Below are positions 1-64,000 of a stretch of DNA of 64,000 bases, in pieces. How positions within the stretch are numbered: the first letter of the stretch is position 1; each line of letters opens with the position of its first letter. A program made the translations under genes and the position numbers. Origin of the DNA: Raillietiella orientalis (lineage: Eukaryota). Below the pieces are notes generated by a model that worked only from the letters and a program-made list of their open reading frames with translations, was not told where the DNA came from and did not search any database. The stretch lies in assembly GCA_036172245.1 (NCBI GenBank), contig JAYWIR010000006.1, positions 5,208,001-5,272,000 of the forward strand, written 5' to 3'.

Positions 1-59
1 CGATCGGGGAAGGACCTTCCACTTCTCTGCGCCAGAGGATTGCACGTGAAGGCTCTCTG

Positions 60-2620
60 CTTTTCTGGAGTGACGATATGGAACACTCAGGGCCAAAGGG
101 ACACGACTCTGCTTACTTGGAGCCCTTCTCTTCCAATGACACCTTTGGGATAGTAAGGCCGTCTGAACCAGAGGTGATTTTCTGTACGCAGTGCGGTGTT
201 GACGGGGGGGGGGGTGACGTTGCCACATGGTACTTTGCATGGATTTCCTGCCGAGGGCGTGCGGAGGGATGGCGCATCAGCAGTGTCGCCTCCGGTCCTG
301 TCGATTGCGTGGCGCCGTCGCCTCTCGGAAGGTGCGGCGGCGCTGGAAAGAGCGCGACGGGAAGGAGGAGGAAATCCCCCGGGAGGAGGAACCGTTCGCG
401 TCTGCTCGAGAAGGCGTTGAGTTTGCCCACGGGCGCAGGTTTCCTTGGCAACCGATGCCTGTGGAGAGCAGGTAGGCCTTCCTGGCTGGTGCATTGCTCG
501 TCGAGGATGGTCCCCTAGGAAGGTGCAGTTGCTACTACATTGGATTCTTCTCGCTCATGGCGTTCTTCGTCGGTCGCGACGTGCGGGCGTCAACACCATC
601 GGCTATTTCACCTTACGTGCTCTTTGCGGAAGAGGCGCGCCAAGATGGGTCTTCCTCGGATCGGCGCCCCGTTCCCCCACCGCGAGAGGGAAAGTTCGTT
701 GCTGTCGCTACGGGGTGACCTATCAGGGTTCCCGGAAGCAAGGCAGGAGGCCAGATTCCCATGCCTCCTCCTTTCCCACGGAAGTTCTCCCCCCCCCCCC
801 CGGGAGCACGCGCGCAGGACGAGGCGGGGCAGGCCTCGTGCTTTTCGTCTTCACGGCAACGCGGGAGGTGAAGAGTGGCTCGGCTGCGGCTGCCGCACCT
901 CGGGTCCCGAACGGTCGCCTGGATGAACGCGGGCCCGGGTGAAAGGAAGGAGAGGGAGGGGGAGGCGTCGGCGTCGGCGGCCGCCGCCGGAAGTCGCTCC
1001 TCTCCTCCGCGAGCGCGGGTCGGGCAGCAGTGCGTTGACACGCGAGGCGGCGAGCGGCCAAGGAAGGCGCGCTGCCTCTGACGGCGGCAGCATCCATCTT
1101 GGACCGCATATCTGAGGACCAGCCACCGGAACAATCTGGCATCGTATTGATGTCTTGCAATAATTAGGATCATGACGGATGTTTTCCCATGCAGCTTCCC
1201 CTCATGGATCATTTCGAGGAGCGCGCGAGAGGAGGCCGTGCGCTCCCCACGTCCCGGCACCCTTCCGGGATGTTGCCGCTGGGACAGCCGGAGCGTGCCT
1301 CCCAGCGGCACCTGGAAGGAGGAGCGGGAAAGGGGAGGAGGAGGAAAACAGGCGAGAGTGGCGGGGATGGGCGCGGTTGCGGAAGGGACCCCGCGCGCCC
1401 GCTAAGACACTTTCTTGATCTGCTGGCCGAGTCACGTAACGGGCGCCACCGCACCCCCCCTCCTTTCCTTGCGCGAACGGCGCATGGGTGGTACCTGCCT
1501 ATCTAGACTTCCCAAGACGATGCGGCGACTATCCTTCCGCCTTTCTCCAGGAGGACTTGCTCGCGCCGGGGTCAGCTCGTCGCCGGGGTATCCGGCCGAC
1601 GACGACGAGGGACCCGCCCCTTCCCCTAAGGCAGGCGGCGCGACAAAACGGCCGCTTTCTCCGCCGGCACCCTGGCACCCAAGCAAAGGCTCGCTCCTCG
1701 GAAGTCTTGGCAGGAGCGAGCCTTTGCTTGGAGCGACGGCGGCGGGAGGAAGGAGCAGAGAAGAGACATTCAAGGACCCTACTCGCCCGGCTTGCGCACA
1801 TCAAACGAGAGGTGCGGAAGGGACTGCCTTCCCCGCTCTCCTACCCCTTCCCTTCCTTTTCTCTCCCCAAGAGACTTCGTGGCAAAGGGACGGAAGGGTA
1901 AGCTGGGAGCGAAGGCAGCGCCTTCCTCGTCAATTCCCGGAGAGCACGCCTAGAGCTTGGGAGTCTCTTCCTCCCCTCCCCCTCTCATGCCTGTTTGGGA
2001 CCTCTCGCAGAAGAGTTCCAGGAAGTTGTAGTGAAGGCGAGAGAGTGCCGGGGATGCCAGGTGGGCAGGAAGAAATAGGCGACAAGCAGAGCGACGGAGG
2101 CATCGCAAGTCATCCGGCTCTGTGTCCTCCTCCTCCTGTGCTCCCAGACCGAACAGACAGAAGGGACCATATGTTCCCGTCTCGAGGAAGGGTAAGGCCG
2201 TGCCACAAATGCCCTCCCCGAGAAAAAGGCACTCGGAGCGTTGGGATGGAGAGAGGAGGCACACAGAGGGTGTCTCCTCCCTCCATCCCTGAGCTCACAC
2301 CATCTCCGCTTCTCCATCTTCCTCCGTGGATCCAGGTGGAGAGCCATTCCCCCAGTCCTGGGCGCAGCCTCTTTGCGAGACACACTAGTGTCAATCCAGA
2401 AATTCCCCTGCTCGCCTGGGTCGCGGTAAGGCGGACCATGCGTGCGCAGTCACGAGGAGGAGGTCGCCGGCGCCCTGCAGAAGATGCGGAAGACGTCGCT
2501 GGATGCCGACTTCTCGCCCTGTCCCCGCCCGTGCTGCATTGCTCGGCGCGGACGAGGAGGGAAGGAAGAAGGGGGAGGGGGAGGCGTGCGCAGAGAAACG
2601 AAGAGGGGACAGCGAGGGTG
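60..2620 (+). mobile_element. Highly decayed R2-like non-LTR retrotransposon remnant
   Basis: Zinc-finger-like VIFCTQCG near 175-200; RT-like traces (RRVPGSCSEG ~ PGCSEN); many frameshifts. Confidence 0.3.
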
Positions 2621-2629
2621 GTCGGCAGA

Positions 2630-3580
2630 GGCGGTCTACGCGGGGCGCTGCGGACGCCCCCCTCGACGAACCAGTCGGACAGGACGGCCTTGCGGAGTTT
2701 CTAATTCATTTTTTTTTGACCCTTATTTTTTATTCTTTAAAACGGAAAAAACCTTCCATTTTCTCCCTTATCTCCCCCCTCCTCCGTTCCTGCTGTCGCT
2801 CATTCACAGGCCGCCAGCTTCCCTGCGCTGGCTTCCCGCATCCTCTCCGGCTGATGAAAAGATGGTTGCCATGGTGAGAGAGTAGCAAGTGAGTGGGGGT
2901 GGCAGCGAGGAGTGGGTCGCGGGGATGGGGACCGCCCTGACTCCTCCGCGAACGGCGGCGAACTGGGTTCGTTGACTCAAGATGGCGGCGGCAGCGGCGG
3001 CCGCCGCCATCTTGAGATGAAACTTGCTGGCGTCAAGGGCGAAGGGAGGGGTCCCGGCCAGGGTGAGACGACCAGGGCTTCACGGCCCTTCTGCACGACG
3101 TCCGCAGGCGCCCACGGCCAGGTCGCATGGGAAACGGGAGACCTCCATCCTGCTCCTTGAGGGGTGCGGTGGCACCTGCAATGTGGCCTCCTGTTGGCTG
3201 CTGCCCCTGCAAAGATGGCGGTCAGGGCAAAGACCCAGAAGCTCCAGTTTTTTTCCAACGGAACCGGGAAGGCGGCGCTGTCGGCGGGGTCCGCTCCTCC
3301 TATTCTCGCACCATTGCCAAGAAGAGGACTTTGGGCGGAGAGAGCAGAGGGCGCGCCACCCGCGCGCTGACGCTTTTGGCACGAAGCCTCGCGGCTGCAA
3401 GACACTGGCTCTTTGCCGCCGCCCCGCTCTAAGCGCCAGCGACCTCCATGACCCTATCTCCCCATCCACCCCCCAAGCCAGGTATCCGCTCAGGTCGGAG
3501 GGAATGCCGGGGAGTTTCCCGCCAGTTTCCTCCCCCCTCCCCTGCCGCTAAGGACAGGGGCAAGCGAGAAGTTGGGAGGG
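2630..3580 (+). repeat. Left arm of ~0.9-kb inverted repeat
   Basis: Near-identical reverse complement of 7581-8427; this arm has 104 extra nt (3338-3441). Confidence 0.95.
2976..3016. promoter_or_regulatory. Perfect 17-bp palindrome of two YY1/PHO consensus sites (second copy at 8041-8081)
   Basis: CTCAAGATGGCGGCGGC-7nt-GCCGCCGCCATCTTGAG; function is inferred only. Confidence 0.55.
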
Positions 3581-4399
3581 CCAGGGAGGATCTGCGAAAG
3601 AAAGGCCGGCTCGGCAGCCGCTGCCTGGAGCGTTGGACTTTGAAGAATTCCGCTGGCGAATGGAGTACGTGGAGGGGAGGGGAGGGGGGAAGAAGAGAGG
3701 TGGAGGGGGGGAGGGAATATCAGATCCGCCGCCGCCGCTCCTAATGAGTCTCCGGGAGAGGCGCCGGGATGGCAGCTCCGCGTGCGCTGGCCCGATTTTC
3801 ACGCGCCGGTGATCCGGCTTTTCCCTCATTTGCCTGGCAAATTGTCACTCGCTCCCGGGGGCAGCGGCTGTCAGAGGCCGGCAGATAGCGGCGGACCTTC
3901 CGGACACGAAGAGAGGCGAGGGTGGCCGCTAACGGTGCCGGGCCGGCGCGCGCACGCGCGCCTCCTGCAGGATCGGCGCTCCCCGATCGGGGACCCGCAG
4001 GCAGCGAGCGGAGAGGCGCTTCCCGGAAAGCAGAGCGGGCGGAGCGGGATCCTGCCCTGGGCCACAAACGGGTCATGGAAACGTTCCACTTCCTCCTCCT
4101 TTCATCCTCTTCCTTTATTCCTCTTTCTCCCTTCCTCTTCTTGTTTTTCTCCTTCTCCTCCTCCCTTCCTCTTCCTCGCTTCTCGGTACTCCTTTCCTCC
4201 TCCTCCTCCCTTCCTTCTTCTTCCTTCCTCATTATCCCTCGCGCTCGTCACAGGACCTTGGAGCAGAGGTCTCGAAGGTCGACCGCCGCTCTCGCCTGCT
4301 GAGGCCGTGGGGTGCCGCCATGCTGGACACAGGGCGCGGCTGTCTCGCCTGCTGCGTCGTGGCGGTGGGTTGCCAGAGAACCCTCGCGTGTCGGCGCGC

Positions 4400-7300
4400 G
4401 TGCGCCAAGAGCGGTCTCTCCCTCCGCCCCTCTCGCGCGCTTCCGGCGGCCACGTCGATCGCTCTGGAAGGCGACGCGACCTATCGGCTGGCAACACCTT
4501 GGCGCGACTTCCGCGCTTCCGTCCTACTCCTCCTGCTGCCCCGCATCGCGCACTTTCATTTTTCCCTGCTTCCGTTGCGCAGCGTTTTCTCCCCGCAACG
4601 CTGAAGTTGCTCCTCCAAGAGCGGCGGGTAACGCATGGGGGGAGGGGAGGGGATCTCTTGAAACACCGAGGGTTCCTCGAGAAGCACGGATTTTACAGGG
4701 TTGTCACGCGTGTAGCGCAGCTCCTAGCGCTCTTGTAAAGGCAGGGTGAGGTTCCACCCTTGAGGGTGAAATTCCACGCCGCTGTGCCCGCAAAGGAGGG
4801 AGGTCGGGGAAAGTCGCTGCAGCCAAGCGGTTGCCCGTCGACGCGAGAGGCAGAAGGAAGAAGAGCGACGTCGTCCCGTCTGCATCCTCAGCTCCCTCGC
4901 GTAGGGAGAGGACACGCCGCCCATTTGTAAGAGGAGCGTCTCTGATCGCCACTTGGTGACCGTGGCGCCGCTCGCCTCTGTTCGTAGGCCATCAGGAGGT
5001 CGGTGAGACATTTGGTATCCCTGTCGGCCGAGGACAGCACTCATGCGATCCAGGCTCGTGGCTGTCCCGAGCCAAAGTCGAGAACTCTGCTGATGACCTA
5101 CTGGGGTACAGGTCGTGAAAGGACTCCGTTAGGGACATCGACCCCCATTCCCACGCAGCGTAGGTCATTGGTCAACGGTATGATAAGGGGAAAGCGTTCC
5201 TCGCTGACTACCAGGTCCGGGAGCGACTGACCTTTATCCACCAGACGAGGCGAAGCACTGACCAGCCCTCTCGACCACGCGGCAGGCATCTCCCAGCTCA
5301 CCACGCGTCTCCCAGCCCCTAGAAGGACGATCTCAGCGATGGTGGATGGGAGAGCAATGCCCGCGGCAAAGAGTTTTTGGACGCCGCCCTCCGGGGGCTG
5401 CTTCCAGCAACCTCATCTTCCCTCTCTCCTCCTCCTCCCTTTATCCTCCTTTCCCTCCTCGACTCTTACTCCTCCTCCTCCCTTCCCCCTTTCTCCTCCT
5501 TTTCTTGCTCCTGCTCCCTCCCTACCGTCCACCTACCTTCCTTCTCCTTCTCTTCCTCCTCTAGGTACTCTCGAAAACGCATCCAGGACGCAGATGCGTT
5601 CCCCGTAACTTCCAGGCACCGGGCGTCCCGGATTCCCTGGTCGCTCTTGTTGCCAGAAAGAGCGCGCAACCCCTGCCAAGAGGCGCCCTTCTTCCGTCTC
5701 TAAACGGCGGATTCTCAGCAGAGAGGAACGGGAGGTGCAATCTCGGCGTGGGCGTGTCCCCGACTCCCCTTCGCCGGCTTATCTTCTGGTCGAGCCTCAT
5801 CCATCACTCCTGGCAACGAGGGTCCCGCGAAGAAGACGTCGATTTGTTACGCAAGCAGATCATCATGCCATCATCATACTCGGCGGTTTCGGGGCGCGGT
5901 CCACGTCGACGGGAGGGCAGCTTCCGCGTTTCCCACGGGGATGTGCGCAACCGCCACCTACGCATCTCCCCCTTTCCCTCCACCTGCCCGCGAGTGGGCG
6001 TAGGGGAGCAACCACTGACCTTGGAGCCGTCGAGCGGGGTCGTTAGCCGTCCGAGCCTCCCTCAGCGTCTGGTCCCGGCTTCCGCAGACGGAAAGGAGGG
6101 GCAGCGAAGAGGGCCGAGGGCCGTGCGCCCGCACCTCGGCCAAGGGCGAGGCCTCCTCAGGCGCGCACCGTTTCAGTCTCCCGACTCTGCAGCCCCGCAG
6201 TTCGTCTGCGGGACATCTCTGTGGCGCCCCACTCTCCTCCTTATCTATAGAGCAATTAAGATCGCTGGCAGGTCTCGGAGTATCGGCGGCTTCCCGGTGA
6301 TGGATCGGAGGAGCGGGTGCGAAAGGCGTCCGCCTTTCGGTTCCCGGCCGCTCCCCTCACGGGAGAGAGGGAGCTCCTGCTGCTGCGCCGCCTCCGTCTC
6401 CTGGACCGGTAGCCGTCCGGCGGTCTCTCTCCAGCGGGAGCTGTCGCCGGGTGCGGACTTCCCATCGCACGTGGCTTCCCGACGCGCGGGACCGCCTGGG
6501 TCTTCCCCTACAGGCCTCGAGACGCATCGCATCTTCGAGACACGTCGAATCGCGGGCAGCGATCCGGACCGCGGCCTCGTGCCGGCGGTTTCGCCCACCT
6601 CCTGGCGTTGCGGGCAGCTATGCTGTCATGGACTTCAGAGAAGCAACGCATATCCTGCAGCCGGAGAGCCGCCAGTGGAATGCAATTCCCCTCGTCTCTT
6701 CTGTTCGCTTCTTCCCTCCGGCCCTTTCTCCTGCTGCTCTTTCCTTCGTCTCCTCCCACCTTCCTTCCTCCTCCTCCCTTTTTGCTCCTCCTCCCACTTC
6801 TTCCGTCTCCTCTTCTCTTTTCTCCTCCCGCTTTCTCCTTTCTTTTTCCTCTTCTCATCCTCCCTTTCCTCCTCCTCTTCCCCTTGCCTCTTTCTCTTTC
6901 TCCATTCCCCCTCTCTCCTCCCTCCCTCTTCCTCTTTTCCTTTTTCTCCTATTCCTCTCTTCCTCCTCTCCTCTTCGTTTTCCTCTTCTTCCTCCTAAAA
7001 TTGCAGAAGGACCTTCCTTGTAGGCGTCAGCAGCAGCTCCAGGCAACTCACTTTACGTACCTACGAAAAGGCTGGTGGTGATGGGGTGATGGGCTGCCCG
7101 GTGGGCAATGGGGAAAGTGGGGAGAGCGTCCAGTTCCTCCGAGCGATGTTGTCGTGGTACCCGGCGCAGACAAAGGTGGAGGGATCGGCGCGGCATATCC
7201 AGGAGGTCCCTCTTACCCTTATTCGGAAGCTCCATGAGGGCAGACGCCTCGCTCCAGTCGCCTGCAGGAAGAGCGATCTCCGCTTCCTTCCTCGCCTCGC

Positions 7301-7550
7301 CTCGGCGGACCAATGAAATCGCTGCGCGCCTCCATCCCAGGCGCCATCCTCTGGGCACCTAGGGTGGAGTCGAAAGCCATTCAACCAGGAATGACAGGAT
7401 GAAGGTGCCCGGGCACCTCCTGCCGGGTCGAGGGCGCTCTAGGAGCGGTGGCATGTGGTCGGATCCTTTGCAGCCGACGGGAACGATGAGCACTGGGGTC
7501 TCTCTGGGGACCCCTTCCTTCCAGGACGCTCCTCCGCTCAGCACCAATCA
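4400..7550 (-). mobile_element. Decayed R2-like non-LTR retrotransposon remnant
   Basis: Motifs in the expected order: PTCHRS zinc finger (~7450), Myb-like RFHWSAE..RKEAEIAL (~7260-7330), RT traces DG...FFLL...LAAATFPDL (~4800-4890) and GVFQ/DPL ~ GVxQGDPLSP (~4645-4670). Confidence 0.5.
6690..6996. repeat. Polypyrimidine (CT-rich) low-complexity tract; similar tracts at 4085-4230, 5415-5560, 34790-35000 and 55015-55180
   Basis: Near-pure C/T or G/A strand composition. Confidence 0.85.
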
Positions 7551-7580
7551 TTTGCTCCCAGCTATTCCCTCGCAGCTCCT

Positions 7581-8427
7581 CCCTCCCAACTTCTCGCTTG
7601 CCCCTGTCCTTAGCGGCAGGGGAGGGGGGAGGAGAATGGCGGGAAACTCCCCGGCATTCCCTCCGACCTCAGCGGATACCTGGCTTGGGGGGTTGATGGG
7701 GAGATAGGGTCATGGAGGTCGCCCAAAGTCCTCTTCTTGGCAATGGTGCGAGAATAGTAGGAGCGGACCCCGCCGACAGCGCCGCCTTCCCGGTTCCGTT
7801 GGAAAAAAACTGGGGCTTCTGGGTCTTTGCCCTGACCGCCATCTTTGCAGGGGCAGCAGCCAGCAGGAGGCCACATCGCAGGTGCCACCGCACTCCCCAA
7901 GGAGCAGGATGGGGGTCTCCCGTTTCCCATGCGACCTGGCCGTGGGCGCCTGCGGACGTCGTGCAGAAGGACCGTGAAGCCCTGGTCGTCTCACCCTGGC
8001 CGGGACCCCTCCCTTCGCCCTTGACGCCAGCAAGTTTCATCTCAAGATGGCGGCGGCCGCCGCTGCCGCCGCCATCTTGAGTCAACGAACCCAGTTCGCC
8101 GCCGTTCGCGGAGGAGTCAGGGCGGTCCCCATCCCCGCGACCCACTCCTCGCTGCCACCCCCACTCACTTGCTACTCTCTCACCATGGCAACCATCTTTT
8201 CATCAGCCGGAGAGGATGCGGGAAGCCAGCGCAGGGAAGCTGGCGGCCTGTGAATGAGCGACAGCAGGAACGGAGGAAGGGGGAGATAAGGGAGAAAATG
8301 GAAGGTTTTTTCCGTTTTAAAGAATAAAAAATAAGGGTCAAAAAAAAATGAATTAGAAACTCCGCAAGGCCGTCCTGTCCGACTGGTTCGTCGAGGGGGG
8401 CGTCCGCAGCGTCCCGTGCAAACCGCC
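7581..8427 (-). repeat. Right arm of ~0.9-kb inverted repeat
   Basis: Matches 2630-3580 with scattered transitions; the ORF track shows the same peptides on opposite strands. Confidence 0.95.
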
Positions 8428-8429
8428 AG

Positions 8430-11400
8430 ATACGCGAGCGTCCTCCAGCTCCTCGCTCCACCTTAGGAAAGAGGCGAAACGCCTCTGGGTCCGGGGCCAC
8501 TGAGCCGCTGTCCGAGGAATCGGCGTGGACTACATCATTTCCGTTCTCGAGGGGGACGTCTCCGGGACGGACTGTCCATCCCGAAGGGGGGAGGGAGCGA
8601 ACATAGCGGTTGGGCGAAAGCGCGTCCGAGGGATTTTCCTCCCATGCGTGGACCCGGAGAGCCGCCACCCGAGAGGAGAGCATGGTTGCCAAGTCCTCGC
8701 GCACGCGCACCAGTTCGGATCTACCGGAGGGGAGAGAGGACACGTCACAGTCGGTCTCCTAGCAGCAGCACTGACGCCATCCTGCGGGCACTCGGGGGCG
8801 ACTCTTCGCCCCGCAGGTTTGAGATGAAGGGGAGGGTGGTTTCTCTCTTTCCTGCCCAGCCTCTCGCGCTGCCGCTGGGATACTCAGGTCAGACCGAGGA
8901 GAGGGGGAAGGCTCCATCGGCCGTCGTGGGAGGGAAATGGAAGGAAAGAGGGGGGAGGGGAAGAAGAAGCTATCAGGCGCGCTTCTCCGTTGTTAGACGA
9001 CGGGCGAGTTCATTTTCTGCCCTTGCCGCCGCCGCCATCTAGAGATCGGCGGCTGCCAGCGAGAATTTCCACTGCGCCTCCTGGGAATGTGTGCTCCAGA
9101 TGCCCGTTAAGTCCCTGGTCCATTTCCTCCCTTTCCATTTTCTTCCGTTCCCCCTGGCCCCATGGCGAATGACCGGATGAGCTTCCGGAAGTCGCCATAC
9201 TGGCGACTCCGAAAGAGTGCAGTCGCCTGCAGTCCCTTCCAACAGCCCACGGAACTTGGAGGGATCCCCTGCTGCCATCCTTACCGGGAATGGGGTTGCA
9301 CATTGAACTCACCTTGGACTACATCCGATCCGCCTTGCCCGGGTCGCACGCAGCCAACGGGGCGTACCCTCTCCAGGAAAGCGCATTCTCTTCCAGTCGA
9401 CCTCGGCCTTCCTCAGGGTGCCAGCGTTCTCTCCGGCGCCCCAAGACCTTCCTGCCGTAGACGACTTTCCAAGTCGACCCCCTGGATTGAGGAGTTCCCC
9501 ACGAGGAGTGCGCCGCTATCGGAAGCGGCGGCTGCCGTCCCTCGCTCGCTCGCACCGCGCTCGTTGCTACGCTACGTGCGCGCTACTTTTCTGCGTCGCC
9601 GCTCGTGGTGTTGCGCCCGCGTGCGTTTGTCGAGTGGGCGCTGCACGCGGTGGAGAGCCGGGGTCGCGCGCTTCTCCGAGAGGAAGGCCGAGAACAGTGG
9701 CCATGACAACTCGCCGCCGACGGGAGTGTGCGGGCGCGGAGGTTCCGCCCACGCAGCGCGAGGTTGCCACGCCGAAATGGGGTCGGCTGGACAGCAAGGC
9801 ACACTGGGGAGGAAACTGTGCCCCCCTTTAGGGAGGAGTGGGGTCTGCGCGCCTTCAGGAGAGCGCCGTCCTGTGCTTCCTCTTCCCCTTTACTCCCCTT
9901 CCTTCCGCACCTGCTACGAAGGCCAGTCGGTCGTCCAAGGAGCGGACTGCGCTCGCGAGGACCCGAGGCAGCCACCATGCTGCTAGCGTTCTTCCCCGAG
10001 GCTCCACCTAGTGGGGTCTTCGACCTCGAAAGATGTGGCGGTGAGGTAGGCCCCATCTGGAAAGCAAGGTCGGAAAGAAAGCTCCTCTCTCCCTTGCCGA
10101 GACCCCTCGGTTGCTGCGTCAACGGCTCCTTGTCTCCAGACGCTCGGGAGTAGAGAAGAACGCCAGGGGAGCGCTGAAGATGAGGTTGGGATCCTTCCGC
10201 CGAAGGGCCGAGCGTGCGGGAATGGGAAGGGGGATTGACCTGCTCCCACAGCTTGACTCTTTTCTTACCGGAAAGAAGGAACGGGAGCGCAAACCTGGTC
10301 TTCCGGGAGGCGCGCGAGTGGGCGCGACCGGGGAACGGCAGGCGGCCCGCGGATCGCAAGCGTCCGAAGCGCTCCGGCGCTTGCGCCCAGACCTGATGGC
10401 GACCGCTCAGGGAAGTTTCGGGTGGGCGGCAGCAGCGTCCATCCTTCTCTCCATTTCCTCCTCTGATCGCCCACCCCGAGCGACAGGAGGGCAAATTTCC
10501 AGGGGGATCCTCCCGCCGGATCCCACTCGCCTCATCGCCGGGATGCCCGCTGAGTCAGGAGGAGAATACAGGCGCCCCCCTGCTGCCCTCTTGCCCGGAA
10601 ACCCCTCGGTTGCGGCCGGGGGTGGTCTTTCTCTAGAGAAGGCCCCTCAGGTAACCCTTCGCGTGGTCCTAGAGCCGAGAGGGTGCCCTCAGTGCGCATC
10701 TCCGGCGTCATGGGAGCTGGGCGGCCCCTTGCGGACTCCCTGGACATTAGCAGTTCTCCCCCACATCTCATCAAGAACAAATGGGTGAGGGAAGACAAGG
10801 GCATTGACCTCGGCGCTTGGTGCGGTGTCTGGAAGCAGCATCAGACGACGGCTATGCCGCCGCCTGCGGCGGAATGCGTGGTCTACAACCCTCCTTGGGC
10901 ACACCTGTGTCACTCAGCCCGCCCTATGCGGAACGTCGGTTCCCTCCGCTGAGGGCGGGCGCACTTTCCTGGGCCCGAGAAGCGAGATGGACGGGACGGG
11001 CGCGCCCTCGCCGAGCGGCGGCGCGTGCGCAAGCGCGACGCCGCGCGAAGACGCGCTGACCTCCGGTCCGCTATCGGGCCGATTATCGGTCGCGGGGCGT
11101 CGTGGGGCTCCCCCTCGTCCTCGGAGGACGGGGACGAGGGGGAGACCACTTACCGGAGGTTTGACGAAGATGGAAGATGATCCGACCCCGCCCGCCTCTG
11201 TGGGAACCATCCGGAGGCTCGATAAGGGGGGAGCCCCGATGGCGGAGAGGGGAGAGAGCGAGAGGGGAGGCGAGGAAGGCGCGGCCGGAGGGCAAGGATA
11301 CCTCCGACCCCCCTCCCCTTCTCCAGCATCCTCCGTCTCCTGTCCCGAGAGGCTCTGCCAGAGATATTCTGGTCTGCGTTCTGCGGCGGCCGGGGGTCGA

Positions 11401-13500
11401 ACTCGCTTCCAGATCTCAGGGAAGCAGGGAGACCCGGATCCGCGCTGCCCAGGGGAGGACGCGGCAGAGCGCGCTCCGGGTTGTGCTCGCGGACTCGACA
11501 GGGCTCGCCCGCGGCGGTAGCTGGGCGGGCGCGACTTGCAGACCTCGGGAACTCCCGTTCCCTCCTCCCTCCCCATTTCCCTGAATCCCCCCGGAGAGGA
11601 GAAAAAAGAACGGATTTTTTTTTTTTTTTTCAGGGCGGAGGCCGAGCTCTCGCCGGCGAGTCTTGTTCACCGCAGTGACGTCACGCGCGCCGCGCGTTTT
11701 TCGCTGTTTCACTCGATTTTATTAATTGGAGCGGTGCCGCCCACGGTTGCCGAGGGCCGCATCTCCGCGATGCCCGCTCCGGCACGCGGGCGGCGCGCAC
11801 CGCCGGCGAGCAGGAGGTGGAGGTGAACCGCCGCTCGCGCGGGACTGGTGTTAGCGTGGGCGTCCTCCGACTTCCTGGCCGGAACTGTTCAGGAGGGAGC
11901 ACACCCCATGAGACTGAAGGATCCACCGAAGGATCAAAAGCAGAGACCACGTTAGTAGCCATTTCATTTCTTTGCTGTCGCTCTCCCTCCCCCCATGCCC
12001 TACTGTCTTCCTCCCCCCCTCCTCTTTCCGTTCAGGGGACAGGTGTCGGTAGCTGCTATGCCTCTTCGGCCGGTGGGGTGGAGGCGCGCCCTCAGCTCGT
12101 CCCATCCCGATCGGCCGTCGCCAAGAGCAACGCCGTCTATGCTTTCTCATTGTTCCTGTGAGAGGCCCAGCACCAGGCTGGCTACGCGGCGGCGTCGGGA
12201 TGTGCGGACCGCAGCTCTATGAGGGGATCGGAGAGAGGAAGGGGGTTTCCACCCGGGTGGAAGGGGGGTGGGGTTGGTTTAGGAGACTCCGCCGTTGGAG
12301 GGATTCCTTGCGACGATCCGAGGCACCCCACTCGCCGAACAAATGACCAGCGAGTGGGGTGCTGCCGCGCACCCTGCCTCAAGAGGGATCTCGGACCGAT
12401 CCGGATGCAGCTCGGTGCTGATCGAGGGGATCCTGCAGTGCCGAAAGTCCCGTTCCTCCCCCCCACTTCTCTATCCCGCGCGCGGTCCGAATCCGCGAGA
12501 TCCGCCCAGTGGTTCTCCTCGACCCCGCTGCCTCGCGCTTGCAGGGGGACCCCTTCTCTCGTGGGCGCTTCATCCCGAGCGCGCGGCGTGGCGAAAGAGA
12601 TTCCCCGTGGCCATTGCCCACGGTCGGAACGGAACGACACTCAACGGGTGGAACGCAAACCATTGGGTGTCCCGTCGGGAACTCACGGCGCGATCCCGAC
12701 AGAGTGGAGTCTGCCGTCTTACGGGTCAACGTGCGAGATGCCGTCCCGCAGGAGAATGGGAGCAGGAGGTAGCGGCCGTGCAAGAGAGGCAAGCTGCTAC
12801 CGAGCCAACATGGCTGCTTCCCCCCGGAGAAGCCGGCGTCTCAGGCGGAATCTTCGCCTGATGTGTGCTGTAAAGAAAGTGGGGTCGCCAACGAACGCAG
12901 GCATTTCCTCAAGGTCGGGTCGATGCCACCATCTCATGAATAATTTGGAAATCGCAGCGAGATCGGGTCCCTCTTCCGATGAACCTGAGGGGAGCTGCCG
13001 TAGGGCGACAAGGGGGTCTCCTCTGCCTTGGAGAGAATGGGACTGAGAGACGTGAGCGCCCAGGAAGACGGGTGAGGGGATTTGCCCCCTATCCGATAGG
13101 GGACGTGACCTCGACAGCGATACATGGCCGGCAGAACCAGCAGGCAGTGCTGCGTGCCGTGAGCGACCCCTCTTGAGCCTCGCGCAGAGTTTGCCCTAGC
13201 CACCACCTGTTCCCCCTGGAGGGGAGTGAAGGGGTTGACCTGTCAAGAGTAATTAGCATATTTTGATGTCGTGTCCAATTATCGCGAGTAAACCACCGCA
13301 ATTAGGAGCTTGAGCGAATGGGACGCGAGTGGTTGAGTGGCTCCAAATAACCCCTGGTTCTCAACGCTCGTTGGCGGCTCCCGAGCCAACCAATCAACCT
13401 CTACCGGGATGACGGGTATTTCCACCCCAGTCTTCCTCGTAGGTGAGCAGAAAGATGTGGGATGGAGGCGCAACAGTGTGTGTGGAATAGAAGCTCCGTA
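8430..13500 (-). mobile_element. Decayed, interrupted R2-like non-LTR retrotransposon remnant
   Basis: Myb-like GEAAMLAR (~12800); a PTGHP peptide similar to PTGQP in the 7090 copy; RT trace ADPISAWQP (~9770); thumb-like RVHAWEENPSDALSPNRY (~8600-8660). Confidence 0.42.
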
Positions 13501-14517
13501 AAGAGGGTTGAATTGCTTGCAAGATGACTAAAAACAGACTCAAGAAAGGTACCGTGCTCTTCTCTACTCCGTTTGGTGGTGATGAGGTCGCGCGCCGCCC
13601 TACCATCGCGGAAGAGGTGGGGGGATCTCCTCCGCACGCCTTCCTTCCTCTTCCACGGAAAGCCAGCTCAAGGGATGAGCGTCTTCTCTTCATCCCGGTT
13701 TCCTCGCGCCCTCGGCGGGCAAGGGAACGCCACGTTGACGATGCTGTCGGGTCGCCGCGCCACCTCCTCTTTCGGGAAACGGGCATGTGCTTCGCCCGCA
13801 CCCCTTCCCAACGGGTTCCTTATTCCTCGGCTCGCGTCTCCACGCGGCAGCGCTCGGCGCCGCAGGTACATATCGGTCCGTCCCTTGGCGACCGCCGCCG
13901 TTCCCGGGTACGCCACGGCGCTTCCAGGGGACAAGGCGGAGTGGCGCCGCGCGTCGCTGCCGGCTGGAGAGCGGCGGACCGGCGGGTCCCAAATCAGAAA
14001 GCTCGCCATTAGGGGCTTCACCCCATTTCTCCGGTTTCGCGTCGTATGGGAGCTTTCGAGAGATAAGACCGAGGCCGCAGCGGTGGTTCGGTTTCCGTGG
14101 TCGCCGAGCCGTGTCTTTGCGCGCGTTTCGTCGCCCTCGGAAGTTTTTTTTTTTTCCGTTTTCCTTTTTTCTGCTGCTCCTCCAATCCCCCTCCCCCTCC
14201 TTTTCGCGCGGCGATCCTGGCGCATGGCGGCGCCGTCTGGGTTTCGCCAACCGAAGAGAAGCGCCGCTATCGATCGCCGCTGACGTGCGAGCGCGGACCG
14301 CGAAGGGCGCCGCTCTCCAAGAAGAGCGGCGTCGAGACGTCTGCAAGGGAAGCCCGGCAACCCCGGCGCTTCCCCCGCCCCCCTTCCCCCCTGGGGTCCA
14401 GAATCTGGCACTCACTGCTCAAGCCTGTTCCCCCGCGGAATTTCGAATCCCAGCGTGTGTCCAGCAAGAGCGAATTTCGCCAGCATTCACTTAATTTTCA
14501 ATTGCAGGTTCTGAGTA

Positions 14518-14599
14518 ATGTCGGCCATGATCACCATGGAGAGCAATCGTTGCTATCACGTGTCCTCAGATGGAGATCTCTGTGATGATAAACGAAAGC
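14518..14599 (+). CDS. Copy A coding exon 1 ([27 protein letters not shown]+R)
   Basis: Phase-1 donor C|GTAAGG joins the paired box in frame; resembles exon 1 of copy B. Confidence 0.72.
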
Positions 14600-17500
14600 G
14601 TAAGGAAGTAAATGGACCGCTCTTTCGAAGGGTCTCTCGGACGTCTCCTGCTAAAGTCGTGAGGACAACGACGGAGGGGCGCTTTGCGCAGAGTGTAACT
14701 TTTCGACGCACCCTTCATCTTTCCGATGAATGCTGCGTCGAACTGTTGAGTGGAGCCGCCGGTGGACTGAGTGGTCCCGCCGATCGCGAGGAATCCCGAT
14801 CTTTCGATGCTGGTGCTCTTCCGGCATCGCAAGATTCCGGGAGAACGAAACCAAACTGGGAGGGTCGCGTCCTTCGGCCTGCGGAATCCGGCGTGCGCAT
14901 TCCGAAGTTGCTTTCCGACGTGTTCGCAACAATGGGGTGCGCTTAGGCTCGCGTCGCAGGCTCGGCATCCGCCGCCATCTTGCCTTTATGCTTCACCCTC
15001 TTTTATGCAAGAATGCAAGCTGGCGCTGAAACTGAACGCTACCGCCGCCGTCAGCGTCTTGAATGACACGCGCTCCTGCGCCGCCGCCGACGCATCGCTT
15101 CCCCGAACCAGAACCATGCCTCCAGGATAATGCGTTAACAGGACGGTTGTAGTTTGCTGAGTCAGTGAAATTCGGTCCGATCGATATGATTTGATATTCA
15201 AAATACGCTGGGCGCGCGTGTGTTTTCCTCCAATCTATCCCCCTTTCGCCCTCCTCCTCTTCGGAAAAAGGAAAAAAAAAGACTGTGGCAAGGTGCAACC
15301 TAAATCGCGGAAATAGATCAATCACGGCGAAGGAATATAACGTTAGGAAATCATTCAAGCGTACCACTGAAAACTGTCCGTGCCTCCTTCGGTCAATAAA
15401 CCATTGGTGGCAACGGGGGTGAAGCCTCCTAGGGCCTCTTGCCGCAAAAGTGCGGCTACCGAAAAGGTGCGGAAGGAGGAGGGAGCGAAATGGGCGAGGA
15501 ACGTGGCTGGTAGCGGCGCGTCCCCATCCTCCGGCGGGGCTGACCTTTGCCGAGTCGAGGGCGCGAGGAGGACGTCGGCGTGGCTGAGTTTTCCCGGGGC
15601 CGCGTACGCCCGGCAGCGGTGGCGGCGGCGGCTGGGTGACAGCCAACGGGTGGCGCGCTCCTGGTCTTTCGGGCCGCCGCCCGGCGGTCAAGCGCGCGCG
15701 CCGGCCGGAAAGGTGCCGCTGACGTCACGCCGGCTGGCAGGCGGGTCGGTCCCACAGCGCACCGGCGTGCCGTTCGCTCCCGAGCAGCTCCTGCAGCCAC
15801 TGTCCCTTTCAGGACACAGCGGTGTCAACCAGCTAGGGGGTGTTTTCGTAAATGGACGCCCCTTACCTGACGAAATACGTCGACAGATAGTCGACATGTA
15901 TCAGCTAGGGAGTCGCCCGTGCGAAATCAGCCGTGTGCTTAAGGTGTCCCATGGGTGTGTTTCGAAAATCTTGTCTCGGTAAGTCGACCCACCCGCTCGG
16001 CGGTTCGCGACCACCCTCCCCTTTCTTTTTTCTCCTTCCCCAGCTACATCGAAACAGGCAGTTATCATGCCGGTGTCATCGGCGGCAGCAAGCCGAAAGT
16101 AGCAACCCCGAAGGTAGTGACAGCCATCTCGGAATATAAGGGGGTCAACCCCACCATGTTCGCATGGGAAATAAGAGACCGACTGCGAGACGAGGGTATA
16201 TGCACTGAAGATGCTGTACCGAGTGTTTCGAGCATTAATAGGTGAGGCGGGTGGGCCCCTGTCCGCGGGCGCGACGGTGTCACCTTCCCCCAGGATTGTG
16301 AGGAACACTTCCGCTGGTCCGACAGCCGAGAAGAACTGTCGGCGCTCCTTGCGCTCCGCCGGCTCGAGCAGCCGGCAGCAGGCAAGTCTGTCTGGATCCT
16401 CAGCGGGCTCCCCAGGGTCGGCAGCCCCGAAGACAAGGAGATCCACAAGGAAGGGCGCCTTCCCTCGAGGAGACGGCAACGGCCAGCCGGCCGGAGCACT
16501 CCCAGCGCAAGCTCCTCGAGGCTTGATCGAGGCCTCCGAGGTCGCTGCCGGTAGGTCCCCCCTCTCTTCCCTTCCAGCGCAGACCCTGACCTCCGTCTCC
16601 GCAGCTGCCCTCTCAAACGAGGCGGAGGCCGCAGTGGCGTTTGCGCCCTCGGCCGCCACCTCGGGTATCGGAGCACCTCAAGTGCTCCATGCGCAGGAGT
16701 TCCCGAATCCAGCGGGGGAGTCCCAGATGACAGCGGCCGGTCTCGGCTGGTATCAGTGGGCGCAGCTGCAGTCAGGAGTGTCGCCGAATAGCTGCAGTCC
16801 CGTAGAGACTCCGGGCGACACGTGGGGTGCAGGCCCCTCGAACGCCCTACAAGGGATGTTGCACGAGTTACAAAGCAGTCAAGCAAACATCCAGGAGTCT
16901 CTGTACTCTCTGGGACTCCAGGGAGGATATGAGTCAGTGGACTACTCCATGGGCAGCTCACCAGGTAAGAGCGCTCGTGCCAACGGGGCTTACGGAGGCG
17001 GGGAAGCATCCCTTTCGAGTGGGCCATCCCTTCCTACCCCCTACCTTTGGTGCCTGCGGCTGTCTTTTTCTCCTACTCACGAGCCCCTTGAGATCGCTCG
17101 CGGGCGGAGTCCCAGACCATCGGTCGGAGCTGCGTAGTCAAAGGGGGATGGGGGGTGGAGGCGTGGTGAGAAAAAAAATTGGAAGTGAAATGAGAGAGAG
17201 AGGGAGAAAAGGGATGGACCAGCGCGTTGAGTCGCGCGGCTTTCCTGAGCGCACCGCGCAGTCTCGTTCGCGGCTTGCCGCCTTCCGTCGCGGGAGGGGC
17301 GCGTGCGCATGCGCGCGGCGCCCGTCCGCCTCCGCTGCACAGCTGCCGCCTTCCAACTGCGCGCGCTTCGTTCTGGAACGAGCAGGAGGAAGAAGGAAAC
17401 AAAAAGGGCGAAAGGGGGGAAAGAGGACTCTCCTTCCCTGTTTCTCTTCCCTCCCCCTCCTTCCTTCGCTCCCTTTCCGGAGCAGGGATGCCGGAAAAGG

Positions 17501-17869
17501 CGGACGCCAACCGCCTCTGCCGATTGGTGCCCGAGCGAGCGGTCCCCCCAATCAGGTGGCGGGCGCTTCCTTCCCGCTCCCGCCCACTCCTCGAGGCGAG
17601 CCCGTCATCGGCGCGACGGATGAGCCGCCTTCCCGTAGGGCGCGTTAGAGGCCTTCCGTTTCCGGGGCGACCTCACTCCGCCGGCCGCGCGTCTCCGGAG
17701 GGAAACCCTCTAGCCCGTAACTGTCTTTCAGCTCCCCTGCTGGACCAGCAGCCGAGTTGCGTCCCGGCGGACACTCAGCACTCTTATCAACAACAGCTGG
17801 CGGAGCAGCTGTTTTCCACAGTGTACTCTCACGAGCAGCTCTGTGGAGCAGCGACACCATACATACATC

Positions 17870-17902
<33 letters not shown>

Positions 17903-18216
17903 TGCTCTTCCCGGAAGATTCTGCCTCCGACTTGAATGTTGGTACCGGAGCGGCCTACTGGACCGCCGCCAGGCACCAGCAGGAGCACCCTGCTCAGAAT
18001 ATTCATTACCAAGATGAGTATTCAGAAGGAGCCCTGGCCACAGTGGGGCGTTTTCTCGCAGAGGCCTTCGAGGGCTTCCGCGAGGACCCCACCTACAGGG
18101 CCGGCGGCCCCGTGGACTTCTGGGGTCTGCAGACCGCCATGTACGCGCCAACGGCGGCGATACACGAGCCACAGGCAGTCCACCACGTGGCCGGAAATTC
18201 CTATGTCTACAGATGA
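14518..18216 (+). CDS. Pax2/5/8: Divergent Pax2/5/8 paralog (paired domain only), ~515-533 aa (copy A)
   Basis: Exons 14518-14599, 15813-15978, 16044-16241, 16294-16964 (possibly split by a 54-nt intron 16551-16604) and 17732-18216. GT-AG, phase-compatible, no internal stop, AATAAA downstream. Paired domain [126 protein letters not shown], ~80% identical to copy B by hand count. Confidence 0.88.
15813..15978 (+). CDS. Copy A paired box exon 2 (166 nt)
   Basis: tttcag acceptor, GTAAGT donor, intact paired-domain sequence. Confidence 0.96.
16044..16241 (+). CDS. Copy A paired box exon 3 (198 nt)
   Basis: 65-nt upstream intron with strong polypyrimidine tract; donor AG|GTGAGG. Confidence 0.96.
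16294..16964 (+). CDS. Copy A exon 4(/5), Ser/Ala/Gly-rich linker
   Basis: Follows a 52-nt intron; begins RIVRN; open frame to donor CAG|GTAAGA at 16965. Confidence 0.78.
17732..18216 (+). CDS. Copy A terminal exon, polyQ/acidic/Tyr-rich
   Basis: gtaactgtctttcag acceptor in matching phase; APLLDQQ...Q10...NSYVYR-stop; protein-like composition. Confidence 0.78.
17872..17901 (+). repeat. (CAG)10 coding polyglutamine tract
   Basis: Direct count; in frame in the copy A terminal exon. Confidence 0.95.
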
Positions 18217-18335
18217 AGCCGCCCCCTCTTCCCCCGGGAGGCGAATTCCCCTCCTGTTCGCGCACCCCAGGCGCTGGGCTGCGCACGCACTGACCGGGGG
18301 CTGTCCACCTACTGTTAAAAGGGTGACCTGACAGA

Positions 18336-18341
18336 AATAAA
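18336..18341 (+). terminator. Candidate polyadenylation signal of copy A
   Basis: AATAAA 120 nt after the stop codon in GC-rich surroundings. Confidence 0.65.
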
Positions 18342-18609
18342 GCATGCATACAAAAAGTCCACGGGCATTCAAAGGGTCAACGGCCCTTCGCCTCTCACCT
18401 CTTCGCCTCCGAGGGGGCCTCCGCTCCCCGGGGGGCAGCACCTGCGGCGCGGGCCGAGCGGCAGAGGTGCCGCCAACGCCGCCTACCGACGAGATCGCGA
18501 CCCGTCTGTTCGGCGTAGAGGAAGGGGCGAGGGGGAGGAGCGTGGAGCACCCCCTCCCTCGCTCGCTCAGGACCTGTGTTCCCTCACTTCTTTTCGTTTT
18601 CTTCCCTTT

Positions 18610-18615
18610 TTTATT
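18610..18615 (-). terminator. Candidate polyadenylation signal of copy B
   Basis: AATAAA on the minus strand ~450 nt after the stop codon. Confidence 0.5.
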
Positions 18616-19065
18616 CCAGCTTTTGCCGGGAGGTCCCGGTGGGCGGGATCGAAGAGGCGGCGGTCGTGTTGTCCCGGGTACGGCCTCGTCTCGGTGGGCG
18701 AGGAGAGGGAGTGGTCGCGGGATGGAATCCGGGAGCGGCGGACGGGATCTCCCAAGGGGATGACTAGAACTTTCTGGATGAGGGTCCCAGCAGCTGGACG
18801 TTCTTCTTCCTCCCGCCGGCTCCGCGGGGGCAGCTGCCTTCGGGGGGCAGGCCCGAGGGGGGGGGGAATCCTGCTTTGCCACTCCTCCCCTCCTCCCTTC
18901 GTCCTCCCGGCCGGGATGACCACGAGATGAACTGGAAGCCGCGCTGTGGGAGGCCGTCGTCGCAAAAGAGGAAGGGGGGGAACGGGCGGCCCGCTGCTCT
19001 TTTCTCCCCGGCGGGGCCTGCGTCGCTCACCGGGGACGTCTTCGGGGGGCCCACTGTCCTCTTCA

Positions 19066-19163
19066 TCAGCTGAGAGCGAACTGACTCTTGTAGAGGGAGT
19101 TGGGGTAGGCGCCGTAGTTCTGGAACTGGGGGTTGTAGGCGAAGTCCGAAAGCGTGGCGCCAC
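19066..19163 (-). CDS. Pax2/5/8: Copy B terminal coding exon
   Basis: Follows a 61-nt intron; [32 protein letters not shown] then tandem TGA TGA. An internal A|GTCAGT donor to a further exon cannot be excluded. Confidence 0.75.
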
Positions 19164-22100
19164 CTGGGGGGAGAGGCGGGGGCGGGTGTGTCGTTCGCCG
19201 CCGCGCGACCGCGAGACCACGCACCTGCAAAGGAGGTCATGCCCTCCCCTTGCTGCCCTTGCTGCTGCTGGGGCGGCTGCTGCTGCGGGTGGTGGTGGTG
19301 GTGGTGGTGGTACACGTGGTGACCGCCGGGAGTGCCTTCCACGATGTCCTGCATCAGACCAGGAGTGGAGGTGCCGCTCCTTTCGGACTTGTGGTGCGAC
19401 TGGGAGGCTGCGCCGCCGCCACCTCCCCCGCTCAGGAGGGAGATCCCGTCCGACGAGGACGGCGGCGTCTGCAGGCCGCTGTAGCTTCCGCCGCCGCCGC
19501 CGGAGGCGCTGCCGCCGCCGTCTGGAAGTAAGTGCGCCGTGCTCTCGCTGCTTGTCCTACCGGCCCGCCTCAGCCCCCCGTGTACCTTGAGGCACCGGGC
19601 AACGCAAGGGGGAGGGGGAGGATGAGGGAGAGCGGTCGGGATGCGTCTCTCCCTGCGCGATTCCCGTGTACGGAGGGAGAGCGCGCGGAGGAGGGGACGA
19701 GGGCGTTGGAACGCCACCTGGCGCCTCCTCCGCCCCCCACACGTCCGGGGGTGCCACATGCGGCGCAGAATCACGCCGCCCCGCGGCGGTCAGCTTTTCC
19801 TCCCAAAGGGGATGCGCCTTTCCCTCTGCTCGTGAGGGGGCAGCCCAGAGGTTCGGGCCCCGATGATGGAGGGTTCCTCCCCTCATCCCACCTCTCCCTC
19901 CCTCTTGATAATCCATCAGAACACGGTGCAGCTCTCGGTGCCTTCGAGCCAACACAACGCAGCGACGCTGACAGTGACGCGCGCGGCTGCGGAGACTCCC
20001 TTTCCATCTATTGGCGTTTCGTCGTACTAATTCGCGCTCAGCTCCCGCGGTAGTCATTCTGCGGCGAGAACGCCCCGTCGCCTCGGAACTTTGTGCGGAC
20101 GAGAGCTTCCCGGAATCGGTTCCGAATTCGCCCGTGGCCTCAGAGGGACCGCCACGTGAGGAGCCGAAAACGTGGTGCAAACTCCGGAGGATTTTCGGAT
20201 GCTCGTATGTGAGGGCAGCGCTGCTGCTGCGACGCAAGAGGGCGCCAAAAGTCACGCAGACGAGGGCGCTTCGGAACGAAGCTTTAGATTCACGCAGAGT
20301 CGCACGGAGCTCTTCGCGGAGCGCCTGCTCCCACCATCTAACGGCGGTTGACGGCACTGGAGTTCGCGCGCGCCGTTCGTGTTCCGTTCCTGCCTCTTGC
20401 CGCTCCCTCGGCCCATCTCGGAGGAACTCCGGCAGCCCCACAAGGGCACTCCTCCGAGACCTTTGTGTCGTCGGTGGACGCAGCGTGTCAGCTGCCCTTT
20501 GTGCAGGAGCTCCATTCCTCCGGTGGCCTCGGCAAGACGGCGGCTTGTGGGCGGGGCACCTCCGCGAACAATGCGAGAAAGACTGCGGCGGAGACACCGG
20601 CCACACCTGGGCGGTTCCGGCGGAGATGCTGATGACCTACGCGACAGGGCCCTCCGCATGTGCGCGCGCCCGCGGTTCCGGTCCCCTCCCCCCATTCCTT
20701 CCTCCATCACCGACCGCTCCGGAGGTGGTTGGCGCCACCCCCATGATTGGCGCGGGATCAGCGCTACCAGGCACTCACCGTGGTGGTAGTGCTCGTTGAC
20801 CTCCGGGATGCTGAGGGTTGACTTGCCTTCGCTGTGCAGGGGAATCCCGAGGGACGACATCCCGGTCAGGTTGCCTGGAAGTGAGAAACGACCGGTCAGC
20901 GAGTTCGAAGAGGAGGAGGGGGGGAGCATCGCCTGCTTTGTCTCATCCGCACCTCTCCCTTCGCGGGAGGGAGAGGCCCTGAAGACCCCTCCCTCCTAAA
21001 AGGAGGCGCCCTCAGGGCAAGACGCGGTCCACCCTCGCAGGGAAGATGGGCAGGGCAGGCTGCCCCCTCCCGGAAAGGAGACGTGGGGCCGGCCGTCGCG
21101 GAAGGTGGAAGGAGGAGGGGCTCAGCGTACTCTGGACTTACCCAGACCCGAGGCGGCGGCGTACATCCCGTTGGTCATCTGCTGGTTCAGGGTCAGGGGG
21201 TCGTAGACGGAGTCCGGGGAGTTCCCGGCATAACCGAGCTGCCCGTCCGTAGGGTAGCCCGGAAGGGAGTACGCGATTCCCCCGTTGGGGAGGCTCATGG
21301 GGTTGAAGTCGGAGAAGATGATTTTTCCCTCCTCCTTGATGCCCAGCGTTCCCGGAGGCAGCCACTTGGGGTAGAATTCCTGCAAGGGGGGTGGGGGAGG
21401 CGAGCGCCCTCCTGTCGAAAGCGCCGCACCCCGCGGCCGCCGTCGTCACCGTGGCGCTTCCGGCGGCGGCGGCGGAACCGAAAATGGCGTTTCCACGGCC
21501 GTTGCCGGGGAAACGGGCGGGAGAAGGGAACAGGCCCTCCTCCCCGGCCGGCTGCTCTCTCACGAAGCAAGGAAGGCCCTTTGCGGCTACCCCGCTGGAG
21601 GAGTCCCGCCGTCGCCGTAACGACGGTGGGGAAACCAGTCCCGGAGCCTTCCGAGAGCAGGAGGCCGCCGGATGCGCCACGGACGGACGGGCATCTTTCC
21701 ACCAGGGTCTTACCGCCGCGGCCTGGTACAGCTGCTCTCCATTGTAGCCGACTCGCTGCCTCCTGAGAGCGTCGTCCGGGTGATGGCCGCCCATGAAACG
21801 GCCGTCCAGTTCTGAGGGAAAAAGAGGGGGACTGAGTATGGCGGGCGAAAGGGAGGGGAGGAAGTCCAGAGGAAGAGGTTTCGAGGCAATAGGCAACCCC
21901 ACCGCCATTTTTTATGCGTCGCGTTTACAAAACGCTCCTCTAGGTGGTGGGCAGGTCGGCGCGTACGCTGCTGCGGTTCTTTCAGCCTACCCTTCCCCCA
22001 GGGCAGGAAGTAGAAGGATGAGAAGGGACCTCTCCCGCCGAAGAGGGAGCTCGAGGAGCGAGGTACGAAAAGAATGCGATCGGAAACCGTCGGGTTGCGT

Positions 22101-24959
22101 TCACATCGCCGGTGCGACGAAGGAGCAATCTTTCCCGCAGGATTTGTGGGCCTCGCCGGGCACCGAGGGAATGGGAGCTCCATCGGAAATTTCCGCATTT
22201 CGTCCCCAGAGGACGGGTCCCTTCGTCCGAAATCCGATCGAGGAAACCAGAGTGGAGAACGCCCACCTGCCAGAGGGGGGGGGGGGGGATGGGTCCAACG
22301 CATCTGCCAGCGTTCTCTTTCCTGGCGGAATAAACAGAAAGGACCTCCCGCATACGGAGAAAAACCCCGATGCAGGAAGATTTGGCACCTTCGGGACTGC
22401 CTATGCTTCAGTTTCCCCCGTTCCCTCACGGAGACGTTTGGTGTACGGATGAGAGAACTCGTGCCAAAGAAAAGACTCTCGGCGTTGTGAAACGGCGATT
22501 AGTCTTCGTCCGCGCCCTACGCGTCTCTTCCGCGTATCATCACACACGAGGGTGAGAGAAACTTTGGGAGGGACGGACTTGCGGAAGCCATCGACTGAGC
22601 AGCTTTCAAAGAGCGCCCTTCCTCCGGCTGAGAATACGGCAGAGGGGTAGCTCGCGGTTTTCACGGGTCCCTTCCTTCAGCGGACTCTGTCCTCCTCTCT
22701 TCCTCCATCCGATTCCACCGCGGTGGTGTCCTCCGGGCTTCCTCACCAATCTGCCTCGCTCCGCCGCTCACCCATTCTTAACGAGAGTTCTCGAGGAATT
22801 CATCAGAAAAAGGGAGAGTAAGGAGGATGTAAGGGAATATTTCTCGAGGGTCGGAGAAGGAGCGATTTCGAAAGCAGGATTCCAACAATGGATTCGCAAA
22901 AGTGCAACAATCGTCTCCCGTAATCGCAACAATGCACGCGATGCGGACTAACAATGAACCTTTGGGAGAGCAACAATGCACGCGATGCGGACTAACAATG
23001 AACCTTTGGGAGAGCAACAATGCACGCGATGCGGACTAACAATGAACCTTTGGGAGAGCAACAATGCACGCGATGTGGTCTAAGAAGGACGCGTCTAAGG
23101 AAGCCGAAGCAGCGGCATACGTGCTCGTTTGGTCATCGCCGTGGTCACTTCCTTTTCAAGGTTACTGCAGAAGGAGCGAAGCGGAGGATGCGAACGCGAG
23201 GAGGGAAAGAGCCACAGGGAAGAGAGCCGTTCTTCATTACCTTCCTCGCGCTTCCTTTTGCTGATGCCGGGATCGTGGTGGGAGATGCCGAGGATGCCGT
23301 TGATGCTGTAGGATCCCGTCCTGTGGAGGTGGCTCAGAGGCGATTCGCTCCCGGGGATCGAAGACACCATCCCTGCGTGGGTAATGACCGATGTGGCGTT
23401 CGAAATGGGGCTTGCGGGTGCACCCATCGGGGCATGCCGCGCCTTCTCTGCGGCCTTGTTGCGAACGATCCTGAAACGATTCGATTTCGTTCACGCCTGA
23501 AAGAGGAAATGCCATCCGGGGCTCCCGCACTTGCGAACGGAAACGTGCGAGCAAGCAGGAGGGGGGAGGATGAGAGCAGTGCGCGTTCTTCCAGGGAAAC
23601 GGAGAAGGGGGGGGAGGAGGAAGAGAGAGAGGGGAGGGAGAACTTTTCAGTCCACTGGGCCGTCGAGCTCGCGGTTTGCCTGCGTCCGGTGTGCAGATCC
23701 CCGCTCGAGGCTCCACATCGACCCCGGGTTGATGCATGCCAACTCGAGGTCGACGGATCTGGTGGGTACGGGGAGTGACCCGGATCGGGAAGGAACGGCG
23801 ACTTTTTTGGACGGAGTCCCAGAGGAAGAGAGGAGAAGAGGGGGAGGAGGTTTGAAGAGGAATTCTGGCTCCCCCCTGAAGGAGGAGCGAGCGAGATGAT
23901 CCTCGCCACGTCCTTCCGAGGAAACGTTCAGCTTCGGAGGCGGACCATGACGCGCTCCGCGCTGCTTCCCTTCCCCCCTTTTCGCGTTGGGACTTTCCTG
24001 TTCGGCGCTCGGCCGGCTCAGCGTTCCTCACGAACGGCAAGGCCGAACTGCCGGGAGGAGAGGAGAAAAAAAAAAGAGGAAGAACGCTTTTCTCACCTGT
24101 TGATGCTGGATACGCTGGGAACGGTGTCCTGGGAGCAGACCCCCTCGGCGAGCAGCCGGTCCCGGATCTCCCAGGCGAACATGGTGGGGTTCTCCCTCTT
24201 ATAGTCGGCGATCGCGTCCACCACTTTGGGAGTGGCCACCTTGGGCTTGCTGCCTCCGATGACCCCGGCCTTGTAGCTGCCCGTCTCGTAGTACCTGAAA
24301 GCGATCTCCGCGGGTCACCGTGAAGAGGGGGAGTGAGCAGGCTAGGAAGGGGGGAGAGGGGGAGGAATAGAAGGAGGAGGGAAGCGAGGAAGGGGAAGCC
24401 GTCCCTCTTCCTTCCGCAGCAAGCTCCGATACCCGGGGGCTGGGAAGAGCGATCCCGAGGGAACACGCGAGAGGAGGAAGCTGACGGAGGGCTTGGGATG
24501 TGGTCCCGCCCAAGGTGCTCCTTGCGATCGCGCGGGGGCTCCCGCACTTCGGCTGCGAACCGCACTCGCGGATGGAGAGAGACGCGTTGCCGGGGGCAAC
24601 CAGAGGTGGCGGGCGTCTAAAGAGCAGGGTTGCGCAAGCCCGTGTGGTGGTGCTGGACGGCCGTGTCCTCCTCCGTCCTTGCCGCCGTTCCTCCACCACT
24701 TCCTCGTTGCCTCGGAGGGGTAGGAGGGAGATAGGGGAGGGAGGAAGGGGAGGAGTACCTGCTGAGTATCTTGGAGACGCAGCCGTGGGACACCCGTAGC
24801 TGCCGGCTGATGTCGCACGGGCGGACGCCGCTCTGCGCCAACTCGACAATCCTCGCCCTCACCAGGTCGGGCAGGGGGCGCCCATTGACGAAGACGCCTC
24901 CCAGCTGGTTGACTCCTCCGTGACCTGCAACGGAAACGCGTCCAGCTTGCGGAGACGTG

Positions 24960-24994
<35 letters not shown>

Positions 24995-26333
24995 CGGCCT
25001 CTCCGATCCCCGAGGCGCCTTGCCCCCTGACGGGGCCAGGCGCTACGGAGGCTCATCTCTGCCTCGCCCCCACCAACCCCCTCCTATCAGCCGTGGGCGA
25101 CCTCCCCATCCCTTCCACCCTCCTCTCACCCTCAAGTTTCGTGGGGTGGGTTCTGACTCGCCGCCGCCTCCAGGCGACGGGGTGGGGAAGAAAAGGGAAG
25201 GAGTGGATGGAAAGTGGGGGAGGAGAGGAGGAGAAACAGCAGCAGCCGAGCCGGCCGGCTTCTCCCCTTCCCCCTCCCGAGGGGCTTCCGCGACAGGATA
25301 AGCGGCGAAAAGGAGCGGCGGGAACCAGATAAGTGCGCGAGATGATGGGCAGATGGCACTGCCTGCCGTGCGCGCGCGTCCCCTCCCCGTCCGCGCGTAC
25401 GGCGGGCTCCCGACGGGGAGGGGGAGGAGGAGGAAGCGGAAAAAAAAAGATAAAAAAAAAAAAAAAAAAAAAACGGAGGAAAGAAAAGAGGAGGAGGGGG
25501 AGAGGGAGGAAGCGTCGCCTCGGGGCTCGAGGAGAGAAAGGTTTCCCGGGGACGTCAGGAAGCGGTAATTGCAGGGAGGAGGAGGAACAGGAAGCCACGG
25601 CGGCGGCGGCGCTCCAGAGGAGGGGAAGGGGGGGGGGGAGAGGGTCGGAGGAGGACGGGAGAGAAAGTCAGGCCGGTCAGCGTTCTCCCGGGGGGAAGGG
25701 AGCAGGGAAAGGCCTGCGCCATCGCCCGGGCTACGCGCACGCGTCGCCGGCCGGAAGGTGGTCATCAGCGCCGCCGCCTCGCGGGGAAGGAACGACAGGA
25801 AGTGCGCGCCAGGAGGAGGCGAAAGCGTCCGCCCCTTCTCCTTCCCGAGAAGGGGAGGGGAGAGGGGAGGGAGGAAGGCGTACGGGAAGGACCCACCGCC
25901 TCGTGGGAAGGGAGGGAAGCTCCTCCCCCTCCTGGTTGACGAAGGCTTCGGGAGCTGACTGGGAAGAGCCGACTCGGGGCACCCCCGAGGGGCTCCCTCG
26001 TTCCGCCAGGATTCCTCTAGGAGCGCCCTTGGAGATCCTCCCCCTTGTTCCCTCCCTCTGTCGGCTGCCGTTCATCGGGAGCGGGAAGTGCGCGACGCGC
26101 CTCTCCTTCAGGAAAGCCTCCTTGCTCCCAAGGTCACGTCAACGGATGGAAGTGCACGGGAGTGGGCCCTCGTTCCTGCCGTCTCTGCCCCGTCTTTGGA
26201 CCCCGGAGCCAGCAGCCCTTTCCCCTCCCGCGCCCGACCCTTTCTCACGTTTCTTCTTGGGCTCCATGTGTGCGTGGAGGGCGTGGCCCACGGCGTGGTG
26301 ATCCGTCGGATGTGACATCTCCATGGTCACCAT
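19066..26333 (-). CDS. Pax2/5/8: Canonical Pax2/5/8 (shaven/sparkling-like) transcription factor, 9 coding exons, 501 aa (copy B)
   Basis: Exons 26333-26249, 24924-24759, 24294-24097, 23470-23241, 21811-21714, 21379-21142, 20874-20779, 19521-19225, 19163-19066. All introns are GT-AG and phase-compatible; total 1506 nt. Paired domain [126 protein letters not shown] (Q42/R44/H47), octapeptide [21 protein letters not shown] partial homeodomain, Tyr-rich C-terminus. Exons 2-4 are near certain; the later exons are somewhat less so. Confidence 0.92.
19225..19521 (-). CDS. Pax2/5/8: Copy B exon 8 (Gly/His/Gln-rich)
   Basis: ttccag acceptor; [14 protein letters not shown]...[17 protein letters not shown]...MTSFA; donor CAG|GTGCGT. 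Confidence 0.8.
20779..20874 (-). CDS. Pax2/5/8: Copy B exon 7 (96 nt, symmetric phase 1)
   Basis: ttccag acceptor with ctgac branch candidate; [32 protein letters not shown]; donor G|GTGAGT. Confidence 0.75.
21142..21379 (-). CDS. Pax2/5/8: Copy B exon 6
   Basis: ttgcag acceptor; [19 protein letters not shown]...MYAAASGL; donor G|GTAAGT; C-ending codon bias. Confidence 0.85.
21714..21811 (-). CDS. Pax2/5/8: Copy B exon 5, partial homeodomain-like motif
   Basis: Polypyrimidine plus cctcag acceptor; [33 protein letters not shown]; donor GTAAGA. Confidence 0.85.
22884..23085. repeat. Intronic tandem array: 22-bp-phased AACAAT motif with a 44-bp higher-order unit (x3.5)
   Basis: Unit CAACAATGCACGCGATGCGGACTAACAATGAACCTTTGGGAGAG at 22927, 22971, 23015 and partially at 23059. 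Confidence 0.95.
23241..23470 (-). CDS. Pax2/5/8: Copy B exon 4 with octapeptide (YSINGILG, 23310-23287)
   Basis: tttcag acceptor; [10 protein letters not shown]...[25 protein letters not shown]; donor AAG|GTAATG. Confidence 0.93.
24097..24294 (-). CDS. Pax2/5/8: Copy B exon 3, paired box C-terminal half (198 nt)
   Basis: tttcag acceptor; [18 protein letters not shown]...VPSVSSINR; donor AG|GTGAGA. Confidence 0.97.
24759..24924 (-). CDS. Pax2/5/8: Copy B exon 2, paired box N-terminal half (166 nt)
   Basis: ttgcag acceptor; HGGVNQLGG...VSKILSR; donor AG|GTAC; same length as the copy A exon. Confidence 0.97.
24963..24992 (+). repeat. (CAG)10 microsatellite in intron 1 of copy B
   Basis: Direct count; reads (CUG)10 in the pre-mRNA, ~40 nt before the exon 2 acceptor. 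Confidence 0.95.
26249..26333 (-). CDS. Pax2/5/8: Copy B coding exon 1 ([28 protein letters not shown]+R)
   Basis: ATG at 26333; phase-1 donor C|GTGAGA joins exon 2 in frame; similar to exon 1 of copy A (MITME...KRKR). Confidence 0.8.
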
Positions 26334-29300
26334 AACCGGGCTGGGGCGTTCCTTCCTGCAGCCGTCGGGGCGGGGATCCGACCGGGAGACTGAGGAGCCT
26401 CTACCGCTGTAAAGACGGAAGGGTTACCGCGCGCCTGACCACGGGAAGGAGGGGAGCGGTAGGGTCTGTGCGCAGCCCCCGAGGCAGGGCGCTGCTCCCC
26501 CTCCGCTTCCCCTGTCCCTCATCCGGCCCGCTCGGCCCCCCGAGTCCTGCCGCCTTTCGCGCGCTCGGATCAGCGGAAGGTCGGCGAGGGAGGGAGGGAC
26601 GCGTGCCGGAATGGCACGCGAGGAGGGAGGGAAGGTTGGACAGGAAGGATCGCGGCCTTCCGCCCGGCTCGCGCGTGCCTGGGAGACGCGCGTGAGGTGC
26701 ATTCCCCCCCCCCCCCCCGTGCCGCCGCCGGGCATCGTCGCCGCCTGGACGACAACGCTGCTCCGGTCTTTGCCCTCCTCCTCTTCCAGTTGGCGCGCGT
26801 GCCCTTTCGCGTCGCTCGTCTCCGCTCCAGCAAGGGTCATCCAGGAGGCCTTGCAGGGGGTACATACGGGACCTCGGTGGGCCGCCCCCACGGTGTCGCG
26901 GGGGCGAGGGGGTCTGCGACGGAAGGACGGCGGGGAAACGCGGAGAGGGGGGGCATTCACCAGGGCGCAAAAGAGGGGGCGGGGAGGCAGTTCCGGGAGG
27001 CGGAGGATCGTCCCGTAGGGGGAGCGGTGGGGAGGTGCTCCGGCTAGAGACCGACAGGGTCCGCTCCGCGCGAGAAAGACACGGGGAGGGCCTCTCCCGG
27101 AAGGATAGGGGGGGGGAAGGAGCAGCCGGGCGACCACGTCATCATCGGCCCCTACGGGCGCCACCGTGGTTACCGCACGTGGTGCGGGCAAAAAGGCGTG
27201 GGAACAACCGCGGCTCGACCCCCTTCCGGGAAAGGGCGGACCCCCTCCCGGACGGACCAGGCAGGAAGGGGGGGAGGGGTGCGACCGACCGATGCACTTA
27301 CCGGACGATCTCTCCCTCCTGGACGTCCCGGCTGCGGGAAGACCTCGGGAGCGCGCGTGCGGGGGTGCGTGCGAGGGTGTGTGCGGAGGGAAGGGAGGGG
27401 GGAGGAGGGGGGTGGGGAGGAGGGCGGTTGGATCACTACAACGAGGGGGTCGATGCAACGGCGGGCGTTTCCTGCCCCGAGGGCACCACCGCGGCAGCCA
27501 CAGCACGATAGCGCCTTCCCGACTGCCCGGCGCGGACTCGGCGGAGCGTCTGCCGCCCGGTTGCGGGCGCTGGCAGGGCCGCGGCCGCCCGCCTGGGGCG
27601 CTGCCGGCGCGCCGAGGCAGTGGAGAGGGAGGCGGTGGCGACTCCGCCCTCTGCGGGGTGACTCCGCCAGTAGCGGCGAGGGGCTCTCGCGGCAGCCTTT
27701 CGCGGGGCGAGCGCGATTGGCGGGGGCTCTCCTCGTCGCGCGGACGCGGACGGACGCACGCGCGCGCGTGCGCGCACCCGCCCGCCCTCGTCATCTGACT
27801 TGACCGCTCTCTCTCTATCGCGCGCGCTGGCGAGGAGCCGCCGATGCCCCCGCCTGAGGAGGAGGAAAAGGGGAACGCCACCTGCTGCCCTTCCCCCCCC
27901 CCTCTCTCCCCCCCTGCGCGATGGCCCCCCCCCCCCCACGGTGTCCGCAGGACCCGCAGTGCCCAGTCGGGCGCGGGCGTTTCTCTCCTCCCGGGCCCCC
28001 GCGAACGCCGGGCAGCGTCGCAGCTCTCGGGGGAGGGAGGGAGGTGAAGAAAAGAAGGCAAGCCCAAGAGGGCCTCCATCCCCCGCGGCGCGCGGCAGGT
28101 AACGCGCCCTCCTCCTCCCCCATCCTGCCGCGCTCGCGCGCTCCTCGGCTCGCGCGCGCGGCCAGAGGGCGCCGCCGGCTTCCTGCCCGCGGGCGCTCGC
28201 GATCCCTCCGCGTCTTTCGGCCGCGCGCGCTCCGCTCCGCCGGCCATCCGTCCCGAGACGCAACGGCGCTCATCCGGGAAAAGTCGCGTGCGCGGACGGG
28301 CGCCCGCGGGCGTCCCGGATGGGTGGCGGCGGCGGCGGCGGCGGCGGCGCTCTGCCTCCGCCGGACGGGCAGAGGAGAACCCGCGCGGCGCCGACGCTCC
28401 CCTCCTCCCGCAGCCGCCTCCTCGTGCGCTCTCGCGCCCGAGGGCGTCGCGTGGCGGGGTCTTCTCGGATCGTTCCCCCTGATCCTGCCCGCGCCGGTCG
28501 GGTTCCGCTAGGGAGGCCGGGCGGAACGCCGTTCCTCCGCGAAGGTCAGCTCCCGGGAAGAGAAACGGAAAAGGCAAATTGCACGGAGGAGGAGGGGGGA
28601 GGAAGGTGCTGCTGCTGCGGCGGTGCTGCCAGCGGAGGCCTCCGGGCGTCGGCCCGCGCGCGCCCCGCTCCCCTTCCAGAGGGCTCTCGAGCGATGCCGC
28701 TCGTTCCTGCGAGGTCAGCGTTGACGAGGTCTGGAAGGCGAGGCTTTCGCAGGTCGCCACCCTCGGGCTGCACCTCCCCTGCCTCCCGCCCGCTAGTCCC
28801 GGAGGGAGGGAGCGGGCGGGAGGTCACCTTGTTCGTCGTCCCCGCCTCCTTCCCCGTTTCCAGGAGACGGGCGGCTGCGGCGGCACGTTTCGCTCCCTGG
28901 GTGCGCTCGCGCGCGCGTGCCTCGGGTCGGGTGAACGATCGACCAATGGGAAGCTCCTCCCGTGCGGTCCGCGCGCGAGAGCGCGCATCGGCGGGGCGAC
29001 CGGCCGCCGCGCTGGTCGGACGCGCCTACGGGTCGGCTGCCCCGGGCGCGCTCCCGCGCGCGCACGTGCGTGTGCCGGGAGCTCCCGGCCGCGGGAGGGA
29101 GCGGTGGTGCGCTCCCTCGCCCTCCTCCCTCTCTCTTGCGCGACATTGCGCGGGACTCGCGGGCAGGGCTCGGGGCAGCTCCCGCGGGCGGAGGGAGTGC
29201 CAGCCTTCCAGGTTCCACCAGACGGCTCCTGGAACGGCCGCGCGCGCGCGTGTGCCACCTCCAAGCTCATGCGCGGGCGCGACGCGCCCGGTGGGCGAGG

Positions 29301-30599
29301 ACGCCTGCAGGCGCAGGCGACGTGCGCGCACGGAGGAGCTGCTTGCTCATGGGAGGGAAAGGCTGCACTCGCGCGTGCGGTGCGGAGGTGTGGGCGCGAC
29401 GGCCACGGTGGCGGCGTGAGAAAGCGCGGCGGCCTTTCCCGGGGTCGGCTCGCTCTTCCCCCTTTCCAGAATCCCGAATAACACTTTCCTCCTTCGTGCT
29501 CCCTCGTCCCCTTTTTCTCTCCCTTCTCCTCCGGCTTCCGCGCTCCTCCGCTCGGCGCATTCGGAGAGGCAAAGGGTCTCGGGAGACGAAAAAGGGCGTG
29601 GAAGGGAAAGGGGGAAGGGTTGGGCGTTGCCTGGGAAGACGGGCGTGGGATGGCCGTTGCGCCGGGCGTGAAGGTCTGCCCGATCCTCCAGCTCCCCGGC
29701 ACCTCTGCAGCGTTCCCACGGAAAGCAGGAACGGGGGAGTGGGGTGGCGGAGTGGGACGCGGGGAGATATCCTCATCTCCTGAGGAGGAAGGGGAGGCTG
29801 GGGCCAGGAGAGAACGTGGGTCCCCCCCACCGAACACCTGACGGCGTCCTCAAGCATCTGGGGCGCTCGGCTTCCCGGCCCCTTTGTCCGTCTGTCGGGA
29901 GCGCGCCCGTTCCCAGGCTGACTCCTCGCAACAGCCACCTGCTGGAGCGTCGCCAAGCGAAGGAGTCCGCGCGCTCCCGGGCTGATCCTCCTTCTTCGAG
30001 CCCTGTTTACGGGTTCCCGTGCGCGTTCCGCAACTGGCGCCGGGAGAACGTGCGTGCCCGCCGCAAATTGCTCGCAGGTGCGGGGAGGCACGGCAACACC
30101 TGTTGGTCTCGAGTTCCGTCCCCGAGGGCTGCGGGAAGCGTTCTTCCCCGCGCCGACCGCGGCGGACACGGCCTTCCCTGACCAACCGAGATCCCGGAGC
30201 GTTCCCGCCTTCCCGGGAACAAGGGAAAGAAGGCGGGAAAAGAAACCTTCCTCCCCTTTCGCGAGCTGCGTTCCGCACGCCTCGTGTCCGAGGTGAAGAC
30301 GGGAAGAGGGATCCTGGCCAGCCCAGACGGGAAGGACGGCCCGCTGGGAGGGCGGGAGCCACTGCCGCTGCCCATCCGAGTGGCCGCTCACCGCCACTGC
30401 TCTGTTCGGCAGCACGGACAACGGAAGAGGGCGACACTGTAGGCGACGGGATAGCGAAGGTCCACCACCGCCTCCTCGGCGTCTCCCTTCGCAGATTCCT
30501 CTCGCAGGCAAGGAAGGAAGTGCGCACTGTCTTCTTCCTGTTCCGAGCGTTGGCATCACCCGGTGCGCTCCGTGTCCAGGAGGCCTACCCGGTCGTCTT

Positions 30600-31060
30600 G
30601 CCACGCTCATGGACGCGGGCAGTGAGACTCCCCTCATCCATCCGCACCGATGCTGGGCATGCGGGAGGAAGACCATCACGATTGGGTGGGTCTGGCAAGG
30701 GGGTGAAGGGAGGGGGCAGGCGGAGGCAGCGTGACCCTGCGATGACCAGGCAGATGTGTTAAAAGGCGCAGACATCTTCCTCGCAGCTCCCTCGAGCATT
30801 TCTCTGGGGTGCCCAGGACCCTCGCCGCACCAGGGAGAGGGGGTGCTGAGGAGGAGGCATCCTCCAAGCTCCTTAGCGGCTCCACGAAGTCCCAGAGGTC
30901 TCCGGGTGGTTCGCTGGGAAGAAATCGCATTACCTCCACGCGTGCCGAAGAGAGCCCGGACGAAAATCTGGAAGATGGAGGGGCGGGAGGAATGCAAAGG
31001 AAGAAGGAAGGACGTCTCGGAAAAGCAGCAGCACTCATCGAGGGAGGGTTTTTCCAAGAA
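30600..31060 (-). mobile_element. Decayed LINE AP-endonuclease fragment
   Basis: LDECCCFSETSF ~ DIxCLxET; FQIFVR...RGGNAI ~ RxD..GGGVAI; APFNTSAWSS ~ GDFNxH..W, in order. Confidence 0.42.
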
Positions 31061-32349
31061 TCGTCGCCTCCACCACTTCCCGCTCCAGGAATTCCGGGAA
31101 GGTCCGCGAGCAGTGAAACGCCGTTTCGCTGCCGGAGGAGGAAAGTTGCCATGGAGCTGCCGGTTACGGAAACTCAATGCTACTGGCAACCCTGCTTGGA
31201 CGCCAACGTTCACGAAGGAGGCTTGGAGCGTTCGCGGTCTGAAGAGGGTGGAGGGTGGGAAGGCAGGGGCGGTGGTCTCTTTAGAAAAAGGGGAGGAATG
31301 AAGGAGGGGATTGTGAAAGTGGCATGGGCGGAGCTTCCTGCTGCGAGGGTGTGAAGGGCGTGGTCATGGGGGGCCGGAAGGGCGCGCATGCCACCCGCGG
31401 GGTGGCACTGCGGGTATCGATGGCAGTGCGCGCACGCGCCCTAGCGCGCGAGCTGGCATACGGGAAGCGAGGAGTGCGTGGGAGGCCATCCGTCGGTCGC
31501 GCACGCAAGCGCGCTCCAAGTCCGGCAGTCTCTGCAAGAGCCACCGAGGGCGGGGCTAAAGAGGGAGCGGAGGGAGCGAAGAGGAGGGGGGGGGGAAGAA
31601 GGGGGCCGCTCCTCTTCCCGGGAAAAGTACCCACTGGTCCTGGATTTGTAGCAAGAGCTCTCTGCCGACCAGAAGGGGGGTCGCCACCAGGCTCCCTAGA
31701 GCAGACGTGGCTCCACGAAGAAGGGCGAGGGACGGGGAGGCATTAGTCCCTTTCTGCGACGTGGCGGGAAAGCGCGCACCCTCGGGCTGCCGTGGAGAGC
31801 CGGGGTCGTCTTCCGAGCCTCCCGGGCAGCCTTCTCCGAGAACGCCGCCGGCGTCGAGGCGTCCATGTCTCCAGGAGGACGGGGAAGGCCCGCCCCGTCT
31901 CCGGGAGAGAGAGCGGCGGCGTCGCCCTGGAGACGTCGCACGTGTCCTTCCCACCGCCCACTTCGTTCCGCCAGCTCCCACGCCGCTTCCGTCCGTCGCC
32001 GCAGGGAGAAACGAAGGAAGAAGATGAAAGGAAAAAAAAAAAAAGGAAAGGAAAGGAAACGAGCAGGAAGGGGGAGGGAGGACGGGTGACGGGGAGATTC
32101 TTCTCCTTCCCCCACCGTCCGAGAAGCGGCTCCTTCTACGCCCGTGTCGCCGGTCTCCCTCCGTTCCTTGGTGACCCGGGCTCTCAGTTGACCGAGTTCC
32201 GCCTCCGGCCTGAGGGAGGGGGGGATGGGGGTGGAAGGAGGCCGGGTGCACTCACGGATCGAGTCGACTCCCTCCGGAGCACACGCGGAACGAACAACAA
32301 CAACAAACAACAAAACAGTTGGGAAAAGAGTGGAGGAGCGGGCGCAGCC

Positions 32350-34700
32350 TTCCAAGGAGGGCGAGGTGGCGGCGTCCGTCCAGCCTCCGCTGGAGTGACC
32401 GATGCTGGATGGGCATCCGTCCTCGTTGTCGGCCTCATATGACCTCCGGCTGTTCAGCAGAGCAGCACGATCCAGGTGCCCGCTCACATGCCCTTGGGGC
32501 AAGCTCTCACTCGCCTTGCAGAGGGAGGTCCAGGGACCACCTCCGCATGTCCTGTTTCCCCCCTTTCCCCCTCTTCCCTCTTTAACCCTTCTTACTGCCA
32601 ATTGTCCCGACCGGCCTTCCCCAGGGCCTCCTTCCAGCCTCCGGGAAAAATGGTTCTGTGAACCGAAGGCACCCGTACGAACGTCCATTTCATATCTATG
32701 CTCCCTTCCCCCCCCCCTTCCGGGAGGCCCACCTTCGCACTGGGCCCAGAGGGCCCGGAAAGACGTTCTCCCGCCAGCGCACGGCTCAATCTCCCGAAAA
32801 GCGAGAGGCATCCGGTAGCCACGGGAACCGGCCGAGACTTCCCGGAGCGGACCGAGATCTCCCGCCAAAGTGGGATCGGAGTGACAGGGTCAGCACGACC
32901 GCCCACTAGTGGAGAGGGCTGGTGAGGCGCAAGACGGCTCACGGGGAGGAGGAGGGGAGGACGGAGGGGATCCACGCTGAGCCCGGGCCCGTCAACGGAA
33001 GAGGGAACGCGGTCCACGCGTGGACACCGCACGCCCGTCGTGTGGTCTGCCCGCGTGTGAGAGGCGCTCCAGACGGAATCCACGCGATCGCGAGGGCAAA
33101 GGTCACCCGAGCGCTCATTATCCCGGAGGTCACGAGCACTCGCCGGGGTCCACCTCTGGTTTTCCGCCTCGGAGCTCGGACGTTCCGTCCGGGTTCCAGG
33201 CCCGTTGCCATGCGCGACAGGGACGCTCCGAGAGCTCCGGAGCGCGCGCGCGCGCGGCGCCCTTGCCGAGGGCCGATGCCTCTGCGTGCGCTTCCGCCTT
33301 GGTGGCCCGGCCCAAGGGCGCAGGACGGAAGGCCGCTCGTGACCCGTGCGAAGCCCCGGCAGCGCCCTGCGGAGGCGTGAGGAAGGCCCCTCGCGGTTCC
33401 TTCCGCCTTCTCCCGGGTCCCCTGCCCTCCGGTACGCGGGGTATGCTCGAAAGGGAGGCAAGGGCCTCCAAGGAGATCCGTTTCCGTGGGTCTCCTCCAA
33501 GGAAGACCCTGGGACATGCCCCGCGGACAGGCTAGCCCGGCGGCGATGTCGTGCGCGCTTGCTTCTTTGGGCCTTTCTCCGAGTTGACCTTTGACCTTCC
33601 TCGGCGCACTCCCGAGGGGGGAAACCCCGCTCGAGGGAGAACGAATTGGAGAGGAAGTGGGAAGCCATCGATTTCCTTCCCTCCCCTCCCCCCTTCCGTT
33701 GCCACAGTTTCCCCCCGGCCGCCTGATCTACCACTGCCGCCGCGAGATAGTGGGCTGGTTCTTCCTTCTCCGCCGCTTGGTAGAGTCACTGTCGAGCTCT
33801 CGGGTCAGTTGCGCGTCCCCATCCCTCGCCGGTCCCCGGCCCGAGTCTCTACGCAAGGAGAGGGTGCGAGGGAGGGCAGCCCTGCTCCGTGCCGGGTATC
33901 CCCGCAACCCTTAAACGGCGCAGGTCCTGTCTCCGAAGAGTCGCTTTTTGGCGGGAGGAGGAGACCTAAGGCAGACTCTCATTCAGGGGGCCGCAGGGGG
34001 TGCGCCTCTTCTCCCGCCGAGACCGCGACCCCCACGTAGTCGACGATGATTCCTGCTAGCTCTGGCGTCACCTCCTGCAGGAGCCAGGGAAACGACTGCC
34101 GCTCACCGTCCTGAGAGCCGTTCGGTTGCTGTGGAGTCCCGAGGGAGGTTCGTCTGGAGAGAGGATGCACAGCCTCAAGGGTCGTTCCTCCTTTTCCCTC
34201 TGAAGGGCCGCGCCCACGCAGCCTACCGGATCCTCGCGGACTCCTGCCTTCCTCTCAAGGACTCCTGCGATTTCGCTCCTAGGGCCAACTCAGCAGAGAA
34301 TTGCCCGGAGAGGGCGTGGGCAACGGAGCTTTCGTCCTTGGAAGAGTTGAACGGCGTCCTTCTTTTCCTGACCAGCCTATGGGCGCGCGCCCAAGGCCTT
34401 CCACGGAAAAGCACTGCCCCTCCGTGCTTCCCCCCCATCCGCCTTCTGGGCACCTCGTCAGAGCCGTGGGGGACTCCCCACGCCTTCTCTCCGGCTGTGT
34501 CGCACAGATGAGAAACATCGGGAATCTCTTGTCTCCCCCCTCCCCCGTACGCGCCTGCGAGGCATCCCCCATGCCTTCTCTCCAATGCCCGCTCGCTACC
34601 GCTCTTATCCCTACCGCCCTTGTCGAGGACGCTCCAATCGAAGCTGCCAACAATCTGCGGGAGACGACTGCCTCCCTGGAATGTGCCCTCCTCTCCACGC
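32350..34700 (-). mobile_element. Decayed R2-like RT and C-terminal zinc-knuckle fragments
   Basis: GRAPIGWS..STLPRTKAP ~ GxxPxxW..TLIPK; REKEERPLRLCIL; CKASESLPQGHV ~ CxxESLxHV (~32480-32525). Confidence 0.38.
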
Positions 34701-37700
34701 CTCATTCCCTATTCGTCGCTCTCCGTCTTCGTCTCGATCGATGCGGCTTTAAAATGGAAGAGAAAGCCTCGGCATCGCGACACGGGGACGTCAGAAGAAC
34801 AGGGCGAGGAGGAGGAAGGGTAGAGGGGAAGGGAGGATGGAAGAGGAGGAAAGATGGTGAAAGAGGTAACGGTGGAGGCGGAAGACGGAAGGAAGAGGAC
34901 GAAAGGAGGAAGAGGAGGAAGGATGGAGGGGAAGACGGGTGGAGGTGGGAGACGGGAGGAAGAGGAGGAAAGGAAGAAAAGGGGAAGAGGAGGACGGGAG
35001 AAAGGAGCTTCACGAGAAAATGCGGATCGACGCGGTAGACGTGACACGCCCCGAAGCAAAGAGGGTGGATCCATCCACCTTCGCGAGGCATGGGGGATTC
35101 AGAAGACACGACCTTGCCTCGAAGTTGCCCTGCAGCTGCTGCGGCCGCACTGTGAATCCCGACAGGAGTAGCGAGGCACCAGGGAGCGCGCCACCAAGTG
35201 TTGCTTCCTCTCCCTTCCCCGTGGTCCCCCAGAGCCCTATTGGAGTGGCGGGAGCGCGTGGTGTCACGGAGGCTGCAGGCACCTGGACCCTTCCCTGAGG
35301 ATGCTGACCGTTTCCCGGCGCTCTTCCCCCTCTCGCCAATGCGATGAAGGAAACAGAGGTGGCGAGTCTCAAAGAGCGACTCCAGTGCAGGAGACATGGG
35401 CGACTTCGTGCGCCCCCGGGCGTGCACCCTCACGCGCTACACATCCTGCGTCTCTAGCCACTCAGGGCGGCCCTCGCGGACCCTCGGTAGACCTTGTTCG
35501 GCTGATCCGTCCCCGACTGACCTCTCGGACGATCCTCTCTCTCTTCGGGAAACGTCGGTGGCTTCAGGAACGCGCGTTTCTGCCTCGCCTCGGGCGAACG
35601 CGCGGCAAAGTACCCGCAGCTCGCGTACGGTACGGCAAGCGCACGCCTGCATGTCACCCCCACAAGTACGCACGCATACGTGATCCGCCAGCACACGCGT
35701 CACCCCGCACGCGCGAGACACGTGGATGCCCTCCGCTCCCGTGCGCTCGGCGTCGGCGCCTTCTCGAAGGCTGCCCAGCGAACGGTGCGGGGGCGGGGCT
35801 GGCCCTTCCGTCCACCGCGGGGCCTTCTGTGCCGATCAGCAGCCTCCCGAGCGCTCCCGGCGAGCGCTCGCGCACGCACGTCACGCACACCGGCAAGCAG
35901 CATATACGCATCCACTGGCACGTACCTGTGCACGCCGCGCACATGCGCATCCGCCGGCACCGTCTCTTCCCTCCCTGCGAGTACGCGGGGGCGCGCGTAC
36001 ATGTGCGTACACTCGGCGGGTGTACGGACGTTTGCGCGCGCGAGCACGCGCGCGTCTTTTGCAGCGGCTGCGGGGCGCTCCGCTCGTTAGTGAACGCGGA
36101 ACAAGCGAGCGGGCCGGTCGTCAGCGGAGTAGCCGCCTGTCGCGCAGCCTTGGGATTTTCGTATCTAACGGCAACGTTTCGCAAAAACAAGGAGCCAGCG
36201 CGAAACTCCCGCCTAATGTAATGTAATTAAAACGTCATGAGGGTCGAGGATGAAAAAAAGGCCCTGCCGAGAGTGAAAGCCGGCTTTTCCGGCAGACGCG
36301 GCCCGGGAAGACGGAAGTTCGGGAAAGACGTAGATTACACTGTATTACAGCAATCAGGCGCGTTTCCTTGGAAACCGTCTCTGGTCAATGGGAAAAGTGG
36401 AGGCCCGAATCCGCAGTTTGATGACTTTCGCTTTCTGCCGGAGCCGCTTCCGTCCGGGCGGCGATTTGTTCTCCGCTCCTAGACAACCGGGCGTTTCGAG
36501 GACCTCCTGCTCGACGACGGTCAGCTGAGAGATAATTTCGGCAGGGACTTCCGGAGCTTTCCGGGAGGCTTTCGTCGTTTCCGAGGTGACCTTCATCTTT
36601 CTTCTTCTTCTCCTCCTCCTCCTTCTCGCTTCCTCCCTCTGCCATCTTTAATCTATTTTTATTCCGGGGAAAATTGCAGAGAAAATAAAAGGCGCCGTGC
36701 TGCTGGAGCGTAGATTAATGGTGGCGCGGGGCGAGCCACGCGGTGAGCAATAATGGGGGAGGGGGGAGGGCAATAAAAGCGGCTGATGCGGGCGCGCGCG
36801 CGACGCGAGCTGGGAGTCAGGGGAGGCCAGGCCAACGGAAGGGGCGGGCCCGCGGGGATACAAAAGAAGGAGGACGCGCCGAGATCACGCAGGCGAGCAA
36901 CCGGGCGAGAAAAAGAGAGCGCAGCCCGCGCCAAGTCGCTTCCGCGACGGGGATCTCTGCCACCGTTCCTCCAATCCAGGCGGAGGCGCCGAAGAGATCA
37001 GCGCGGAGACGGCGGGCTAGCGGGGAGCTGGCGCGACGCCGGAAAATCCTCGAAAGGGGGGAGGGGGGAACTCCTTCCTTGGCGGAGGAGCAGAGCGGGA
37101 GAGGGACGCAGGTGATCCCGCGCGGAAGCATAAACAATGTCCCTGACAATTGTTGGCAGGGGGAAGCACGAAACAGGAAGTGGCACGCGCGCTGGATTGC
37201 GGCCATTTCGTGCGTGGGGAGGAGAGATGCACAGGAAACCGGATGAGGAGAAAAAACCATCGCGGGAAAGAAAACAGGAAGAAGGAAGCTGGACGCGGGA
37301 CCTCGAAGGCGGCCATCCGAAAGGTTGTTTTTCTCACTCTGGAACCTTCTCCGCCCCCATGTCGAGGAGGTGGCGTCCCTCAAGCTGGCATGGAGAATGG
37401 CTCCAAGGAAGAAGGAGATGCCGGCCACAAGGAACGTCGCATTTGGATGAAGGGGACAGCAGCGCGACGACAGCAGGAGAGATCGCCCGAGGACGTGGCT
37501 CAGTCCCCTGCTCTCGCGGAGTCCCTCAGGCGTTCCTGCCGCTCGCTCGGCAGAGGCAGTACCAGCGCCGCTCCGATTCGCACCTTCGGCGGACACAGGA
37601 CGACTTTGTCAGGGAATGGTTCGTGAGAAGGCGCAGCAGAGAGCATGGGAGACGGCTGGGAACGAAGACTAAGAGGGCATGGGCAGCAACCGGAACGAAA

Positions 37701-37999
37701 GAAAGCTGAGAATATACACGATGAGCCACTTGAAACCTTCTGTCTTCTGTCGAGCCTTCTGCCTGGCTTCGTAGACTGACGTCAGCGCGCTCGCTCAGCA
37801 TGGCTTCCAACAGTGGAAACAGGATGAATGGTAAAGAGGAGGGGAGCAGCAGGAAGTGTCCCCTACTGATGGCGATGCTGACGCCTAGAACGGATTCGCT
37901 AAGCACTCGAGGAGAAGGCAGCAGAAGCTTACCGCAATCCGTGAGCGTTGGCGAGAAGCGAGATCGAACGCCTAGCGCGTCGGCATCTGCAGAGGAAGA

Positions 38000-40900
38000 G
38001 ATCCCCACTTCCTTGGAAGCGTCCACGTCGGGAGGAGAAGGTAACTGCTTTGGCGAACTCAAATGAGCAAGCTCCTGGTGCACATGGCTCCTCTCCCCTT
38101 CCTCAAGCTGCAGAGGGCACCCATCTGCGCTGCCTACAAAGCTTATTCTGGGAGCACAGAGAAATTCCTCCTCGTCCGAGGCGCCTGTTCTCGGAACGAA
38201 AGTCAGGCCTCCAGTGGCAGACCTCTCCTGAATAAGCTGAACATAAGAGGATCAGTGCAGACACACGGATGGAGCCTAACGTTTTCAGTAGGCCCTCAAG
38301 GAGACGGCGTAAAAAAACCAATACACACACACAAGCTGGACAAAGGTCAAAGTGAGGCATCTAGCAGATGGTACTTCAGGCTAGGAAGATGAGGGGAGCG
38401 ATGGAAAAGAACAAGAGAAGGCGACATAGACGTTCAATAGATGAAAGATGTCGCGATGAGATTGGAAAGATGTCGCGATAAGAAAGATGTTAGAAAGATG
38501 CGTCCGCGAAAGATGTCGGATTTTCTGGATCCCCGGAAAAATGGCGTCAGTGGTAGTGGGTCCTCCGAAGAGAAGCAGCCAACCGGAAACGAGAAACGGG
38601 TGCCCCTAGGAAGCAGTTTACGAGCTGGAACGCTTTGATCTTAGCCAAAAAGCCGAGAAGCGGGATAGCTAAGATGGTGCTTTCGTGCTGCTGAGGTGGT
38701 CAAGCTGCTGGGACGAAAATCATCTGATCACGCGGTACTCAAGACTTAGTCCTCGAGATGTAAGGGACCAGAAAAGAGCAATAGCGGAGTATCACGAGAA
38801 AGGGACGTTTCTTCTAGATCGCGGACGCACGAGGACGCCTTCTGGGATAGCCCAGACGTTCTTCTGGAGCATGCAAACTTCGCATGTCGGATTACGGACC
38901 CATCGATGATCGGTGACCAGGGGTGATGACTACCAGTCGCTGATCTGATGGATGTTTTACAGAAAGGATATGCCTAAAGCTCCCTCGAAAAGAGGCTCTG
39001 GGGGCGGGTGGAGATTGCATCTCACAGAAAATGACCTTGGCGAGGGGAACCGAAAAGAGTTTAGAGGGAAAAGCAGTGGACCATCATTGCCACATATGGC
39101 GCTGCAAAGCCACCAGGAATCCAGGAACCAGTGGCCTGTTGATCCCCGATGGTGGTCGTGATGCCGACTTGCGCAGCGCCGGAGGAGAGAGAAGGTCGAG
39201 GAGGGAGAAGGAGAGCCCGGGGCGGTACGCGGAGTCCCCAGGGGCCGGCGTCGCGGTATCCGGCGACCTGCGGGAGATGGTGCTGAGAGATGGAAGAACG
39301 TCTGCCGGGCACGTTACGGGAACCGAAGCGTATAAAGATGCACCTTCAGACTGGATACTGCTCGACACTGCGCGGGTGCTCCAGTGCGGCAAATGCAGCC
39401 CAAACGGTAGGAACGCACGCCGAGGATGCGATTGCATCTTTCCTTCTGGGGAAAATCAGAGGCCAGAGATCGTGAAGAGGGGCAGCGTTTCGAAACTTCT
39501 CGGGAAGCGTGCACCTTCTCCCGATCCACGAGAAGAGGGATGCGACTCAAACTGGGAAGAGGAGCAGAAGGTGCCGAGGGTAGAAGCAGCATCAGTTCTG
39601 AGGTGGACAGGGGTACTCAGCATTCAGTCTCTGACGCGATCTGGACGTGGGGAGCCGAGGACACGGCAAATCCCGGAGGATTCTCAGCGTCTGGGCGGTC
39701 ACAGGAAACCCAGGTAGATTCTTTCCTGTTCGGCAAAAGAGTTCGGGACTTCCAGCTCTGTATCTTCCGGGAATCTCTGGGGGAGACAGCATCCATGGAC
39801 AGCGAGATCAAAGTGACAGGATGACCTGTGAACACCAAGAGTGAGCGATACAAATGCCTCTAGATCATCTGAGGTCTCTGCATTTCTCGACGAGAACCAA
39901 TGGATCTCCATCTCTGGCATCCAGGAACACCTCGTTCCCAGGGTGAACTCGACTAGTTATCTCCCTCAAGATGCTTATGGTGGGCCCATCGCTGGTATCC
40001 TGAATCCCCTGGAGCGACCCAAGGTGCTCTTATGCTATTCTTTCTCGTCTTTTCGGCCTCCTGGGAACACACAGGAAAGCAGGTGTCCTCCCCTTCCATC
40101 CTCGTTTCCCATTCCTCCTTCGTTAGACCTGCCTCGGTCACCAAACGGAGACTGAAACCTCATCCAGAGGAGCAGTTCGGGCTATGTCCTGTCTTTGACA
40201 CTACACCATCCGCATGCCCTGCGTTGGACGGAGCTCTTATCTCTGGAGCTGTCACCAGTGCTTCCTTCTTCAGGACCTTTCGCGAAACGAGAGCTTCTCT
40301 ACCAACTAAATCTCCTCCCCCCTCCCTTACCCCGCTCTCTCATAGGAGCTTGGAGGCACCTTTCTCCAAACGATAGGAGGAGATCTGTGGAACCCTTGTT
40401 TCTCCTCCTTCCTCATTTTTTCTGCAGTCCATGGAGATTCCCTCTTGGGATCTCCTAATGCTGCCGCCGATGACGATTGTCTTCCCTCGAGATGACTTTC
40501 GCACCCGCTTGCAACGCAGGGACCCTAAAACAGTCGTAAGAAGGACACTACTCCTTAGAGGTCCCGCAGCAATTGACTCGTTTCCGAGATCCCCCATGCT
40601 GGTCGGTGAACCAAGGCTTGGTGGACACGTCGCCCGTGTTTGGACGGCGCATTTATTCCGTTCCAGGGTGACTTCCAGGAAAGACGTGGGTCCCTACGGG
40701 AAATCTTTGAAACCTTCGGGAGGGGAGCACCCATGAAGGGAAGCACCGAGGAAAGGACGGGCTCGATGCTGCTCGCGACGCCAAGCTCCACGGGGAGACA
40801 GTGGAATCGCTGGAGGATTACCTTCATCTACTGAATGGGTTTGTTCTAGATGCTACCCTGTAGCGCCAGTTGCTGCCGGAAGCGGAGGATGCCTCTTCAG
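38000..40900 (+). mobile_element. Decayed CR1/L2-like LINE (ORF1 trace, APE, RT start)
   Basis: FYRKD...KRGSGGGW (38952) ~ APE RxDR..RGGGV; VSGDL; CDCIF; CPALDG ~ KxxGPDG; DGAFIPFQGDF ~ DxIYLDFxKAF; lower GC than the flanks. Confidence 0.55.
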
Positions 40901-40949
40901 CGTCCAGGAAGAAGTTCGGAGAGTGCTCTGAAAGCAGTCCAGAACAAGC

Positions 40950-41660
40950 TGAAATGAAAATACAATTAAAGAAGGTAGAAGTGAGAGTGAGAAGGCCCTC
41001 CCCCCCCAAAAAACTGTAGACAGAACCACATGAACCTCAAGGTAAAAAAAAAAAGGATGGTGGAGTTGAATTAATCTGAAGTGAAATAAAAATAATATTC
41101 GACAAATAAAATAAGGCAGAGACCTAATAAGGCAAAGGTAAACCAAGATAACGATAAACCAAAATAATGCTAGCGCGAGGTAAGGATGAGAAAAAGTAAC
41201 ATAATAGCAGAATAGGATAAAATCGAAGTGAGGCAAACCATGGAGCAAAGTAAAACTAGCGCGAAGTGAGGAGTGAGTGAAACAACAATGAAGCAAGGTA
41301 AAAATAGCGCGGAATGAGTTGGGAATGAGACAACAATGAAGCAAGTTAAAAATAGCGCGGAATGAGTTGGGAATGAGACAACAATGAAGCGAAGTAAAAA
41401 TAGCGCGGAATGATGAGGGAATGAGACAACAATGAAGCAAGACAAAGAATAGCATGGACTAAAAATAAAAGGCACTAACGTAGGCTGAGAATGAAGCAAG
41501 GTAGAGGCAAAAATAAAGGAAAATAAAATCGGAAGGAAACAAAATTAAATTAAAATCAAATTAAAAGATGATGAGAAGAAAAAAGAAAGAAGATACAATG
41601 AAGTACAATGAAGATAAAGTAAGATAATGATAAAACCGAGAATAAGATGGTCAATTCTTC
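40950..41660. other. A-rich low-GC island
   Basis: Abrupt composition shift to strand-asymmetric A-rich sequence. Confidence 0.85.
41230..41460. repeat. 48-bp minisatellite, ~4.5 copies
   Basis: CAACAATGAAGC recurs at 41283, 41331, 41379 and 41427. Confidence 0.9.
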
Positions 41661-42639
41661 TCATTTTCGCGCGTTGCAGCGTGTCAGCTGAAGCATGAGG
41701 GTGCGCGCGAAAATCTCTGCGTCCGCAGCCGGCTCCCAGACCTCGTACGCACTTACATTCGAGTCGAGCGGCACTGGATGCGCGTTCATGTGAGAAAGAG
41801 AGGCAGAGGGAGACGGTCCAAGAAGGAAGGAAAGAAAAGGAGCCATTCTAGCACGTCTCTTCTGGATTATCCAGGGACCACCAGGAGCATCCCCCCCTTC
41901 CGATGCCGATTTCCGCGTGAGCGTCGCTTGCGAGGGCGTTTCCCTCCCTTGGACGCTAAGGATCACTTTGCTCCGTTCTTTCTTTCGCCTTCCTTTATTT
42001 ATTTATTTTTTTCTCTTTTTTTTTTGTGTGTGTGTCTTGCCCCGAGCGCGGGAAACGCGTACGACGTGGCGACGTGACTCGTCCCGCCGCGTCCCTGATC
42101 CATCACGATGTCGTTAGCAGCGTCCGTCTCCGAGACGCGCACGACGATGACGACGACGACGGCGATGCCGCCGCCACCTTGGCGCTCTCGACGGCGCGGG
42201 TTGAGCAATGCAGGAAGTGAAAAGAGGAGGAGGAGGAGGAGATGGAGGAGAATGGGAAGGAAGGGAGGTCGGAACGGCAGCCTGCTCAAGACGTGGTGAA
42301 GGAAAGGCTGGAGTCTGCGCCTGCGCCGGGGCTCCCCTTCGGTCGGCCGAGGGGTCATGCAGCCCGGAGCTGCCTCCTTGCGTGAAGATACTGCAGCCTC
42401 CTTTTCTCCAGATCTTTGTCTCGCAAGCCAACGCTCTCCCGGGAACCGCACGACTCGCCTCTTCCAGCCTGCGCAGCTGCTTTCTGTCTGGCTTGCCCTC
42501 TGGCGAGCGGTGTCCAGGAAGTCGACCGAGTTCCTGCTTGTGGTCCGTCCCTGAGGACTCCACCCTCCTCTGTCCAGATTCCCGGAGGCAAGGTCAGATC
42601 TCCATCAGACGACGAAGGGAAGGCGCTGAGCCGAAGGAA

Positions 42640-44300
42640 CATCTAGGAAGAGGGGACGCCGACTGCCGAAGGGGTTGGCAGCTCGCTCCCATCCCTACCG
42701 TCGGTCCATGAGAATGGCCAGCGGCTACAGTGGAGGGAGAATAAGAAGAAGAGAAGGAGCGTCAGCAAGGGCGGCGCAGGCGCACCGAAGCAGCAGCGCG
42801 CAGCATCTCCTTGCAGGAAGGCGTCCGTCTGCCCCATGAAGGACTCTTACGGCGACTGACCTGGCAAACCCGGGCATCTTCCCGTGATGAGGACGCCGGC
42901 GCGCTCCGGTCTTCACCCCCTGGCTGTCATCCGGCAACTGCTCCGTGCTCTCCCTACTGCCTTCTCCCTTTCCAGGTCTGTCGTTCGAACCCTGCTCTCC
43001 TCCCTCATTCAGGAACGGGTGGAGCAGAGCGTGAAGATTTTTCAAGATGGCTTCCCCCTTTCCTGCCCCATCCTGGAAGCAGAAGAGTCCTCATATCCCT
43101 CGATGTCTTCTATCTGCCGGGCGGAGGTTTTTCCGTCCTCTCTGTTCCATCTGTTCCTGAAAGGAGTTTCCAGGGAGCGCATCCCGGTTTCCCGCCCTCA
43201 TCCTCTTGCGCTCTCCTGATGGTCTCAAGAATTGCCTGAAGGCGCCTCCTTGGAGGTGGCAGACGGCAGGCGCGCGTCTCCCGGGATCCAAAGGGTGCTC
43301 TCGGGGAGGGCCGCTCTCTACGGACACCCATTCGGTAGTCTTGGAAACGCGCCAGGATGAGAAGAGATCCTATCCCGGAGAATCCTGGAGAGCGGTTCTT
43401 TCTGGTTGCGGCGGTGGGAGAGCAGGACGTGGGCACTCGCTGATCCTTCGCGTCATCGGGAGTAGATTCAGCGATGCTGCGATGCTGCTCTTTCGAGCCG
43501 ATCCTTGCGGAGCCAGGAGAGCATTTCCCGGCTCCGGAGGATGCGCGGACGTCGGAGAGGGAAACCGCATGTCCTCGGCATGGAGGCCAAAGCTCTGCTT
43601 CCTCCTGCGAGGACCGGAGGCACCATGGCATCAGCAGACGCCGTCCCCCCCCCCCCCGCGGACCGAAGCGAGACCGCCATCCCGCATTCGCTCTTCGGGA
43701 GTCGCCTTCCAGGACTGTCGACAGAATGGAGTCGGCCGCGACCTGAGAGCACCGAAAATGGGCGCCCGGGGAGTTCTCCCTTGGCACCGAACTCGAAAGG
43801 AAAAGCAGCGGCGGTGCTCTTGGTCCTTCCGTGAGGTCCAGATTTGGAGAGATGCCGGTGGCTGGACCAGTGAGGTCTCTTAGGCAAAAGAGGAAAGAGA
43901 AACAAACAAAGAGAAAACAAAATAAAAGTAAACACTTCAAAGGGAGAGTTGGAGGGGAGCAAAGGACGTTAAGGGAGGTGTCTTTTGCGTCCCCTTCTCC
44001 GTCGATGCCGAAAAGTTTGACCTGGACCTTTCCACCGGATGGAGCCATCTCTTTGCCATGCTCAAGAAGCAGATGGCGTCTCTGACTCTTTCGGCAGCTC
44101 ACCAGAGCTACACCAGTCCCGCAAAGGCGAGCAGCCTCAGGAGGACAAAGCCTGCGGCGATGCATACTCTGCAAAGAGGGTACTTAATGCTGGGGTTGTC
44201 CACGTCTATGGGGTTGTCCCACCGGGGTCTGAGGAGCCGTTCCGAAGCGCTCCCGAAGGGGGACAGAGGGCAACGCAGTCCTCAGGCAGGTGCAGGAGAG
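42640..44300 (-). mobile_element. Decayed Penelope-like element (RT plus GIY-YIG)
   Basis: In order: VKLFGID ~ LVSFDV; WCLRSSQEEAELW ~ WxRYVDDxFxxW; KNRSPGF...MGVRRERP ~ NxLPFLD...VYRKP; GVLITGRC...FMGQTDAFL ~ GVVYxIxC...YIGQTxRxL. Confidence 0.52.
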
Positions 44301-47099
44301 ATTCCTTTTTTTCTTTCCTCCCATCATTCCCTCATCTGAGGCGGTTCGGGTTCGGCCGTTCCCTGTACTGATGACGGCTGCGAGTGCTGCACGGGAGACA
44401 CGACGACAGCATCGGCTGTGCCGGCTCCTGCGGATCGAGGGGGAAGTCCGCGATCGCTGTGAGAGTCTTCCGGGGTAGTTTGCAGGAACCGAGACTAGCA
44501 GATCGGTCCTTGCGGATTTGAATGGGGCAATTGCGGCGCAGTGCCCCCGCGGGCCTGTGGATTTTCTGAAGGAGGCTTGACACCTCGCCGGGGCGACAGC
44601 TGCAGTTCGGTTTCCTCATGGAGGGCAGTGCTGATGCAAGGAGGGAGGGGGAGTGAAGTCCTGATGACCACGCGCTTTTTTCTGGTGAGGCACTTATCCC
44701 TTCCAGCGCTCAGAGAGGGTAGATGGAATCATCCCAGGCACTAAGGCGTGATCTTCGCCCACGCACGCGAACCGGTTCCCCTAGCCTAGATACTACGGTC
44801 CCTGAGACGGCAAGAGAACCACATGAGTCCCATTCGTCCTCCGAGGCGACCTGCTACCGCGCCCGGGGCTCGGGTTGGTAACGGTTTTCGGTGGCAGCAC
44901 TCCAGACGGAAGATGGCACTCCATCACGTCCGGCTGCCTCTCTCGTCGAGGAACATGCGCCAGGCACGGGATCCTGCCCGAAGAGCGGATGCTTCCTCGC
45001 CCGCAAAGAAGGCGTCCCTCTGTCCCGAGCATCCGTCGAGGGGATGCTGGAAAGGGTTCTCTCCCAGCTGCTCTTCGAGTCAGCAGATGGACCGGTTCCG
45101 CGGTTGAGGACGTGTGCTGCTACTGATCCCGGAACGATTTCTGAATTTGCTTTTCCGGGAGCCTCCTGGACATCTGAGGCTGCTGTAGATGGAGATCATG
45201 CTGCCCTTGCTTGGGACCCGCCGACACCTTTCTACGTGGTCACATCCGTCGCCGGGCGGGTGTTGCCGGGAGAGCGTTCATTCGCGGGGGCGGACGAAAA
45301 TGCCGAAATGCCCGGAGAAGGGTCCTGCGGACTTTTTTAGCATCTTCAGAAAGTCTCACCGGGCTGCTTCCGCGCCCTCTGACGTTGCCAGGCAGCGTAG
45401 GCACGCCTGGGGGAGGGGGGGATCCGCACCGGTGCACTCAGCTCTTCCTTGGAAGGAGGGACGATCGAGGAGGACTCCTGCGCGTTTTAGAAGGGAGGAA
45501 TCCCTTCGGCCGCCTTTCTGCAAAGGGCTGATCCTCGCGCATCGGCGAGGGCGGCGGCGGTTGCCTCCTCCCCCTCTCGCTTTCCAGCTCTGCCTCGCTC
45601 TCGAGCTGGAGGAGTAGGCAGGGGTAGGTCACGTAGTCGCGGGCCGAACGCCTTCCCGGTTCGTCCCGGAAGTGCCGCTTCCAGCACGTCCGAGTCTCCC
45701 GGATTCCAGACCTCGACGTCTGTCTGCAGGCGGTGCTTACGGCTTCCGAGGTCGCGCTCCGCAGCACCGTCTCCTTAACCGAGATCGCAGCTCCTTGCGG
45801 GGAAAGTCAGCTTCTGAGCAGATCGGCCTTCATCATCTTCTGTGGATCCGCGCTTCGAAGAAACCCTTTTGTCCTACAGGCATTTTTGGTTCCCGCCTTT
45901 TTCTGCAGCTGCCTTCACCTATTTTTTCCTCATCCCTCCCTGCCAATGCCCCAGGATCTCCTCCGGAGTAATGGCAGCTGGTACTGTCTTCTTCGCAGGG
46001 CTGCTGCCCTCAGGTGCGCACCGACGCCGGCTTCGCAGGGAGAGCCGCCGGTGACCGAAAGGGTCACCCTTCGTCTTTCTTTCGGTCGCCAGGACCCACA
46101 AACAAGACAGGCGACCAGCCCCGACCATTACTCTGGCCCTCTTCGTCCCTCAGGAAAGAAAATCGCCGCGTTCAATCGGACCGCGCCAACGCGGATCTCT
46201 CGCGTCCAGGGCAAGCCAAGGCCAGCCTGACTTCTGGAGCGACCTCGGCTGTCTCTTCCTGCGTCTCGCGTCCCTCCGGACGGCGCGCTCCAGAATCGGG
46301 AGAGGGGCCAGGCACACACCTCGTTCTCCCTGGACCGAAGTTCTTTCAGGACGGGGAGCGTGCAAAGGAGAAGAGGCAGCGCCGTCGGACAACCCGGCAT
46401 CCGCACAACGCCTAAAGGTGAAAACTCCTCAAGGTCCTTTCAGAAATCAGCAGCTGCGGGGGAGGAGTAGGACGCAGGAGACATGCCGGAAGGAGGGAGG
46501 AGGAGGAGAAATCCTTCCGTGACGGGAGGAAGACATCGGTCGCCGTGGTTTCAGGAGGCCAAACGCTCAGGGGAAGACGGGAGGACAAGCAGGGACGATT
46601 TCGCTCTTTCTTTCTCTTTTTTTCTTTCCTTTCTTTGTTTGAGGAAGGGGGAATCCGGAAAGAGCTCCGGAGGAAAGAGTCTGCCCGTCCCTCCTGCGCT
46701 TGGGAGGAAACCCTCGTCCTAGTTGTCTACGGAGGGACTCGCGGAGGAATCACTTCTCGTTCCTTCTCTGGATGGGACCACGGAAAAGATGCTCTCCCAG
46801 TTTCCTCCTCAGAAGAGAACCCAGAAGGGAGTAGAGCACTTCTTGTACTGTGGAGAGGCTACCTTCGGGCGGGAGTGTCAACCAGCTCCACGGAACGCGA
46901 TGGAGGGTCCATATCCCGAGAAGAAGGGATGGCTTCATTTGCATAACCGGAAGGGGGAACCCTGAAGGGCTCCTTGGTCCCCGGAAGGGTCCCGGAGGGT
47001 CAACTTCGAATCCCGGCCAGGCAATAGGGGGTATCCGGCTTTGCTCCAGTGCCGCACCCGTAGCCAACCGAAGGGCCAATCAACGCCATCTTGCGGGAA

Positions 47100-47240
47100 G
47101 AGGTGGATCAAAACCACGACGCACCCCCTATTTCTCGGTGTTGATTTCTCCCCCCCTCCACCGGGAGGGATTCGAACCCGCGATGCCCGGTGCCACGCCC
47201 GCAGGCCGCAGCCGCACGACAGCCGCCGCTGACCTTCAAG
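47100..47240 (-). mobile_element. tRNA-derived SINE fragment, copy 1
   Basis: B box GGTTCGAATCC (47168-47178); aligns with 47470-47620. Confidence 0.55.
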
Positions 47241-47469
47241 GCGATGCTGCAGCTCTTATGACATTCCGGGGAGGCAGCCCCCGAGGGGGAAAAGCAACCA
47301 GCTTCATGGTAGGGCCCCATTTTCACAGCCAAGGAGTGCCTCGAAGGGCTCCTTGATGTCATGGAAGGGACCCAGCGTGCAAACTTCCAATCCTTGCCGA
47401 CCAACGGAGTGGCTCCTCCAGTGACGCCGCTTTCGAATGACCAGCCAGCGCCATCCTGCAGGGGGGGGG

Positions 47470-47620
47470 GGTAAATCGAAAATCACGACGCACCCCCCGT
47501 TCTCGGCGTCGACTTAAGTTCCCCCCTTTCCGGGCGAGATTCGAACCCGCGACGCCTGGCGTCTCCGCTCGCGGCGGTCGCCTGTCTACGCGAGCTGTGT
47601 GGCTGCGCTCCAATGAAAAG
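47470..47620 (-). mobile_element. tRNA-derived SINE fragment, copy 2
   Basis: A-box-like CAGCTCGCGTAG, B box GGTTCGAATCT, shared tail CCGAGAA..GGGGGTGCGTCGTG.TTTT. Confidence 0.55.
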
Positions 47621-50600
47621 GGACCTCGGGAACGCAGGCGGGAAGCTGCCGAGAGCGTGGGAGGGGAGAGAAGCCGTGAGGAGGCTCCCATCTCCCTCTG
47701 GGGCGGTGGCGGCTTGCGAGGAACGCAGGGAATCTGTTAGCTGAGAACTGGGCGGGCGACAGTTGCCCCCCCCGTCCTCGCAGCCGCTTCCACAAGCGCC
47801 CGGGAGGGGTCACTGACCAAGCGCCAGCGCAATGGAGGGGCGCACCCCCCCCGCTCCGGAGAGAAGGGAGCGCTCCTGCTGCAGAGCTGGCAGCCCGCTA
47901 GCTCTTGGGCGGAAGGGAACTCAGACCCTACGAGCATTCCGGGACGCTGCCACTGGCAACTTCGGACACGGAGCAATCTCCCCCCCTCCCTCACTTCCCA
48001 CCTGTCGGCCACCGCGCACGTCCCCGTCACGCTGCGCTGTCCATCCGCGTCCCCACAGGCACCTCTGCTGCCCAGCGAAATGGCGCGCGCCTGAGGAGCG
48101 ACGGGCAGTCGGGTCGAAGAGGTCAGCCGGATCGAAGGGCGACCGCAGGCGCGGCCACGGGTAAAAAGCCCAGCCTCCGGAGGTCGCTGGCGCCTTTTCC
48201 GGATGCATCCCATCGACGGGATGGGTGCGGAGGAGCACCGGGAAGGTTTCAGCTCCTGGAAACGGAGGTCGGACCTCCTGGGACGGAAACGGGGAGGTGT
48301 ATCCTTCCCTGGGAAAAGTCGCTCCCTGCGGGAGGTCAGGTGGTTGCCGGCGGGAGGGGGAAGCCGCTGCACCCGACAGGGCTGGTCCAGATCAGCAGCC
48401 AGACGGCCTGCTCTTGTCAGAGGGAAAGAAAAGGGGAGCACGCCCTGCGAGGAAAGGGTGGAGGGAGATGGGAGATGCTCGGACTCCCTGCAGTCCTTCC
48501 CCTCTTCGCTTCCGCTCCCGGCATCTCCTGGCGCTCTTCGTGTCCACGCGCTCTCCATTCCAGACCGCGGGCGTCTCCGGCGCGTTCCTCACCCGCGGCT
48601 TCCCTTCATCTCCCTCATCTTCCGTCCCCCTCCCCCGCGTAGCTTGGCAGTCCTGAGGCCGCGAGCCGAGGCGGCTTGACCGCGATGCCCGCGGCGCGCC
48701 TTTTACAGGCGCGCGTCCAGCGGTCGCTCCCCCTTTTCCCTCCGTCCTGCCGACTTCCTGGGAAGAGGGAGCCCCGAGCAAGCGCGCGGTGAGCTGAGAG
48801 GGGGAGGGAGGAAGAGGGGGAAGCTCGCGGGCACAGTCCCCGAGGCGGAGGCGGCTGGCGCGCGCCCTGCCCCGTCGCCCCCTTTCCGGCTTCTCCCCCT
48901 CTCGTGGGCCTCTCCTTCCCCTGTCGGATGTCCGAAGCCTCTCGGCCCCACCCTTTGACCCGCATCTCACGCGCTTCCGGCGGTTCTTCTCCCCACCTCG
49001 CCTCCGCCGTCGCTCCAGGCAACCGCCTCCTGTGCTTCTCCCCCCTTCCGTGAGAAACCGCCTGAGCGGACGCGCGGGGAGGGAAGAGGGCCGCGCAGGG
49101 AGCTCTCTCGCCCCCCTCGTCCCCTCCGGGTCTCTGCGGGCGCGAGTGAGTGCGAGAGGGTTGTCGCCCGCGTAATGAGCGGCGGGAGGTCCGAGTGCTC
49201 GCCTCCCTCTTTCCATTTCTGTAGAAGGGGACCCCGGGATAGGCCCCGCGGAGTGGAGATAGGAAAGAGGAACAGACAGGCGCATGCCCCCTCCCGGGGA
49301 CTCCTGGGAGAAGCAACTGCCCTCCATCCGGTTTCTGGAAGCGTCTTCCCCCAGGATACCGCCCTTCAGGCGGGACTCCTCACTCCCTCCGTCCCACCGG
49401 CCGCTCCTCATCCCGCAGGGACGCACCCCGTCCCCTCGCGAGGATCCTGCGGAGTCGCTCCCGTCTGCAGGCTGAGGGAGAGCACCCGCGTCATTCCCTC
49501 GCCCCAGGGAGAAGGAATGACGGATGCAGAGCCAGAAGGGCATGAGACTCTGGCGAAGGAAGAGGGTCGGGAGGGAGAGCCTCGCTGTGCTCTAGAAGTC
49601 CCAGAGGCGATCGTCGGGACTCCCCACCCCCGCCGCGCCTTGAGAGGGCGCGCTCGACCGCGGCGGCAGGCCGGACGCCCCAGGCGGTCGAACGGACGTT
49701 CACGCGCGGCGGCGTTTGCAGCGGAAGGAGGTCCGCAGGGAGAGGGGAGGGGGAGGGGAGGTAAATCGCTCGGATCCCTTCTATTTATAACCGGGAATGG
49801 ACGAACGGACGGACGGGGGGGGAGGAGGGGAGGGGGAAAAGGGGAACGTGGGAAAGCGGGCTTGGCGTTTCTCACGCTTGGGGGCGCCCAGCTCCTTCCG
49901 GAGGGAGTCGCTTTTTTCACTCAGCACTACCTGTTCCCTTCCCCTCCTCCTTCCCCCTAACCCCCCCCCCCGTCCCATTCCAGAGCTCCCGCTTCGCCTT
50001 TGGCATCCAGAAGGGAACCGAAGAGAGGAAGAGTTCCTCAAGTCACCCCCCTTCAGTTCGGTCCCTCTTACCGGCCTCTATGGCTGCCCTCGCGGAAGGA
50101 ACTGCCTTGGGGGACGCTCCCTCCACGCGTCCTTCTGTCCCTGGCGTTTGCCTTTTCTTCGCCTCTCCTCTCTCGCTCTTCTCCCGAGCGGGCTCGCTCC
50201 CGAAGAATCTCGAACGCCAGCGAGCGCGCGCCCCGGATGCAGCAGAACCGCTGCCGCGACGTCGTCCGAGCCAATCTTTTGGCTCTGGGTCTCTATGGCG
50301 CTCGTGACTTCACGGTCATCTACACGACGGCGTGATGGAGGGCCACGTGGTTGGGACCGCCGCGGCGGCAGTGGCTCGCAGCAACCGGGAGTTTTCCAAC
50401 GGAGGGCTCTCGGGGCATCTGGCGGCGGTGGGAGATCCCGCAAGGCAAAAAGCTAGGGGTGGGTGGGATGCACCCCTTCTCCAGAGGGAGGAAGCGAGGA
50501 GAGATCTCTGGCACTGCCACGCGCTCTTCGACCGCGGCCGCTCCCCTTTGGCTCGAAATAGAGCTACTCGTCTCCGTGGAAACGCGTCCCGTTTCCTCTA

Positions 50601-51049
50601 GTCGCGGGCCCAGTTGCCGTCGCCACCGCGATCACCGTTGCCGTCGTTTCCTCCCTATAGATAGGGAGAATTCTTCGATTGTTGCCACTCCTCGAGCCAC
50701 GTCGTTTCCTCTCCCGCCTCCGCGGTTCTCGTCGCCGTTGTCATGGTCACGGCTGCGAGCAGCTGCTGCTTCACTGTCGTCCCTGCTGTGCTTTCCCGCT
50801 GTTCTCCCCACCTTGGGCAGCCGTGCAGGCAACACCGCGTTCCCGATGCACCCCGGAGTCCCCGATTCCTTCCTGGAGGGAGCCGCTGCAACTGCTGTCG
50901 ACCCACTTACGGAGACGCGTGCCTTCTGCAGCGGTTACCCGCGAACTTGTTTTCGGGACTCTCTCCAGGATCCCCGCTCCACAACCACTCTGCAAAGAGG
51001 TGGGGGCTCGCGAAATCGTCCCCCAGATTTCGAGACGTCTCGACGGGAT

Positions 51050-54000
51050 GCAGCGACCCTTTAGCCTGACGGCAGGTGTCTGTGGTACTCCAGTAGTCCG
51101 CCAGAACAGAGAGGATTCGCACCCAGATGGAGCCAGCTGCCCTTACCTACCTCTGTGGATGCGTATTCTCCGAGGAAGCAACGGATCAAAAGATGGGATG
51201 GAATGGCAGCTCGTCGTGCCCCCCACGTGCGCCCTTGGTAGGACGCCCAGAGAGTCCACGAGTGCGTAACAGCCACGACCCTGTCTTCCTGAACCCCAAG
51301 CGTCGGTCCCGGGAAACCATCTGCCAGGGGAAGGAGCAGATCTCTTTTTGAAGACGGAGCCGTGACCCCTACTGCGCGCGTGCACATTCCCGCTTCCTCC
51401 AGAGGCGAGCCTCTGATCGACCTCCGACGCTACCCAGATCCCGGACGGCAGAGTCCTGGAAGAGCTGCGATGTCCCTCTGCTCAACCCCCGTAGCCAGCG
51501 GAGACTCCTGACTGTCACATCTTTTCCAGGTCACCTCACTCCACGCACGTCTGCGTGATCCTCGCGTGATCTACGAGTGCCTCGCCAACGCGAGCGGCGC
51601 GCGAGCCGCCTCCGTGCCTCGGCGACACCGCGGAGGAGCGCTCGCGGCGGCCGTCCGAAAGGGTGACGGGAGAAGGGAACGTGCGCACTCGTCCCGCCCG
51701 CACCTGCATCCCCCGCGACAGAAGGGCAGAGCGCAGGCGGGAGAACGGCGGACGCTTGCGCAGACACCGCACCGCCACGCCTCGCGAGCGCCAACCACCC
51801 GCATCCCTTCCTTCTTTCCACGTCCACGCCATCCGCGCGTGGACGAGGACCGGGAGTTTCTTCCTCCTGCTCTCCAGCCTCTATCCATTTCCTCGCTTCC
51901 CCCGAGCTCGAGGTCTCTTCCTTCCTCGGCGCCGGTTGCTTGGCGACGAGGAAGGAAGCGGCCGCGAGCCTTTACGTCGCTACGCGGTGACGCAACAATG
52001 GCGCGCTGGGCGAGAGGCCACGGTCGGACTCGTCTGGCTAAAAATACCACCACTCGAGTCGCACTCGATCTCCCTAGCTACGCGCTCGTCGGGTGGCCAA
52101 AAGCTCGAGAGATGCGCGGAGGCGGGTGCACGGCGCCGCGGCCGTCGCTGCCCGGGAGCGAGGGGCCTCGGGGCCGTTCCGAGGGAGTCGGGAGGAGACG
52201 AAGGGGGACTTCCTCTATCCAGCCCGGACATAGATCTGCCGCGCGTGCCCGGAACGCGACGGCGCACAGGCGTGTAATGTCGCCAGCGCGGCGATGCTCT
52301 CTCCATTCGGCCGCGTCTGCCCGGAGCGGGAGGTGCGGCAGCCGTGCGCGCGCGAGGGCACCATCCTTCCCGTCGACCGCATCGCCCGCGGGGCGAAGTG
52401 CTCCGTCGGCTGAAACGCGGGAGTCCCGCCGCGAGCAGACGGACGTGGGAGCGGGTATCAGTCCCGGGCGCCCGCCTGACCGATGGCGTCTCCCACGATG
52501 ACGCACGATGCAGGTCCTGCCGTTGCTGTCCCGCGGGCGGCGTGCGCTGCCCCCCTCCCCCCCGTTCGCGTTGCCCACCGCCCTTGGGAAGTCCGTCGCT
52601 TCGTGCGTGCGCGCGCTCCGACCGCGGCGAGTGGGGTGGACGCTTCTGCCCGCGTCGTGAGTCGCCTGGCTCTCCGGGTGGATTGGCGCGGATGGCATTT
52701 CGCGTTCCATGTGCAGGCTGGCGCAAAAGACACCAGTCGAAGGATCTCCCTTATTAAAGAAGGGCTGAGGAAGCATCGGCTGTCGTGTGGGCAGTAGCAG
52801 AGGGTTGCACTACTGCTTCTCTTCCTCCTACTCCTCCTGCTCCTCTTCAGGGGGAACTTTGCTCTTCTGGGAAAGATCTCTGAGCTTCCCCCGGAGGGCT
52901 TAGCGGTCCAGGATCTTGGTTGCCTCCTCCACCCGTTTTTATTAAAAAGCGCCGCGCTTTGGAGCGGAGACTCAGGGATGGCTTCCTGGCTCGAAAGTGA
53001 CTTCGCCGAGAAAGGTGGCTCCGTAGGTGCGCGCGAGCGCAACAATCGCGGAGCGCGCGTCCGCCTCCGCGCGTCGTGCTCGAACGAGCATCTGGTCCGG
53101 GAAGCGGAGGCTGCCAGCCTCTGGTGATCTGCTGGCTTCTGTCTTCGGGCGCGCGCTGCACGCGCGAGCGAGCGAGGCGGGCTAGAAAGTCGGATGTAGG
53201 GCAAACCCACCCTCCCTCCTAAGGAGGAACGGGCGGACCCATTCCTTCCCGGAAGAGGCGCTTGCGGCGCGGGAGGGACGAGCGAAGGATCCGTTCCCTA
53301 CCCGCCGGGAGGTCAGGGACGGGAAGAGGACGGCCAGGCTCCCGTCTTCCGCTCCGGACTTGGCGCTTCGGTACCTGCGGTGCCGGGGCGCCATGGCCTT
53401 CTTTTCCTGCTGGCAGTGCGCTTCGGGACCCGCCTGCTGCGTCGCGCAGCGGGTGCCGAGGCGGCTGAGAAGGATGGGAAAAGGGTCGCCGGGCATCTCC
53501 TCCGCGGGCGATTCCCAGTTGGGCGCGCTTCCTTCTACTTACCGACGGGGTGCTTCCGGCGGCGGAGCTGGCTCTCTGCTCCGCCTCTTTTTTGCTTCGC
53601 CTGCTATCCTCTCGGGCACTCCCGTTTTCCTCTTCGCCTTTCTGAGTTTCGCAGCTGTCCAAAAGCTGGGGTGCCAAACAACGTGCCAGGCGGCAAACGA
53701 GCGAACCGAGGGGCAGGACCTGGCCACTTCTGCAGGCCTTGGCCACGAGGCGAGTCCCCAGCCGGCGCCTCCTAAGCAAGGAGTCGGTGGAGCGAGGACG
53801 GCGCCGAGGATGGGGCTGCTCGAGGAAGGCGTGCTTGGTTTCAACGGAGACGCGTTTCCTGGCGGCGAAACACTGCTCTGAGGAGCTTTCGTGAGGGTAC
53901 GAGTTTGGCAGGAGGCCGTTTCACGTCCCCCGAGGACGGGGGAACCCCTGGGATCAGGTCGTGGGACGCCACTGGGACAGCCCTCCTGGACGTCGCGCAC

Positions 54001-57000
54001 ATCCCGCGAGACGTTAGCCGCTCAGCCACCCGTAGGCCGCAGAGAATCCCTTCATAGGAGGGGGGAGAACGTGACTTAACTGAGTGAGGGAGGGGCGCCC
54101 CTGTTCCCGTGGCACTCAGGGGTAGGATGAGAATGAAGCAAACTAAAGTGGCAGTTTCACTTCCCTCCTTCCTACCCAGGGGCGCCCCCTTCGTGTGGCT
54201 TGGCAGCAACGATGAGCGAAGGAGGCTCAGAGGAGAAAGCGAGAATCGATGTGAAGGAGCCTTCCTGGGGAGCAGGAATTGATGCTGACCCTCCCCAGGC
54301 AGGAGGGCACGGGCCTTCTCTTGGTCCCTTTCGTAGGGGTAGAAGAAAGGGTGGTTCACTGAGCGGTGGCTTCCTGAACGGGGAGGTGCCCCGCCACGCC
54401 CTTCGCGAGGGGGAGAACAGAAGCTCCCCCATCTTCCCGGAGGAGGTGTGTGCCTCCTTACCCCATTTGCTCCCTCTGCTCTCCCTTCCCCTCCTCTTCT
54501 CCCCAACTCCTTTCCTTTTCCAGTGGGTGTTCTTTGCCATCCTCTCCTGCCTGATCAAGATGCCTCGACACCCGCCGACGGGAGACCTCCATGGACTCCA
54601 CGGAATTCACGCCACTTCCCTCCTTCCCGACTTCGTAGTGATGCAGGAGGGGGGTTTCCTTTTCCCCTTCAACCCCCTTGACGCTGACGGGTAGCTAGAA
54701 GGGTGCCTGCAGGGAGGGAGGATGCTGCATCTCTCTCCACCAGCGGGTGCCGCCTAAAAGTACAGACAGCAGAAAGCGCCTCCTCTTCTATGCGCCCTCA
54801 GCCTCCGGAATCCTCTTGCGCTGAGAAAGATGGGGAGAACGAAAGGCCTGGTGACTCCTTTCCCATGCTGCAACTCGCTTCCGGGACCTGCCAAAGGCTT
54901 CTGCCCACTTTCTGTCCACTCTGCTGTGCACTCTGTCCACTCCTCCGTCGTTTCCTATATCTCGCCCGTATCCGTTTCCCAAAGACTCCTCGGTGCAGGC
55001 ACTTATCGAGAAGACAATGGGGGGAAGAGAGGAAGGAGGAGGAGGAGGAAGGAATGAGGGAATGAGGGGAAGGGAGGAAGGGGAAAAGAAAGAGAAGGAA
55101 AAAAATCCGAGAACATCAAGAACAAGAACGGTAGCAACCAGAAGGAGGGAAGGAATACGAAGGAATGAAGGTATAGGAGGAGCAGCAGTGGGGCACGAAT
55201 CACAGCGAAAGGAAGGGGGGTGGGCCGTCTTTCCTTGCTCTTCGGGTTCCGAAGGGCGGGCGGGAATGACGATCCCAGAGGAGCAACGGAGGGTTACGCC
55301 CCAGTCCCCCATCCCCTACAGACGATGTGTTGGGGACGAAGTTGTTTCGTCGCGCTGCGGCGGCGGCTGCAGCACGGGAGGGGAACGGGAGCGGCCGCCG
55401 CCTCTTTGGTCCTGGCTAAAAAAGTCTCTGCTGTGCGAGGAAGCGGGTGGCCAGTCAGCTCGCAGGAAGGGAAGCGATCGCGCCGGAGAGGGGCGTTGCC
55501 TCAGAAACGGGAGGGACACCCGAAGGAAGATCTCCCACCCGTGACGCTCATTTTATCTCGGCAGCCGCCGGAGGACCGAGGAGCCAAGCGGAAGGAGAGA
55601 GAGAGAGGGAGAGAGGGAAAAAAAGCGACAATCCAGAGATAAAAGAACGAGGTGCGCGGGGAATCCAGGGAGACAAAGGTGCTCAGGGGAGGGGAACGGA
55701 GGGAGGGAAGGCGCGGCGAGGCCTCTGGGAATTCCGGCGTCTCCGTGGCGCGGCGAGCGGCGGCCTCCGCCCGGGCACGTCTCAGGGTGTGTGCGAGGAG
55801 AGAGGAGGGCTGGGGCCGAGGACTCGAGTAAGGGAAGGGCAGCCCGGGATGCCGCCGACGCGCGGGGAGGCGGAGGGCAGACCTCGAGAGCGAATGCCGG
55901 GTTATCTAATGCCAGCGCATCAGATAACCTGGAGAGACGTCTCGGCGTCGTCGTCGGAGAAAGTCGCATCCTCATTGGCTGCCGGCGTCGCGCCGCGTGG
56001 CGGGCGCGGCGGCTCCTCCCTGACCTGCGTTTCTCGCTGCTGACGATCACGAGAGCCTCCCGCAGGTCTTGCGGCGCCCAAGGTCTCCCGGGCAACAGGC
56101 CGGAGGCTTTTCCAGACGGCTGTCTGTGAGGACGAACCCTCGAGGGTAACTCGGGGTATCCCCTTCCCGTCCCCTCGCCTCCTCCTCCTCCTCCGCTGCC
56201 GCCGCCGACGATTCCCCGCTTCCCGTTCCTACCCTCGTGGTCCCCGATCGCTGGATTCCTGCTACCAAAGAGGCGAAGGAGGAAAACCTGGGTCGGGACG
56301 GAAAAGGAGGAGTTCCTGTGGATCCCGGGAGCCGGCCGGAAGGTCCTGCCACCCAGCAGGGTTTCTCGTTACTCCGGCAGCCTCCGCGTCCCCGTATCTT
56401 CCCGTCCGAGGTCACCACGGCTGGATCCGTCTACCTGGCGACCGACTCGGGGAGGGTTCGTTCGACCGGGTTCCCGAGCGGTTCTTCCCCTTCCTGTCGC
56501 GGGAACAGGCGAAGGGGAGGGAAAGAGGTAGCTCGATGGTCGCTGGGGGAGAAGACGCAGCCTACCCTGGTAACGGGGGAGGATCCGCCCTCCCGCGAAG
56601 CAGTGCACCCGTCCGTCCCCATCCCGGGTGGGGAGGAGGATCCAACACCCGTCAGTGTCCCGGACGACCGCAGGTCTGGATGCCACCGGGAGGTTGGGAG
56701 CCAGGCAGATCGGGTCCGGCGATGAGAGGGTCTGTCCGGGAGAGGGTGCTCCGCAGCCCGAGAGGGGCAACGCCCCTCATCAAATGAACCCGAAGATCGG
56801 AATGGGGCTCCGCTGCACTCTTGTCCAGGCTGCGGTTCAGCTTTCTCAATCTGGACTGGGATGCTGGAAGCGGCCTGGAAAGGCGTCTCGACACAGTGCG
56901 GATGAAAAGGGAGGGGGAAGAGGGGATGGTCCTGGACATCTGCCGTCGACGTCACCGCGGAACGCAAAAGTGGTGGTGACTCCGACCTGACAATGCTGGA

Positions 57001-57650
57001 GCAACACGACCGGCTCGTAGACATGGAGAGCGTAGCAGAGAGAGATGATACCGCAATGATCACCCTCTGATGCGCCTGGAAGGAAGGGGATTCCTCAGTC
57101 CATGCGAATAGGGAGAAAGGAGAGGAGGAAGGAAGGAAAGAGGAAGAGGAGGAGGAGGGTGGGGAAGGAGGGCTTCATTCCAGGGTGCATGGGTCTGCTT
57201 CTCGCGGTTCTTCCATTAGAAGCGGTGGGGAGGCCGCTTCCGGGGGTTCCGTCTTCCTTCCCCTGCAGAAAAGGTCGAGGAGGATGGAGTGGACCTTTCG
57301 AGGAGGAGAAAATCAAGTCGCTGGAAGTTGCGAAAACGGTGCGCGGAGGGGAAGGGAGGCAAAGGGGAGACTGAATGGGTGCATTCGGTAGGGGAGACGG
57401 ATCTGGCAGGTAACCAGTCCACGGTTCGGATGGCAGGGGTGAGGTCAGCTCAGGTGACACAGGGGCTCGTCAGAACCCCGGGAGGCCGACGGAAGCTCAT
57501 TGACGCCAGAGACCGCTTCCTGGCGCCGATGGACGTCCACTGAGACACGCCACGCGCTCTCATGTAAGCAGAGGGAGCGAGTGTGGGTGCTCTCTTGCCG
57601 GGAGGCGAGGAGGTTCCCGCTCAGGAGCGGGGCTCGTTGTGCGCCCGGAA
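51050..57650 (-). mobile_element. Decayed, interrupted I/Nimb-like LINE ORF2
   Basis: APE traces SLCLHES ~ CLQET and PPRPFLQG...SNGR (57200-57590); RT traces QHQFLLPRK, VCFILI, PGVPPSS ~ GVPQGS (53930-54300); C-terminal RAAIPSHLL..LGE / ILSVLADY (51090-51220). Confidence 0.48.
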
Positions 57651-59299
57651 GTTCCCTTGCCTGTGCCTCCACCGCGGGCCTCAGGCCGGTCCCAGGTCGC
57701 GCCGTCGAGAAGTCGCCGCCGAGGTTTCTCCGGAAACAAAAAGAGGAGGAGGAAGACGGAGATGCGAGGCACGGCCTCCGAGGCAACCTCCGGGAGCGCC
57801 GCTAGCACGACAGCCGAGCGCTCAAAACGCTGCCGGAGGCGCCACCAAACCGCTGAGATCCCTCAAGGGGACGCGCAGCGTCTTTCCGAATGCAGGAGAA
57901 CATCGATCTCCTCCTTGAATACCTTCGTCGACCACGTGGAGGACGCGGGGGACGCGGGAGGCAAGCCGGCGGCCCCGGGCGGGAGAGCCCTGCCGCCACG
58001 ACCCGGAGCGGAAAGCAGTGAGGCGATTCCGGCTGACCTTGGACCCCGGAGGGCACCTTGGGTAAGCGTGGAGTGACGCAGAAGTATCCGGGAATTCCGG
58101 CTGCGGTGATCCGCGCTCCTCCTCCCCTCACGGCGGATCCGCTCAGCTCCGTTGCCGCGCGACGGGCTCCGCCGTCGCGGCGTCAGTTGGCGGGCCGCAG
58201 CTCTGCCCGTCGCACCCGGGATAGAGAAGGGGAAGGAAAACGTGATGGGACTTCCGTCAAGTCTCCTCTGCCGGGGTGCATCCCCCACAGACGAAGCCAC
58301 CCCAGGAGCTCGGTCCTCCGGCCACAGCGGCGGCGAAGGGAAGAGAACGTCTCTGCACGAGATCTGAGGCCCGAGGGGCCGGCTCCTTCGCGGGGGCCGG
58401 TTCGGCAGCGCTTGGGCTCAGCTCCTCGCTTGCTCCGCCCTTTTGCCCTCGTGGTTCGCTCGGCAGCGCGGCTTCGGGAGGAGAGAGGGATTGGGGGATG
58501 GGCGCCGCCGGTTTGCCCGCTCGCCACGGAGGTCGCCAGCGCTGCTGCGACCCGGCGGAGGGGAGCGTCGGTCGCTGTCTCCGAAACCTCCCCTTTCCCC
58601 GGTGCGCCGCCTTTTGTTTCGCGTTCCCGGCTGGCGAACCGGAGGCCTCCGTCCGCTTCCCGGATGCGGCAGGGAGGAGGCGGGTGGCGACTGGCTGCCA
58701 GGAGAGAGTGAAGAAAAAAGGCAGCGGATGCGGGCGGTGGCGAGGGGAGGAGGAGGAGGAGGAAGGGGCGGATGAACGCTGCGGCCGCGGGAGCGATCTC
58801 ACGCGTGACTTTGGGCCCCCGCGAGCGTCGTTGCCCGAAGATCCCAGGGGGAAACTCTCGAGTCCCAGGGAGCGGGGCAGCGCACGGGTGGTTCCGGGAC
58901 GCCGAGGAAGAAGGGAAGCGACCAGCCACCCCAGCAGTGCTGGCCCTCCATGCTTGTCCATTCCGCAGAGCTGCCGCCGTCGGCGGTCCCCAGGAGTGGT
59001 GGACCGGTCGGCAGGACCCCGCGGCGGGTGAGGCGCCCGAGGGAGCAATGGGAAACCCCTTGGGGTTGGAGGGAGTTCCCGCGCGTCCTCCTCAGCAGCG
59101 GAGGTCGGCAACCCTGCCGGCTGTTCCAGCAGTGGGCCAATCCTCTCTCGAATCGCCTTGCGGTTCCCGTGGCAACAGGACGATCCTGGCGCTCTGGCAC
59201 CGACTCGGGAGGCTTCCTCCCTTCGTGACGAAGAGTTTTTCGGGCGAAGGTCCTGCTGCGGCTGGGGGAAGGGGGCTCCCTGGGAACGATCCCCACCGG

Positions 59300-60000
59300 G
59301 ACGCCTACGCCGCAGCGGGACGAGGCGTCCCCGGAAAGGTCGCTTGTATCCATGGGGTGCGAAAGGGGATGAGGATGCTGCCACCCGGAGCTCTTCTGGA
59401 TGGGATTCCGGCAGCTGGAGAGGCCCCCAGTGATCCGGTGGCCCCACTCCAGGTTGGGTCTCCAGCGCTTGCGACTTACCGAAGAGCCTGCGGAGGTGAC
59501 CGTGAAGCGCCTTCGCCCGGGAGACCCTCCGGGGAGGAAGACTGGCGGAGGAGAGGAGCGTTCCCGCCTTTCCCTTTGGAATCCTGGGGCCGAGGTCACT
59601 CGCGCAGGTCTGGACCGAGGCCACGTTCCTCCAGGCTCGGGGACTGGCCTACCCTCACAGCGACGTTCCAGCCTCGCCCTTTCACGGACCCCACGGTCTA
59701 CAGGCGGATGTCGGTCGCGATCTCTTGGCGCTTTGGCGCTGGGCGGGGAACGCCCTCCAAAGTCACTCGGTTTCCTCCGCGTGCGAACCCATCGCGCGCG
59801 CTGATCCTAGAGGGACGCGTGACGCCCCAGCTGCAACGAGCGCAAGGGAGATGCAGGCGCGGTTATCCCTGGTAGATGGCTTCGCCACTTTCCTCTTCCT
59901 CCTCTTCCCCATCCGTGCCCTGTTTCTGCTTCCGTCCTTTCGCTGGCTGCGACGTTTGGCGCCGTGCGCCCTGCCGGCGCGTCCAGCTCCGCTGGCGCTA
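59300..60000 (-). mobile_element. Possible gag-like ORF1 remnant of the same LINE
   Basis: VFLP...RWRPN..WGH...SCR loosely matches RPYIPNP..C..FGH...C; correct position and strand. Confidence 0.28.
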
Positions 60001-62499
60001 GGATTCCATCACTGAGGAGAGATCGAAGGTGGGCGACGACGCGATTGCCCGCCGCTGCTGCGCAGGAGGGGGCGGGGTCCTCTGCCTCACCAGGGTCCCT
60101 CTCCACTGATCCTTCCACCGGAGAAGCAACGGATGCTACAGTCAGCACGTCCCGCTCCCACAGCGGTCTCCTACCCTTCACTCCCGCCTAACTCTCCTGC
60201 AAGCACATCATGGCCACCCACTTCACGCCGTCCTCGCACGACCGCAGCTCGGACGACCGCCGGGGTCGTCGCAAGAAGGTGACTCCGTGAAGGTCGCGGC
60301 GGTTCCTTTTGCCTGAGGGTCTGCTCTCCCTGCACCTGCCTTCCCTTCCTCGCTTTCGCAGGAAGCGGCAGTATGTGGGGGGGGGAGGGGCAACGGAGAG
60401 GCGCGGAAGAGAGACCATTGGGGACGGGGGGAGACACTTCCTGGAATTCCGGGATGCCAGGGAGAACTTCTCACGGGAAGAACAGCATTGGGTCCTCCTT
60501 TCCCTACGCTGGAGGGAGGGGAGGCCGACTTCGATGCCGCCGGCGGTGGCGAAGAGCCCATCGACAAAGCCCCCGTTTCTCCGTTCCCATGCATCCCGGA
60601 ACGGAAGAGCTCAGAGTTTCGGATGCTGCGAACGCTGCTCGGGAAGGAGGATCCCGCGGAGCGCTCGGGAGATTCCGCGACCACCGGAAAGGACCACGCC
60701 CGAAACGCCTCCACCCCTGCCCAGAGGGAGCCGGCCATCCGCAACGAGGAAGGGGCCGGCGGGGATGATGGACGCTCCCGGGGACCGCTCTCCTGGACGG
60801 GACACGCCCTGTTCTTCCCGTTTTCTCCGGGAGGGGAATGGAGCGCCGGAAAGCAGGAAGGACGCCGCCCTGAGGGAGAGCGAGAAGGGGGGCGAGAGCG
60901 TCGCGTTTTCCAGATGGAAGGGCGGGCGGAGCAGAAGGCGCACCCGAATCGTCCTCTCGCAGCCTCTTCCAGCTCCATCACGCCCCCTCAGGGCTTACGG
61001 AACCCGCCACTTCCGCCCCCTCGCAGCTGTCGGGGGACCGCAGGTCACCGACTGTGCCGTCCGCGCGGATGGTCGGGCAGGGGACACGAGGGAGGAGGAA
61101 GGAATCTGGAGAGGTCCGTGGCACGGAGGCCCCCTCTCCCTAAGGCTCGGAGGAAGACTCGCCGGCTGACGGTTTGAAAGGTCAGGAGCTCTCCCTCGCC
61201 GGAAGCAGGGGTCACTTCCCGCCGCCTCGCCTCAGAGCCGATCCATCACCCTGTCTTGGCGGCAGCAACTCAGCTATGAGCTCCCCTGTGGGGGATCCAA
61301 AACGCCGGAGGCGAATCTGGAGAGAGGAGTGAAGAGGAGGAGCACTCGGCTCGCTCAGCGAAGAGGCGAAGGAGCAGGGAAGTGGAAGCGAGCCGCTGGG
61401 GCGCCCGGGGACGAAACCCTTCGAGGAAGAGCAGGCCAACTCTGACCCACGTGCCTGCTTTCTGTAAACGCCCCGTGGGCAGGACGGGGAGGCACAGCCA
61501 CGCGGAAACCAGCAGATCCCGTGCCCCGCCGCGGCGAAGAGCGGCTGGTTCACCGTCTTCGCGTTCGGAGACGAAGACTCCGCGGACGTGGGTTCGCAAA
61601 CGCAGAAACGACGGCTGGTGCCTCCTTTCTCGCATCTTGGCGCTGCATCTTCGCAGTGGCGTTTCTTCCGTGGCGCCTTCGCAGTTGCGTCTCTCCTTTG
61701 ACAAATCCGAGCCGAGGGCCACTCGCGTGCCGAGCGCTCCAGAGGGTTCTCCGAAGACGGCGAAGCAGCGGTGCCCTGGGAAAGGGACGGCTGAGCTGCG
61801 TCATAAAAAAAAAGGAGGGAGGGGGAATTGAAGCTTTGAAAAAAAAAAAAAAAACGGCGAGACGCCCAGAGGAAAAGGAGGATGGAGCTGAACCCACGCG
61901 CGTCCCGTGATCCGCGCTGCGTGCAAAGCCGGAACTTCCAAATGATGGCGCAGTCCAGAAGCGGCGGCCAGGCCGTGCACGGATAAGAACCGACTGACCG
62001 GCGCAAAAAAAAACAGAAAGAAAAGAAATTTTCGCCCGTGCAGTAGTTGCCATCGGCCCAGTTTGCCCTCGGTCTCAACTGCGTGCCGAATTAACTCTAC
62101 GGCGGGCCGCGGATCCAATCAAAGTCCGACCCGCCCGCCACCATGGTCGCGCGGATGCAGTGGCAGAGGAAATTCGCGGCCCTCCATCCGCGGTAGGCGA
62201 CCTGAAGCGGGGGAGAGGGGTCCCCAGGCGTCCTCGGGGGTGATGACGCCGGAGGGCGCGGGACTCGTGTGGCGGCGTGGCGCCACGGGAGAGCCAGGAA
62301 TGCGCGAGGCGACTTCATGAACGCTTCTGCTCTGCTACCTGAATCTACACTTCGCGACCGTTCCGTCCCTTCCTGCCTCTCCGGCAGGGAATTCCTCCAG
62401 GGCATGTCGGTTGGGCGCAGATTACAAAGTGATCCATGCGGGGAGACTTTCGCCTGAGCGGGCAGTGCCCCCCGTCCGCAGCAGCAACAGGTGCGCAAG

Positions 62500-63300
62500 A
62501 TGGTAGGGGTCTCAAAATGAGCATCCTCGGCAGATGCAGCGGCATCCGGACCGTGGCTGCGAAGGAGCTCCGCGGACTGATGACTCAGGTCGAGAGGGTC
62601 CACGGCGAAGCTCTGGGAGCTGACCGGCCGTGTTTCAAATGCTCCTTGCGGGAGGGGGAGTGGTGAAGGGTCAACATGAGCACCATCAAAAGGGCCGCTG
62701 GAAGAAGGGCCAGGATGGGAAGCGCCGGTTCATTCACTTGTCCTCCGGGACAAGACCCTCGGCTGCAAGGACTGCAGTCTCAGGGGTCTTCTGGAATGAC
62801 GAGACCCCGAGAGAATGGAAAATTTCCGAGGAGCGAGCGGAGGACACTGGGAGAGAAAGAGGTGGCTGCGTCTCCGAGCATGCGGTGTTCTCGGATCGCG
62901 CGTTGGAAACACCGCAGGGGGGAAGGGGAGCGCTGCTCGCGACGGAAGATGCCAAGGACACTGAAAGGTGATGGTCCCCTGGGAGACGGACGTCACGTGG
63001 GTCTCGGTGTTCTCCAGCTTGGAACCGCACTGGCCCTTTGCTGCACATCTCCCTCACCCGGGGTCACGCGCTGCGCGGAGGTCAACGCGAGGCGGGGTTA
63101 CCTGTATTCCGCTTACGGAATCCGAGGTCGCAGTTCACGCTTCCCGAGGAGGGCTCGACTCTCCAAGCCCATGCTCCCGGAACCAGGAGGTGCCATCGAG
63201 GCAGCACCCCTTCCCGTGGGCCCCTTCGGGAGGGGGCCCGCTGGGACCCGCGTGAGGCGCAGGGTTTCCGCGGTAGCTAACGAAAATGACTCCCTCCCTC
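62500..63300 (+). mobile_element. Possible decayed LINE ORF1/APE junction
   Basis: QVERVHG...RPCFK ~ IERxHRxG..RP; GVFWNDET ~ VFINDDxT; VNARR ~ NARS. Confidence 0.28.
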
Positions 63301-64000
63301 TACAGTGGTACGGGCCAGGATCCCGGAAACCCGGTTCTTCGCACGCAGACGGTCGGCGCTTGGCCTGGAAATGCCCTCAGGCGATGCATCTCCAGAAATC
63401 CCATGCCCGACGCTCTGCCGGGGTCGCTGAACGTTCTTATCCGCAAAAAGTTCCGTTCGCGGCTCCGGGAGGGGTCGCCCCGAGATTTTCCGCTTCGCGG
63501 GCGGGGCGCCCGTCACCAAGAGGAGGAAGGAACAACCAGGGCGCGCCCTTAACGGCCCCTAGGGAGAAACCGTTGCCCAGGGATGCAACGGGATCGTTTC
63601 CGTAGATCTCTCTGCTTTCGTTTTGGCTCCAGAGGGATCCCTCCGTACCTGTCTGCCCGTCTCCGTGCGCCAACGCCTCTGGCGGACGTCGCGCGAAACC
63701 GCTCTCCGCGCCTGGAAGAGGGCAGCTCGGAGAAGGCGAACCCTGCGCGAATTCCTCCCCTCCCCCCTTCCGTCTTCCTCCGCGGGCGCGACGCCGGAAG
63801 TTCGAATCCCCCACAGGGTCGGGCGGTCGTACGGAAAAATCCTGGTTCGGCACGGCCCGTCCCTCGCCGATCCGAACTGCCTGGCCCTCCGGGCCGGACA
63901 TGGAGCCAGAGCCCTGCCTCCTCCCTAAGGGGAGCTGTGGCCGACCTGCGGGTTCCTCCTGGGGCTTCCGGGAGCGCTGCCGGCTACTGAAAAGGTGCGG

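Follow-up and report, generated by a model that had tools for sequence, protein, structure and literature searches.

Tail-to-tail Pax2/5/8 genes in Raillietiella orientalis: an apparently ordinary shaven-type gene and a probable very old, divergent duplicate

We searched the 64-kb window (the whole stretch of DNA analysed) with eight Pax proteins (tblastn) and found paired-box matches confined to two loci, copy A on the plus strand (14518-18216) and copy B on the minus strand (26333-19066), which are convergent neighbours. All four paired-box exon ORFs matched the Pfam PAX family (PF00292; values listed below), and the two exon ORFs of each copy together covered profile positions 1-122 of 125. 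With open frames and canonical junctions, these results bear out the sequence-only reading of two intact converging paired-box genes, where "intact" denotes for both copies an open frame and splice sites in gene structures predicted from sequence. The features of copy A are the following:

14518..14599, plus strand: exon 1, 82 nt, with the ATG and MITME ... KRKR, ending in phase 1 at the donor GTAAGG
15813..15978, plus strand: exon 2, 166 nt, PAI subdomain (Pfam PAX, 1.8e-25)
16044..16241, plus strand: exon 3, 198 nt, linker and RED subdomain (Pfam PAX, 1.2e-27)
16294..16964, plus strand: exon 4, 671 nt, beginning IVRN and continuing as A/S/G/Q-rich orphan sequence without an octapeptide
17732..18216, plus strand: exon 5, 485 nt including the stop (18214-18216), with a 10-Q run and an orphan C-terminus
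18336..18341, plus strand: likely polyadenylation signal (AATAAA), 120 nt 3' of the stop of copy A

Those of copy B are:

26249..26333, minus strand: exon 1, 85 nt, with MVTMEM ... KKKR
24759..24924, minus strand: exon 2, 166 nt, PAI subdomain (Pfam PAX, 8.9e-32)
24097..24294, minus strand: exon 3, 198 nt, linker and RED subdomain (Pfam PAX, 7e-34)
23241..23470, minus strand: exon 4, 230 nt, with a 10-residue motif and a 14-residue octapeptide stretch
21714..21811, minus strand: exon 5, 98 nt, with a 12-residue partial-homeodomain remnant
21142..21379, minus strand: exon 6, 238 nt, reaching a stop 9 codons later if read through its donor
20779..20874, minus strand: exon 7, 96 nt, heuristic model, aligning to the LTPLTP region of P0171/P0019
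19066..19163, minus strand: exon 8, 98 nt including the stop (19066-19068), with a 12-residue motif and an AG acceptor after a C-rich tract
18610..18615, minus strand: likely polyadenylation signal (AATAAA), 451 nt 3' of the modelled stop of copy B

The architecture that had been proposed as common to both genes was recovered throughout: paired-box exons of 166 and 198 nt, intron phases of 1, 2, 2 and then 1, the 11-residue linker TGSY(K/H)AGVIGG, and a homologous first exon with M[IV]TME near its start and K[KR]KR directly before the paired domain. All modelled junctions are GT-AG with a pyrimidine tract. The claimed distance of 850 bp between the two stops holds if the last exon of copy B is 19163-19066, as in our heuristic model, but is lost if exon 6 is read through, which would place the stop near 21115, approximately 2.9 kb from that of copy A. 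Exons 7 and 8 of copy B were picked by enumerating 398 stop-free exon chains; together they have a GC3 of 0.88, like the other exons of this copy, and their splice sites are canonical. The motif in exon 8 can be aligned with the one at the C-terminus of arthropod Pax2 proteins. Only four AATAAA matches occur between 13.5 and 27.5 kb.

Copy B closely resembles shaven (sv, D-Pax2; a group II Pax gene). Exon 3, which encodes the RED subdomain, is 91-94% identical to arthropod Pax2/5/8 proteins, and copy B is colinear with P0171, P0158 and P0019. Outside the paired domain, the colinearity with arthropod shaven extends from end to end, through the first-exon motif, a further short motif and the C-terminal [DE][YF].Y..P.[YF].Q[YN]. 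The octapeptide at residue 204 reads YSINGILG, the sequence given for the Sv octapeptide (PMC12486386), and the exon 5 remnant fits the insect Pax2 motif HP[ED]DD.KRQR.QYNG[DE]QLY, a stretch that we infer to be the N-terminal arm and first helix of a homeodomain. Judged from these features, copy B is the ordinary arthropod Pax2/5/8 (shaven-type) gene of this lineage.

Copy A was modelled with five exons, a frame open over 533 codons and canonical sequence at 8/8 splice junctions, and an in-frame stop lies immediately 5' of its ATG. Like shaven, it has the first-exon motif, paired-box exons of 166 and 198 nt, and a paired domain that contains the arthropod linker and continues into IVRN. The exon 1 peptide aligns with those of copy B, P0171/P0164 and the beetle protein P0118, and exon 3 is 78-80% identical to Pax2/5/8 proteins (best 120 of 3448 significant matches). 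Beyond the paired domain, its resemblance to shaven is restricted to the first-exon motif and IVRN, so copy A is not a shaven orthologue by colinearity. Unlike shaven, it carries 21 private paired-domain substitutions, and its other 380 residues match nothing. Neither the octapeptide nor the homeodomain remnant, both present in copy B, turned up in the protein model of copy A or in any of the three forward frames across its locus (14000-18400). Exon 4 matched no Pfam family. For exon 5, no convincing relative was found among 1.84 billion representative proteins (a single weak match, E = 5.3e-4) and none in metagenome contigs; the C-terminal part of copy A showed no similarity to the downstream exons of copy B (best E = 0.024).

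We examined class membership using trees that covered Pax2/5/8, Pax6, Pax1/9-like and Poxn-like sequences, the last two labels being our own reading of the sequences (named as such by the source were only Pax-9 from Alligator and Pax-6 from Myotis). In the careful tree of 65 rows, which was without Pax3/7 and eyg-type sequences, the Pax2/5/8 clade including copy A received support of 97/96, and copy B fell inside the arthropod clade (92/92); the bootstrap of this tree was not fully settled (correlation 0.976). The two copies were sisters in both careful trees (89/76 with 59 rows; 89/72 with 65 rows), and quick trees joined them with support of 82 when nematodes were excluded and 80 when only RED columns were used. 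The paired-domain phylogeny thus bears out the proposed pairing in part: copy A groups with Pax2/5/8 and not with another class present, whereas its sisterhood to copy B is only moderately supported. The exon sizes of 166 and 198 nt are also found in L011, an unrelated arthropod contig, and the paired-box exons of human PAX2 measure exactly 166 and 198 bp. As a class feature, these sizes speak for membership of the class and do not point to a recent duplication. In chordate Pax2/5/8 genes, exons 2 and 3 encode the N- and C-terminal subdomains, and Pax6 uses exons of 131 and 216 bp (PMC4488758); an intron position inside the paired domain is described as fully conserved (PMC2532684).

Some results nevertheless point away from a shaven-type duplicate and towards a separate Pax class, to which copy A would belong or which it would found, at the base of Pax2/5/8. 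In one quick tree the position of copy A at the base of the class was not resolved, and the AU test did not reject a tree with copy A outside the remaining Pax2/5/8 sequences (p = 0.199; lnL difference 7.3). Among solved structures, its PAI exon gave Pax6 a marginally better score than Pax5 (81.3 and 80.0 bits). These two scores are so close that the PAI half does not discriminate between classes, whereas the RED exon clearly favours Pax-8 (95.7 bits) and Pax5 (93.2) over Pax6 (79.7) and Prd (71.7). Together with the 97/96 clade, the exon structure of the class, the arthropod linker and first-exon motif, and a position directly adjoining a Pax2/5/8 gene, this makes a separate class, judged against those compared, very unlikely. 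The evidence thus places copy B in the Pax2/5/8 class and favours the same assignment for copy A.

Within that class, the two halves of the paired domain of copy A gave different pictures. The residues S54, Y62 and A64 are common to copies A and B, against lophotrochozoan and vertebrate Pax2/5/8, and the first-exon motif M[IV][TS]ME...K[KR]KR is shared by A, B, P0171/P0164 and one beetle protein; these features suggest that copy A derives from an arthropod-type gene. At Q24, M28, K43, I107 and E110, however, copy A agrees with EGL-38 against copy B. Its PAI exon reached its best identities (83-85%) with Caenorhabditis PAX-2/EGL-38-type proteins, above any arthropod protein among the matches listed, and a tree from PAI columns alone grouped it with Caenorhabditis and the long-branch sequence P0228 (82/88). 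Joining copy A with the 15 nematode rows was not rejected by the AU test (p = 0.083; lnL difference 9.6). Copy A could accordingly be a Pax2/5/8 paralogue older than arthropods, at least as old as the ecdysozoan stem, with the nematode EGL-38/PAX-2 type as its orthologue. Its arthropod-like linker and first exon would then either preserve the ancestral condition or result from old gene conversion with copy B.

This origin is improbable, since the careful full-domain trees place A and B together inside the arthropod clade and the RED-only tree also places A with B. The Caenorhabditis egl-38/pax-2 genes resemble copy A in being duplicated and fast-evolving, but their proteins have G54, V62 and P64 and another N-terminus, and the S54, Y62, A64 and first-exon states of copy A are missing from the nematode proteins listed. 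The nematode proteins also keep an octapeptide-like YSINGLLG, which copy A does not have, and survival from before the arthropods would require many independent losses in other arthropods. The PAI states concerned are conservative (V/I, E/D, L/M, R/K) and recur in the unrelated P0228, as convergence at tolerant sites would predict; the nematode-like N-terminal subdomain of copy A is thus probably convergent. We consider it slightly less probable still that copy A survives specifically from an ancient ecdysozoan duplication whose other descendants are nematode EGL-38/PAX-2. If that were true, arthropod shaven and nematode egl-38 would be paralogues and not orthologues, and the two Pax2/5/8 types would here be seen side by side in one genome for the first time. 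The moderately supported placement of copy A as sister of copy B is retained here.

We further compared the evolution of the two copies within the paired domain. With an insect outgroup, 21 changes were unique to A and one to B (p ~1e-5), and four other Pax2/5/8 outgroups gave A:B ratios of 16:2, 16:1, 19:2 and 19:1; with EGL-38 as the outgroup, the unique changes numbered nine and five. Terminal branches measured 0.75 for copy A and 0 for copy B, confirming the strongly asymmetric evolution that had been suspected. The two paired domains are identical at 96/122 residues, with a dN of 0.176 and a pS of 0.785, and 16/48 four-fold sites are identical (0.279 expected from composition). Inverted similarity between the copies is limited to two coding exons (73% and 78%), and no similarity is left between their non-coding sequences. 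These values indicate that the A/B duplication is very old; with synonymous sites saturated, its mechanism is no longer readable, and the local inverted duplication put forward from the sequence did not find confirmation.

Alternatively, copy A may be a relic without function or with hardly any expression, a decaying duplicate in which the high GC content of the DNA has left the frame open by chance. The GC3 of copy A (0.65, against 0.85 in copy B) equals the intron GC of 0.62, so copy A has no codon bias, as expected of a weakly expressed or drifting gene. Stop-free frames of at least 300 codons occur here on several non-coding frames, the DNA being 63% GC, and the codon periodicity of exon 4 is weak (GC by position 0.62/0.63/0.69), which makes the C-terminal 380 residues of copy A less secure than its paired domain; parts of exon 4 have the least certain coding status in the model. 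The loss of the octapeptide and homeodomain remnant and the orphan C-terminus fit a relic as well. On the other hand, 50/126 paired-domain columns are invariant in 64 other Pax rows and copy A keeps 50/50 of them; at saturated synonymous sites, neutral drift would keep neither these columns nor the 96 identities. The very short introns (65 and 52 nt) retain their GT-AG ends, exon 5 has a clearly coding periodicity (0.70/0.42/0.71), and a likely polyadenylation signal lies 3' of the stop. A relic is therefore unlikely, and the paired domain of copy A appears to be under purifying selection.

Overall, we regard it as fairly probable that copy B is an ordinary shaven-type gene and copy A a very old, divergent duplicate acting as a paired-domain-only factor. 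Copy A would have arisen from an arthropod-type Pax2/5/8 gene, most likely copy B itself, and would have stayed beside its parent, tail to tail. Its amino-acid sequence evolved about twenty times faster than that of B, losing the octapeptide and partial homeodomain and carrying an orphan A/S/Q-rich C-terminus instead. As its paired domain is complete and appears to be under purifying selection, copy A has most probably kept the ability to bind Pax2/5/8-like DNA sites, and its targets may be similar or slightly shifted. The octapeptide binds Groucho-family corepressors (in Pax5) or acts in repression, according to PMC10509461 and PMC2532684. Copy A would thus probably use cofactors other than those of B, either regulating its targets independently of Groucho or competing with B. 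A duplicated developmental regulator with a new role is plausible but unproven, and copy A appears to be a new, divergent addition to the known Pax2/5/8 family.

Comparable duplicates have been described elsewhere. An independent, lineage-specific duplication is reported in urochordates (Pax2/5/8a and b; PMC2532684), in which the b copy, like copy A, lacks the octapeptide at its expected position and conserves the paired domain; absence of the octapeptide therefore does not exclude Pax2/5/8 descent. In contrast to copy A, in which none was found, the b copies of ascidians contain an "octapeptide-like" motif nearer to the C-terminus (PMC2532684). Urochordates belong to another phylum, and their expression and subfunctionalisation are documented in that source, whereas copy A is known here from its sequence. 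Within an arthropod lineage, as here, spiders have two Pax2 paralogues, Pax2.1 and Pax2.2, which are described as neo- and subfunctionalised (Janeschik et al. 2022, as cited in PMC12239259).

The analysis was based on the 64-kb window and public protein collections. Paired-domain peptides were present on both strands in the stop-to-stop ORF list of the window, and Pfam PF00292 matched four ORFs, namely those encoding the N-terminal (PAI) and C-terminal (RED) paired-domain subdomains of the divergent plus-strand Pax2/5/8 gene (copy A; 1.8e-25 and 1.2e-27) and of the minus-strand gene (copy B; 8.9e-32 and 7e-34). No Pfam family was detected in five other submitted ORFs located downstream in each gene. 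Searches with eight Pax proteins (tblastn) confined the paired-box matches in the window to these two loci, and the exon boundaries gave paired-box exons of 166 nt (exon 2, PAI) and 198 nt (exon 3, RED) in both copies. The gene models are as follows.

Exons of the Pax2/5/8 pair (window positions)
14518-14599, plus strand, copy A exon 1, splice-site model
15813-15978, plus strand, copy A exon 2, splice-site model
16044-16241, plus strand, copy A exon 3, splice-site model
16294-16964, plus strand, copy A exon 4, splice-site model
17732-18216, plus strand, copy A exon 5, splice-site model
26333-26249, minus strand, copy B exon 1, homology and splice sites
24924-24759, minus strand, copy B exon 2, homology and splice sites
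24294-24097, minus strand, copy B exon 3, homology and splice sites
23470-23241, minus strand, copy B exon 4, homology and splice sites
21811-21714, minus strand, copy B exon 5, homology and splice sites
21379-21142, minus strand, copy B exon 6, homology and splice sites
20874-20779, minus strand, copy B exon 7, best-scoring chain among those enumerated
19163-19066, minus strand, copy B exon 8, best-scoring chain among those enumerated

The copy A model comprises 1602 nt (533 codons plus a stop), with introns of 1213, 65, 52, and 767 nt and every junction GT-AG with a preceding pyrimidine tract. For the 3' end of copy B, 398 stop-free exon chains linking exon 6 with the stop codon at 19066-19068 were enumerated, giving a heuristic model of eight exons and 402 codons with canonical junctions; read-through of the exon-6 donor would provide an alternative end, with a stop nine codons later. 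The eight-exon model is colinear end to end, C-terminal motif included, with the arthropod proteins P0171, P0158, and P0019. Given this model, the stops of the two genes lie 850 bp apart, in agreement with the sequence-only reading. The gap contains a plus-strand AATAAA 120 nt past the A stop and a minus-strand AATAAA 451 nt past the B stop, which are two of only four such matches within 13.5-27.5 kb. The introns following the paired-box exons are tiny in copy A (65 and 52 nt), whereas those of copy B measure 464 and 626 nt. Copy B also carries a perfect (AGC)11 run (plus strand, 24961-24993) in intron 1 just upstream of exon 2, and a 44-bp tandem repeat (3.6 copies, 98% match; 22926-23083) within intron 4.

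Judged from its sequence, copy B is an ordinary gene of the shaven (sv) type, the arthropod Pax2/5/8. Its RED exon shared 91-94% identity with arthropod Pax2/5/8 proteins among the best 120 of 4839 significant matches (4942 candidates), with a stomatopod protein at the top (94%). Past the paired domain, a 10-residue segment is followed by a 14-residue octapeptide segment and a 19-residue stretch that fits the insect pattern HP[ED]DD.KRQR.QYNG[DE]QLY. Six arthropod Pax groups have been described, with YSINGILG as the Sv octapeptide, and group II, which includes sv, is defined there by a paired domain, an octapeptide, and a partial homeodomain (PMC12486386). The terminal branch of copy B was zero in both careful trees, which, together with the RED identity, the octapeptide, and the insect-matching stretch, supports this assignment. 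These features also mark the source organism as an arthropod, most probably a pancrustacean.

The RED exon of copy A likewise had Pax2/5/8-type proteins as all of its top matches, at 78-80% identity (best 120 of 3448 significant matches, 3458 candidates); nothing exceeded this range among the listed matches, which suggests that no close orthologue of copy A is present in that protein collection. Against solved structures, the A RED exon scored highest with Pax-8 and Pax5 (95.7 and 93.2 bits), followed by Pax6 (79.7) and Prd (71.7), while the scores of its PAI exon were non-discriminating (Pax6 81.3, Pax5 80.0, Pax-8 76.5, and Prd 71.2 bits). Exon 1 of both copies starts with M[IV]TME and ends with K[KR]KR directly 5' of the paired domain, a pattern that was also found in P0171, P0164, and the beetle protein P0118 and was absent from the listed nematode, mollusc, brachiopod, and vertebrate N-termini. 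Copies A and B further share S54, Y62, and A64, in contrast to the Pax2/5/8 rows from a brachiopod, a snail, and a marsupial, and Q30 against all six other outgroups, the latter state being present in nematodes too. Given the exon-1 motif, the S54/Y62/A64 states, and the adjacency to copy B, copy A is best interpreted as a descendant of an arthropod-type gene. The 166/198 exon pair, which also occurs in the unrelated arthropod metagenome contig L011, is therefore a class feature and no sign of recency.

Unexpectedly, the best identities of the A PAI exon (83-85%; best 120 listed of 4710 significant matches, 4716 candidates) were to Caenorhabditis proteins of the PAX-2/EGL-38 type (nematode Pax2/5/8) and to the long-branch protein P0228. 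The nematode-like states concerned (V21I, R24Q, E27D, L28M, and R43K) are conservative and are also found in P0228; convergence at tolerant sites is their best explanation. We also observed that I21, D27, M28, Q30, and K43, and partly E20 and Q24, form a set common to copy A (15815-15976), Caenorhabditis PAX-2/EGL-38 (P0195-P0201), and P0228; alternatively, this recurring set may reflect a shift of the PAI surface common to all three. An origin of this exon from contaminating DNA or misassembly was rejected, the window being free of N (GC of about 0.58-0.73 in most 2-kb bins) and intron GC being similar in copies A (0.62) and B (0.64).

Paired-domain matches were obtained in all 307 sequences (copies A and B together with 305 database proteins), of which 146 had one full-length domain and yielded 59 distinct rows over 126 columns. 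For the main tree, 12 rows were dropped (nine near-duplicates, two insect rows that were incomplete at the ends, and one very long row from Plectus) and 18 segments were added (Pax-9-type, Pax-6-type, Poxn-like, crustacean exon variants, and one stomatopod), giving 65 rows; among the outgroups, only Pax-9 (Alligator) and Pax-6 (Myotis) carried a class name from their source, the other class labels being our own reading, and Pax3/7 and eyg-type sequences were absent from the data set. The careful 65-row tree (LG+C20 PMSF), whose bootstrap had not fully settled, recovered Pax2/5/8 including copy A (97/96), a 22-row arthropod clade (92/92), and A with B (89/72), with a terminal branch of 0.75 for A versus 0 for B. 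The A+B grouping also appeared in the earlier careful tree of 59 rows (89/76) and in quick trees lacking nematodes (82) or restricted to RED columns (80). The quick 65-row tree placed A at the base of the class without resolution, and PAI columns alone joined A to P0228 (82) inside the Caenorhabditis group (88).

The expectation that copy A would be sister to copy B was thus moderately supported in the careful trees, but AU tests rejected neither alternative placement. Holding A with 15 nematode rows lowered lnL by 9.60 (p 0.083), a result that, like the PAI similarities, would be compatible with A as an ancient nematode-type paralogue; we regard this as unlikely, as copy A has the arthropod exon-1 motif that the listed nematode N-termini lack. 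Holding A with 16 outgroup rows lowered lnL by 7.26 (p 0.199), which leaves some room for a separate basal class, a reading that we likewise consider unlikely.

The two copies have evolved at strikingly different rates. In a Tajima-type count with an insect row as outgroup, changes unique to A and to B stood at 21:1 (p about 1e-5); four other Pax2/5/8 rows gave 16:2, 16:1, 19:2, and 19:1, and Pax-6 and EGL-38 gave 11:2 and 9:5, respectively. Copies A and B are identical at 96/122 residues and 253/366 nucleotides, with 40% identity at third positions, dN of 0.176, and a saturated pS of 0.785; 16 of 48 four-fold sites are identical, versus 0.279 expected from both compositions. Low-complexity runs aside, inverted similarity between the loci was limited to exon 3 (206 nt, 73%) and part of exon 2 (69 nt, 78%). 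Synonymous saturation and the restriction of inverted similarity to coding exons indicate that the A/B split is ancient and that its mechanism is no longer readable from the DNA. Thus, of the local inverted duplication with asymmetric evolution proposed previously, the asymmetry holds, but the inversion event cannot be read.

Despite this acceleration, the paired domain of copy A is evidently under purifying selection, as indicated by its invariant columns and the saturated synonymous sites. Fifty of the 126 columns did not vary among the 64 other rows, and copy A retained all 50, which makes it unlikely that the gene is a relic. Among the 27 columns (of 126) at which A and B differ, nine had states found in no other row. 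The GC3 of copy A (0.65 overall and 0.54 in the paired box) is close to its intron GC (0.62) and would count against a highly expressed gene; in copy B, GC3 is 0.85 and intron GC 0.64.

Beyond the IVRN residues, the predicted A protein is rich in A, S, Q, and G and includes a run of 10 glutamines, encoded in exon 5 by a perfect (CAG)10 run (17872-17902). Neither an octapeptide nor a homeodomain remnant was found in copy A, and no Pfam family was detected past the paired domain. This region had no similarity to full-length arthropod Pax2 proteins, and its C-terminal part had none to the downstream exons of B (best E 0.024, with low-complexity stretches amounting to noise). The last exon of A had a single weak match (E 5.3e-4, 32% identity) among 1.84 billion representatives, none of 593 pattern matches in metagenome contigs was confirmed as a relative, and its Atlas look-alike, an androgen-receptor fragment cluster (0.78), fell under the lead level. 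Alignments offered YSLGLQG as a possible degenerate octapeptide and VDYSMG as what might be left of the C-terminal motif, both too weak to claim. GC by codon position revealed clear coding periodicity in exon 5 (0.70/0.42/0.71) and none clear in exon 4 (0.62/0.63/0.69); since long open frames are also common in this DNA, exon 4 is the least secure part of the model.

Copy A therefore has an intact, constrained paired domain and has lost the other two motifs of group II. The Pax5 octapeptide is reported to bind Groucho-family corepressors and to act mainly in repression, while the partial homeodomain has a part in activation (PMC10509461). An octapeptide is likewise missing from the urochordate Pax2/5/8b paralogues, as described in PMC2532684. 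Copy A may bind Pax2/5/8-like sites and use cofactors other than those of B, and would then either be a regulator in its own right or compete with B. Taken together, we consider it fairly probable that copy A arose long ago by duplication of an arthropod-type gene, has remained under constraint, and has changed its cofactor logic.

Throughout the animals, Pax2/5/8 genes act in the patterning of sense organs, the nervous system, and excretory organs. They have been duplicated independently in vertebrates, urochordates, Caenorhabditis, and spiders, and these cases serve as textbook examples of regulators dividing or changing roles. The present pair is a compact and extreme case, in which B has remained frozen and A has changed about one-fifth of the paired domain and all of the other protein while keeping every universally invariant residue. 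If expressed, copy A would be a natural experiment on a paired domain without the octapeptide and partial homeodomain. PAI substitutions recurring in A, nematodes, and another long-branch lineage could reflect limited permitted changes or a shared shift of the DNA-reading surface. No description of a tail-to-tail arthropod Pax2/5/8 pair was found in the literature searched, where the string 'Pax2/5/8' as written was not matchable, so its absence from print is not established. Asymmetric Pax2/5/8 duplicates are already known in several lineages, and the pair is a new, unusually divergent case and no new kind of system.

Outside the window, gene models from decapods (Petrolisthes, Portunus, and Procambarus) and a barnacle (Amphibalanus) (P0001, P0003, P0004, and P0005) contain two consecutive RED exons after a single PAI exon, of the types 'GS[IV]RPG' and 'GS[YF]KAG'. 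The crustacean RED types 3a and 3b formed separate groups in the careful 65-row tree (93/88 and 97/95), and the arrangement suggests a conserved duplication of this exon in tandem, with both exons included by predictors and possibly mutually exclusive. A second RED exon of this kind was not found in the 464-nt intron 2 of copy B (tblastn).

At 36-58% identity, the 13 metagenome loci with a B-like exon 4 are all distant, and most of them are short; no second paired box was found in them, which says little as only two (L009 and L011) exceed 10 kb. Within the window, both scans found no tRNA or Rfam family, and the ORF screens found, beyond the two Pax genes, no ORF of at least 70 codons with B-like codon periodicity and a recognizable protein. 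The surroundings of the pair thus seem poor in genes, although small-exon genes would escape the ORF screen. The segment at 38000-42000 has a lower GC content (0.48-0.54 versus about 0.63 elsewhere) and contains a 48-bp tandem repeat (41236-41453; 4.5 copies, 86%) and a cluster of AATAAA motifs at 41-42 kb.
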